The notes under the pieces: generated by a model
What the model was told of the DNA's origin: nothing
Databases searched by the model: none
What the model saw: only the letters and a program-made list of their open reading frames with translations
Assembly (NCBI RefSeq): GCF_044704955.1
Contig: NC_091980.1
Span: 275,652,001 to 275,716,000 of the forward strand
Direction: 5' to 3'
Source: Pristiophorus japonicus
Lineage: Eukaryota
Length of the DNA stretch: 64,000 bases
Part shown: positions 1-64,000 of the stretch, piece by piece
How positions within the stretch are numbered: the stretch's first letter is position 1
Layout of the letters: each line of letters starts with the position of its first letter
Program-made: the position numbers and the translations under genes

Positions 1-640
1 ATTGTGTCCATGCCGGCCAACAAGAGGTTATCCAGCCTAATCCCACTTTCCAGCTCTAGGTCCTTAGCCCTGCAGGTTACAGCACTTCAGATGTACATCC
101 AAGTACTTTTTAAATGCGGTGAGGGTTTCTGCCTCTACCACCCTTTCAGGCAATAAGTTCCAGACCCCCACAACCCTCTGCGTGAAGAAATTTCCCCTCA
201 AATCAACTCCAACCTTCTACCAATGACTTTAAATTTATGCCCCCTGGTTGTTGACCCATCTGCTAAGGAAAATAGGCCTTTTCTATCAACTATATTTAGG
301 CCCCTTGTAATTTTATACACCTCAATGAGGTCTCCCCTCAGCCTCCTCTGTTCGAATGAAAACAAATCCAGCCAATCTAATCTGTCCTCATAGCTTAGAT
401 TCTCCACTCCCGGCAACATCCTCGTAAATCTCTTCTGTACCTTCTCCAGTGCAATCACGTCCTTCCTGTAATGCGGTGACCAGAACTGCACGCAGTACTC
501 CAGCTGTGACCTAACCAGTGTATTATACAGTTCAAGCATAACCCCCCCTACTCTTGTATTCCATGCCTTGGCTAATAAAGGCAAGCATTCCGTATGCTTT
601 GTTAACCACCTTATCTATCTGGCCTGCTACTTTCAGGGAT
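1..640 (-). mobile_element. CR1/HER-type LINE, 3' fragment
   Basis: ORF 198..584 has CR1 ORF2 C-terminal motifs (LVRSQLEYCVQFWSPHYRKD, RRLRGDLIEVYKI, TTRGH). Confidence 0.9.
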
Positions 641-1185
641 CTGACACGACGGTTGATGACCGATGTAGCATAATTTGATCCAACATCTGAACAGATCCAC
701 AAATTGCTGCATTCAAAGAACACTCCAGGTCTTTGGTTCTATCCCCCCACCCCAATTTGACTGTAGTTGAAGAAGTTTCATGATTATTATGTTTGCCTTT
801 CTCCACCACACAGAGATTGTAGGTGAGTTAGGGTTCTTATAAACGAGCAGGGGAAAATAGTACAAAGTGGACATAATTAAGAAAAAGCTTCGGGAATATA
901 ATAAGAAAAGGCTGCACATTTGGATGTTTCTGGTCAAAATTAGGACCCATCTCCTCAAATTCATTGGCTGGTACGTAACCCAGCAGAATTTCAAAAAATG
1001 AATTGCAAATGGATGTGAGAGAGACTGAAATTTAAATGGGAAAGGAGCAAGCATGCCTTCATATGCAAATAAAAAAACTGCGGATGCTGGAAATCTGAAA
1101 TATAAACAGAAAATGCTGGAAATACTCAGCAGGTCAGGCAGAATCTGTAGAGAGAGAGAAACAGGTTGGTGACCTTTCTTCAAAA

Positions 1186-1673
1186 GGTCAGGGTAGATGC
1201 TGAGACATTGTTTCCCCTGGCTGGAGAGTCTAGAACTCAAGAGCATAGTCTCAGGATAAGGCCATTTTAACACTGAGATGAGGAGTTTTTTCACTCAGAG
1301 GGTTGTGAATCTTTGGAATTCTCTACCACAAAGGGCTGTCGATACTGAGTCATTGAGTATATTCAAGGCTTAGATAGATATTTGGACTCTAGGGAAATCA
1401 AGAGATAAGAGGATCTGGAGGGAAAGTGGAGTTGAGGTCGAAGATCAGCCATGATCTTATTGATTGGCGGAGCAGGCTCGAGAGGCAATATGGCCTTCAA
1501 TGTTCCCTTTAAGCCATGCAGCGCTCCAGGGATCCTGTGCAGCCGGTAAGCCAGCTTTTAAAATGAAAAAAAAAGGCGCATGCTCAGACTTTCGAAAGGA
1601 CCACGCAGCCCCCAAAAAATTACAGGGAACATTGATGGCCGATTCCTGCTCCTAATTCTTATGTTCCTATGTT
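1186..1673 (+). mobile_element. CR1 3' end with (TTCTTATG)-like tail, containing a MITE
   Basis: GAGTCTAGAACT..., TCACTCAGAGGGTTGTGAATCTTTGG, GATCAGCCATGATCTTATTG and microsatellite tail. Confidence 0.85.
1498..1634. mobile_element. hAT-like MITE
   Basis: TIRs CAATGTTCCCT / AGGGAACATTG; flanks ATGGCCTT / ATGGCCGA (degenerate 8-bp TSD). Confidence 0.75.
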
Positions 1674-1867
1674 CTAAGACTGGAAAATGTTACAAATGTA
1701 ACAGGCTTTAAGAAAGTACAGAGGCAGAGTATGGGGGGAGGGGAGGAAAAAAAAGGAAAGGTCGGTGATAGCGTGGAAAGCCCGAGGGATTAAATGATAA
1801 AAGGGATGATGGCGCAAGGCAAATGGGGATGGTAATGGGACAAGTAAAGAGGCAAGATATGGGTCTA

Positions 1868-2300
1868 GTTCACTGGAGTTTAGAAGGATGAGAGGGGATC
1901 TCATAGAAACATATAAAATTCTGACGGCACTGGACAGGTTAGATGCAAGAAGAATGTTCCCGATATTGGGGAAGTCCAGAACTAGGGGTCACAGTCTAAG
2001 GATAAAGGGTAAGCCATTTAGGACCAAGATGAGGAAAAACTTCTTCACTCAGAGAGTTGTTTTAACCTGTGGAATTCTCTACCACAGAGAGTTGTTGAGG
2101 CCAGTTCATTAGATATATTCAAGAGGGAGTTAGATATGGCCCTGATGTCTAAAGGGATCAAGAGGTATGGAGAGAAAGCAGGAAAGGGGTACTGAGATGA
2201 ATGATCAGCCATGATCTTATTGAATTATTGAATGATGGTGCAAGCTCGAAGGGCCGAATGGCCTACTCCTGCACCTATTTTCTATGTTTCTATGTTTCTA
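1868..2300 (+). mobile_element. CR1 3' end
   Basis: ORF MRGDLIETYKIL...SRTRGHSL...NFFTQRVV; (TTTCTATG)n tail. Confidence 0.9.
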
Positions 2301-2439
2301 GTCTAGACAAGCTCTAAATGGCAAAGCAGAATCATTACCAGCACCTGATGTCCAAAATAATGGGAGCAGTGGTTATGATCTGAAATTGTTCAACTCCATG
2401 TTGAGTCCGCAAGGTTGTACAGTACCTAATTGAAGGATA

Positions 2440-3215
2440 TAACTGCATTTATATAGCACGTTTCACAATTTCAGGATGTCTGTATGTGCTTCAGAACCAA
2501 TGAATTACTTTTGAAGTGTAGTCACTGTTGTTATCTGGGCAATCAGAGCAGCCAATATCAACACAGCAAAAAGCCACGAACAGCAAATATATGAGCAGTT
2601 AATTGGTTTTCATTACAGTGGTTGAGAGGGGAATATTATCAGCACACCCAGAGAATTCTCGTGTTTATCTTGAAATAGTGCCTCGCCCAGCAAATAATAG
2701 GTGGGGCCAAAATTTAATATCTCATTTGAAAGACAGCACAGCAACTCCCTCAGTAAGAGAAACAAATGCTATGAAGAGAGAGCAATCTAGGACCGAGACT
2801 TGCTTTCTATTACAAATGAACTAATGGGCATATTCTCTTACATTAATGAAAAAGTCAGGTCGCTCCATCTGTGAAATGTTAGAGACCAGTGCATCAGCAA
2901 CTCAACTGTTGTTCCTTTGGATGAGGTATTAAATCGAGGCCATACCTGCCTATTTCTGTAGTTCAGGACGTTAAAGACCCCATGAACCTATTTGAAAAGG
3001 AAGGTTCTTGCAATGTCCTGACCAACATTTCTCCCTTTGTCAACACCACCAAAAAACACAGGAACTGGCCATCTATCTCATTGCTGTGCAAAGTCTTGCT
3101 GTGAACAAATTGGTTTCCCCTCATATCAGTCACTCTACTTCAAAGTAACTCAATATATTTGAGGGGCTTTGGGGCATTTGAGTCATATGGTAATATAGCT
3201 GCAAGCTTTTCTTTT
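2440..3215. mobile_element. Two degraded DeuSINE/SacSINE-like SINEs in opposite orientation
   Basis: Share TTGAAGTGTAGTCACTGTTG and TTGCATTTATATAGC motifs with copies at 38.2-39.3 kb and 44.6 kb. Confidence 0.6.
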
Positions 3216-3358
3216 TCTTTATATCTGCATGCAAACAGAGCCAAGCCTCACAGCTGGTTATTTGCTTGTTCAATCTCCACAGCTTAATGACATTTCAGTC
3301 AGATCTATAGAAACACAAGAATAGAAATCAAAGCCGAGTGGATCAGCGCTATGCAGAG

Positions 3359-3491
3359 CAATGTTCCCTTTCATTTTTTGGGAGGGTACGCAGCCCTATT
3401 AAAGGGCTGCACGGCCCGTTCAGAATACCGCGCATGCGCGGGTCTTCCTATTTAGAAGCCCATGAGCTCCCGAGCGCTAACGGGAACACTA
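3359..3491. mobile_element. hAT-like MITE
   Basis: TIRs CAATGTTCCC / GGGAACACTA; perfect 8-bp TSD ATGCAGAG (3351-3358, 3492-3499). Confidence 0.8.
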
Positions 3492-5077
3492 ATGCAGAGC
3501 ATGCCCCATTTCGCAAATCGAGACCATCACCCCAATTCAAAGTGGAAGTACCACATTCCCCAACAGGTTCTGTGACTAGGAGGATGACGACAAGAGGTCT
3601 GCTGCCTTCACAATGGTGCACTCAAAATCGCAGGCCAGCCAATGGAGGGGAAGGAACCAAATTGTTTCCTCCCCCTATAGTATAAATGTTGTAGTTGCCG
3701 TGATACAACGAACAAAGTTGAATTATGGTGCATGCATAGCAACCTAGAAAACTAGCAAAAGCGGACACAGTCGCAGAAAACTTAAGAACGGTCATAAGAA
3801 ATAGGAGCAGGAGTAGGCCATTTGGCCCCTCGAGCCTGCTCCGCCATTCAATAAGATCATGGCTGATCTGACCTCGGCCTCAACTCAACTTCCCTGCCCG
3901 CTCCCCATAACCCTTGACTCCCCTGACACACTTCTCCTGGGAGTGGTTTGGCTGCCCACCCCTGTCCCGCCTCCGTTAAAATGGAAGTGGGCAGGTCCAA
4001 GATTTTTTACATTTTAACATCCCACCTGACCCAAACCCAGCCGTCTTTGGGGGTTAAAATTCCCCCCTCATTTTGTCAGCAAGTGTTGGCACGTGGATAG
4101 GGTCTCAAAAACACCAACGGTCGATATTTCAAACGAAAGACTTGCAATTATATAGCGCCTTTCACAACCTCAGGACGTCCCGAAGCACTTTACAGCCAAT
4201 TTTGAAGTGTAGCCACTGTTGTAATGCAGGTTTGTGGGAGACATTTACTTGCAACTAGTCGTAGTATTGGTTTCATATAGATTGCATATTTATGCAGAAT
4301 GTTTGCTTTAATAAAACTGAAGCTCTACTGACATAGCAATGACAACTTAACATTCCAAGCAGAAAGGACACAATTTAAATGAAATTCTTCCACCTCAACT
4401 CTTTCAAATCAAGCCTAAACTAATAGGACAACCTCCTGAGTGACCTCCTTTGGATTTAATGGCATTTTTTGCCATTTATATACACAGTAACAAGCACAAA
4501 ATAAATGATCCTGTCAATGAAAAGAGGAAAATAAGGAGTATATTTCCTCCTCCCAAGTAACACAGAGAGCACTTTAGTCACACAAAACGACTGAGTCACC
4601 ACGCCACAATCCCTCAATTCATTCAGCTGCTACTAACAACGACTCTTGGATTAGCAATTTCTTCGAGCTGAGTGAATGATCATTTACAATGCTTTGGGGA
4701 GACAAAAGGGGTTACTTGACTTGAGCCATGTGGGCTCTTCCATCGGACCACATTTATTATTTTAAACACCAAACTAGAGAGGTTCTTCTACCTTGTACAT
4801 GAGAAACCAACCGCTCAACAGCTCAAAAGAAGATTGATGCTTTTCCTCCCATGGCATTTTCATCACAGCCAACATTAAACAGATTTTGCAAAGTAATTCA
4901 CAATCCCCTTTGTGAAACAGAATCACAAAAAGGTCACGGCACGCGGTCTATATGGGATGCCCTTGATGTATCAAATCCATTAAACAAAGAAACAATTTTC
5001 GCTTTCAGAATGTTATTGAACATGAATCAATGGGTCAAACAAGTAACAGCACCTGGAATGAAGATATTGTGACTCAC

Positions 5078-5102
5078 CTGTACAACGTCTATGCCTCTTT
5101 TC
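5078..5102 (-). CDS. ITPK1: ITPK1 second coding exon (25-nt micro-exon, (R)KRGIDVVQ)
   Basis: tttctAG|G AAA AGA GGC ATA GAC GTT GTA CAG|GTgagt; phase matches the 95-nt first coding exon; the vertebrate protein as recalled reads LCRKRGMEVVQ. Confidence 0.93.
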
Positions 5103-7654
5103 CTAGAAAAGAAAGGACAGAGTAATTAGGGAAACGCTGTCCTTGTGCAATATTGCAGAAATATACAGCTTCAAAACAGTAAGCTGTAAAAATAAACTAT
5201 TGTTCCATCAAACGCCAAACATGTGGGTTAGAGTTTCTGGTTTTCCAGCAAAAGAAAGTTCATCAAACTCTGCTTTACAAATCACATGAACAACGATGTT
5301 ATGAGAACTTGCAACAAACATAACTGGACATCCAGAATCTCAAAGAGTCAAATAGTTTCTTTTTTTGCAGATGATCCCAAGGGTTTCGGCTCAGTTCAGG
5401 TCTTTAAAGGGCGAATAAAAATATAAACACTTAAAATACCAAAGTGGTTAGGAAATGGAAGCGGCCCCAATGGTTTTCAATCAGACAGCATGATTTTTGA
5501 AAATATGATGACTTGGAAATTTCCAAACATGAACCAGCCACCAAAATTCCAGTTTTTAAAAAAAAGTGCGACTGCCAATACAAGCAATTTTAGTCCTCCT
5601 CGCAAATCTTCATTGACTACAATTGGAACCAAGCTGAAGTTTGCCTACAAAGTCTGCACTTTCCTGCTCAACATCCACAAGATCAAGGACATTCTAGGTG
5701 TGGCAAGAGCAGCCAGCAAGCACACATTAAAGCACTCAAAAACGACATTGTAAATAAATGCACTTTATTCCAATTTTCTCCAGTACTTTGGTTTGAAAAT
5801 GTTTATCATAAGAACATAAGAACATAAGAATTAGGAACAAGAGCAGGCCATCTAGCCCCTCGAGCCTGCTCTGCCATTCAATAAGATCATGGCTGATCTG
5901 GCCGTGGACTCAGCTCCACTTACCCGCCCGCTCCCCGTAACCCTTAATTCCTGATCAAATATTTTGTGAAGCAGGATAGGAACCTTCTGTTCAATATCAA
6001 TTAAGATGGTATGTTACTGACATCAAGCCATTCTTCTCAACCATGGTGCTTCACCTATAGCCTAAACCCCATTTGATTTTGAACTGTGCAAAACAATGAA
6101 AGAAATGTAGTGACAATTCTAAGTAGAAGATTTTCCTTTTTTTATCCAGTGACAGAATTAGGCACAGATTCGCCCCTATTCTGTCCTATCAATGTCTCTA
6201 TATCCGAATCTTGAAAGAGAAAAATACTAATTTATTTTTCACTGAATTAAAAAGCATTGGCATCCAGATCATTAAGGACCCAGGCTCTATCGCTAGTCAA
6301 CACTTAGTTCCTTTCAGTCAGTGTGAGGCAATTGGCCTCAGCATCGCAGATTTTGGGAGAGGCAAAACTAAATAGCATGGGCTCACACTCCTGACCTTTG
6401 CAAAGGCACATGTGGGCATTGTATACGAATCAGGACAGGCTAGGCTGCACCAGCTCTCCCCAGCCAAATAGTGCACCAACAATTATTGTCCAGGAAGACT
6501 AGCCATAAGAATGAGAACTCATAGGGCTACTGGCATCTGTGGAACTGGATGGTTCACTACCAGCATGGCTCACTATCTTCAAGGAAGAACAAAAGATTAA
6601 TGTTTAGCAAGAGAAGAAAAGGTCATTAGGCCAAACAAGTCCATGCTTTTTTCATTAATCAATGGCACCTACCTGCTTTCTTGCCACATCACTCAATCCC
6701 TTCTCACTCAGGAAATGCATTCAATTGTCTCTCAGATCTAATCATACTGTCTGTTTTCTATTCACAATGTCTGGTGACTATTCCACATTTTTTTAAACAC
6801 TTCTGGTGAAAAAGTTCCACTGTTTTTTTTAACCTGGAACTTCCTAATTTTTAAATGTCTAGATCCTTTGGCATTTGGTATCCCTTATTTACAGGTGGGG
6901 AAGGGAGGAAATTGCGAGAAGCAAGTACTTTCCGATTGTTTTAATTCTTTATTGGCATTTGACATAGTAGCTACTGATACAGAGTCCACTCTCAATCATT
7001 GCAGCAGCAATCAATGCAATTCTAACGAGCTTCTCCACACTCTCCATCCTTTGTGCAATCTTTGGATTTCTAAGAGAGAATTTCAAGAGGGTGATTCTAA
7101 ATTTAAAATTGTAATCAATATAACTTATCTTTTTAGTTGCCATTTGTGCAAAATGACACATACTGCCAAGAAGAGAGTGCAAAATCAAATTACACTGCAG
7201 TGGTTCTCAAATTTATCAAGTTGGGCGTCCGTCGCTAAGGGAACCTGATCCTCTCGCACCTCTCTCTAGCTAAGGATTCTGATACCGTTAAATCTTTAGG
7301 AACAAATCTCTCTACCTCCTTCCTTCCTTCCGAGACTTGCAACAGTCAGTCTTCCTCACCAGAACTGCCAAATTCTTTCCAGAATCTTCCAGAATAGCGG
7401 CAGATGGAATCTCTATCACATTCTGCCTGTGTCACTCAGGAATTCTTCTGAAGAGAATTTTTAATTAATTTTCATTTGAAACCGATAAATGTTAATTTGT
7501 CCCCAATTCCTCTCAAAACTCTACCGCTCATTCCCCAGCTGAGGGGCCAAACAGACAACCTACAGATAAGGCTGGTGTTGCCCCACGAGGAGATCCTGCA
7601 GGAAATCAGCAATTCCATGAGCTGGGATCTGCTCCTGGCACTCTAGCCACCAAA

Positions 7655-8130
7655 ACAACAACTTACATTTATATAGCGCCCTTAACGTAGTAAAAGGTCC
7701 CAAGGCGCTTCACAGGAGCGTTATCGGACAACATTGGACACCGAGCCACATAAGGAGATATTAGGACAGGTGACAAAAAACTTGGTTAAAGAGGTAGGTT
7801 TTAAGGATTGCCTTAAAATTGGAGGGAGAAGTGGCGAAGCATAAAGGTTTCGGGAGGAAATTCCAGAGCTTAGGGCCCAGATGGCTGGAACCACAGCTGC
7901 CAGTGGCAGTGCGAAGGAAATCGGAGCTGCACAAGGGGCCAGAATGCAGAGTTCTTGGAGGGTTGTAGGGCGGGAGGAGGTTACAGAGTTAGGGAAGGGC
8001 GAGGCCATGGAGGGATTTGAACACAAGGAGGACATTTTTTTAATCGATGCGTTGCTGGATTGAACGTGGGTCGGCGAGCACAGGGGTGATGAGTGAACGG
8101 GGCTTGGTGCGAATTAGGATACGAGCAGAA
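7655..8130 (-). mobile_element. L2-like LINE 3' fragment
   Basis: Homologous to copies at 18700-19270 (-) and 43420-43865 (+), which encode SPITPVLADLHWL..QRL.F.IL. Confidence 0.7.
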
Positions 8131-8439
8131 GAGTACTATATGTCAATCTCAATTGGAATCCTTGGATGCCCAAGAATGGAAAACACACCAGAACCACCAA
8201 TTAGAATGCCGGGCCCAAGTACAGATTATGTGTCAATATGGCTGACAGCACAGCCACTGCAAAGTGTGTCTGCTCCACATGATTTGCATTTGAGGACGGA
8301 TATGTGGAATACAATCATACTGTACGTTATGCAAAGCACAGTATATAATTTCAATACACAGATGATGTAAAAGTTCACATGCATTTATTTGCAAATAAAG
8401 CTGCAAGGATGCAGAACAAATTTCTGTAAGCAGATTAAG

Positions 8440-9010
8440 CACTGGGAGAATGGGCCAAACTCTGGTAAATGGTACAGAACAGATAGTGTTCTGGATGTGA
8501 TAGAGGTATATAAAATAGGTCAAGGGCCAGAATGTGTACCTATTGATATACGCATAACCCCTGGTCTCCCCCAGTCTAAGTTACGCAAGTCTCGGACTAG
8601 GTTAGATGTTAGGTAGTACTTCTTTCCCCAGAGGATAGTAGATTCGGAGGAAGTTGCTAGCTTGGGTGAGTAGTGTTGACTCTACAAATCTTCAAATGAG
8701 AGCTGGACCAATTCCGGACTGAGGCAAAGATCATATCTTGTAAAAGGTAGAGGAAATACCAGGTAATATAAGCTTAGTCAATGTTGTTTCCCAGGCTAGT
8801 TTTGTTTGCCTAATTACCCAGACTTTTTCCCCCAATTGGTTTGGGGTTTTTAAATCTGTGTTTTTCTACTTTCTCCCATGGCTGCTGGTGGATGAATGGG
8901 AGGGTGGTAGTAAAGGGGAGTGTCATCTTGATGATTCAAGCTAACAGCTGTGTGGGGAATGCTTGATGAACCAGATAAACTTTTCCTGGTCTTTCATTCC
9001 CATATGTTTG
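8440..9010 (+). mobile_element. Old CR1-like 3' remnant
   Basis: Degenerate DVIEVYKI motif and TTCTTTCCCCAGAGG; 3' UTR related to 33740-34120. Confidence 0.5.
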
Positions 9011-11575
9011 TATAAAGCACACTGCATTTCCTAAACTATGCATCGGCCAGTAACGATAGGCAGTCCCTCGGAATCGAGGAGGACTTGTTTCCACTCCCAA
9101 AGTGAGTTCTTTGGTGGCTGAACAGTCCGATACGAGAGCCACAGACCCTGTTACAGGGGACAGACATTTGTCGGGGGAAGGGGTCGGTGGAGCTGGTTTG
9201 CCGCGCGCTCCTTCCGCTGCCTGCGCCTGGCCTCTTCATGCTCTTTGCGTTGAGACTCATAGAGCTCAACGCCCTCCCGGATGGACTTTCTCCACCTCGG
9301 GCGGTCTGCGGCCAGGGTCTTCCAGTTGTCATTGGTGATGTCGCACTTTACCAGGGAGGCTTTGAGGGTGTCCTAACGTTTCCGCTGTCCTCCTTTGGCT
9401 CTTTTACCATGAAGGAGCTCCACATAAAGCATTTGCTTAGGGAGTCTTGTATGTGGCATGCGAACTATGTGGCCTGCCCAGCAAAGCTGATCAAGTGTGG
9501 TCAGTGCTTCAATACTGGGGATGTTAGCCTGGTCAAGGACATTGATGTTGGTGCGCCTGTCCTCCCAGGGCATTTGCAGGATCTTGCGGTGATATATCTC
9601 CAGCGACTTGAGGTGCCTTCTGTACATTATCCATGCCTCAGGCCCATACAGGAGGGCGGGTATTACTACAGCCCCGTAGACCATGAGCTTGGTAGTAGAT
9701 TTGAGGGCCTGGTCTTCAAACACTTTTCCGCAGGCTGCCGAAGGCTGCACTGGCGCACTGGAGGCGATGCTGAATCTCCGCATCAATGTCTGCCTTTGTT
9801 GATATGAGGCTGCCGAGATATGGGAAATGGTCCACGTTGTCCAGGGCCGCGCCGTGAATCTTGATGATTGGAGGGCAGTGCTGTGCGGCAGTGACAGGCT
9901 GGTGGGGGACCTTTGTCTTACGGATGTTAAGCGTAAGGCCCATGCTTTCATATGCCTTGGTGAATACATTGACTATATCCTGGAGTTCAGCCTCTGAATG
10001 TGCACAGACGCAGGCGTCATCCGCATACTGCAGCTCAACGACAGAGGTTGGGGTGATCTTGGACCTGGCCTGGAGGCGGCGTAGGTTAAACAGCTTCCCA
10101 CTGGTTCTGTAGTTTAGTTCCGCTCCAGTGGGGAGCTTGTTGATTGTGAGGTGGAGCATGGCGGTGAGGAAGATTGAGAAGAGGGTTGGAGCGACAACAC
10201 AGCCCTGTTTGACCCCGGTCCGGATGTGGATTGGGTCTGTAATGGATCCGCTGGTAAGGATCACGGCCTGCATGTCATTGTGAAGCAGGCGAAGGATGTT
10301 GACAAACTTTTGGGGGCATCTAAAACGGAGGAGGACGCTCCATAGACCCTCACGGTTGACAATGTCAAAGGTCTTGGTAAGATCGAAAAAGGCCATGTAT
10401 CAGGGCTGGCGCTGCTCACTGCATTTTTCCTGCAACTGGCACGCTGCAAAGATCATGTCTGTTGTGCCCGTAGGGGACAAAATCCGCATTGTGATTCCGG
10501 GAGGAGCTCCTCGGCCACAGGGAGAAGACGGTTGAGGAGAACTCGAGTGACAACTTTCCCAGTGGCTGATAGCAGGGAGATTCCTCTGTAGTGGCCGCAG
10601 TCGGACTTGTCCCCTTTTTAAAAATGGTCACAATCACTGCATCTCTGAGATCTCCCGGCATGCTCTCCTCCCTCCAGATGAGAGAGATGAGGCCAACAGT
10701 GCCTCTCCGCCATATTTTAGCGCCTCAGCAGGGATTCCATTCGCACCCATAGCCTTGATATTCTTAAGCTTTGCCAGCCTCGTGCAACGTTGGAGTTTCA
10801 CTGAGTTGGTGGCAGGTCGCATGCTGAGGGATGGGATCGAGAACACTCGAGTAAAAGGCAAAGTCTTGATTGAGGAGATCTTCAAAGTGCTCCTTCCATC
10901 GGGCCCTGACAGCCTCGGTGTCCTTGATAAATGTTTCCCCATTCTTGGCCAGGAGCGTGGTGGGGCCTTGGGAGTTTGGACCGTAGGTGGCCTTGACTGC
11001 AGTGAAGAATCCTCGCATATCGTGGCTGTTGGTCAGTTGTTATATTTCCTGTACTTTCTCCATCCACCACCTGTTCTTTAGGTCCCAAATCTTTTGTTGG
11101 ACCTGAGCCTTGAGCCGTCTGTAATGTTGTTTTGCAGCTCCCGAGTTGGGCTGTTGCTTGAGGCTCAGAAATGCTTTGCGCTTGCAATCTATTATTTCTT
11201 CGATCTCCTGATCATTTTCATCAAACCAGTCCTGATGTTTTCTGGTTAATTGACCAAGTGTATCTTCACAGGCGCTGGTTATAGAGGCCTGGAGGGCAGA
11301 CCAAGCACTATGGGGATTCAGCATCTCAGGGTCATCAAGGCAAGCCAGATTGGCTGTGAGGCGCTGGCTGTATAGGGCTCTTTTAGCTGGGTCTCTAAGT
11401 GCCCCGGCATTAACTTTTTTGCAGAACTGCTTCTGCTGTCCCCTCTGCGTTGGGGCAATGTTAATGTTGATGATGGATCGGATTAGGCGGTGGTCCGTCC
11501 AGCAGTCATCAGCTCCTGTCATAATGCGGGTGATGCGCACATCCTTGCAATCCCTGGCTCGGGCGATGACATAGT

Positions 11576-11786
11576 TATTGTGTTCCTAACACAGGTGAGG
11601 CTGCACAGAGGGAGGTTAAAGTAACAGTGACCTCAGTCTTTAATAAGACACTCCAGAGTGAGGAACAGGCCGAAGGAGCCGGCTCATATACAGTGCTCCC
11701 AAGGGATGCTGGGATCCTTTGGGACTTCAGGGGATGAGCTCCCTGGTGGCGGAACATGGGAGTGCATGCTTTACAGATACACAACA
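11576..11786 (-). repeat. 3' LTR (211 bp)
   Basis: Direct repeat of 15962-16157; preceded on the minus strand by a polypurine tract. Confidence 0.95.
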
Positions 11787-11824
11787 TCACTCCCCCCCAC
11801 CTCCCTGCAAAGTCAATGTGAAAA

Positions 11825-13090
11825 CTATTTACAAGGTGAGGCAGTCAGGACCCTTTCTTTCCCTGGTGGACCGCCTCGGTACAAATGTCTGTTCTGGTGT
11901 GTTGGCTGTGCCCTCACTGGGCTGGCATGTTGTTGGCCCTGCAGGGCTGCGAGGTGAGCCTGGCCTTGCTGGGCTGTTGGGCGTGATGGGTTCGATTTCC
12001 TGGTCCGGCGTGGTGTCGTTGATCCTTTGGGTGTGTGTTGTGGGCTCGAAAAAGATGGTATCTGCTGTGGGTTGTTCAGGCAGTCTGTGAACCGCAGCCT
12101 CGTTTGGTCCAGGTGCTTTCTGCAAATGTGTCCATTGTCTAGTTTGACTACAAATACCCTATTCCCTTCTTTAGCTATCACTGTGCCCGTGATCCACTTG
12201 GGACCATGTCCATAGTTTAGCACATACACAGGGTCATTCAGATCAATTTCCCGTGACACACTGGCACGACCATCGTTTACATTTTCTTGCTGCCACCTGC
12301 TCTCTACCTGATCATGCAGGTTGGGGTGAACCAGTGAGAGTCTGGTTTTAAGTGTCCTTTTCATGAGTAGCTCAGCCGGGGGCAACCCTGTGAGCGAGTG
12401 GGATCTTGTGCGGTAGCTGAACAGTACTCGGGACAGGCGGGTTTGGAGTGAGCCTTCTGTGACTCGTTTAAGGCTCTGTTTGATAGTTTGTACTGCCCGC
12501 TCTGCCTGCCCATTGGAGGCTGGTTTAAACGGGGCCGAGGTGACATGTTTGATCCCATTGCGGGTCATAAATTCTTTAAATTCGGCACTGGTGAAACATG
12601 GCCCGTTGTCACTGACCAGTATGTCAGGCAGGCCGTGGGTGGCAAACATGGTCCTCAGGCTTTCAATGGTGGCGGTGGCGGTGCTTCCCGACATTATTTC
12701 ACATTCAATCCACTTTGAAAAAGCATCAACCGCCACCAGGAACATTTTACCGAGAAACGGGCCCGCATAGTCGACATGGATCCTCGACCATGGTCTGGAG
12801 GGCCAGGACCACAAATTTAGTGGTGCCTCTCTGGGCGCGTTGCTCAACTGAGCACATACGCTGCATTGCCGTACACAGGACTCTAAGTCAGAGTCGATAC
12901 CGGGCCACCATACGTGGAATCTGGCTATCACTTTCATCATTACTATACCTGGGTGTGTGCTGTGGAGATCCGAGATGAACGTCTCCCTGCCCTTTTTTGG
13001 TAGCACTACGCGGTTACCCCACAACAGGCAGTCTGCCTGAATGGACAGCTCGTCCTTTTGCTGCTGAAATGGCTTGATTGGCTCTTGCAT
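11825..13090 (-). pseudogene. Gypsy integrase region
   Basis: HHCC (HSTH...CSVC) and DDE core (DYAG...SDNG...AERAV). Confidence 0.92.
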
Positions 13091-13133
13091 TTCAACGGGG
13101 ATGCTGGCCCAGCTCCCATGCAGTACACAGTTT

Positions 13134-15098
13134 TCAGTTTTTTACTAGGGACAGCAGAGGATCTTGGCTGGTCCAAGTCCTAATCTGGCGGGTCATGACA
13201 GGTGATTTATCATTTTCAAATGCTTCCATGACCATCAACAAATTTGCAGGCTGCGCCATTTCCACCCCCGTGGTGGGCAATGGTAGCCGACTGAGAGCAT
13301 CCGCACAGTTCTTGGTGCCTGGCCTGTGGCGGATGGTATAGTTATACGCTAATAGCGCGAATGCCCACCTTTGTATGTGGGCTGAGGCATTAGTATTTAT
13401 CTCCTTGTTTTCAGCGAACAGGGATGTGAGGGGCTTGTGATCGGTTTCCAGCTCAAATTTGAGGCCAAACAGGTACTGATACATTTTCTTTACCCGAACA
13501 CACACGCTAATGCCTCTTTCTCAATCACGCTGTAGGCCCTCTCGGTCTTACACAAGCTCCTGGAAGCATAGGTGACAGGTTGCAACTTCCCCGCAACGTT
13601 AGCTTGTTGTAATACACACGTGACTCCATATGACGACGCGTCACATGCTAGCACAAGTCTTTTACACGGGTTATACAATACAAGCGGCTTGTTGGAGAAT
13701 AAAATGTTTCTGGCTTTCTCAAAAGCAATTACTTGGTTTTTTCTCCATACCCAGTTCTCACCTTTGCGCAATAACACATGTAGGGGCTCTAAAAGGGCGC
13801 TTAACCCTGGTAGGAATTTACCAAAATAATTGAGGAATCCCAGGAACGACCGCAGCTCCGTGACGTTCTGTGGCCTGGCGTGTTCCTGATAGCCTCTGTC
13901 TTGGCGTCTGTGGGCTGAATGCCATCTGCCGCGAACTTTCTCCCCAAAAACTCCACGTCTGTTGCCATGAAGACGCATTTCGACCTCTTCAGCCGCAACC
14001 CTACATGATTCAGTTGCTGGAGGACTTCCTCCAGGTTTTGTAGGTGCTCGACGGTGTCCCGACCCGTGACCAATATGTCGTCCTGAAAGACCACGTGTGT
14101 GGTACCGACTTGAGTAGGCGCTCCATGTTTCTCTGGAAAATCGCTGCAGCCGACCAAATTCCAAATGGACATCTGTTGTAGATGAACAGTTCCTTGTGCA
14201 TGTTGATGTAGGTGAGGCCCTTCGAAGACTCCTCCAGCTCCTGCGTCATGTAGGCCGAAGTCAGGTCGAGTTTGGTGAACGTCCTGCCTCCTGCCAGCGT
14301 CGCAAATAGGTCGTCTGCCTTAGGTAGCAGGTGTTGGTCCTGTAGCGAGAAACGATTAACAGTTACTTTATAATCATCACAAATCCTGACCGTGCCATCA
14401 CTTTTTAGTACTGGAACAATCGGGCTGGCCCACTCACTGAATTCCACTGGGGAGATGATGCCCTCGCGTTGCAGCCTGTCCAGCTCGATTTCCACTCTCT
14501 CCCTCATCATGTGAGGTACCGCTCGCGCCTTGTGGTGAATGGGTCATGCCTCTGGGACCAAGTGGAGCCGCACCTTCGCCCCGGAAAAGTTTCCAATGCC
14601 TGGCTTAAAAAGGGAAGGAAATTTGTTTAGAACATGGGTACATGAGGCCTCATCGATGTGTGATAACGCTCGGATGTCATCCCAGTTCCAGCGGATTTCG
14701 CCCAGCCAGCTCCTTCCAAGCAGTGTGTGGCCATCGCCCGGGACAATCCAGAGTGGCAGTTCGTGCACCGTGACCTTGTAGGTGACCTTGACCATGGCGC
14801 TGCCCAAGACAGTGATAAGCTCTCTGGTGTACGTTCTCAGTTTCGTGTGGATAGGGCTCAGGGCTGGTCTGAATGCCTTGTTGCACCACAGTCTCTCAAA
14901 CATCTTTTTACCCATGATGAATTGGCTAGCACCAGTGTCCAGTTCCATGGCTACGGGTAAGCCATTCAATTTTACATTTAGCATCGTAGGTGGACATTTC
15001 GTCGAAAATGTGTGCACCCCGTGTACTTCAGTATCTGCCTCCTCTCTCTGAGGCTCGAAATTGCTTTGGTCCACCATGGACCGATCTTCCTCTGCCAC
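13134..15098 (-). pseudogene. Gypsy protease-RT-RNase H, split over several frames
   Basis: LDTGAS protease; WASPIVPV, KLDL, FQDDILV RT; CDASSYG, EKEALA, TDHKPL RNase H. Confidence 0.92.
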
Positions 15099-15143
15099 GT
15101 GGTGGTTAGCAGGTTTTGCAGAGCTTGCAGCTCGTTTGCAAGC

Positions 15144-15929
15144 TCATTGGAGGTGCCTCATTGTTCCACAGCTCTTGCAAACATATCTTTTGAAGTGGCA
15201 TGAATAGGCTGAATGGAAGCCTCCACAACACAAACAAGGTGTGAATTGCCTTGCATTCATCCTTTGTTGGGGACTCTGAGTCATCTGGGTCACCTGAAGT
15301 CTGCTGGCAGTTGCAGACTCGTGGGTTCTGCCCTGTACATTTCTGCTCGCAAACACAGTTCCAGTTAATTTATGAACATTGCTAGCACTTGTGTGCTGAG
15401 AGATTTGTTTGGTGTTATCACTGGTGGACATAAACGCCTGTGTTATCGCAATGGCCTTACTGAGGGTCAGTGTCTCTACAGTCAAAAGTTTTCGTCGGAT
15501 GGTCTCGTGGCCAATGGACAGTACAAAAAAGTCTCTGAGCATTTGCTCCAGGTAGCCATCAAACTCACATTGTCCTGCAAGTCTACTTAGCTCGGCGACG
15601 TAGCTCGCCACTTCCTGACCTTCAGATCGCTGGCACGTGTTGAACCGATACCTCGCCATCAGCACGCTCTCCCTCGGGTTAAGATGCTCCCGAACCAGTG
15701 TATACAGCTCCTCATACGACTTATCTGTGGGTTTCACCGGAGCCAGAAGATTCTTCATGAGGTTGTAGGTCGGTGCCCTGCAGACCGTGAAGAGGACCGC
15801 TCTCCTTTTTGCAACGCTTCCTTCTCCGTCCAGCTCGTTGGCTACAAAGTACTGGTCTAGCCGTTCAACATAGGCTTCCCAGTCCTCACCCTCCGAGAAC
15901 TTCTCCAGGATACCCACAGTTTGCTGCAT
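15144..15929 (-). pseudogene. Gypsy gag
   Basis: DWEAYVERLDQYF N-terminus, MLRDFFV motif, C-terminal zinc-knuckle-like Cys/His motifs. Confidence 0.88.
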
Positions 15930-15961
15930 CGTTGCGTTGGATTCGTATTCTCATCGCCAGT

Positions 15962-16157
15962 TATTGTGTTCCTAACACAGATGAGGCTGCACACAGGGAG
16001 GTTAAAGTAACAGTGAGCTCAGTCCAGAGTGAGGAATAGGCCTTAGGGGCCGGCTTATATACAGTGCTCCCAAGGGATGCTGGGATCTCTTGGAACTTCA
16101 GGGAATGAGCTTCCTGGTGGCAGAACATGGGAGTGCATGCTTTACAGATACACAACA
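15962..16157 (-). repeat. 5' LTR (196 bp)
   Basis: Direct repeat of 11576-11786 with a 15-bp deletion; followed by the PBS. Confidence 0.95.
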
Positions 16158-18699
16158 ATAGTCAAACAGGTGCCAGTATTTGGAGCGAGAGTGTTGCCAC
16201 GATGCCTTGTATTTGTCCCTCTGGCGGAACAGCGTGTTGGTAATGAGGAGTTCATGTTCTAGACATTTTGTCAGGAGTAGGGTACTGCTGGAATTGGCTT
16301 TTCCTACCCCCTCCCTGCCAATCACACCTCCCCAGAGGGCTGTGTCTTTGCCAACCCTGGCATTAAAATCACCCAGGAGGATCAATCTGTCGCCCGTGGG
16401 GACACGGGACAAGGATGTCTCGAGGTTGGAATAAAAACCCTCTTTAGCCTCATCCATTGCATAGAGTGTAGGGGCATACGCACTGATGACTGTGGCACAT
16501 TGGTTCCGAGACAGGGTGATACGGAGAGTCATGAGGCATTCGTTGACCCCACAGGGGGAGTCTTTGAGGCAGTAGACCAGCTCACTCTTGATGGCAAAGC
16601 CGACTCCATGAAGGCGGCGTTCTGCCTCTGGTTTCCCTTTCCAGAAGAAGGTGTAACATCCACCAGGTTCCTTCAACTGGCCTTCCCCTGCCCGCCGGGT
16701 CTCGCTTAGGGCGGCGATGTCACTGTCAAAACGTCTGCGTTCCCGGGCAACTCTGGCGGTGCGGCGTTCCGGCCTGTTGCTGTTGGGATTATCCATGAGG
16801 GTCCTGACGTTCCAGGTCCAGAACTTCATACTGACGGAGTGGAAGATGCCCTTGCGTGAGTTCTTTTAACGTGGCCGCTGCGCACCAGCAACCACACGGG
16901 CTTAGCTGAACAAGGTCTTGGTCCAGTGGCAAGGGGGTCCAAGACAACTGGAGACCAGGCACAGTTGTATAAGCCTAATTGCCTACGGCATAGTGTTGGC
17001 CGCAAGTTCGGTGCCGGGTAGCGCCATTGATGGTAGATGGCACGAGACTAGGTTGGGAGGCAGGCATTAGGAAGGTGACTTCCAAAGTAATTTAAACAAA
17101 TTAAAAGTTGATAAAGGTTCCCAATTTATTTCAAAAGTTTCTAAGCGTTGTTAAAAATCTAAGATGTAAATCAATAATAGATTATAAAAGTTTCCCCAAT
17201 TTAAAAAGTTTCTAAAAGTTGTTAAAAGTCAAAGATGTAATTTAATAATAGATATTTAAAAGTATTTCAGGTGAGAGTCTAAAATGTATGTTTTAAAAGT
17301 TCTCCCAGATTGTTTAATAAGTTTAAAAGTTGGCTAAAAGTTTAAAAATTAATTAAAAGTTGGTTGGGAGTATGAGACGACGCCACGCCTCGGTCCCTTC
17401 AGCCGGTTAGGCACCAGCCTCGGAGTCCCCTTGACCGGTCCCACATCCTCGAGTCCCCCCCCTTTGGCAGGTCGTCCCGGAGTCCCCTCGGCCGGCCAGA
17501 CGCCCTCCGAATCTGGTGCAGCAACCCTTTGGGGAGAACTCTCTGCAGAATTTGAGGGCCTGCCTTCCCTAAGCGGAACTCAAGTTTTGTTCCCTGCCTC
17601 CAGAGGCAATGCAGCAAATGTAAGCGGCCAGCTTGCCACTTGTTTCAATGGGACCCCGTGCCGGCCGCTTCTGTCCCTGGCCGAAGGGGCCCTGTACCAA
17701 CCGCATCTGTCCCCAGCTGAAGGGACTCTGCACCGGCCCAGAACAGCTGCTGGGGTTGGGCTGCACCTCTGGTCAGTGTCCCGTGGGGGGTGGGGGGGTT
17801 GGCCGGCTTGGGGGTAAATAATAAAATCTTGCCGTCAAACTATGAGACTATTTGAAGGAGGCATCAGAGCGGTGCACCTATATAGGTTAACAAGATTGTT
17901 AAAGGTATTGAAAAAGTTAGCCTCGAATATTACTTCAAATTAAAGTATTGGAGCAGAACGAGGGGACTCAGGTTCAAGCAAGTAAATGGTAATATTAAGA
18001 CTGGTGTCAGTAAGTTTTTACACGGTGAGCAATGTGTGGAATAAACTTCCAGATAGAATAGTAGAGGCAAAACTCCTGGAATCATTTAAGAACCAATTGG
18101 ATGCTACAATAGGGGCATGTCAGGAAATCTCTGGCTGGATGATTAAAGATTGAATAGTCCTCCTCATCCATAGCTATCTTGTGATCAGGAAACCAGAAGT
18201 GACATCCCAGAAAGGATCTTTAATAAGGAAAATGGCATACCCAAGGCATTCATAAATTGTAAAGGAGCTGAGCTGAGATTTCAAGTTGCATTTAGTGTTG
18301 TGTTAGGTGAAACATGCAAATGCCTGACTTGAGCCCACATTATAATCAGGATGCATGAAGCATTTAGAACAAATACTCTAACCCTCTGCAAACTCAGGCG
18401 ATTGATTATATAGATGCCTTGAGTTATTCAATTTATGTTCTTAGGACAACATAGAAAATCCCTCTTGGAAAAAATAAAGAGTCCCTCATATTGGATCCAT
18501 CATGGTGAGCCTTTGCAATGCACTTTCCAGCTTTCTAACTATACACATTTAAAGACCATTTTAACTGCAGGCACTATTACATCGTTGCACGCCAGCTGGT
18601 CATTCAGCATTCCTCAGTGTATGTTAAACACCCCTGCAGGCACAAATCACACTGATTACTTCTACGCTGAGAGTTCCTCAACTGAAGGAAACCTTCCAA

Positions 18700-19270
18700 C
18701 AACAGCTTGTAATTATATAGTGTCTTTAACATAGTAACATGTCCCACTGCGCTTCATAGGAGTGTTATGAAACAAAATTTTACACTGAGCCACATAAGGA
18801 GATATATGGGCAGATGACCAAAAGCTTGGTCAAAGAGGTAGGTTTTAAGGAGCGTCTGGAAAGAGAGGTAGCGAGGCGGAGAGGTTTAGGGAGGGAATTC
18901 CGGACCTTAGGGCCTTCGCAGCTGAAGGGCGGCTGCTAGTGTTGGAGCGATTAAAATCGGGGATGCTCAACAGGCCAGGATTAGAGGAGCGCGGATATCT
19001 CAGAGGATTTGTGGGGCTGGAGGAGATCACGAGATAGGGAGATGCAAGACCATGGAAGGATTTGAAAAAAAGGATGAGAATTGTAAAATCGAGGCGTTGC
19101 TTAACCAGAAGCCAATGTAGGTCAGCAAACACAGGGGTGATGGGTGAACAGGACTTGGTGCGGGTGAATGGGACTTGGTGCGAGTTAGGACACAGGCAGC
19201 AGAGTTTTGGATGAGCTCAAGATTACAAAGGATAGAACATGGGTGCATTGGAATAGTCAAGTCTAGAAGT
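18700..19270 (-). mobile_element. L2-like LINE 3' fragment
   Basis: ORFs LELIQNSAACVLTRTK and ADLHWLLVKQRLDFTIL. Confidence 0.8.
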
Positions 19271-20294
19271 AACAAAGGCAACAGGTTTGTTTGACATCTC
19301 AACCATCTTGCAGATCATCCCCACTTCCTATATTATATACTGTGGGGAGCCGAGTCAACACACAAATAATTGATAACAGTGGATGTGTAATGGGAGTCTT
19401 CAACAAACTGGTATACACACACAATATAGCTCAGCGGATAATGCACCACCAAGAAATACAGACCAAAGGTCTCAGCTGTAATCTCCAGTCTGTGCTGAGT
19501 TAACCAATTAGGTCTCCATATCTCAGCTCACAGTTGAAGTGAGGTATCAGACCTTGGCAAACACCTTTGGAACCATAACCTTAGGAACAGTCTGTTCCTT
19601 CAGGAAAGGAAAGAAGAAAATGGGAACATCTTAGACATGTATACAGAGAGAAAATTGAAGATGTTGAAGATAAAGGTGCCCTCAAATGTAAAAAGATATA
19701 TTTTATCTAGATGCATCTGCAGTGACAGAGTTTAAGATGGACTTATACCAAGGCTCATGGGTTGCAAACTGAACAAAAATATCTTCCTATAAAATCATTT
19801 AAATAATACCACATCAAATTGTAAGTCTCCAATATATCAAATCTTTATTTATGATGGTTCTAGAAATAGTAAGAAGCCACAGTTAATAAATAAAATCAAT
19901 TAGTTCTACATCTTCTACTGTCAGTTGGCTAAGGATGCCTGATTACTCATATATTTGGCCACCCTGCAGCCTTGGTTCAGGTGAGTGAGGTGCCAGCCAT
20001 CCTTTAGTGCATCGCCCAAGAAACCATTCTTCAAGTGTGAGTCAGCACCAGTCAGTATTGGTAAGCTATTCAACAACAGGGAACATCACAGCAAAGCCCA
20101 ATTGTGACCTCAATTATGTGTTATCCAGCAGCACTCACAGGATATCAACCTGGAGCTCACTGGTTTTTCTCTCCTAATTCAGGGGTGCTTAGGCCAACTA
20201 TTGTGCCCCTACAGTCAGTCTGGTTTACTAAAAATAGATCAGAGTAGCCCAGTGCTACAATGTTTTGGTGTACCAGCTTGAAATGCCATGGGAG

Positions 20295-20710
20295 GAACAT
20301 ACAAACAGGAGTAGGCCATTCAGCCCCTCGAGCCTGTTATGACTGATCTGTATTTAAACTCCATCTACCCACCTTGGTGCCATCCATATCCCTGAATACC
20401 CTTACCTAACAAAAATCTATCGATTTCAGTTTTGAAGTTTTCAATTGACCTAGCCTCAAGAGCTTTTTGTGAGCGTTCCAGATTGCCATTACCCTTTGTG
20501 CGATGAAGTGCTTCCTGACATCACTGCTGAATGGCCTAGCTCCAATTTACGGCTATGTCCCCTTGTTCTGGACTCCCCACCAGAGGAAACAGTTTCTCTA
20601 TCTACCCTATTAAATTCTTTAATCATCTTAAACACCTCAATGAGATCACTCCTTGATCTTCTATGTTCAACTGAAAATCCTAGTCCATGCAACCTGTCCT
20701 TATAATTTAG
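20295..20710 (-). mobile_element. CR1 3' fragment
   Basis: ORF RSDLIEVFKMIK...ESRTRGH. Confidence 0.85.
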
Positions 20711-21109
20711 GTAGGGCAGGGGTTTCACAGCATCATTCCCTACACGGCGAAATGCCCAATTTTAATCAAGGCTACTTGGCACGGAGGGGGAAAAATAATC
20801 AGATCAATGAAACTGGAAGGCAAGTCACCCAGATCAGCATTAGCAAAGGTTGGGGATTGGCTTCCTGCCTTCCTGGCCAGCAAAAAGTGTACGTAGCACG
20901 AGAGAAGTAATCTAAAAGTTAATTTTCAAATTAAAAAAAAGGTTCGTTAAAACCTAAAAAAGAGCTGCACCTTTCTGGCGAAAAACTAAACGTGTTGTTC
21001 TGCCACTAAAACGACATACCTCCTTGTCCATGCCCTCGTGCTTACTTCAATCACACAAAAGGAAGCATACGAAAAATGACAGGCAGTCCAAAGTGGCAAA
21101 CTTTAGTTA

Positions 21110-23022
21110 AATATGGTTGACAATCAGTAACTAGTGGGGTGCCACAGGGATCAGTGCTGGGACTCTAACTATTTACAATCTATATTAATGACTTGGAAGA
21201 AGGGACTGAGTGTAACGTAGCCAAGTTTGCTGACGATACAAAGATGGGAGGAAAAGCAATGTTTGAGGAGGACACAAAAAATCTGCAAATGGATAGACAG
21301 GCTAAGTGAGTGGGCAAAAATTTGGCAGATGGGAGTATAATGTTGGAAAGTATGAGGTCATGCACTGTGGCAGAAAAAAATCAAAGAGCAAGTTATTATT
21401 TAAATGGAGAAAGATTGCAAAGTGCCGCAGTACAGCGGGACCTGGGGGTACTTGTGCATGAAACACAAAAGGATAGAATGCAGGTACAGCAAGAGATCAG
21501 GAAGGCCAATGGTGTCTTGGCCTTTATTGCAAAGAGGATGGAGTATTGGGTATTGGTATTGGGTATTGGTAAGGCCGCACCTGGAGTACTGCGTGCAGTT
21601 TTGGTCACCTTAATTAAGGAAGGATATACTGGCTTTGGAGGGGGTACAGAGACGATTCACTAGGCTGATTCCGGAGATGAGGGGGTTACCTTATGATGAT
21701 AGATTGAGTAGACTGGGTCTTTACTCGTTGGAGTTCAGAAGGATGAGGGGTGATCTTATAGAAACATTTAAAATAATGAAAGGGATAGACAAGATAGAGG
21801 TGGAAAGGTTGTTTCCACTGGTCGGGGAGACTAGAACTAGGGGGCACAGCCTCAAAATACGGGGGAGCCAATTTAAAACCGAGTTGAGAAGGAATTTCTT
21901 CTCCCAGAGGGTTGTGAATCTGTGAAATTCTCTGCCCAAGGAAGCAGTTGAGGTTAGCTCATTGAATGTATTCAAATCACAGGTAGATAGATTTTTAACC
22001 AATAAGGGAATTAAGGGTTACAAGGAGCAGGCGGGTAAGTGGAGCTGAGTCCACGGCCAGATCAGCCATGATCTTATTGAATGGTGGAGCAGGCTCAAGG
22101 GGCTAGATGGCCTACTCCTGTTCCTAATTCTTATGTTCTTATGTTCTAAAAGCAGGGAAGTCTTGCTATTGCTATATAAGGTATTGGTGAGGCCATACCT
22201 GGAATACTGGCGTGCAGTTTTGGTTTCCATATTTATGAAAGGATATACTTGTTTTGGAGGCAGTTCAGAGAAGGTTCATTAGGTTGATTCCGGGGATGAG
22301 GGGGTTGACTTATGAGGAAAGGTTGAGTAGGTTGGGCCTCTACTCATCGGAATTCAGAAGAATGAGAGGTGATCTTATCGAAACGTATAAGATTATAAGG
22401 GGGCTTGACAAGGTGGATGCTGAGAGGATGTTTCCACTGATGGGGGAGACTAGAACTAGAGGGCATGATCTTAGAATAAGGGTCCGCTCATTTAAAACAG
22501 AGATGAGGAGAAATGTCTTCTCTGAGAGGGTTTTACATAAGAACAAAAGAACACCCTCAATCTGTATTACAAATTCAACCATACTGTGATCACTCATTCC
22601 GAGAGGATCTTTTACTAGGAGATCGTTTATTATTCCTGTCTCATTACACAGGACCAGATCTAAGATAGCTTGCTCCCTTGTAGGTTCTGTAACATACTGT
22701 TCTAAGAAAAAATCCTGTATGCATTCTATAAATTCCTCCTCCAGGCTACCCCGTGCGATTTGATTTGACCAATGATCCCCCATGATCAATTGTAAATCTC
22801 TGGAATTCGCTGCCTCAGAGATCTGTGGAAACTGGGACAATGAATACATTTAAGACAGAAATAAGACAGTTTCTCAAGCGATAAGGTGGTAAGGGGTTAT
22901 GGGGAGTGGGCGAGGAAGTGGAGCTGAGTCCATGATCAGATCAGCCATGATCTTATTTAATGACGTAGCAGGCTCAAGGGGCCGTATGGCTTACTCCTAT
23001 TCCTATTTCTTATGTTCTTATG
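21110..23022 (+). mobile_element. Nested CR1 cluster: host copy with a second CR1 (about 21547-22147) and an inverted fragment (about 22535-22790)
   Basis: RT motifs GVPQGSVLG and KFADDTK; two 3' tails; very similar to 27560-28563. Confidence 0.88.
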
Positions 23023-23499
23023 TAAACTTAACTCTGGAATATTTCTACATGCATCCTTATCAAATTAGAATTAATTAGTAAAGGAGAATCTGTTCCATGA
23101 ACCCTTTTGTTTTCAGCCATGTTGATAATACCAAGATGCAGTTGCCAAGCTTGTGTAATGATGAAGCCCACAATCACAGGTGCAAGCCGGATCAAAATAT
23201 TCTCATGACAGATTTCTTGCAGTTGGCTTAGGTGGAAAAGAGCAATGGTGGTGGTGTCGTGCACTGGCATTATAATAGACTGTGACTCAAAGGGGTACAA
23301 GATTGTGATATCAGCTGATCAAATAGGGACCAACCTCCTCCCATACGGCGACAGGCAAAACAGGCCAGCAAGTAACCTCGGAACTCTTGTGCTCACACGC
23401 ACTCCCATCAAGCAGTGTGCTGATCATACGTCTACCCACAAACAGGCAGAAAACGGCAGAAAAGCATCACCCATGAATCATGAGCTGATTCAATTTGGG

Positions 23500-23912
23500 G
23501 GTTCAGTAGCATAGTGGTTATGTTAATCCAGAGGCATGGACCAATAATCTGGCAGACGCAAGTTCAAATCCCACCATGTCAGCTGGGGAATTTAAATTCA
23601 GTTGATTAAATAAATCTGGAATTAAAAAGCTAGAATCAGTAATGGTGACCATGAAATTAGCGGATTGTCGGAAAAACCCAACAGGTTCACTAACGTCCTT
23701 TAGGGAAGGAAACCTGCCTTCCTTACCCAGTCTGGCCTATGTGTGACTCCAGCCCCACAGCAATGTGGTTGACGCTTAACTGTCCTCTGAAATGTCAGTT
23801 TCACTACATGGACTGCAATGGTTCAAGAAGGCGGCTCACCACCACCTTCTCAAGCGCAATTTGGAATGGGAAATAAATGCCACAACGTCCACATCCCGTG
23901 AACGAATAAAAG
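23500..23912 (+). mobile_element. tRNA-derived SINE
   Basis: A box (TAGCATAGTGG), B box (GTTCAAATCC), LINE-like tail; second copy at 59300-59822. Confidence 0.75.
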
Positions 23913-24732
23913 AAAAGAATTAACATTGGTAAAAATAAACCCCAGAGGGCTGTGGATGGTCAGTTGTTGAGTATATTCAAGACTGAGATCGATGGATCTT
24001 TGGACACCAAGGGAATCAATGGATATGGAGATAGGGCAGGAAAGTGGAGTTAAGGTAGATGATCAGTCATGATCTTATTGATTGGCGGGGCAGCATGGCC
24101 TACCCCTGCTCCTATTTTTTATGTTCTTATTAGAAGGGACACAACCATAATTCGATCAATGAAATCCAGAACAGATGTAGCAGAGGGAGAGCAAATGTTT
24201 TCATCATAGAAGTTTGACTGGAATGTTTTGAAGATGCGACCAATTTAATGGATAGGGACATTGCAGCAGATATTACTTACTTCAGCTTTCAAGCCTTGTT
24301 TCAAAGAGCACTTCACAATAATGACGGTGCAAATGGAACGAAGAAGATAGTAAGTGTTCAATGGGGACTATTCCAGTCTGCGTAAATAAGGTTAAAAAGG
24401 ACAAAATGCAGAATTTTAAATTTGCAGAATATGCGGATACCACAACAGTTGCTGCTCTGCAAAATGTGTACCACACAAAGGGAGCCAAGAGACTTTTAAT
24501 AGCGGATTAAGTGACTGACGAATAGCATTTAGAAAGAACAAGTTTGCAGTTACATAGTGCGCTTCACCTCAGAACATCCCAAAGGAAAACATGAAGGAGG
24601 GGGAAGGAACTTCCTGTTAGAATTTTGCAAACTGGGATTGTCGGAAAATATGAAACAGCTGGCAATTCTACAGCCAGGCACACCACAAGGAGCTGGAGAG
24701 AAGGTCAATGATCAGGAGTTAGGGAAGACCAA

Positions 24733-25384
24733 GGGGGTGATATTAGGTGTCTTTGTGCCTCCTGTTGGTGCCCCCAGGGCGCAAATGGCTTTGCGACTGG
24801 GCACGGCAATAACATCGACTCCCGCTATATTTGCCGGGAGGTTTGCAGTGGCGCTACAACACTGCGCCCTGATCTCCTTCACCCGGAGATTGTGCCATCA
24901 TCGCCGTGTGCATCGTCCCGGACCATAAATTGCCTACCGCTGCCCCCTGCAGCAGCGCCGGGCGAAAACACAGCATCGGGAGGCGTGCATCGGGTAGCCA
25001 GCCACTTTGGGGGCGATGCTTAAAGGCGAGGTGACCGAGGTAAGTAAAAAAGAAACTTACCTCTATTCTACCAGCTTTTTTCACGGGTTCCTGCCGTCGT
25101 GGCCCAGGTAAATTGTTTTGATTTTGCAGCGCCTGCAGCAATGGCCCTTCCCTTTAAGGGAGGGAAGAAGCCTTGCATCGCGGCAGCGTTGTACGGGACA
25201 TTGTGCAGCGCTGCTCCACTCGTCGCTCCACCTGCTGTCAATTGTAAGGTGCTTGATTTAGCATTTCACTTCTTTCTTGGAGCGCAAACAGAAAATTCTT
25301 CTTTAAGTTTGAAATCTTGGCGCTAACTTTTCAAACTTTTAAAAGTTAGCACCCCAAACAGGGAGATAGTGAATTTCTCTCCCC
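24733..25384. mobile_element. GC-rich non-autonomous DNA transposon (MITE-like)
   Basis: Imperfect termini GGGGGTGATATT / AATTTCTCTCCCC; internal CTTACC and CCCTTTAAGGG motifs. Confidence 0.45.
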
Positions 25385-26046
25385 AAGGCTTTTAAAAGTG
25401 GTAGAAAGAGATGTGCCAGAGGGGTTTGGGAAGAGTTCCAGTGTGCAGGGGCATGATGGCTGAAGGCTTGATCAATGATGGAGGGCAAATAGAGGGTTTC
25501 TCAACTTCAACTTTAAAATTCCCTCTGTAATTTTATCAGTCAAAAACCCTTTCACTACTAAAATAAAAAAGCAACGCTCACCCAAGATCATAGAAAATAA
25601 TTGGTATTTACCCCACCTATATATTTCAGCCATTTATTAGTTGCTCTGTGCAATCTGCAGGCAGTTTTACCTCATGTCATAGCTGTGCACTACTGGTGCC
25701 CTCGAAATAAACTGAGTGACATCCATACATCTGACATAAACAATGAACATTTCCTCAGGCTGCTATGGTTGAAACAAATGCCTCCAGTGGTCTGTTAAAC
25801 ATGCCAAGCCACTTCTGTGGGTCAGCATATTTGTATTATGGAGCAAAACACTTCCTTACACAAGCACACCAACAGATGGGAAAGGTTCAACATCAATTTT
25901 CAGATCCTGCCCAACACATTCTCCAAGAAGAAAAGTACAAAAATGCTGTATCATTTTTTCCTTCCATTCCCCGTTTGGTCATTTGAAGATCCATTAGCAA
26001 AAACAGAAACCTGTTTTGAGCCACAGGAGAGAAGCAAAAACACAAG

Positions 26047-29000
26047 GAGCTAGACTTTCGGCACATTATCGCCCATATAAGTGCTGAGATGCAGGCTATC
26101 GCCCATATTTGATGAAAAGTGGAAACTAGCGCCCAATTATAGCCCATTTATCACAAGCCCAACTTTCAGCATACATGAATGAGCAGCATCGCCCGGCTAC
26201 TTTTTTAAAAAAATGACATCATCCTCGTGCAAAGCAGAGAATAGTGCTCATAATAGAAACTTGCGCCCGATTATGGGCCAGATTATCGCCAAGCGCTACT
26301 TTCGGCATTTCACCCACAATTCGCCCAAATGATCGCTGGCCCAAAAAGATGCTGAAGAAAAGCTGCAATAACTCGGCACTACGAGGAGGATCTGTAGAAA
26401 AAGGCTGTCAGGAGAATCAATTTGTGAGTGATTTTAAGGGCCTTTTTGACTCTTGCCAATCATCTAATCACATTTGTATTTGTTGAGGACAAATTAAGAG
26501 CATCTATAATGAGGGGGGGGGGCTGTAATTTCTCAACCAGTATTGATCATTAATCTCATGCTGCAGAATAGAGATAGGAGAATAACATGAGAAAAGTTAC
26601 ATACAAGTAATATATGCCAGCGAGGAGAAAGGGTGTAAGAAAAAGGAGAGCCATCCGTGGCTAACTAAAGAAATAAAGGACAGTATCCAATTAAAAACAA
26701 GGGCATACAAAGTGGCCAAAACTAGTGGGAGGACAGAAGACTGGGAAGCTTTTAAAAGCCAGCAAAGAATGACTAAAAAATGATTTAAAAAGGGAAGATA
26801 GACTATGAAAGTAAACTAGCACAAAATATAAAAACAGATAGCAAGTTTCTATAGGTATAAAAAGGAAAAGAGTGGCTAATGTAAATGTTGGTCCCTTAGA
26901 GGACAAGACCACGGAATTAGTAATAGGGAACATGGAGATGGCAGAAACTAACAATATCCCAACAGTGGCTAGTCAAGGGGGTGGTACTCAGTAAGATAAT
27001 GGGACCAAAGGCAGATAAATCCCCTGGACCCGATGGCTTGCATCCTAGGGTCTTGAGAAGTAGTGGCAGGGATTGTGGATGCATTGGTTGTAATTTACCA
27101 AAATTCCCTGAATTCCAGGGGGGGGGCCAGCAGATTGGAAAACTGCAAATGTAATGCCCCTATTTAAAAAAGGAGGCAGACAAAAAGCAGGAAACTATAG
27201 ACCAATTAGCCTAACATCTGTGGTTGGGAAAATGTTGGAGTCCATTATTAAAGAAGCAGTAGCAGGACATTTGGAAAAGCATAATTCAGTCAGGCAGAGT
27301 CAGTATGGATTTATGAAGGGGAAGTCATGTTTGACAAATTTGCTGGAATTCTTTGAGGATGTAATGAACAGGGTGGATAAAGGGCAACCAGTGGATGTGG
27401 TGCATTTGGAATTCCAGAAGACATTTGACAAGGTGCCACATAAAAGATTACTGCACAAGATAAAAGTTCACGGGGTTGGGGGTAATATATTAGCATAGAT
27501 AGAGGATTTGCTAACTAACAGAAAAGAGAGAGTCGGGATAAATGGTTCATTCTCTGGTTGGCAATCAGTAACTAGTGGGGTGCTGCAGGGATCAGTGCTG
27601 GGACCCCAATTATTTACAATCTATATTAACGACTTGGAAGAAGGGACTGAGTGTAACGTAGCCAAGTTTGCTGACGATACAAAGATGGGAGGAAAAGCAA
27701 TGTGTGAGGAGGACACAAAAAATCTGCAAAAGGACAAAGACAGGCTAAGTGAATGGGCAAAAATTTGGCAGATGGAGTGTAATGTTGGAAAGTGTGAGGT
27801 CATGCACTTTGGCAGAAAAAAATCAAAGAGCAAGTTATTATTTAAATGGAGAAAGATTGCAAAGTGCCGCAGTACAACGGGACCTGGGGGTACTTGTACC
27901 TGAAACACAAAAGGATAGTATGCAGGTACAGCAAGTGATCAGGAAGGCCAATGGAATCTTGGCCTTTATTGCAAAGGAGATGGAGTATAAAAGCAGGTAA
28001 GTCTTGCTACAGCTATACAGGGTATTGGTGAGGCCACACCTGGAATACTGCATCCAGTTTTGGTTTCCATATTTATGAAAGGATATACTTGCTTTGAGCG
28101 CAGTTCAGAGAAGGTTCCGGAGATGAGGGGGTTGACTCATGAGGAAAGGAGGAGTAGGTTGGGCCTCTACTCATTGGAATTCAGAAGAATGAGAGGTGAT
28201 CTTTTCGAAACGTATAAGATTATGAGGGGGCTTGACAAGGTGGATGCAGAGAGGATGCCGAGACTAGAACTACAAGGCATGATCTTAGAATAAGGGGCCG
28301 CCATTTAAAACTGAGATGAGGAGAAATTTCTTCTCTCAGAGGGTTGTAAATCTGTGGAATTCGCTGCCTCAGAGAGCTGTGGAAGCTGGGACATTGAATA
28401 AATTTAAGACAGAAATAGACAGTTTCTTAAACAATAAGGGGATAAGAGGTTATGGGGAGCGGGCGGGGAAGTGGAGCTGAATCCATGATTAGATCAGCCA
28501 TGATCTTATTGAATGGCGGAGTAGGCTCGAGGGGCCGTATGGCCTTCTCCTGATCCTATTTCAAAAAAAAATTAAGTGCATTGCTGTAATGTCAGGGTTA
28601 ATATTAATCATGGATTTTGTCCCCCTCTGGTCCACAGTACAAGTCGAAGCAGAACTAGGGTATCATCCCATGAGGGAGGAAATAGAGTTCACCTCAGTTG
28701 GCTGAAAGATTTTATTTTATAAACAACAGGGGCTAGAATAAAAGAAAGGTTCTATAATGTTATTGATGGGGACCAAGACCCCTTTTCATTCTGTCAACCC
28801 CCGTGGGAAAAGTTCTTTGCCTGAAAAAAAAACACGATTGAGCAAAACTGCCGTTGCTATGGACGCCAGCCCTGCACGACTGAATACATCGCTAAGGACC
28901 ATTTCACATTGCAAGGCTATCGCCCAAATTAAAAAGGCAAAACTAGCGATTTTTAAAATGGACGATATTCCAGTGATGCTGAAAAATAAAAAAAGCACTA

Positions 29001-29057
29001 AGGCTGGAAATATCGCCCATTTTGGGGCGATAGCAACCATAGTGGAAAGTCTAGCCT
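26047..29057. mobile_element. Non-autonomous TIR element (PIF/Harbinger-like) carrying a CR1 insertion
   Basis: TIR GCTAGACTTTC / GAAAGTCTAGC; AAG on both flanks; subterminal ATCGCCC repeats at both ends. Confidence 0.6.
26610..28563 (+). mobile_element. CR1/HER LINE, 5'-truncated, RT domain decayed
   Basis: ORFs NYRPISLTSVVGK, KSCLTNLLEFFE, FDKVPH, GVLQGSVLGP, KFADDTK. Confidence 0.93.
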
Positions 29058-29797
29058 AAGGCATTTCTACGTCTAATCCAGCATTGCACGTTCCCAGTGT
29101 TAGCTTGACTCAGTTAGTAGCACTCATATCTCACAGTCTCAAGGCTGTAGATTCAAGCTCCACTCCAGGTCTAGAGCACATAATCTAGGCCAACACTTCA
29201 GTGCAGTATTGAGGGAGTTAGACTGAGGCCTTGCTTGCCTATTCACATGGACGTAAAAGATCCCATGGCACTATTTGAAGAATAACCGGTGTCCTGGACT
29301 ACATTTATCCATCAACCATTACCATCAAAACAGATTAATTTATCATGATACAATAGCCTAGTGGTTATGGTACTGGACTCACAACCCAGATGGCGTGAGT
29401 TCAAATCTCACCTTGGTAAGGTATAAAATGGAATTCAATAAATCTGGAAACAAAAAAATGACCAAAGTGAAAAATGAAATAAATTGTCGTATAACCCAAT
29501 GCCCTTCAGCGACCCACCCTGTTAATGCCATCAGGGCAATCAGGGATGTCCAATACATAATTTCTTGTCAGTATCGCCCATATCCTAAGAACAAATAAAA
29601 AATTAATTTGCTGTTTGTGGGACTTTGGCTGCATTTTCCCACATAATAAATCCATAACCAGCGGGCACAGATTTAAGGTGATTGGCAAAACAACCAGAGA
29701 TGCCATGATGAGTCATGTTTTCACTCAACAAGTGTTAGGATTTGGAATGCACTGCCTGATAGGGTGGTGGTGGTGGAAACAGATTTAATAGTAGCTT

Positions 29798-30490
29798 GAC
29801 AAGTGTGTATCATCAATAGTTATTTCACTGGTAAAGGTGACCTAGGGTGAGAATATACAAGCTTCCACAACAATGTTTGGAGGAGGGGAGGAGAACGAGG
29901 GCACTATTTTAGCCTTGTAAACAAATGATACACTGAAAAGGGGTATAACATCAACAGGTATGCACTTAATAGTAAAGAGAATCGGACAAATACAAAGAGA
30001 AAAAAATTGCAGTGATATGGGGAAAGAACGGGATAGTGGGACTAACTGGATTGCTCTTTGAAAGAGCTGACACAGACTTGATGGGCTGAATGGCCTCTTT
30101 CTATGCTATATTATTCTATGATTCTATGTGACTACACTTCAAAAGTTATTAATTGATTGTAAGGTGTCCTGAGGATATGAAAGGCACTATACAAAATGCA
30201 AGGTTTTTGTTTCTTTCCTGGTCTATATAGCTTAGCTCTGCACTGAATAATCTGGAGTCACTGGGAGATCCAAGATATTTTCCAAATCACATTGCAGCAT
30301 GCAGAACGAGAGTGTGAGGACAAGTGTGTATCATCAATAGTTATTTCACTGGTAAAGGTGACCTAGATTGAGAATATACAAGCTTCCACAACAATGTTTG
30401 GAGGAGGGGAGGAGAACGAGGGCACTATTTTAGCCTTGTAAACAAATGATACACTGAAAAGGGGTATAACATTAACAGGTATGCACTTAA
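29798..30490 (+). repeat. 172-bp near-identical direct duplication (29798-29969 and 30319-30490)
   Basis: GACAAGTGTGTATCATC...GGTATGCACTTAA present twice with about 3 mismatches. Confidence 0.92.
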
Positions 30491-31499
30491 AAAAAGTCCC
30501 ATTCACAATTCTCCATATTTATTTAAATAGCAACAGTCTAGGCTAAAATGCCACATGAATGTGTGCCGCTGTTTGCACTTTGCTTTTTTGCCTTTGTTCC
30601 CCTCCCCAGCTGAAATGAACAAGAGTGAGACGTCATTGCTCTAGTGCCACTGGAAAATGTGCAACTTGTCTCCGTAGAGTCTGATCTGCTATGTGGGTGG
30701 AAGGCAAACGCACTGAAAGGAATGCTGTGCTGCGGGAGACTACTTGGGAATGAATTTCAGCTCCCACAATGATAAATGCAACGCCTGATGTGGTAAGGAG
30801 CTAGCTACAGAGACTAAAGTGCCAGGGTTATTGCCTGATCTAGGGTGTGTGAGCTTCCCTCAGCTGGGGCAACAATGCGGGCACTTCCATTGTCCTCTAC
30901 GACTCCAAAACAGGGAGTGGGAGAAAGAAAAATCAACCAGGGTCCCCACTCGCCATCACTCGTGACCCTTGTTGAAAAGGAACAGGATTGATTAAATATC
31001 CAGCTAATGCTCACTGTTTAGGATCACTCGTCTTATTGCCCTGGCTGATGGCAATTGGCATCACCAATTTAGAGGTAAACATGTGCCCCCTTCTTAAAGG
31101 GGCATAACCAATAAAAACCGTAACTTAACCAATTAAATCAAAATGTTATTCCCCGGGGTGATGATGCATTCCAGTCCCTCCGGGGCCCACAGTTTAGGCT
31201 CAAACCTGCCACTCGAGCGCGATGGTGGAAAGCAGCCAGCACCCATGACCTGATAACTCTGCGTGAATCGGTGCTTTCAGAGAGGCAATGGGGAAACACG
31301 AGAGACAAGAAGGAACAAGTTGTCTTGAAGTTACAAAAGTGTCCTCTAGCAGTTCTAAATACCACATTCTGTACCACAGATGTTACGCTTACAGTGCTGC
31401 CTTATCAGCTGCTCTCAGAGCTTTTTCCAATCCTAACTGAATGCACATGCAATAAAATGCCGCAAGCACCAATTTGTTCCTCTGTGAACAACTGTTAAT

Positions 31500-32645
31500 T
31501 ACATAGAAACATAGAAAATAGGTGCAGGAGTAGGCCATTCGGCCCTTCGAGCCTCGATCACCATTCAATAAAATCGTGGCTGATCATTCCCTCAGTACCC
31601 CTTTCCTGCTTTCTCTCCATACCCATTGATGCCTTTAGCCATAAGGGCCATATCTAACTTCCTCTTGAATATATCCAATGAACTGGCATCAACAACTCTC
31701 TGCAGTAGGGAATTCCGCAGGTTAACAACTCTCTGAGTGAAAATGTTTGTCCTCATCTCAGTCCTAAATGGCCTATCCCTTATCCTGAGACTGGGTCCCC
31801 TGGTTCTGGACTTCTCCATCATTGGGAACATTCTTCCCACATCTAACCTGTCCCGTCCCGTCAGAATCTTGTAAGTTTCTATGAGATCCCCTCTCATCCT
31901 TCTAAACTCCAATGAATAAAGGCCCAGTTGATCCAGTCTCTCCTCATATGTCAGTCCCGCCATCCCGGGAATCAGTCTGGTGAACCTTCGCTGCACTCCC
32001 TCAATAGCAAGAACGTCCTTCCTCAGATTAGGAGACCAAAACTGAACACAATATTCAAGGTGAGGTCTCACCAAGGCCCTGTACAACTGCAGTAAGACCT
32101 CACTGCTCCTATACTCAAATCCCCTAGCTATGAAGGCCAACATACCATTTGCCTTCTTCACCGCCTGCTGTACCTGCATGCCAACTTTCAATGACTGATG
32201 AACCATGACCCCCAGGTCTCGTTGCACCTCCCCTTTTCCTAATCTACCGCCATTCAGATAATATTCTGCCTTTGTGTTTTTGCCCCCAAAGTGGATAACC
32301 TCACATTTATCCACATTATACTGCATCTGCCATGCATTTGTCCACTCATCTAACCTGTCCAAGTCACCCTGCAGCCTTTCAGCATCCTCCTCACAGCTCA
32401 CACCACCACCCAGCTTAGTGTCATCTACAAACTTGGAGATATTACATTCAATTCCTCCATCACACCCCACTAGTCACTGCCTGCCATTCTGAAAAGGACC
32501 CATTTATCCCGACACTCTGCTTCCTGTCTGCCAACCAGTTCTCTATCCATGTCAGTACATTACCCCCAATATCGTGTGTTTTGATTTTGCACATCAATCT
32601 CTTGTGTGGGACCTTGTCAAAATCCTTTTGAAAGTCCAAATACCA
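31500..32645 (-). mobile_element. CR1/HER LINE 3' part with a long open ORF2 fragment
   Basis: 292-aa ORF 31592..32470 (KFVDDTKLGG...RPHLEYCVQFWSP...RGDLIETYKI) and (TTTCTATG)n tail. Confidence 0.93.
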
Positions 32646-35365
32646 CGGAGGGATTTGAAAAGAAGGATGAGAATTTTAAAAGTGAGGCTTTGCCAAACTG
32701 GCAGCCAATGTAGATATCATACTAAAATTATATAGGTTTGCTAGCCCCTCCAACCAGAGTCTCTTCCATGCTCCCCCCGACCCAATCCACCCCTCAACCC
32801 CAGCCCACCCCACTTCATCCAATGCCTAAAATCTTGGCTCTTTTCCTGACAGACTTTTGAATGACATTCTATTCCAATCTGACAAGGTGTATAGTAATTT
32901 TATTCTTTAGTGCAATGTACATCAGTTTTACACTCTCAAAAAGGTAATAGCATAAATACAACATTGTCCAGTCCATAGCTTTTCACATCTCAAGTAATGC
33001 ACCTCACAGAAACATCCAGCTTTGCTCAGTTAATGGCTCTAACAATTCTGTGCTACCAGTGGGATGCTGGCTCACCAGAGTAATTTCTGGAAGACCTATC
33101 AGCTGACATGAATATTCACTCATCTTTTCTGAGGTTGAAGGGCCCCCTGTTGAACAATTTCCCAGGCCCTGATCAAGACCTAGTAAGTTCTTGCTCGAAA
33201 TGTCAAACTGTATGAGCTTGTGCTCTATCTCCCTAATAAGGGATTTATGTTTTCCATAGGACTTTTGTTCAAATTTCAAATTCTGCTTGAATTTAGGATA
33301 TGGCGGACTTATTTATTTTTTATAGTGGGGTTTAAAATACAATGGCAACACTTTACGCCACCCAGAATTTAGCCTTACAGAGACCTCTGCTACAATTGTT
33401 TTATCAGAATCCCTGAATGACAGACAATCGCTTCAAGCTAGGTTCTGTGGACATAATCTTATTTTCCAATTCTCAAAAAACACAAGTTAGGATTTATCTC
33501 ATTGACACCAAGTATTAAAGTTCCCTCTTAAGTACCCAACTAAGCTAACGAACACTGCCTTTGAAAAAACATTGAGAAAAACTAAATGATGACTTCAGGT
33601 ATAATAAGTGCCCCATCATGTACTATGCTACAAGCAAAAAAAGCAGTAGCCACAACAGCCCAATGTTCAACTGTGAAAGTAAACAATGTAACAGACACTT
33701 TAATGACCAATTTAAATTGTTCAATAAAATGAACTGCAAAGATTAGATATCAGGTGGTTCTTTCCCCAGAGAATAGTGGACCTCTGGAACAGGCTGCCAT
33801 CTTGTGTGGTGGATGCTGATTCGCTGAATTCCTACAAATAAGAGCTGGACCTGTTTCTGACTGGGGTGGAGATAAACTCTTACAGAAGGTGGGTACTGCA
33901 GGGAATTCAGAGCCAATGTGATCTCCTGGACTAGTATCAATCACCCAGATGGGTCTTGGAGGAATTTCCGAGATTATTTTCCCCCAAATTGGCCTGTTTT
34001 TTTTTAAATCTGGATTTCGGCTCTCCCAGGAAATCAGATGGTCTCAGATGAGGAGGGGAGTTTATATTGTGATACACAAGGTATTGCAATTGTGTGGCAC
34101 TGGCTCGATGGACCAGAGAATCTTTACCGACGTGAGCTGCACTGCCTCCTGCACAGCCTTCCTCCCCACCGTGTGGTCCATTTAATTTTTGCGCATGCAC
34201 GGTATCTACAAATTTAAGCCGGTGAGTGGCCTGCGCGGGACCTTACAGATGACCACGCGGCCATGCAGCTCAACGGGAACATTGTTCGTATGTTACCTTT
34301 CACAGGGCTAATATTCCTATGAAGGGCCTTGGGACATTTTGCTACTTTAATGGCGTTATATAAATGCAAGTTGTTGTTGATGGATTGGACCCAGGTTTAC
34401 ATTAGCTTTTAAGAGACAATGATGAATTCAAAAGTTATTTCTGATTTCAAGGGTTCTGTGCAGTTCATGCAAAACATAGGATTGAAAGCAGGATCCACGC
34501 ATGGACAAGATTCCAGGTTGCATCAATCATTTACAATGCATCCCTTTATCTACTTCAGATTAAGCAGTATACTAAAGGTCTGCATCAGAGGTTGTGTGCT
34601 GGTCCCATCTAGTGCCCGTTTTTTGACAGCCAACGGGGCTCCAAACGGATCAGAAGTGGAAATGCAGTGATCAGATTCAAACCACAACGGGTTAAACGAG
34701 GGGCCATTTCTAGATTACTTTGCAGCACTACAGCCCCTCAACAATGTCATTGTATACACAGCAGAACAATATTACTAACTGAAGACGAGGCCTCTGAGAC
34801 AGTAATACTCCATGTTTTAACTAACATGGAGATCCCTGCGCCTCTTCAAACAGCATCCTCAAGGCTCCGAGTCAGCAGTAACTTTAACAGTGTATAAAAG
34901 AGCACTCGGCTATCGGCTCTGCAGCCTGCTCCCAGCAATCGGCTCTCAGCTCCACCGCCTCGTGCAGTCCTACATCCAGAAGCACTTTCTCCATTCTTAA
35001 ACTTTGATCAGAAAGCGACCTTCCTCTTTCAAAACAGCGCGTTCGCAGTGCAATGCAAAAGACCAGGGTAGAGGGTAAAGAAAAATAGGGGGGGGGGGAA
35101 GATAATGTACTTAAAATATTCTGCAAATTAAAAAAAGAAATGCAGCATAACCTACAGATCTAATCTCCAAGGATCTTGTTCTTTTCTATACCTAGAGAGT
35201 AGCACTGAACCCCCTAACCCACCAAAGTGAGCCCACTGGTGATTGCCCGCAGGTCAATGGTTATTTCTGCTTCTCTCCCCCTTCCTCCTTTGGCTTTGCA
35301 CATGGAGCTCTTGCATCAGGGAGCGTTATTTCCTGCTGCCAGCCCCAAGCCCAACCAATTCATTG

Positions 35366-35371
<6 letters not shown>

Positions 35372-35403
<32 letters not shown>

Positions 35404-35414
35404 GAGAGAGAGAG
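35372..35414 (+). repeat. Compound (TA)n/(AG)n microsatellite
   Basis: Direct reading; about 27 bp from the ITPK1 splice donor. Confidence 0.9.
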
Positions 35415-35440
35415 GGGGGCTGGGTGGGTCTTGTCTTTAC

Positions 35441-35535
35441 CTGCAAAGGTCTGCGAAGGCCTGGAAATTCAGCTTTTTGATCTTCTTCTCGCTCAGCCAG
35501 TATCCGACTCGCTTGCCTTTGAGCCAGGTCTGCAT
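35441..35535 (-). CDS. ITPK1: ITPK1 (inositol-tetrakisphosphate 1-kinase) first coding exon
   Basis: ATG at 35535 gives MQTWLKGKRVGYWLSEKKIKKLNFQAFADLC(R), donor AG|GTAAAG; probable acceptor at 35598 (atttccAG). Not in the ORF track. Confidence 0.96.
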
Positions 35536-35899
35536 CTTGAAGGCGGAACAAGTGCGGAAGTGAAATCTAAGCCGTGTGCGTCCCGTAGGTTAGCAAACCT
35601 GGAAATCAATGGTTTACGAGGAGAGAGAGAAGGGGGGAAGTTAAAGGAACCGAATGGTTAAGTGCAATCTCCAATCGCGCACCCGGAAAATAATAACCCG
35701 TTACTTAAAAAAAAACATTCACATTCTCAGCTGGGAATGTTGATCAAGCACGACTTTAATCCAGCCTATCTGCAGTTATATATATATTTTTTAATGCATT
35801 TATATTTTCTTTGCAATGCACAGTAACTAATATCCAAAAGATTGCACATTTTAAAATCAGACGAGAAGTATAAAGACCTCTATCAATGCTGATTGTCCG

Positions 35900-36340
35900 G
35901 CTCATCACAAATCCTTCTCCTTGGTATTGGCGCCTGGGGTTTTGATCAGCCGCCGCTGCTCCGAGATCTCCCCCCTCTCCACCACCCCACTGACTAATCG
36001 TCTCTCAATGCACCGAGTCCGGCCGACACACCACACCCCGGGGCTGCTTTCAGCACAGCGCGGCCATCCAGCCCAGTCTCCGGCCACATACACAGGCGGG
36101 CAGCGAGGGAAGGGCGGACCAGAGAGCGAGAGCCGGCGGCCGCCTGCAGGCAGCCCGATTCCACCACCCACCCCCAAAGCCTCTCAGCTCATTGAAATCA
36201 CACAAACCCCGCTCGGCACAGGGGAAAAAAATACATAAATACCGGCAGCGGCGGCTCGGGATCGACAGGGGGCGCTCCCGGCCGCTTCCCAACATCTCCC
36301 CCCCACCACTGCCCCTTAAAGGTGTCCTGTCTGGCTGCAC
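35900..36340 (-). promoter_or_regulatory. CpG-rich ITPK1 promoter / non-coding first exon region
   Basis: CpG density far above background; possible donor CCG|GTATTT at 36243. Confidence 0.6.
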
Positions 36341-38211
36341 CCCATAAAATAATTCATCTACTGTGCTCCAGATTTCTTCACAGCGCTTCTTCAATGCTGC
36401 ATTTTTTTTTTAAATCTTGCGTTTTAAAATGCACGCTAGTTCTAGTCCTCCTGCTTTATTTTGTACAATCAAAATTGCTGAGATACTCATATTATAAACT
36501 TAGGGCTCCATGCAGCTGCAGCCCATCCGATTTGTGCGATTCTAATCGTATTCGTCGCCTCATCTTTTGCAAACAAGAAATGGAAATTATTCCGAGAAAT
36601 GATTGTCAATTCTCCATATTGTATCATTAACTTTAATTTATCTTTTTTTTTACCTCTTAAAGTGTTGAATTGTCTCTTCGCAGATAGTATGGTTTAAAAA
36701 CGAAGATCCTGCATTTATAGAAGACCTTGCATGTCATCAGCACGACCTCTCAATCAATTAATAACTTTTGAAGTAACGTTTTTTTTAAGTTTCAATCGTC
36801 TTATTTATTCATGCGGACATCATCGTTCTCAACAATTAAAAGTTATATTGGAGCAAAGATACTTCATGTCTCAAAGTGCGTGGCATGCAATGCATTACTT
36901 TGAGGTGCGGTAGCTGTTATTATGTCAAACACAATGCTGGAAACGGACGGCAGGGCTGTCAATATCCGTGGAGAGAATCGCCAAAGTGAACATTTCGTTT
37001 GTCAAAACAGTCTTGACCCACACCCGAAACATGAACGTCTCTGCCGGAGGCACGGACTCGGTCCTCGGGCACTTGCAGCACTGATTGTGATGGAATTTGA
37101 GAGATGATGATAAAGCGATCTTGAAGTCAAATTGCTGGGCTATAGAGGGTGAGTGGAGTTTGCAAATGACAGGGAGATGGCACTTCCTGTTGGTGAGTGT
37201 GTTGATTGCAGTGTTTTCGAATGAATTGCAATTTGTGGAGGTTGACTAGGAGAGCAATGGAGAAGTCGAGGCGTGGACTAGGGATTTGAGGGGCAAGGAG
37301 CCAGGGCAGGTTGGAGGAGGAGGGGCGGCGGGATGTTACTAGAGCGGTCTTGCTGACAGAATGGGCTGTGTGGCGGAAGCTCAGCTTGCGGTCAAGCAAG
37401 GTTCTTCATCTCCTGACTTAATAAAATCCTTCCAGTGTTACCTGTTATGAAGTCGCTTAGATTTTAAAACCTAATGTCGACTATGGGAACATGTACCTTG
37501 CATAAGTACATGGTAGAACCTCGCTTTTCGCCCCAGATCCCTGACAATGCTACAGCAATATATGCAATGAATTGAGGGCAGTGGTGTGAGTACACAATTT
37601 GCACTCACGAGGTGGACAACTCCCCTGGACATTTGAGTATCTTTATAATAGCATAATTTCAAAAGATTGGTACTTCCATTACTCGTGTGTAAGGGGAAAT
37701 AATTTAGTGAGGATTATAGGGCACATAAACTGCAATTGGGACTAAAAGGTCTCACCCTCAGATTACAGAAGCGCCCTCTCTTGTTTTAGGTGAGCTACTG
37801 CGCTCATCAAAGGATGTCACTGTCATTTTCCCAGTTTTGGCATCCAACGTCAACAGGACCACTCCCAGTTCAGACATGGTATAAATTGAATGCAGCGTCA
37901 AACTTGCTCTATTCTGCTCCAAGAACATACTTTAGCCTCAACTTCAGAATGGCACCCATTGCTTAGCATCATTGAAATTGCAGCCCGGAGAAAGCCATTC
38001 AATCCATAGACAATGCTCGCTCTTTAACTTGAGCTAACACCATATTTATCAAGTATCCACTTTTACATTTCTATGTAAATTATCTTCATGGTTGCTCAGA
38101 CTGTTAATTTGAGCTAAATTGTAGGCAATTGTGCGCAATGGCCCAAATCTAATCGGAACATTACACATTTCTATCATTATATTTGACAAGAGGGTGTTCA
38201 GTATTTAGAAA

Positions 38212-39330
38212 AAAAGACTTGCATTTATAGAGCGCCTTTCACAACCACCGGACATCTCAAAGCGCTTTACAACCAATGAAGTACATTTGGAGTGTAGTCA
38301 CTGTTATAATGTGGGAAACGTGACAGCCAATTTGTACACAGCAAGCTCCCACAAACAGCAATGTGATAATGACCAGATAATCTGTTTGTTACGTTGATTG
38401 AGGGATAAATATTGGCCTGGACACTGGGAATAACCCCCCTGCTCTTCTTCGAAATAGTGCCATTTCGTGGATCCAATAGTGGATCTCTTAGATCCACATG
38501 AGTGAATGAATCGCTCTGGGAGGAATGGGGCCAATTAATATCAGTAATTTTAAGTGGACGTTGGATAGGCAGTTGGCGAGAAATTCGATTGAAGGATATA
38601 AATAATGAACTGTGTCTTCTATTTTTGAAGTTTGGGGTGGTCAGTTAAACAGAAATGGGCTATTTTTCACCCTTTGCATTCCTGTGTTTCTCTTTCTGGT
38701 AGAAAAGAGTGTGGCCTTAATATTAATCGCTCAACCAACATCAGTAAAACAGATTATCTGGCCATGATCACATTGGTGTTTGGGAGTTTGCTGTGTGCAA
38801 ATTGACTGTTGTGATTCCTACATTAAAAAGAAAGACTTGGATTTATCTAGCGCCTTTCATGACCACCGGACATCTCAAAGCGTTTTACAGCTAATGATGT
38901 ACTTTTGAAGTGTAGTTACTGTTGTGAAGTAGGAAACGCAATGTGATAATGACCAGATAATCTGTTTTTGTTATGTTGGTTGAGCGATAAATAATATTGG
39001 CCAGGAAACCGGGGATAACCCCCCTGCTCTATTTCAAAATAGTACCACAGGATATTTTACATCCACTTGACAGAGCAGACAGGGCCTCACGGCACCTCGG
39101 ACAGTGCAGCACTCCCTCAGCACTGCACTGGAGTATCAGCCTAGATTTTTGTGCTCAAGTCCCTGGAGTGGAACTTGAACCCACACCCTTCTGCCTCAGA
39201 AGTAAGAGTGCTACCCACTGAACCACAGCTAGTTAACTATACTTCAAAAGTACTTCATTGGCTGTAACACGCTTTGGGATGTCCTGAGGTCGTGAAAGGC
39301 GCTAAATAAATGCAAGATTTTCTTTTTCTT
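38212..39330. mobile_element. Cluster of DeuSINE/SacSINE-like SINEs; a minus copy (about 38829-39230) is nested in a plus copy
   Basis: Repeated AAAGACTTGCATTTAT..., CAATGTGATAATGACCAGATAATCTG; tRNA-like head at 39160-39230. Confidence 0.75.
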
Positions 39331-41875
39331 ACACCAGTCTGAGTTGGGTGTGGATTTAGGGCCTAAAGATGGAACTTTTATCGCAGTCCCCATAGTATGG
39401 GTCGTTTTGAAAGCAAAAATACAGCCAACTCTGAGAAGGTCAATAGCTTATAGTCATCAACTGTAATTAACATTGGACAATGTATATTCAAACACAGCAT
39501 TAACGTTCGTATATTTGTTTGCTCTTTGCAAGTATAGCAATTTTGCACTAAAACATATAAACCACATCAGCATTGCTCAATATACACAACTGTGGTTAAA
39601 ATATTAGTTAATAAATATCAAGGGTGAAAAATATTAACTATCAATTATATAAGGGTTCCTAAAAATTAGAACACCAACAACGTCGCTTGTCAATGCTTTA
39701 TAACATGCATGTTGCCGATACCATCATAAAATGTAGCATTTTTTTTTATCAGCACCCTCCGCACAAAGCACTCCCAACTATTTACTGGCCATCCCGTCGC
39801 TGCAATAACACCACCGGGAAACCGACAGCGCCTTCAGTTGTATATTAAACGCGGAATAAGGGCTGGTCTTATGAAGTCAAACAGCGCACTCACGCCAATT
39901 ACTTTGGGTACTGTTTTCTGTACTCTAACACGGGCAACCAGCTTTTTCTCTCAGCACGTCGGCAGGTGAATGTGGATGTGAAACCTACAACCGGTCATCG
40001 GGAGCATTCAGACCAGACTGTGTCTGTGTAAATATCCCTACATTACAACAGCGACTGCACTTCAAAAAGAAAAGGTACTTCATTGGCGAAAAAGCGCGTT
40101 GGGACGTCCTGAGGTGGCGAAAGGCGCTACAGAAATGCAAGTTATTTTTCTCTAAACTGGTCAGATTTCAGCTAACTAGCCGTACCACGAGGACTAATAT
40201 TCCAAGTCCCAGATAGGTTTTAGTTGTTACAAGTTTTCATACCAATGTGACATTGAATGCCACGTATAGTTGTTAGAATTATTTTTATGAGTTTGGACAG
40301 CTATTTTTTTTTACATTGGATTACATTACATAGGATATACAGCATAGTAAAAGGCATTTCGGCCCAAACAGTCCATGCCCGCGTTTACACTCCACTCGAG
40401 CCTCATTGAAACATAGAAAATAGGTGCAGGAGCAGAACCCTTCGAGTCTGCACCACCATTCAATAAGATCATGGCTGATCATTCCCGTTTTTTTTCCTTT
40501 TTTTTTCTAAATCCATCAGCGTAACCCTCTATTCCCTTCACCCTTATGTACATGTCTAGCCTCCCCTTAAATGCATCTATACTATTCGCTTCAAACACTC
40601 CCTGTGGAAGCGAGTTCCACATTCTCACCAGTCTCTGGGTAAACAGGCTTCTTCTGAATTCCCCATTGGATTTCTTGGTGACTTGTTGTTGTTGTTGACA
40701 TTGGTGAACCTACCTGAGATTTAGGGCAAGGGGCCATGCGCTACTTCCATGTTGATCAGATTGGGGTTTATTCTAGAGAACTCCTTATTAAAAGACTTTC
40801 CAGCGATGGTCACTCAGCCTGAGTTACGTTTAAAACAATCTGGAGAGTCTTTAAACAAAGGGTAACCTACGCCCTGATTCTATAAAATGGGAAGTATTGT
40901 AGGGCGGGACAGACCAAAGCAGGCACTTCACGGAGAGCTGGAATCGTTGAATTTGCTTGGGTCTGTCACTTCGGCCACTGCAGTGTGTTCCCAGACAATC
41001 CCGCTCTAAATGTAAAGGAGTGTGACCAAGATCTTTGGATTTGTGTTTCTCAAATGACCAACAGGTTCCTGGAAAATTATGAAACACAAATTATATTTTG
41101 ATTATTTTAAATACCTGCAAAATTATTTTGCATTTTGCAATTGAAGACATCTTTGGAAAATGTGATATTGGTGACAGCCGTGAGCTGCAATCTAGTGACA
41201 CCGGGGGAAATCCTTCCAGGAAAAAATGCTATTTTTAGCTCTCCACGTAAAGCAATTCGGAGATACTCCCAGAACTCACATCCTAGGAACAATCGAAAAT
41301 GGACGAATATTTCTTCACGTGTAAGCTTGGAATAATGCCATTAAATTTACTTCTAACACCGAGTGTCACCTTCACTTTTTTTTTAAAACCCCGAATATTT
41401 ACACAAAGATTAATTGTTAAATTCAACCTTCTTTTTGGCTCTTTCTGTTGAGTTTTCTTTTAAGCAGTGAGTGATCCTAGCATAAAAACCGAAAATGCTG
41501 GAAATGCTCAGCAGGTCAAGCAGCATCTGTGGAGAGAAGCACAGAGTGCACGTTTCAGGTCGGTAACCTATGGCAGAGTAATCCTGTAGTTGGTTAGAGG
41601 TGACTGCTCATCACTAAGACTGCTTTAAAAAAAAGTGTTCCTGGCATGTGGTGTCGCTGGCAAGACCAGCATTTATTGCCCATCCCTAATTGCCCTTAAG
41701 AAGGTGGTGGTGGGTCCAGGGACGGATTAAGGGTGCCTAGGGCCCCAGGCAGTACCCCGACCATAGGCCCACTACTCCCATTCACATCCTGCAGTAAATG
41801 ACATTACTGAGCTAAGTCACAGGGCACTATACTGAGTATGCATCAGGTCAAGATCAGGTTAGGTCTATATCTCAG

Positions 41876-42325
41876 GTTATGTTCTCACTGATATTATGAC
41901 AGTCATTTATCCTACATGGCTACTGTTGGTACTATCACAAGGTGTGCCACCAGAGGGCACCAGTGGGAGACTTGTAGGTTACCTGTACAGGTGTGCCTGG
42001 CCTAGTATAAAAGGCAGGCCACCAGGTGTGATCCTCACTCTGGAGTTAATAAATAAAGGACTAAGGTTACTACAGTTCAAGTACAACACTTTGCCTTGTG
42101 GAGTCATTATTAGAGCATCCAAGGACACAACAATTGGTGACGAGATTACGAACTTTCACGCGAAAATGGCTACCCTTGGTACGTTGCAACAGTTCGCCGA
42201 TGGTGATAATTGGGACGCCTTTGTGGAGAGGCTCGACCATTTCTTCACAGCAAATGACCTGGCAGGAGACGACCCGGCCACACTGGCTGATAAGTACAGA
42301 GCTATCCTGCTAACCAGTTGTGGTG
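41876..42325 (+). mobile_element. Truncated Gypsy element: 5' LTR, PBS and gag N-terminus
   Basis: TATAAAA 42006, AATAAA, LTR end ...CACAACA 42132, PBS TGGTGACGAG 42135, gag from 42166 (MATLG...DNWDAFVERLDHFFTANDL), homologous to the gag at 15929. Confidence 0.88.
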
Positions 42326-42377
42326 CTTTTGGACATCTGCTTAGTTTCTGTTTCTCCTCTGCGAAGTGCCTTGGAAC

Positions 42378-42886
42378 ATTAAATATGAGGTGGGTGGGGA
42401 GGGTTGACCCATCCACCTCCACGGAGGTGTGTGGGGGACCTGACCCATCCACCTCCATGGCACGAACCTGGTATTGCAGTACTTCCAGGAACGGTGCAGT
42501 GGCTCTAGGCCTTTTGGCTAAGAGCATTGGCGCAGAGTGATCCTTGGCATGTGCAAGGTGACCTCTGGCGTTTGTGATTTGACAAAGAATTGGAACGATT
42601 GGCTACGAATTTAAAAAAAAAAAAAAATTAAATATGAGGTGGGTGGGGTGGATTGACCCATCCACCTCCACGGAGGTGTGTGGGGGGCCTGACCCATCCA
42701 CCTCCATGGCACGAACCTGGTATTGCAGTACTTCCAGGAACGGTGCAGTGGCTCTCGGCCTTTTGGCTAAGAGCATTGGCGCAGAGTGATCCTTGATGTG
42801 TGCAAGGTGACCTCTGGCGTTTGTGATTTGACAAAGAATTGGAAAGATTGGCAACGAAAAATTTAAAAAAAAAATTAAATATGAGG
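42378..42886 (+). mobile_element. Tandem dimer of a poly(A)-tailed, snRNA-derived (U2 plus U6-like) SINE-like retroposon
   Basis: Units 42391-42626 and 42640-42873; ATTAAATATGAGG at 42378, 42627, 42874; U2 motifs CCTGGTATTGCAGTAC.TCCAGGAACGGTGCA and TCTCGGCCTTTTGGCTAAGA. Confidence 0.8.
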
Positions 42887-43419
42887 GAGGCGATTTTCTC
42901 TGAATACTTTAGGTGCTAAAGAGGTGGCCAAGATAAGGGTCTTAAGCTGAAACACTGGTTTAGCCCACGAGTAGTGCAAGGCACCATCTTGGTCAAGGAG
43001 TTGAAGCCAGCGCTAGGAACGGCTGCCTGAAGACTTATTAAACAGCTATTTGCCACTTAAAATGCCTGATAATGCTCATTAAAGAGGCTGCACGGCATTT
43101 TCTTGGGTAGCACTTCAACTAACGCTCTGTCCTAACAGGGACCAGCTGTTTGGGAGTAAACACAGCATTGATGTCGATTTCAAGTGCTACTTAAAGGATA
43201 CCCACCTTCATTGCTGCTGGAGCTGTGAAAAGGTCCTCTGAAACACATTGGGAGACTTTCAGGGAAACTTTGTCAAGACTTCACCAACACTTGAGCAATA
43301 TTTATTCCAGAAATTCTCTGAGGTCTTCATCTAAAAAGCGTGAGTGCTGTACTACTCCACCTAGTTGGACCCTTGCTGGCCTCCTATGTTCTCCCCTCTG
43401 TAAACCTGTGGTAATCGAA

Positions 43420-43865
43420 ATCGCTGCTGTCCATGTCCTAACTCACACCAAATCCCATTCACCCATCACCCCTGTGCTCGCTGACCTACATTGGCTCTCG
43501 GTTAAGCAACGCCTCCATTTTCAAATTCTCATCCTTGTTTTCAAATCCCTCCATGGCCTTGCCCCTCCTATCTCAGTAATCTTCTCCAGCACCCCCCCAG
43601 ATATCTGCGCTCCTCTAATTCTTGTGAATCATTAGTGGCCGTGCCTTCAGCTTCCAAGACCCAAAGCTCTGGAATTCTCTCCCTAAACCTCTCTGCCTGT
43701 CTATCTCTCTCCTCCTTTAAGACGTTCCTTAAAACCTACCTCTTTGACCAAGCTTTTGATCATCAGCCCTAACATCTCCTTAAAGTGGCTTGGTGTCCAA
43801 TTTTGTGTTATTAATGCTCCCGTGAAACACCTTGGAATGTTTTATTATGTAATACAAGTTGTTGA
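43420..43865 (+). mobile_element. L2-like LINE 3' fragment
   Basis: KSHSPITPVLADLHWLSVKQRLHFQILILVFKSLHGLAP. Confidence 0.8.
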
Positions 43866-44139
43866 ATGGACGAACATCACTTTAGTGTTGATAAGATGGG
43901 ATTTTGTGGGGAAGGCCAAATAGTTCTCTAAAAAATCTATAAAAGATGGGAAATAAAGAATAATAAGTCTGATAGCAAACAGGTACACACACTTAAAAAG
44001 GAATAGCTGGAGTTTCTCCCTTTTTTTCCTGGTGCAAACTGGAGGGGAGGAGATGTGAAAGTAAACTAGGTCCTCCAGCCGCTAGAGGCACGCTGTGGAT
44101 GTACACCCCCTCAGTAGTGGGGGTCCCTCTTGCCACCTT

Positions 44140-44560
44140 GCACTGCTCGGTCGCCCCAGCAACAGCCCGGATACAGTCGGCAATAATACGGAAGCGGATG
44201 CATTTGTGACTCGTCAGCCGGCCGAGGTCGTGGTGCGGAGGAAAGAAAAAGGCACCCGAGACAAGGCGATGGATTAAAGCGAGCGTCGCCGCCGCTCCGG
44301 CCTCCTTTCCCTCCCCTTCCCCTACCCTCCCTTCACCTTTCCCGGCCACAACTGCCGCTGCTTCTTCCTAATGGTGAGTGAGTGAGTGAGTGAGCGGAGG
44401 CCGGGGCTCGGCCCGGGGCCCGGGGGGAGCCTCATGCTGAGCCTGGGCTCTGACAGCTTTGGGTAACCGCGTCCTCCTCAATCAGGGCCAGCCATGGGGC
44501 CACTCAGACACCGACCGATCGGCCGCCAGGCTCCGGGCTGTGCTGACCCTCCCCACCCCA
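44140..44560 (+). promoter_or_regulatory. LYSET: CpG island: LYSET promoter and probable first exon ending at 44373
   Basis: CpG-rich; CGGAAG ETS site near 44189; donor ATG|GTGAGT; matching acceptor (T)n attgcAG at 47468. Confidence 0.7.
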
Positions 44561-44569
44561 GTGTAAACC

Positions 44570-44975
44570 AGACAGCACTCTCGTCTCTGGGTCAGGAGGC
44601 TGTGGGTTCAAATCCCACTCCAGTGCAGTGCTGAGGGAGTGCTGCACTGTCGGAGGTGGCGTCTTTCGGATGAAACGTTAAACTGCTCTCTCAGGTGGAT
44701 GTAAACAATTCCATGGCACTATTTTGAAGAAGAGCAAGGGAGTTATCCCTGGTGTTCTGGCCAATATTTATCCCTCAACCAACATCACTAAAACAGATCA
44801 TCTGGTCATTATCACATTGCTGTTTGTGGGAGCATGCTGTGCACAATTTGGCTGCTGTTTTTCCCCCACATTATTATAGTGACGTCACCTCAAAAGTACT
44901 TAGTTGACTATAAAGTGCTTTGGGATGTCCTGAGGTTGTGAAGTGAGCTATGTAAATACAAGTCTGTCTTTCTTC
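44570..44975 (+). mobile_element. DeuSINE/SacSINE-like SINE
   Basis: B box GGTTCAAATCC, central CAGATCATCTGGTCATTATCACATTGCTGTTTGTGGGAG, L2-like tail. Confidence 0.8.
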
Positions 44976-47487
44976 CAGGCTCTGAGTCATTGATAACCAT
45001 TTTGTCCCTGAGCAAGAAGATCTTCACATTATCATGCTTCCAGTGCAGTACTGAGGGAGTAAGAGGTGCGTCCTTCTGATGCCTAATCTGCTTGCTCAGT
45101 TGGATGAAAGATCATGTGCTATTTGTAAGAGAAAGATGAGTTTACCAGGTGCCCTGATCAACAGCTGTCTCTGAACCACACCATCAAAACAGACTGGTCA
45201 TATTTATGTGACCATACATGTTTACTTGTGTATTGACAGTAGCTGCATAGTGTAATTCATTCTATGTAAGCAGTTTGGGATGATTCTGAGATGTGATGAG
45301 GTGCTCTATAAATGTTGTTTATTTAACTATTGGCTAGATGTAGTCTGAATACCATTACTGGATTTCAGTGTACCTTGAGAATAATGTTAGTGTTGCATTC
45401 TAAGACCTTTTCACAAAGGAGGCTTAATTATTTGATCTGTAATCCTTTTAATGTAATTGTTTTGCTGATTTATATCTGGCAGTATTTTTTTTAAGTTGGT
45501 GATGGAGCATCGTGTTTTGTTTCAGTGGCAGCTTCATATAAAACCTTTTGCTGAAGGTAATTCTTGATTGTTTCTGGAACTGAGCCTGCTTGAACGCTCT
45601 CTGATTTTCCTGCAGGTTTCTTCCCTTTCCCATTTTGATGCACCTGACCCTGTTTCTTGACCCGGTTGCCTTTGATTGCAGGTGCTGAGGTCTTGCATCA
45701 CTGACCAGGTTCTCACACGTAAACAACTTGATTTCCAAATAGCTAACTGCAGGAGAAACCCATTGTTTTTGTGGGTGTCTCAATGTAACACTGAACCAGT
45801 AACTGTCTCCTGTGGCCTGCTTTTAATGCCATATTTTGATTACTGGAACCTTACTGGTTTTGAGGACAGGTGTGTGAGCTGGTAGTCCAGCTGTTACAAT
45901 GCTAATTCATCTTGCCAACAGTTATCATGTCTGCTGACACCAGCACTTTTTTGAGTAATATTGATCAGAATGGTTCTTGAGTAACATTTAAAGCCAGTCT
46001 ATACCTGATTTTTATATTGTGTTGAAGCCCATTTTTACCTTATCTTTTCTGCAGCTTGCAAAGCACTTATTATTAAGCGTTGTCTAACAAAAAAACTTAT
46101 ACATTGCTCTTAGGAGTAATTGAAGAATAGATGTGCATCAACACACATCCATCCGTCTATCAAATGTATTGTATTTAATGCAGGTACCACTGCCACCAAC
46201 AAGTATTTAAATTATCTACAAGGGCCTTATTTGGGCGGCTGAGAAAGAAAAATGGAGAGTTGGGAAAAATACAGAGAGGTGACCAGCATTCACTGAGCCA
46301 TATCCCATTGAGGAGTCAGCATCTTCAGGAAATGGGGAGGGGGGAGAGCACTAGATACTTCACTATTTCCATATGTATGTGTGTGTATGAAGTGTTGCCC
46401 TCTCTACCAACACCTCCCATTGAGGGTGTAGCAAGGAATTACTTGCTACCATGATCTTGCATTTATTTTGCACTATGGAGCTTTAAAAAGCTCTGACTGG
46501 AAAAACAAGGAGACATAGCTTTATCTCTTTCATGGCTTTAATCAAGGCTCACACATGAATTCTTTTGGATAGAGTACATTTTATTCTTGGAAAAATAATT
46601 GATATTGGTCCTCTGCAGAGTGCTTTTCATAGATGGGCCAAGATTACAGACAAAGGAGTAAGACATTGTTTGGTCGGGGAAATTGTTTTGATTCAATTGT
46701 GGTACACACAACGCTGATTTAGAATAAGCCCTTGAAGTGCTGTGTGTTCAGGTGTTTTTTAATCATCCATGTTTACAGCAGTCCTTGAACATTTCAGATA
46801 CTAATGCTTGAAATGAGTAGAGTAATCCACTACCACATTTCAATTTTTCAAACCAAAATAAATGCATTCTTCCCTTTTGCCTAATAATGCTATGTAAAAA
46901 TGGAAAACAATCGTAAGGCATGGAAACAAGAAGTTATAGTCCTACAGCATTCCACACGTATAGAGAATTGTCTCTGAATGCTTCATAGCATAGCGGAAGA
47001 ATAGCTGCCAAGTAGGAAGAAGAGTGAGTCGATCAAGGGGCAAAAGCACGTTTGAAGGGAGATGATACGGTGGAGGTGCTGGGGGGACAGAGAGATCCAG
47101 AGGGCGGGGGCCATGGTGGCTGAAGGAATGGTCACCTGTTGTAGAGCTGGGTTCAAGGACCAGGCAGTATCAGAGAGCAGGGGCTGTGTTGATCAGCATC
47201 TGAAAGAGAAAGGTAGGTGACGGTTTCTAATGTGGGCCTTCACAACTGAAATATTAAGCCAACTTCCTCTTTCAGTCACTGGCTGTGCATTTCCAGCAGT
47301 TTCAAGTTCCTTTTTGTCTTAATCTCCATCATCCTGTGTTCTTTAAAAGGAGATCTGATTGCAGTTTCGGGGTCACTGGGCAAATGATTCCCTTTCAGAT
47401 GCGCTAAGATTGTTAGCCTTTCATTTATTTTAACCCATCTTTGAACTATCTTTTTTTTTATATTGCAGAAAAAGTAGATTATGGAGA

Positions 47488-47883
47488 ATGATGAACTTTC
47501 GCCAGCGAATGGGTTGGATTGGTGTAGGATTGTATCTGCTAGCAAGTGCTGCAGCCTTTTATTACGTATTTGAAATAAATGAAACTTACAACCAACTGGC
47601 TTTGGAGCATATTCAGCGGAACTCTGAGGACCTGGGCATTGGAGCTTCTTGGACACAGACAGTGACAGCGCGCTTGTTTTCGCTCCCATTCTGGCTCTGG
47701 GCTATCCTGTTTCTGATTCCATACCTGCAAATCTTCTTATTCTTGTATTCGTGCACGAGAGCCAATCCCAAGACAGTTGGCTACTGCATTTTCCCAATCT
47801 ATCTGGCAGTCGTCTGCAATCGCCACCAAGCGTTTGTCAAAGCCTCCAATCAAATCAACAGATTGAAAATAATTGATACATGA
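47488..47883 (+). CDS. LYSET: Lysosomal enzyme trafficking factor LYSET (TMEM251), 131 aa
   Basis: MMNFRQRMGWIGVGLYLLASAAAFYYVFEI...YSCTRANPKTVGYCI...NRHQAFVKASNQI, recognisable TMEM251 sequence; synteny with ITPK1, GON7 and UBR7. Confidence 0.98.
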   Translation: MMNFRQRMGWIGVGLYLLASAAAFYYVFEINETYNQLALEHIQRNSEDLGIGASWTQTVTARLFSLPFWLWAILFLIPYLQIFLFLYSCTRANPKTVGYCIFPIYLAVVCNRHQAFVKASNQINRLKIIDT

Positions 47884-50162
47884 ATGGACCTATTACTTTG
47901 GGTTATAAGTCAACCAAAAATCAAGATTCACAGCATGGATGCTTAATTTGATGTAATCTAATGAAATGTCTAGTTGTATCTGAAATTTCATTACTGATTT
48001 AAAAAAAAAATATTAAACTTTATTTGGTACTGAACAGATCCTGCAGACAACTGTGTAAAATAACATTGTTAGGATTCTGTTAAATTTTCAATCATCAGTC
48101 ACGGGGAGTCACTCCATTTACCCCTTCCCACGCAGATGTTTGAGAAATTTTCATTATTTTTCAATGGGAATTTCCAGCTCTTTTGCCACTTTGGTGGCCA
48201 AGGGTTTCATTCTTTGTCCTTCCACTTTAAACCTATATCTTTATTTTTAGCACTTCAGTTTTAATTGTTAATGATTGAAACCAAGGTACAGTAAATGTTT
48301 TCTACTTCTGGCAAAATGTCTATTTGGGTACATGCAAAACGGTACAGATTGGATTCACATTTACCATTTTTGGAAATGCGGTGTTTTCAAAATGGACTTG
48401 TGAATACAGATTATTTGACCATCTACTAATGTCATTTCCTGGTTTATATATATTTTTTAAAGGGCCACCTTAACCTGTGTTCACAACAGTCGTCTCACCA
48501 TAGTGCAGCAAAGCAAGAGTCCCTATAATATGCTATGAATTCATGTACTCTTCAGTTAATAAAGGGCTATACCTGTAACTAGAGGCATTTATGATAAACT
48601 GAAAGAGCTAATGATTGTGTTTAAGGTGTACATGAATCTTTTTAAGTATTTGGGAAGCACCAGATTTTCCAGAAAGCTTCTTAAAGGTTCTGAGTGTAAA
48701 ACTAAACCATGCTCGCTAATTGTCATAGGCTATGTTGTTTGATTAACCAGTGTATCATTGTGACTCTTTTTATATACAAAAGGATGACTGTGATTCGGGA
48801 GCAGTTGTCTTTATAATGAAGGTACTTGTTCCGTATAGCCAATGTTTTTAAAACAAATAATTTCATCTGGGTTAAGCATTCACTCTGTGATGTGCATTGA
48901 GACCTGGGTCAAATAAGTAGTAATCTGTATAGCTAGTAGCCATTTATCCTTTAATACAACTTGATCAAAAGTATCAGTTGAAATGACGGACAATTTCGGA
49001 CTTTAAATTATACTCACAAGCCCTTTGCAAAAGCAGTTAATGGAGAAAGTAAGCACATCGTGTGACCCAGCCACAGTATTACCTGCAGAATGCAGTGAAA
49101 GATGTACCTACCACTAACAATGTACAGAAAGACAAGACACTCTCGCCTAACACTTTTTTATACAAATTCTAATGCAAATAGTTTTTATTTTTTTAGTGAT
49201 GGGCACTTTAGTGATCGTGCCATAATGAAAGTTCTGACTTTAAAAAAAAAAGTTGATATCCATCTTGATTTGCAGATTATTACTTTATTCCTGGAAATGT
49301 CAACTCCTTTTTAGGATAAAATTAATTCCTGGCAGCTTTCATCTCATTTCCTGATGGACCTTGATTATTGGAATTGGAGGGGGAAAAGATAACTTCCACA
49401 AATTGTACACCATGCAATTGTATAACATGAATGATGGGTGTCTAGCTGACTTTCAAAAAGTACTGGATAACTGCAAAGTGGGGACTTGCATGAGTATACA
49501 AGGGAAATGCTTCCTAATTCCTTTTTGTCCCCCATTTGGAGAAGTTGAGAACTAAATTTTGGAAAACTGTTGCACACTTAGGCCAAAAAGTGACTTGTTT
49601 ATAGTCCCTACACTCCAAAGTAATTTGTTGTATATGAAGCACCTTGGAATGTTTCTATAGCAATGTCATCAAGCGCTATATGAATGCAAGTCTTTTTGGT
49701 AGTCGTTTGATGTGGTAGGGAACGCCACTGCTGATTTGACTGCGAGGAATGAATATCCGAGGTTTTGGGGGGGGGGTTGTTGTTTAGGTGGTTCATGTTT
49801 CCTCTCCAAACCTTCTGGCTTTTTGAATTTGGCGTTGTCAACGCCATTCATTCTTTTGGCTGAAAGGAAATGCCAGACTGGGCAGGAGATGTTTGTTTAC
49901 TTTTGTGTGGCCAGTTGCTGCATGTGAAATAAATGTAGTGGTGTTGCCATAAACTGATATTGTAATATGGTGCCAATAAGACAGCTGCGAATGTTTTGCT
50001 TTTTTAAAAAAAAAAGCCATTTCGGCTTTCAAGATGTGCCAGGGTTTGAAACCCTAGCCATCTTGCAGAATGCGTATGCCTTTTAATTCTTGTATAGACA
50101 ATTATATGTAGGGAATATGGTGCTGGATTTGCTGCTGCATCTAAATTTCAAAATTGTCTGCT

Positions 50163-50168
50163 AATAAA
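50163..50168 (+). terminator. Candidate LYSET poly(A) signal
   Basis: AATAAA followed by a T/GT-rich stretch after TE-poor, AT-rich UTR-like sequence; alternative at 52751. Confidence 0.4.
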
Positions 50169-53100
50169 GTCTTGTCCTGTACTGAGTACGAACTTTTTGG
50201 TCTCAACTGGTTTAAAATACCCAGTGTTAATAGACTGATGCCAGTGTCTTGCTATTTCCAATACTTGGGTGAAAATAATTCATTTCTGGTCTAGGGACTG
50301 GGGTTTTGCATGTATTAATGTTCTTCTGAGGTGGGACTGGATCGAACCACATTGCCTTGCTTTACCATAGATTAATAGGAAAATTTGAGATGGACGAGTA
50401 TTGCTCTGCTTAAAATTCCTGCTTAATTTAAATGTTTCACTTTTTATTTAATTCTGGTTCCATAACTTGTGTACATTCTAAATATTTAAATCTCTGCATC
50501 CCTCATCACTGCTGCCAGGAAAGTAACTTGAATGGCAGAGGAAAGTAACTTGAATGGCAGTAGAAAGTATCCACAAACTGGTACTGAACACCCTGCCTTA
50601 GCATCAGCACAAAATCCAAAAGTGCAGGATTGTCAGATTATTCGGGTGGCTGATTTTGGGGGTGAGGTTTCCGAATGTGATGGAATTGGAACATACTTTC
50701 AACTTCCCTCTTTTCTTGCATAGGAAGAGCCCTAAACAGTTTAAGGCAGAAACTTTAAGGGCTTCTTTTAGGAAATAACTATAGTGTGCACAGTAAAAAT
50801 GCTACACTATTTTGACATTGTATAGGATTACAAGCTTAGTTATTTGACTTTTTTTTGATTTAACACTGGCAGGTTAAGATGGTTCAAAGTATTTATATTT
50901 CAGTTTTTAAAAAAAAACATGTTTCATTGCTGCCAGGTCACACGGCCAGTTATCAGAAGTGTGTGTGAGATGCCAAAGCTTGAAAATGGTCTAACTCTTC
51001 CACCTGATATTTCCCAGATGTAAAACTGTTGTGATTTGGGAGTTTGGTTTCTAAATGTTTGTTTAGGTCTTTTGTAAAATGGTTTTGATATTATATTGGT
51101 CAAAGAAAATACAATTCATCCCCTCATCTCAATGGGAACTTCTCAGTTGTGTTTGCTTTTTTTAAGCACAGAATTTCCAATTTGTATTTATATAGCTTAA
51201 TTCAAATGATTGGATAATTCTTTTTTTAAAGCACAAACTTTAAATGATCAGGAGTAGACTATATGGAGGGGCAGAGTAGTTTGTATCAGTGGTTTAGTGA
51301 TTGGATAGTTCTACCTGTTGTGCAACTCAAATCAAGAACAACTACCTACCAAGCACCTGCTGCAGCAGAGGAGTTGGATCATATGTCTCCTTGCCCTCTT
51401 ACTTGAACTGTGCAGGGAACAAATAAGTACTGTAAAGAAAATAAATCCCTAACCATGTGCGTCACCAATTGCCTCTGTGTCTAGACCAGCCCCACCCAAA
51501 ACTGAATAGCTTTTATTTAAATAATTTTGATACGAGCTTGTTTTATGGCATTAAATTCCCTTTTATGTGTCTCGTGTTTTTCATGTACATTTGTTTTGCT
51601 GAAACTGCTGTGTAGCCTAGAGATTGTTCATTAAATCATACTAACCCAATACGCTCCTTTCAATAGCAGAGTAGCCTACCGATTTATTTTTACCTACAAT
51701 AGTGTATTTTGTATATATGGATTTGTCCGATTAGCAGCAATTTGCCCACGTACCAGTTTTAGATCTGTGACCCTCAGTAATGGAATTAGCCATACTTTAA
51801 AAAGTCAACGTTCTTCAACTTCGGATAGTTAATTTGCACAGCAGAAAAAGCTGTATTGTTAAGCAACTGTTTTCAAAATACAAAAACCGAAAGAAACGCA
51901 GAGTCTGTGTCTTGAACAAAAGAAGATACTAACAGCCAATACTTCAGCAAAATAATTTGAGGTAAGCCTACTGCTGGCCTAGTGGATAGCATCTGGTGTA
52001 TACAGAGCAGCAGGTTCAATTCATGGTCTGTGTGGAATTTGCTGATCTCAGCAACAGTTTGGGTGCTATAATTGGCCCCAGAGTCACAGTACAGAAAAAT
52101 CAGTCACCATTCTCTGATTTCCTGCAAAATGGTTGCATGTAGGGGTCAGGCAAGGAATCACACTGGTGCTTACCTCAGTGATTGGACATAAAGAATGGTC
52201 ATATTGGCCTGGGAAGGGAGAAGAGAAGGTCCAGGTCATTGTGTAGAATGCCAGAACAAGTTATCATTTAAATGCAAATTTCTTCTTGCACTCTCAGGCA
52301 GTCAACTATTAAACAATTGGAGGGAAACCCAGGCGACATTTAATTTTTGCACAAATAAATACACAGTCCATATGAGATTATTTCATGTCTGACCATAGCA
52401 TTTTCTTTTGTATAAAATTACCCCCAATGAAGTTTTAACTTTGCCTCAATTGTTTACTGGTTTTCCCCATAACAACATGGTTCATGAACAGGTGGGGAAA
52501 TATCTGCCAATGTTTCTGGTACAGTAAATATATATCCAGGTCACTGAATCATGGAGCTGCTGTTGCAGGCTTCCTTCCCACCAAAAGCATTTCATTTTGA
52601 TTCAATGTGTAGTGTCATTTAATAGGTTTATCCACCTTTTAAGCACCGCATAAGTCTGTTTCCTTCATGGGGTGTGAGTTGCATAAAAGGCAAATGTTGT
52701 AAATTCATTATTTTAATGATTGTCACAGGGTCTATTTGCTTTTTAAATACAATAAATGTTTGCTTTAAAACAATGATCTTTTAGCATGAATTAAAAAGAA
52801 ACTGAAGTTACAGTCAGTGATCTTGGGAGATGTAAACTTATTGGCAGTCTCAGACCTAATATTGCAAATAGATTTCGAAAAACCTCAAACAGCCAACAAT
52901 ACATGTACACTGATTATCTGCTGCTCCAAATCGAGCCATTGGCTTAAACAGGAGGCTAGAGAAAAGATTTTCTTACAGTATGGAGTGGATAGTCTCCATC
53001 TGCACGGTATTTAAAAAGTGCAGTTATGCTCCAAAATTTAAACTAATTTTACTCATGCTAAATCAGACGTTGGGCCATTCCAATTACAACAGTCAACCTA

Positions 53101-53650
53101 GCTCCTTGCTGCCACCTGTTCAAATAACATTTATAGCAATTCAGAAACTCATTGTTAAAAGCTAATAACTGTTTTAAGTAACGGTGGTTTCCTGCACCTT
53201 GCCAAGGAATCATTTGGCAACAGCACAAACCAGCAGTAATTGTGTGCTTAGTTATAGTGTTTCATAGTTACTAGTAATATTTTCAGGCTTGGGCCTCTGC
53301 TAAAATAGTTTGGGCTTGAGTCCATAGTTTCATACGATAAATATTGGCTTCAACTGTTCGAAATTAGGCTTTTTTAATTTAAAAAAATGACTCATCACCC
53401 CCACTCCATTTTCTTCATGGCACAGCCAAACTACCAGTAATCTTATAGGCCTCACCTTATAAGTAAAATGGCCCACAGTGAAGTGTCTTCTGATAGCACA
53501 TGGAAAATCCCACATGCCTTATTGTCCCAAAGCACTCTGAAATCATCTTTTAAAAATAGTCATTTCCATAGCCTTATCTGCTTTGGACATGATTTCCACT
53601 ATTAAGCTATCTGTCATGTTGTGTAATAGAAGCTAGTCTTAAACAATTAA

Positions 53651-55439
53651 GGGGAAAATTCATGTTTGCCAGCAAAATTGCTGGTATTACCGACAACTGC
53701 AGTTAACGGCCGCTGGAAATGGCCGCAATGCTAACAGTGAAATTGGTCTGGGGGGGAGAAAGGGCATGGAGATAGGTGGTGCAGTGCTCACCTTCTGTGC
53801 AACGCTGTCCAGGTGGCGTTGCTGGAGAGATCTGGGACGAAATTTCTGTCCAGGTCTGGAGCTGCAGCTTCCCACAGACTCTAAGCAAAGCTGTGGCGCT
53901 CGTAGGGAATTGTGGGCAATGAGGAGGTCTGAGATTTAAAAAGGAGCCAATACACACTGAAGCAATACAAAATAAAATGCAGTGAATCAATACAATTCTC
54001 AGCCCTTTTAAGAAATATTCAATATTTAAAAGAAGTTCCAAATGTGAATAATCAGCTGTTAAAGCTGAATTACCTTCCTAATGGGAAAACTGCCTCAGCA
54101 CCGAGACAAATGGCTCAGCAAGCCAGGGCAGGGGCACCAAGGGTCTCACACACAGCACTCCAGCTTTGTGCAGGGGATAAACATGCATGAGCCAGGAGGC
54201 CCTCTAAAGAACGATATGGGAGGACATCACTAAGGCCGTCACTGCCAGCAGTGTCGATTTCCCCCCCACCTCCCCACCTGGCTCCAGTGCCCAAAGTAGC
54301 TTCATAACCTCTGGTCAAGGTCAGTCAATGCATCTTCAAAATCCATCTCCTACCAACTGCACCACTAGCCTCACACATTGCTCAATACACCACCCCCAAT
54401 CACTTATCTACCAACAATCTGCACCATTGACAAGGCACATCTCCCATTCCTAGCTTCGCCTTGCCTCGCCTCACCCCCTTGGAGGAGATGGTGCAGGCCA
54501 TTCTTGTTAGGGGCATGGTTGAGCCCTTGGCCAGCAGCGGGGCTGAAAGGATACAAGATGCGAGCATCCTCGTACATTATCCTCCTTCTAGCATGAACCT
54601 CTTGCTTTCCCACCCTCCTGTCAGCACAACTCTAGCCTTGTGCCTTCCTCATTTCACACACACAAGAAATGCAGCCTGCCCAGCCAATGGGTGAACAAGA
54701 GTCAGCTTGCCCAGTCAGCGGGATTGCAGGCGGATGATTCTATCCCAAATACTCCGACCACAAAGGGGCTGTCTGGGATACATCCTTCCGTCTGATTCCT
54801 CCTCTTCATCTTCCTCTTCCTAAGCGGCAAAAGTGAAATGACAGCATAAAATGTTGGAAATACTCAGTAGGTCAGGCAGCACGTCTGAGACGTGAACTCT
54901 CGATTTTCTCTCTACGGATGTTGCGTGACCTATTGATTATTCACAGCATAATCTGTCTTCTCAAAGGCCTTCATTTAACATCCAAGCTCTTGCAAGGGTT
55001 CAGCAGGAGTCCCTACACACTTTAAAAAAAACACTTTTCACATCTATTGCAACAAGCCACCACTTCAATAAAAAAATGTTTTAAAGTCCAAACCTTTAAA
55101 TTCAAACTTACCTGAATAATATGCGTGTCCCTTCAAGAGCTGCAGACATCACCACTGTCAGCCACCGTCAGCCTGCTTGCACACCAGGTTAACTTAGGAC
55201 CCAGTGCTGAATTTAGTGCTAGGGTCGAAGTTTGCATTGGTCAGTTAAGTTGGTGTTGCACGCCGATTGACGTCACCACGTCACCATTTTTTTCCCCAGG
55301 GCGCTGCCAGCTACCGACAGCACAAAGGGGGAAAGCAATATGGCGGCCGTTGCAGGAACCGCCAGCAGCTGGCAAAATGGCGGTGGTTGCCATTTTAATG
55401 GCACTCCGGAGTGGTGATAAATACATGAATTTCTAGCCC
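53651..55439. mobile_element. Decayed TIR DNA transposon (PIF/Harbinger-like)
   Basis: Termini GGGGAAAATTCATG / CATGAATTTCTAGCCC; acidic-run remnant on the minus strand near 54780-54820. Confidence 0.5.
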
Positions 55440-55702
55440 ATAGATTTCACAATCTTTTCGCAGACGATAAACAAGCAAATTGTAGAATTTCTTTAATTTC
55501 TTAGGTAAACAGTAAAAAGTTAACAAATGTCAGGTTTTCAAAATCTTGTACGCTTAAAAAAAAACTTTAGGTCGTAGAAAGAGTTGAGTAGCCTTTTAAA
55601 TGTGTGAAAAGTCTTAAATGGTGACCGTCTTTAAGGAACTGAAAGTCACTGCAGCGCCTCAAAACATACTCTGGAGCAGTTAAGACAGTCTCAAATGCTA
55701 CG

Positions 55703-55812
55703 TCAGGATTGTTTCTTAGTCCTTTTTGCAGGAGGTGCACCTCCATCTCCTTTATTAGCTGGTTCATCTTCACGGTCTTCATCTGATTCATCTTCATTGT
55801 CGTCATCTTCAC
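55703..55812 (-). CDS. GON7: GON7 exon 2 (acidic tail and basic C-terminus)
   Basis: gaatcAG|GT GAA GAT... = (G)EDDDNEDESDEDREDEPANKGDGGAPPAKRTKKQS*; phase fits exon 1 (205+110=315 nt). Confidence 0.92.
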
Positions 55813-58800
55813 CTGATTCAAGAAAAATAAATATATATATTTATATCAAAGCAGATTTTATAATTGTATTTCTATAGATCTGGGTTGTGTGATGATCAAG
55901 AAAGCAAGTGCTTTTAATAAGTTACAGCACTTTGGTTAACACTGCTTAAAACAAGGTAGGTATGAAGTATTTCCTTGTCAGCATGTTGTAATAATCTGCT
56001 CGGTACTGCAGAGGTTAAAAACATCCTATGGCAGATATCTAAAATTTCTAAACGAGGTCTCCGGCAGGCCCAGCAAGTGAATGAACCTCCCCAGGTGGGA
56101 CTCAGCCATACACACCAGTCTGAGGTTCACACTCCCGTCTGTGCCAGGTTAGCCCATCTTAGCTGGAGTGGTGGTGAAGATACAACTAGCCTCTGTGTCC
56201 CCGAGCTAAAAGGGAACAGGAAATGAAGGGAAAATGAACCGTGGTTCCCACAAGATTATTTCCCAGTGACCCTTGCTGGAACGTGTGCATGTATATGCGG
56301 ACCTCAAAACAGGTCTGAGTGTTGGCTCGGATGTGATGCCTCCACGGTTAAAGAGCCTGCTGACACTCAGTCTAACTCCAACATGAACACTAACCAATTG
56401 GGCATGGTACCACTGGACAACCAACAACTATAGAATCATTACAAAAGCATAGCTCATTTCCTTCAAGAGATAATTGTGGGGGCTGTTTTTCAGATGTTTT
56501 TCTCTGCTGCTCTCCCTATTCTACTGGAGTACAGTTCCACAAGCTCTGGACACCCTCAGCTACCTCATTCTTCACACTGACATACAGACCTAGATAGCAA
56601 GTCAGTTGGCAAGCTTGTCCACACATGCACATTTTGCTGTGAGCATATTTCCCACTCTGATCAATTTCTTCTCCCAAGCCCAGGGGCACTGAAGCAAATT
56701 GTAGCTCCTCTACTGCCACCCTGGCTGAGTTCAGTTAGCTCAGCACAGACTAGGAGTCAAACTGGAAACCTGCTTTTTTTTGTTTGGTTCATTTACACAC
56801 TGGTTTCACCATCTAGATTGGGAAACCCAGTTTTCCATTTGAAACTAGTTGATCTGGCCTGAGCTCTACCCACTGAGCCACAGCTGACACACAATGCGAA
56901 GAAGCAGGAGACTATACAGGGGGTGGAATGGAGTAGGGAGGCAATAGGGGCAACAGGCTGTGTGGTTAAGGCGTAGTGGTAGGGGTGCAGGGATGTGGAG
57001 CTGCAAAAGCAGATATCAGGCGGCTGGAGTACCACCACACATTTTGCATTGCTTTCCACTGCTGGCCTGTAACCCACCAGTCAGGCATCACTCCAAAGCA
57101 AGTTTGCACCTCTAACCTGCCTATACGGGTCATTCCCCTGATCACTATCCATACCTCACACCGGGACAAGGAAAGGACAAAAGAACAGAGAGTGCACACG
57201 TCAACAAAATAGACAGATGGGAAAGACAGAGTGATGATATGCTCTTGATATGTTGCTGGGGTTAGATGTAGCGGGATGGGAGGAGACTCGTGTGGAGCAT
57301 AGCATGAACCTGTTGGGCCGAAGGGCCCGTTTCTGTGCTGTAAATACTTTGCATGCTACAACTTACCATGAGCAACACCACAGTTGAATCACCTTATTTT
57401 TAAACTTAAGTTGATCCATTGATATCTCTTAATATACTAAAGACAGTCACCTCCACCTCAAATCCTTTCCACCCCCACCAAAACTGCAAAGCCTTCCTTT
57501 AACAAACCATCTCCATTTCTCGATCATGGAAGGACATCATCTACTTACTGGCATTGCTGCTAAACCACGGAGGAAAAGTCCAAAACCCCAAAACTGGGAT
57601 TCTCTCAATTTTAGTCAGTCAAGAGCTTTATCCTAAATAGATCTATTGTCAGTTAAAACCAAGATTACCACAATAATATGCATCATTTTGCATAAAAACT
57701 TACGTTTCTTCAGTCAATAGTGCAAATGTTACAGGCATGTTAGTGTAAAATCAAGTTCAGTTGCCACTCCCAGTATCTGTACATTAGTTCAGCTCCCCTG
57801 CACAAAGCCACGTGAAATAGGAACAAATACAAATTTAAAGCTAAGCCGTCTATCTTTTGGTTGGGGGGGGGGGGGGAAGGTGAATAAAAGATGCACAATG
57901 TTTATTTTAATTAATAAAAAATATCACATTAAGATCATTGTACAATGAATGGGAAAGGAAATATATATATATTTTAAAGTGTGTGCAAACGGACCAGGAA
58001 ATTTTGGATACAAAGAAAACTGCAAATTTAAAGACTGAACTTGCTAGAAGTATTCATTAGGTAAAGGGTTACACACTCAAAACATACAAAAATGAAGACA
58101 TACTGGTCCATTCAGACTGTCTCACACAGTTGTGATGCCGTATGCATCACTCCTCACCCACCTGGAGTCAGGTAATCTCCTGGGAGAGGCAAAACAACAG
58201 ATTTTTAAATCCCAGGCCAATTAGGGAGAAATAAACTGGGAAAAAAATCATAATTTATCTCGTTTCTTGACAAGTGCTGACTGGCCAGCTGTATATTTCC
58301 AGTATTTGCTGTTTTAATTTCAGATTTCCAGCATTTCCAATTGTTCCTTTTTATTTTAGTGAAATTTAAAGATGCTGTCCATTTCACAGTTACAAAAGGG
58401 ATAATGTTCAAGATTTTATTAATATAAAAGGATTTCCTTGAAAATGCAAAAGGTATTTCTGTACCCGATCATAAAAAAGGTGAAAAACATCTTAAATTTT
58501 CAGCCATTAATATTTTACTGTGTTGGCAAAGGCTGGCCTGTTCTCTAGCCCCCGTGGTTACAAAGCTTGGGAATTATTAGATGAATATTAAATGAATCAT
58601 GCTTTCAGTCGGAACCTGATTAAACTAAAACAGCCAATTCTGATATACTGTAAATCCACCAGTCTCTGCTCAGTATATTTAATCAGTGATTTTAAAATGA
58701 TGCTCAGATAGCAGCTTCTGCTTGATGCTTAAATATTGCCAGGAGTGCACTTGTCTGGGTTTCTGCTTTCCCCAAAGAGCCTGACAGTAAGCACTTACGA

Positions 58801-59299
58801 GGACTTTTCCTAGTGATGAGCAAAAGGAAGGGAGCTGCATGCTAACAATTAAAATTACCAAAAAAGTGTAATGTCTGGAATATTTTCTAAAAATGTGCTG
58901 CCCCATAAAATACAAAGCAAGCCTTGTAAGAGGCTTTAAAAAGCTACAAATGATTTCCAACAATACATTTGGTTAAAAATGTCAGAAATAATCTTCTTTC
59001 CTTTAAATATTTAATTTTATTTTCTAGAAACAAAGTAACAATAATTATTGAATTTTAATTCCCTTAAGATGTTTAGAAGGGCAGCAGCGGATCGGAGATA
59101 TATTATCAGGCGGAGCAAGCAGAAACTAGGTGGCTCTCCACAGAGAGAGATGTAATGGAGGGGTGAGGAGATGGAATCACCCAAGGCTGCTTTTTGTGTC
59201 TTCAAACGGTTACAAAGCATTGCCAGCATCTGGGTGCGTGGGTTCGAAATACCTCGAAAAGGAGAAAGAGAACACAACTTCAATCAGGATTTAACAGGA

Positions 59300-59822
59300 A
59301 CGGTAGCACAGTGGTGATGTTAGTCGACTAGCAATCCAGAGGCCTGGACTAATGATCCGGAGACACAAGTCCAAGTTGGCAGCTGTGGAATTTAAATTCA
59401 GTTAATTAAATAAATCTGGAATAAAAAGTATCAGGAAACGTGATCATGAAACTACCGGATTGCCGTAAAACCCCATCTGATTCACTAATGTCCTTTAGGG
59501 AAGGAAATCTGCCGCCCTTACCCTGTCTGACCTATATGTGACTCCAGACCCACAGCAATGTGGTTGACTCTTAACTGCCCTCTGAAACGGCCCAGCAAGC
59601 CATATCAAACTACCAGGAAAAACAAGGATTAAAAAAAGGTACGGACCCCCTGCATCGACCTAGGCACCGAATTCAGACTCCCTCCCTAACAGCACTGTGG
59701 GAGTACCTTCACCTCAAGGGCTGCAGTGGTTCAAGAAGGTGGCTCACCACCACCTTCTTAGGGATGGGCAATAAATGCTGGCCTGGCCAGCAACGCCCAC
59801 ATCCTATAAATGAATTTAAAAA
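59300..59822 (+). mobile_element. tRNA-derived SINE (same family as 23500-23912)
   Basis: Shared body TTTAAATTCAGTT...TCCTTTAGGGAAGGAAA...GACTCCAG.CCCACAGCAATGTGGTTGAC. Confidence 0.8.
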
Positions 59823-60117
59823 AATCAATGCGAATAATGTAACTAAGTAGGAATCTAACCCCAATTATAGAACAGGCTGACTATAGAATATTTGTAATGG
59901 GGGGGGGGGGGTGGATGACTTCCAAACAATTAGTCTTGTTGTCCTGATCAATTATTAAAAGGGCTAATGGGAAATTCAGGACTCTTATTTAATGGACAAC
60001 TTCACTCATGGGGGAATCTAGAACTAGGGGACCCCTCGAGCCTGCTCCGCCATTTAATAAGATCATAGCTGATCTGATCATGCACTCAGCTCCACTTCCC
60101 TGCCCGCTCTCCATAAC

Positions 60118-60843
60118 AGGGCTGTAGTAATACCCGCCTTCCTGTATAGCTCAGAGACATGGACCATGTACAGTAGACACCTCAAGTTGCTCGAGAAATA
60201 CCACCAACGATGTCTCCGCAAGATCCTACAAATCCCCTGGGCGAACAGACGCATCAACATTAGCATCTTTGACCAGGCCAACATCCCCAGCATTGAAGCA
60301 CTGACCACATTTGATCAGCTCCGTTGGGCAAGCCACATTGTTCGCATGCCTGACAGGAGACTCCCAAAGCAAGCGCTCTACTCGGATCAGCCATGATCTT
60401 ATTGAATGGTGGTGCAGGCTCAAAGGGTCGAATGGCCTACTTCTGCACCTATTTTCTATGTTTCTAACTCCTTCATGGCAAACGAGCCAAAGGTGGGCAG
60501 AGAAAAAGTTACAAGGACACCCTCAAAGTCTCCCTGATAAAGTGCAACATCCCCATCGACACCTGGGAGTCCCTGGCCAAAGACAGCCCTAAGTGGAAGA
60601 AGTGCATCCGGGAGGGCGCTGAGTGTCTCGAGTCTCATCACCGAGAGCGTGCAGAAATTAAGCACAGGCAGCGGAAAGAGCGTGTGACAAACCTATCCCA
60701 CCGACCCTTTCCCTCAACGACTATCTGTCCCATCTGTGACAGGGACTGTGGTTCTCGTATTGGACTGTTCAGCCACCTAAGGACTCATGCTAAGAGTGGA
60801 AGCAAGTCTTCCTCGATTTCGAGGGACTGCCTATGATGATGAT
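60118..60843 (+). mobile_element. RTE LINE 3' fragment with (ATG)n tail, containing a short CR1 tail (about 60384-60465)
   Basis: ORF MYSRHLKLLEKYHQRCLRKIL...RLPKQALY; homologous to 9057-9680. Confidence 0.9.
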
Positions 60844-60844
60844 A

Positions 60845-61330
60845 TCGCTCAAAAAATCTGTCTATCTCCGCCTTAAATATATTCAGTGACCCAGCTGCCA
60901 CAGCTCTCTGGGGCAGAGAATTCCATAGATTTACAACCCTCAGAGAAGAAATTCCTACTCATCTCAGTTTTAAATGGGCAGCCCTTTATTCTAAGACTAT
61001 GTCCCCTAGTTGTAGTTTCCCCTAGAAGTGGCAATATCCTCTCTGCGTCCATCTTGTCGAGCCCCATCATTAGCTTATAAATTTCGATAAGATCACCTCT
61101 CATTCTTCTGAACTCCAATGAGTAAAGACCCAATCTACCTTCATAAGTCAACCACCTCATCTCCAGAATCAACCCAGTGAACCTTCTCTGAACAGCCTCC
61201 AATGCAAATATATCCCTCCGGAGGGATAATATTAAAATAATATCCCTGCTTAAATACACAGAGATTAAAACTATTTGTACTCCAGGTGTGGCCTCACCAA
61301 TACCCTGTACAGCTGTAGCAGGACTTCTCT
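60845..61330 (-). mobile_element. CR1 3' fragment; its tail is at about 60033-60117, split off by the RTE
   Basis: ORF EAVQRRFT...RRMRGDLIEIYKL...TTRGHSL. Confidence 0.88.
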
Positions 61331-61395
61331 GGTGGTGAAAGGCGCTATAGAAATGCAGGTCCTGCTTTGATCCACCCACCCCACCGTAGACTCAC

Positions 61396-61600
61396 CACTA
61401 CCGGAGGCCGGTGTCTCAGCGCCTGGCGCCTGCTTCTCCTGCAGGACGAGTTGGCTCAGGGCGCCGCTCACTTGCTCCTGGAGGCGCCGCACGCCGCCCA
61501 GGATCCCGCTGATGGTGTTGGGGGAGCGGGTGGCGAAGCGCTGGCGCTCGCCGTTCCGGTAACTCAGCTCGCCGCGGAGCTCGCACTCGGACTCGGCCAT
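61396..61600 (-). CDS. GON7: GON7 (KEOPS complex subunit, C14orf142) exon 1
   Basis: gccATGG start; MAESECELRGELSYRNGERQRF...SGILGGVRRLQEQVSGALSQLV; donor G|GTGAGT; head-to-head with UBR7. Confidence 0.9.
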
Positions 61601-61904
61601 GGCAACAACAGCAGCAGCGGCCCCACCAACACCTCCCTCCTCCTCCCGCACTCTGACCCAGGCAGGCGTCTCGCACAATAACACAAAAAAGGCAGCTTCA
61701 ATTTAACGTAACAATAAAAACACAACACACACACACACACACCTCCGCCAAAAAATAAAATCAGCGGCTGCACTCAATGCAGGTCTCGGGCTCTGGATAA
61801 CTTTTGCAACATGCACTTTATTTAAAATAGAAGGGGTGGGAGGAGGGAGGGAGGAATTGCAGCTTTAAATAGCTCGCAACCCGGAAGTCTTTGCAGATTT
61901 GGAG
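61601..61904. promoter_or_regulatory. GON7/UBR7 bidirectional promoter
   Basis: Divergent ATGs 304 bp apart in a CpG island; ETS/GABP site CCGGAAGT 61881-61888; YY1-like GATGGCGGC over the UBR7 start. Confidence 0.8.
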
Positions 61905-62054
61905 ATGGCGGCAAATGAAGAGAATCACAAGCGGCGGCTGGACGAGGATCCCATCGTGTCTCTGGCCGAGGTGTTGGAGGAGAACGACAAGTTGGAGAGC
62001 GAAGCCTGCGCGGTGTTGGGCGGCAGCGACTCGGATAAATGTTCCTACTCGGAC
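61905..62054 (+). CDS. UBR7: UBR7 E3 ubiquitin ligase exon 1 (50 codons); the gene continues beyond the window
   Basis: MAANEE...PIVSLAEVLEENDKLESEACAVLGGSDSDKCSYSD|GTGAGT, matching the recalled UBR7 motif EACAVLGGSDSEKCSY. Confidence 0.95.
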
Positions 62055-62562
62055 GTGAGTTTGAAGGAGTTTTCTTTGTGCCTGGGGCTGGCCCCTTGAA
62101 CCGCGCAGATTTATAAGCAGCCGGGCTGTGGGATGGCCCTGGTCCCCAGGGGGGAAGTAACGGCAATTCCCAGCACCAAATAAAGAGAGTTATTGTGGAT
62201 CCTCCCCCCCCCCCCCCAGAGCAATAAGGGAGCGAGTCCATTACACTGATCAGTTTCAGACATGTTATCAATACATCGGTGCAGCAAGAAACAAAGGCGC
62301 CTTTTAATTAATACACAGTGGCCGCAGTCAGTGTTTGCAGTCCTGGGTTTGGGGATTTATTCCTGCTCAGGACTGGTGCCCCGGACAGCGAGTTGCTATA
62401 AAGCAACTGCTTCCCTCGCAGCCGCGGTACTGAGCTGGACATCGCCCCCTCCCCGGGAACTCCGGCCTTTACCCGCGCCATTTTTACGTAATGTGTTCTG
62501 GCCCGTTTGTGATTGGCTCGACAAGAGTCGCTTCGTTCTGTTTTTTGGAATGTTGGTATTTG

Positions 62563-63256
62563 TGCATTCTGCAGGGTCCCTGATCTGTGATTCAGGGCTT
62601 GAGGGTCCAGTGCATTCTGCAGGGTCCCTGCTCCGTGTGATCTAGGGACTGAGGGCCCATTGCATTCTGCAGGGTCCCTGCTCTGTGATTCAGGGCTTGA
62701 GGGTCCAGTGCATTCTGCAGGGTCCCTGCTCTGTGATTCAGGGCCCGAAAGTCCACTGCATTCTGCAGGGTTCCTGCTCCGTGTGATCTAGGGACTGAGG
62801 GCCCAGTGCATTCTGCAGGGTCCCTGCTCTGTGATTCAGGGCTTGAGGGTCCAGTGCATTCTGCAGGGTCCCTGCTCTGTGATTCAGGGCCCGAAAGTCC
62901 ACTGCATTCTGCAGGGTTCCTGCTCCGTGTGATCTAGGGACTGAGGGTCCAGTGCATTCTGCAGGGTCCCTGCTCTGTGATTCAGGGCCCGAAAGTCCAC
63001 TGCATTCTGCAGGATCCCTGCTCCGTGCAATACAGGAATTGAGGGTCCCGTGCATTCTGCAGGGTCCCTGCTCTGTGCAATACAGGAATTGAGGGTCCCT
63101 GCTCTGTGCAATACAGGAATTGAGGGTCCTGTGCATTTTGTAGGGTCCCTGCTCTGTGTAGTCCAGGGCCTGAGAATCCAGTGCATTCTGTAGGGTCCCT
63201 GCTCTTGTGTAATCCAGGACTGAGGATCCAGTGCATTCTGCAGGGTCCCAGCTCTG
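62563..63256 (+). repeat. 48/50-bp minisatellite (about 14 units) in UBR7 intron 1
   Basis: Core TGCATTCTGCAGGGTCCCTGCTC starts at 62563, 62611, 62661, 62709, 62757, 62807, 62855, 62903, 62953, 63001, 63051, 63132, 63182, 63232. Confidence 0.95.
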
Positions 63257-63504
63257 CTCCTATTCGTAGAAAGTTGCATCAAGTGCACCAGAACTGCTGA
63301 ACACATTGCAGGTTGAGAGGTATACACTGCAAAGACCCCAGCAATGCAATGTTGCTATGATCCTCGTATACTCCTTGTCAGAAGCAGGACATCAATTAGT
63401 CTCTTATCTTGGCGAAATCAGATATCAACACTGTTATTTGAAATATCAAAATATTAAACTCCAGCCTAATTGAAGGGTTATTAACATCCAATAATGCTCC
63501 ATCT

Positions 63505-63730
63505 TTCATCGGGCCAGAGGAGAGGCGAGGGTTCGGGGCCCAGGAGAGGCGAGGGCCCAGGGGCAGCACAGCCAGCCTGCACTAGGTCCGTGCAGCAGAG
63601 CTTGGTCTCCAGTCATCTTGGTTAACGCTTGCCACTGGATCAGGACCTAGCTATGTCAAGCCTGTGTGATGGCTGGTGTGCAACGGCCACCCCACGTTAA
63701 AATAATCCACGCGTAGGCATCTTCCACCCT
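63505..63730 (+). mobile_element. RTE 5' UTR fragment
   Basis: 63603-63728 aligns with the reverse complement of 16840-16957, just upstream of the RTE ATG. Confidence 0.7.
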
Positions 63731-63940
63731 TACCACAGAAAGTTGTTGAGGCCAATTCACTAAATATATTCAAAAAGGAGTTAGATGAAGTCCTTACTAC
63801 TAGGGGAATCAAGGGGTATGGTGAGAAAGCAGGAATGGGGTACTGAAGTTGCATGTTCAGCCATGAACTCATTGAATGGCGGTGCAGGCTAGAAGGGCCG
63901 AATGGCCGACTCCTGCACTTATTTTCTATGTTTCTATGTT
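63731..63940 (+). mobile_element. CR1 3' end
   Basis: TACCACAGAAAGTTGTTGAGGCC...; (TTTCTATG)n tail. Confidence 0.88.
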
Positions 63941-64000
63941 CAGTATGTAGTTTGAGACCTAGCATGTCAGGTCTCTTATTGAAACACCTGCGAACTCATC

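Follow-up and report, generated by a model that had tools for sequence, protein, structure and literature searches.

The window analysed here, a stretch of 64,000 nucleotides from Pristiophorus japonicus, carries two adjacent A-tailed units in which the 3' end of U2 snRNA seems to precede its 5' end. The initial annotation read these units as a retroposon built of permuted spliceosomal snRNA pieces with U6- and U4-like motifs, perhaps derived from a circular or ligated snRNA. This raises the questions of what kind of element the units belong to, what moves it, and whether its U2 pieces are permuted at all.

Two insertions at one site and the family they belong to

The sequence blocks listed in the initial annotation were all found in place when the window was rechecked. 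The insert consists of two 249-nt units, ~95% identical to each other and each closed by an A tail, and a 13-mer occurs three times around them, which we read as a single target-site duplication (TSD) enclosing both inserts (Table 1). The nick site at the first copy of this duplication agrees with the family consensus, RY|AW. The two copies differ at 12 positions, including the tail loop and the loop of stem-loop III, and match two different subfamilies; they are therefore two insertions at one site, and local tandem duplication of one insert is ruled out.

Table 1. Features of the double insertion, in window positions.
Feature	Position	Strand	Remark
Target-site duplication, first copy	42378..42390	+	last 3 nt also match the element (microhomology)
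First U2 stem-loop III derivative	42389..42420	+	5' arm clipped
SINE copy 1	42391..42612	+	5'-truncated ~8-11 nt 3' of the Sm site
Second, duplicated U2 stem-loop III derivative	42423..42456	+	first hairpin of the initial annotation
U2 stem-loop IV	42460..42499	+	U2 nt ~147-186
Second U2 5' fragment (stem-loop I)	42504..42523	+	U2 nt 7-26; head of the older core unit
Non-U2 hairpin tail	42524..42612	+	contains the U6-like 12-mer at 42588-42599
Copy 1 A tail	42613..42627	+	
Target-site duplication, middle copy	42627..42639	+	
SINE copy 2	42640..42862	+	other subfamily than copy 1, same truncation point
Copy 2 A tail	42863..42874	+	
Target-site duplication, last copy	42874..42886	+	

When the window unit was aligned with this genome's own U2 gene (L031), it matched U2 nt 109-186 (75%, E 4e-12) and then U2 nt 7-29 (91-96%, E 8e-5 to 1e-5). 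Stem-loop IV of U2 is the binding site of U2B''/U2A'. In a cmscan of the window against Rfam the U2 match reached 30.5 bits (E 0.001), under the gathering score of 46, and matches to prion pseudoknot and miRNA models all fell under their own cut-offs; a full-length copy of the family scored 57.5 bits and was colinear with U2 model positions 1-192. The covariance-model check that had been proposed is thus passed by the full element and not by the truncated copies of the window.

Several features lie near the insertion or elsewhere in the window. A TMEM251 coding exon (Pfam PF15190) is found at 47434-47880 (+), with a probable first exon, placed by eye, near 44370 in a G+C-rich stretch near 44100-44500; with that exon the insertion would sit ~1.5 kb upstream of TMEM251. 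Just left of the insertion, at ~41870-42320, an LTR, a primer-binding-like site and the broken start of a gag-like frame were recognised by eye, with no Pfam match. The stretches 11825-13138 (-) and 16101-16865 (-) hold integrase domains of an LTR-element remnant and a LINE APE endonuclease fragment, and a tandem repeat with units of roughly 50-150 nt occupies 62562-63256.

A 20-mer from the tail had 5,016 exact matches genome-wide (control, 0), a lower bound that sets the family at 5,016 copies at least; the candidate counts of the RNA search (128,409-444,703) are not copy numbers and were excluded from the counts. Copy 1 matched at least 41 genomic places at full score (E 1e-108; 45 matches listed, 40 candidates scored), and 40 loci other than copy 1 itself, among those 45, had 100% identity over its positions 42392-42612. 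The family was sampled as 96 copies from the first 100 matches listed on contig 1. In this sample 44 copies are longer than the window unit by ~120 nt on the 5' side, with starts in U2 nt 1-13, seven of them exactly at nt 1, and no common upstream extension was seen. TSDs were 10-23 nt long (28 called at >=9 nt), with C or T at -1 in 23/28 and A at +1 in 24/28, giving the consensus above; the TSD caller returned calls for 38 of the 96 copies, its misses coming mostly from a strict tail rule and not amounting to shown absences. Another U2-derived SINE lay within ~500 nt of 24 of the 96. Thousands of loci, all with TSDs of their own, have identical internal junctions and linked subfamily variants. 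The dispersal check proposed with the initial annotation is accordingly borne out, the unit being multi-locus, with thousands of copies that have their own TSDs and A tails. One insertion with identical flanks was seen at eight places, seven on C7 and one on C349 (L001, L019-L025), next to a flank that by eye resembles the end of a LINE ORF2, and was probably spread by segmental duplication.

The full element measures 343-351 nt (~345 nt) and consists, in order, of a U2 5' end (to nt ~29 or ~37), a piece of U1 stem-loop I, the Sm-type U-run of U2, a usually doubled stem-loop III, stem-loop IV, the second U2 piece (nt 7-26), the hairpin tail and poly(A); the window copies show only its 3' two-thirds. 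Several head types occur on one SINE body. The U1 piece was significant in two of the three head types (p = 0.002) and not in the third, most worn type (p = 0.15), and the full-length copy gave a weak match to the U1 model (E 3e-4). Stem-loop III forms a perfect 13-bp stem in full copies (-27.9 kcal/mol, versus -14.8 in U2), a T5-T6 run is present inside them, and the full copy folds better than 100 of 100 shuffles (z -4.2). Against this structure the initial list of pieces was correct for U2 and overlooked U1, and its first hairpin was correctly placed without being recognised as a duplicate of U2 stem-loop III in remodelled form. The Sm site and branch-recognition region that it reported missing are absent from the window copies by truncation only; full copies have the Sm-type U-run, and one head type retains an intact branch-pairing region.

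The element is almost certainly a young family of the SINEU type. It has a U1/U2-derived 5' head, poly(A), a length under 500 bp, dispersal with target alterations and shared junctions; recurrent 5' addition of U1/U2 pieces is seen in its multiple head types, in a sister family with a plain U2 head and in locus L306 (both described below), and it has a target in common with a Tx1-clade LINE. A classical Pol III SINE was rejected, judged from the head and from Rfam: the head is U2, the full copy had no tRNA, 7SL or 5S match, and the T5-T6 run is internal to full copies.

A Keno-type LINE and SINE copies inside U2 genes

Gaps in the U2 gene arrays contain a full-length LINE inserted between U2 nt 37 and 38. 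Its ORF2 (1,135 aa) has APE, RT and zf-RVT domains, its ORF1 has ZCCHC3-type RNA-binding domains and a CCHC zinc knuckle, and its 3' junction is the Keno target as quoted in part of PMC6136364. ORF2 homologues from newt, frog and fish are 39-49% identical, and none carries an element name; one further named match, which points to a shark, is 81% identical over 6% of the ORF2. By its two ORFs, its APE and RT domains, its insertion 37 nt into U2 and its match to the published 3' target, we classify this LINE from sequence as Keno-type; in the relevant part of PMC4640811, Keno, with APE, is kept apart from Utopia. Full-length copies with two open ORFs and a U2-derived head of their own are present at L181 (G000:C1003:16500-24400, minus strand) and L183. 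Twelve Keno-type copies lie directly behind U2 5' flanks, and the LINE may therefore also be transcribed from the U2 promoter. The U2 genes form two kinds of array with unrelated 5' flanks, one of them with ~765-bp units and long (GTT)n spacers (L031-L042, L188).

The SINE uses the same site. Among 54 junctions of poly(A) with U2 nt 38 onwards, the 30 examined comprised 22 of Keno, 5 of this SINE, 1 of the sister family and 2 of another Tx1-like element. A second search pattern gave 33 main-subfamily SINE junctions at the nt 37/38 site; 26 of the 30 examined lay in copies of the sister family, which retain the site, 3 were tandem copies and 1 was of another kind, and none of these 30 was inside a true U2 gene. 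The loci with a SINE in a sister copy could partly be copies of a dimeric RNA. If ~5,500 insertions fell at random over 5.9 Gb, simple arithmetic predicts far less than one hit in all of the roughly one thousand such sites. Targeting by the LINE is relaxed, as 220 exact Keno 3' matches were found, many of them dispersed; a U2-derived SINE followed the Keno 3' end in 7/30, and in 4/30 Keno 3' ends the off-target site was one also used by sampled SINE copies. The SINE and the Keno-type LINE thus have the U2 37/38 site, off-target sites and tandem arrays in common. One multicopy repeat was struck repeatedly at one position by both, like Mariner-N4 in crocodilians (L018, L097, L115, L127, L147, L148, L150, L159, L169, L178, L295).

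Mobilisation of the SINE very probably depends on Keno. A tail derived from the Keno 3' UTR was rejected (no homology in 4/4 tests, p = 0.20-0.99), and since the SINE tail is not homologous to that UTR, we infer that Keno recognises the SINE through its A tract. The partner could instead be a sister LINE, because the SINE tail lacks homology to Keno and a second Tx1-like element occupies the same site; this second element has a different 3' UTR (L192, L195). The copies, their TSDs and the shared LINE target support the initial reading in so far as it saw a dispersed, TSD-flanked retroposon with a poly(A) tail, assembled from U2 pieces, similar to SINEU and linked with a U2-associated LINE.

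We then consider transcription. A search for either of two U2 5' flank types followed by a non-U2 head found 32 places, of which 18 held this SINE, 12 Keno, one a Keno-type head with a truncated SINE (L306) and one a U2 variant. At the 17 SINE loci examined, the flanks were identical to those of intact U2 genes at 147-150 of 150 or 199 of 200 positions and the SINE head was merged with the start of the U2 gene; in 16 of the 17, an A tract of up to ~65 nt was followed by U2 from nt 38 onwards. These loci fall into three sequence types (14, 2 and 1), which probably represent few events spread by array homogenisation. All 18 promoter-backed SINEs belong to one subfamily, C', which accounts for 8 of 30 sampled copies of subfamily C (507 in all), and the seven long dispersed C' copies compared differed from the promoter-backed copies by 1-4 changes, none being identical. 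For the two subfamilies of the window, no promoter-backed full copy was found behind the two flank types searched. At L306 (G000:C14:76772633), a U2 flank is followed by a Keno head, a SINE truncated at the Sm edge and the rest of Keno, an arrangement that, read from its sequence, shows a truncated SINE copy acquiring a new U2-type head behind a U2 flank.

Their position behind U2 flanks leads us to lean towards the U2-embedded copies as candidate source genes for SINE transcription. They may be targets and not sources, because none is identical to the seven dispersed copies compared (minimum 1 difference). In a read-through transcript from an embedded copy the A tract would be followed by U2 nt 38-191, and internal priming or trimming would be needed.

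These observations suggest the following life cycle. Keno ORF2p would nick RY|AW sites, the best of which is U2 37/38, and would prime on the A tract of the SINE, needing no common 3' tail. The U2 head of the SINE would pair with the target, and a landing in a U2 gene would restore the exact U2 start and thereby provide an external Pol II snRNA promoter, such copies then serving as source genes. In the window, members of two subfamilies would have inserted one after the other at one site, each belonging to the short class whose 5' end lies just past the Sm site. We regard it as probable that this young family as a whole consists of non-coding retroposons of the SINEU type that a Keno-type Tx1 LINE mobilises in trans, with their sources in U2 genes.

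An alternative accepts the same SINE and Tx1 partner and treats the U2-embedded copies as dead ends, the source RNA coming from read-through of other promoters or from unassembled loci. The private changes of the embedded copies, and the failure to find any for the window's subfamilies, are consistent with this, as is the fact that about half of all copies begin at an internal point, as processed read-through RNA might. However, the 44 of 96 copies that start in U2 nt 1-13, with 7 at nt 1, are as a U2 start site predicts, and the embedded copies have long A tracts and stand only 1-4 changes from dispersed ones; we consider the alternative unlikely.

Order of the U2 pieces and origin of the tail

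A sister SINE family, with at least 561 exact tail matches and two tail types (L245-L274, L148, L163, L187), bears on the apparent permutation. It consists of a whole U2, then U2 nt 6-37, then a ~40-nt tail; its U2 part is 87-99% identical to the U2 gene over the aligned stretch, and 23 of 30 copies are full length. In the youngest copies a few bases of the gene's 3' flank follow the U2 3' end, the join then reaches U2 nt 6-7 by microhomology, and the second U2 piece stops at nt 37, the Keno nick. The sister tails are homologous to the main-family tail (p = 0.001). The structure of the sister family therefore indicates that the order of U2 3' end then U2 5' end reflects a full U2 head added onto an older core of U2 5' piece and tail, followed by truncation. 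Recurrent head addition is described for SINEU-1 in the part of Kojima's paper drawn on here (PMC4494074), and we read the same process in this SINE. In the life cycle proposed above, repeated landing behind U2 starts, with template switches to U1 or U2 RNA, would generate the new heads, and it is this addition that would produce the U2-3'-then-U2-5' order.

The permutation and its circular or ligated U2 intermediate consequently have to be given up: full copies start at the U2 5' end, colinear with the model and unlike a circularly permuted U2, and the sister family has a plain join of U2 to U2(6-37). The wider proposal of a permuted U2/U6/U4 mosaic made from a circular or ligated snRNA is very improbable. 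The U2 3' end does adjoin a U2 5' piece, but in full copies a colinear U2 is followed by a further U2 5' piece, and the sister join contains 3' flank bases of the U2 gene with microhomology, its second piece ending at nt 37. Five tails compared with this genome's U6 by gapped alignment gave no significant match (5/5, p = 0.12-0.59); a stricter scoring reached p = 0.018, the exact 12-mer has p = 0.0015, and these two uncorrected values speak for the mosaic. Sister tails did not match U6 (p = 0.44, 0.73). The 12-mer is exact in only copy 1 of the two window copies and is present in 41 of the 96 sampled copies, varying among copies. The second U6-like word forms one arm of the stem in the tail and shows a compensatory change. 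Rfam models of U4 and U6 had no match at E<=5 in the window or at E<=10 in a full copy. A U6 origin of the tail is thus weak and doubtful, and the U4 origin is unsupported by these scans. A tail derived from antisense U2 was likewise rejected (p = 0.49, 0.16).

That the copies are many U2 chimeric retrocopies of independent origin, or the product of tandem duplication in place, and no self-propagating family, can practically be dismissed: the window units are adjacent and similar, and U2 retrocopies are frequent in vertebrates according to part of PMC4494074, but the identical internal junctions and linked variants recur over thousands of loci, each with its own TSD, and the window copies come from different subfamilies.

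The Sm-site boundary and known snRNA-headed elements

Both window copies belong to a truncation class in which 5' ends pile up at the Sm site. Of 52 truncated copies, 42 start between -5 and +15 of the 3' edge of the Sm heptad, a 21-nt interval of ~270 (p 2e-37; the interval was chosen after inspection of the data, and one copy's start was taken from its neighbour's alignment, with the class assigned by eye). With the origin placed at the heptad edge, the spread of these starts fits the loss of 0-12 nt in full-length copies (KS p = 0.77; p < 0.05 at -4 or +2), as would be expected of an RNA with a second 5' end or a hard block at that point. Truncation at this edge affected 42 of 90 non-C copies, 3 of 30 C copies (Fisher p = 0.0002) and 5 of 30 sister copies.

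The rate does not cleanly track the A of the Sm site or the hairpin energy. Simple blocking of reverse transcription by the Sm ring is not favoured, as the groups with a mostly intact A-U5-G are low (C, 3/30; sister family, 5/30); the commonest variant, which in longer copies has C or G before the U-run, is high (21/45), and another variant with mostly intact sites is also high (6/12). The strength of stem-loop III alone fails as well (C, -26.5 versus -27.9 kcal/mol), and a single 5' end falls at the second hairpin copy. We give an even chance to a boundary formed by an RNA cut or by 5'-3' decay stalled ahead of stem-loop III; reverse transcription blocked by a bound protein is a lesser but real possibility, and another cause is improbable. 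According to the part of PMC7293007 that concerns them, snRNAs without Sm are XRN1 substrates.

Mimicry of an snRNP by the SINE RNA is plausible. On a more far-reaching reading, which is possible if on the unlikely side, the SINE would be a counterfeit U2 snRNA: it would re-enter U2 genes through Keno, be transcribed from the U2 promoter, keep stem-loops I, III and IV and an Sm-type site, and be handled as an snRNP. Most subfamilies, with an altered nt 37/38 target, would escape hits on themselves and parasitise the sister SINE that keeps the site, and the pile-up at the Sm site would be an RNP footprint left by cleavage, stalled decay or an RT block. If true, SINEU would have arisen independently here, and one genome would contain its complete life cycle.

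The nearest relatives in structure are SINEU-1, -2 and -3 of crocodilians, which, in the portion of Kojima (2015; PMC4494074) used here, likewise have repeated U1/U2 heads, internal partial duplication, poly(A), a length under 500 bp, tandem copies round one TSD, internal oligo-T, and a Tx1 partner inferred from common targets with no tail-sharing LINE. That text describes SINEU as the one SINE class whose head lacks an internal promoter and whose transcription its discoverer left open, upstream promoters being suggested and read-through proposed for SINEU-2. The present SINE differs in occurring in a shark, whereas that paper, in this portion, found none outside crocodilians; in its partner, a U2-targeting Keno-type LINE with intact ORFs in place of Tx1-Mar, which targets Mariner-N4, and the crocodilian partner families are old (85-87% to consensus); in its copies within U2 genes behind U2 flanks, where the source leaves transcription open; and in the accumulation of 5' ends at the Sm site. 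Our placement in SINEU is by structure, and does not extend to the crocodilian families themselves. In the literature passages searched, including those of PMC5381603 and PMC5499810, SINEU was reported only in crocodilians and none was found for sharks; Repbase, Repbase Reports and Dfam lay outside this scope and may hold a shark entry.

The partner LINE resembles Keno, as described in parts of PMC4494074, PMC4640811 and PMC6136364, in its APE and RT domains, its insertion 37 nt into U2 and the quoted 3' target; it differs in its relaxed targeting (the 220 exact 3' matches), its own U2-derived head and its dependent SINEs, which are non-coding and have no tail in common with it. Utopia uses the same U2 insertion site with a restriction-like endonuclease (PMC4640811, in part), in contrast to the APE domain of the LINE here. 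For promoter capture, the closest working parallel that we can draw, by analogy and from part of PMC3414825, is with the R2 SIDEs of Drosophila, which are also non-autonomous, enter a tandem RNA-gene array by means of a site-specific LINE and rely on transcription of the array; R2 SIDEs are R2/R1 deletion derivatives with a ribozyme and a LINE 3' end, whereas the SINE here is made from the target RNA and spreads genome-wide.

New here are an intact Keno-type LINE with common targets, 18 SINE copies behind U2 flanks and a truncation hot spot at the Sm edge. Because one genome here combines a very young family with an intact partner LINE and with candidate source copies behind U2 flanks, the question of how SINEU elements are transcribed becomes testable. 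The life cycle proposed would show a second origin of snRNA-headed SINEs and a route for head renewal, and would also show a SINE disabling copies of the essential U2 gene, and the boundary at the Sm edge may be informative about encounters of snRNP proteins or decay enzymes with retrotransposon RNA.
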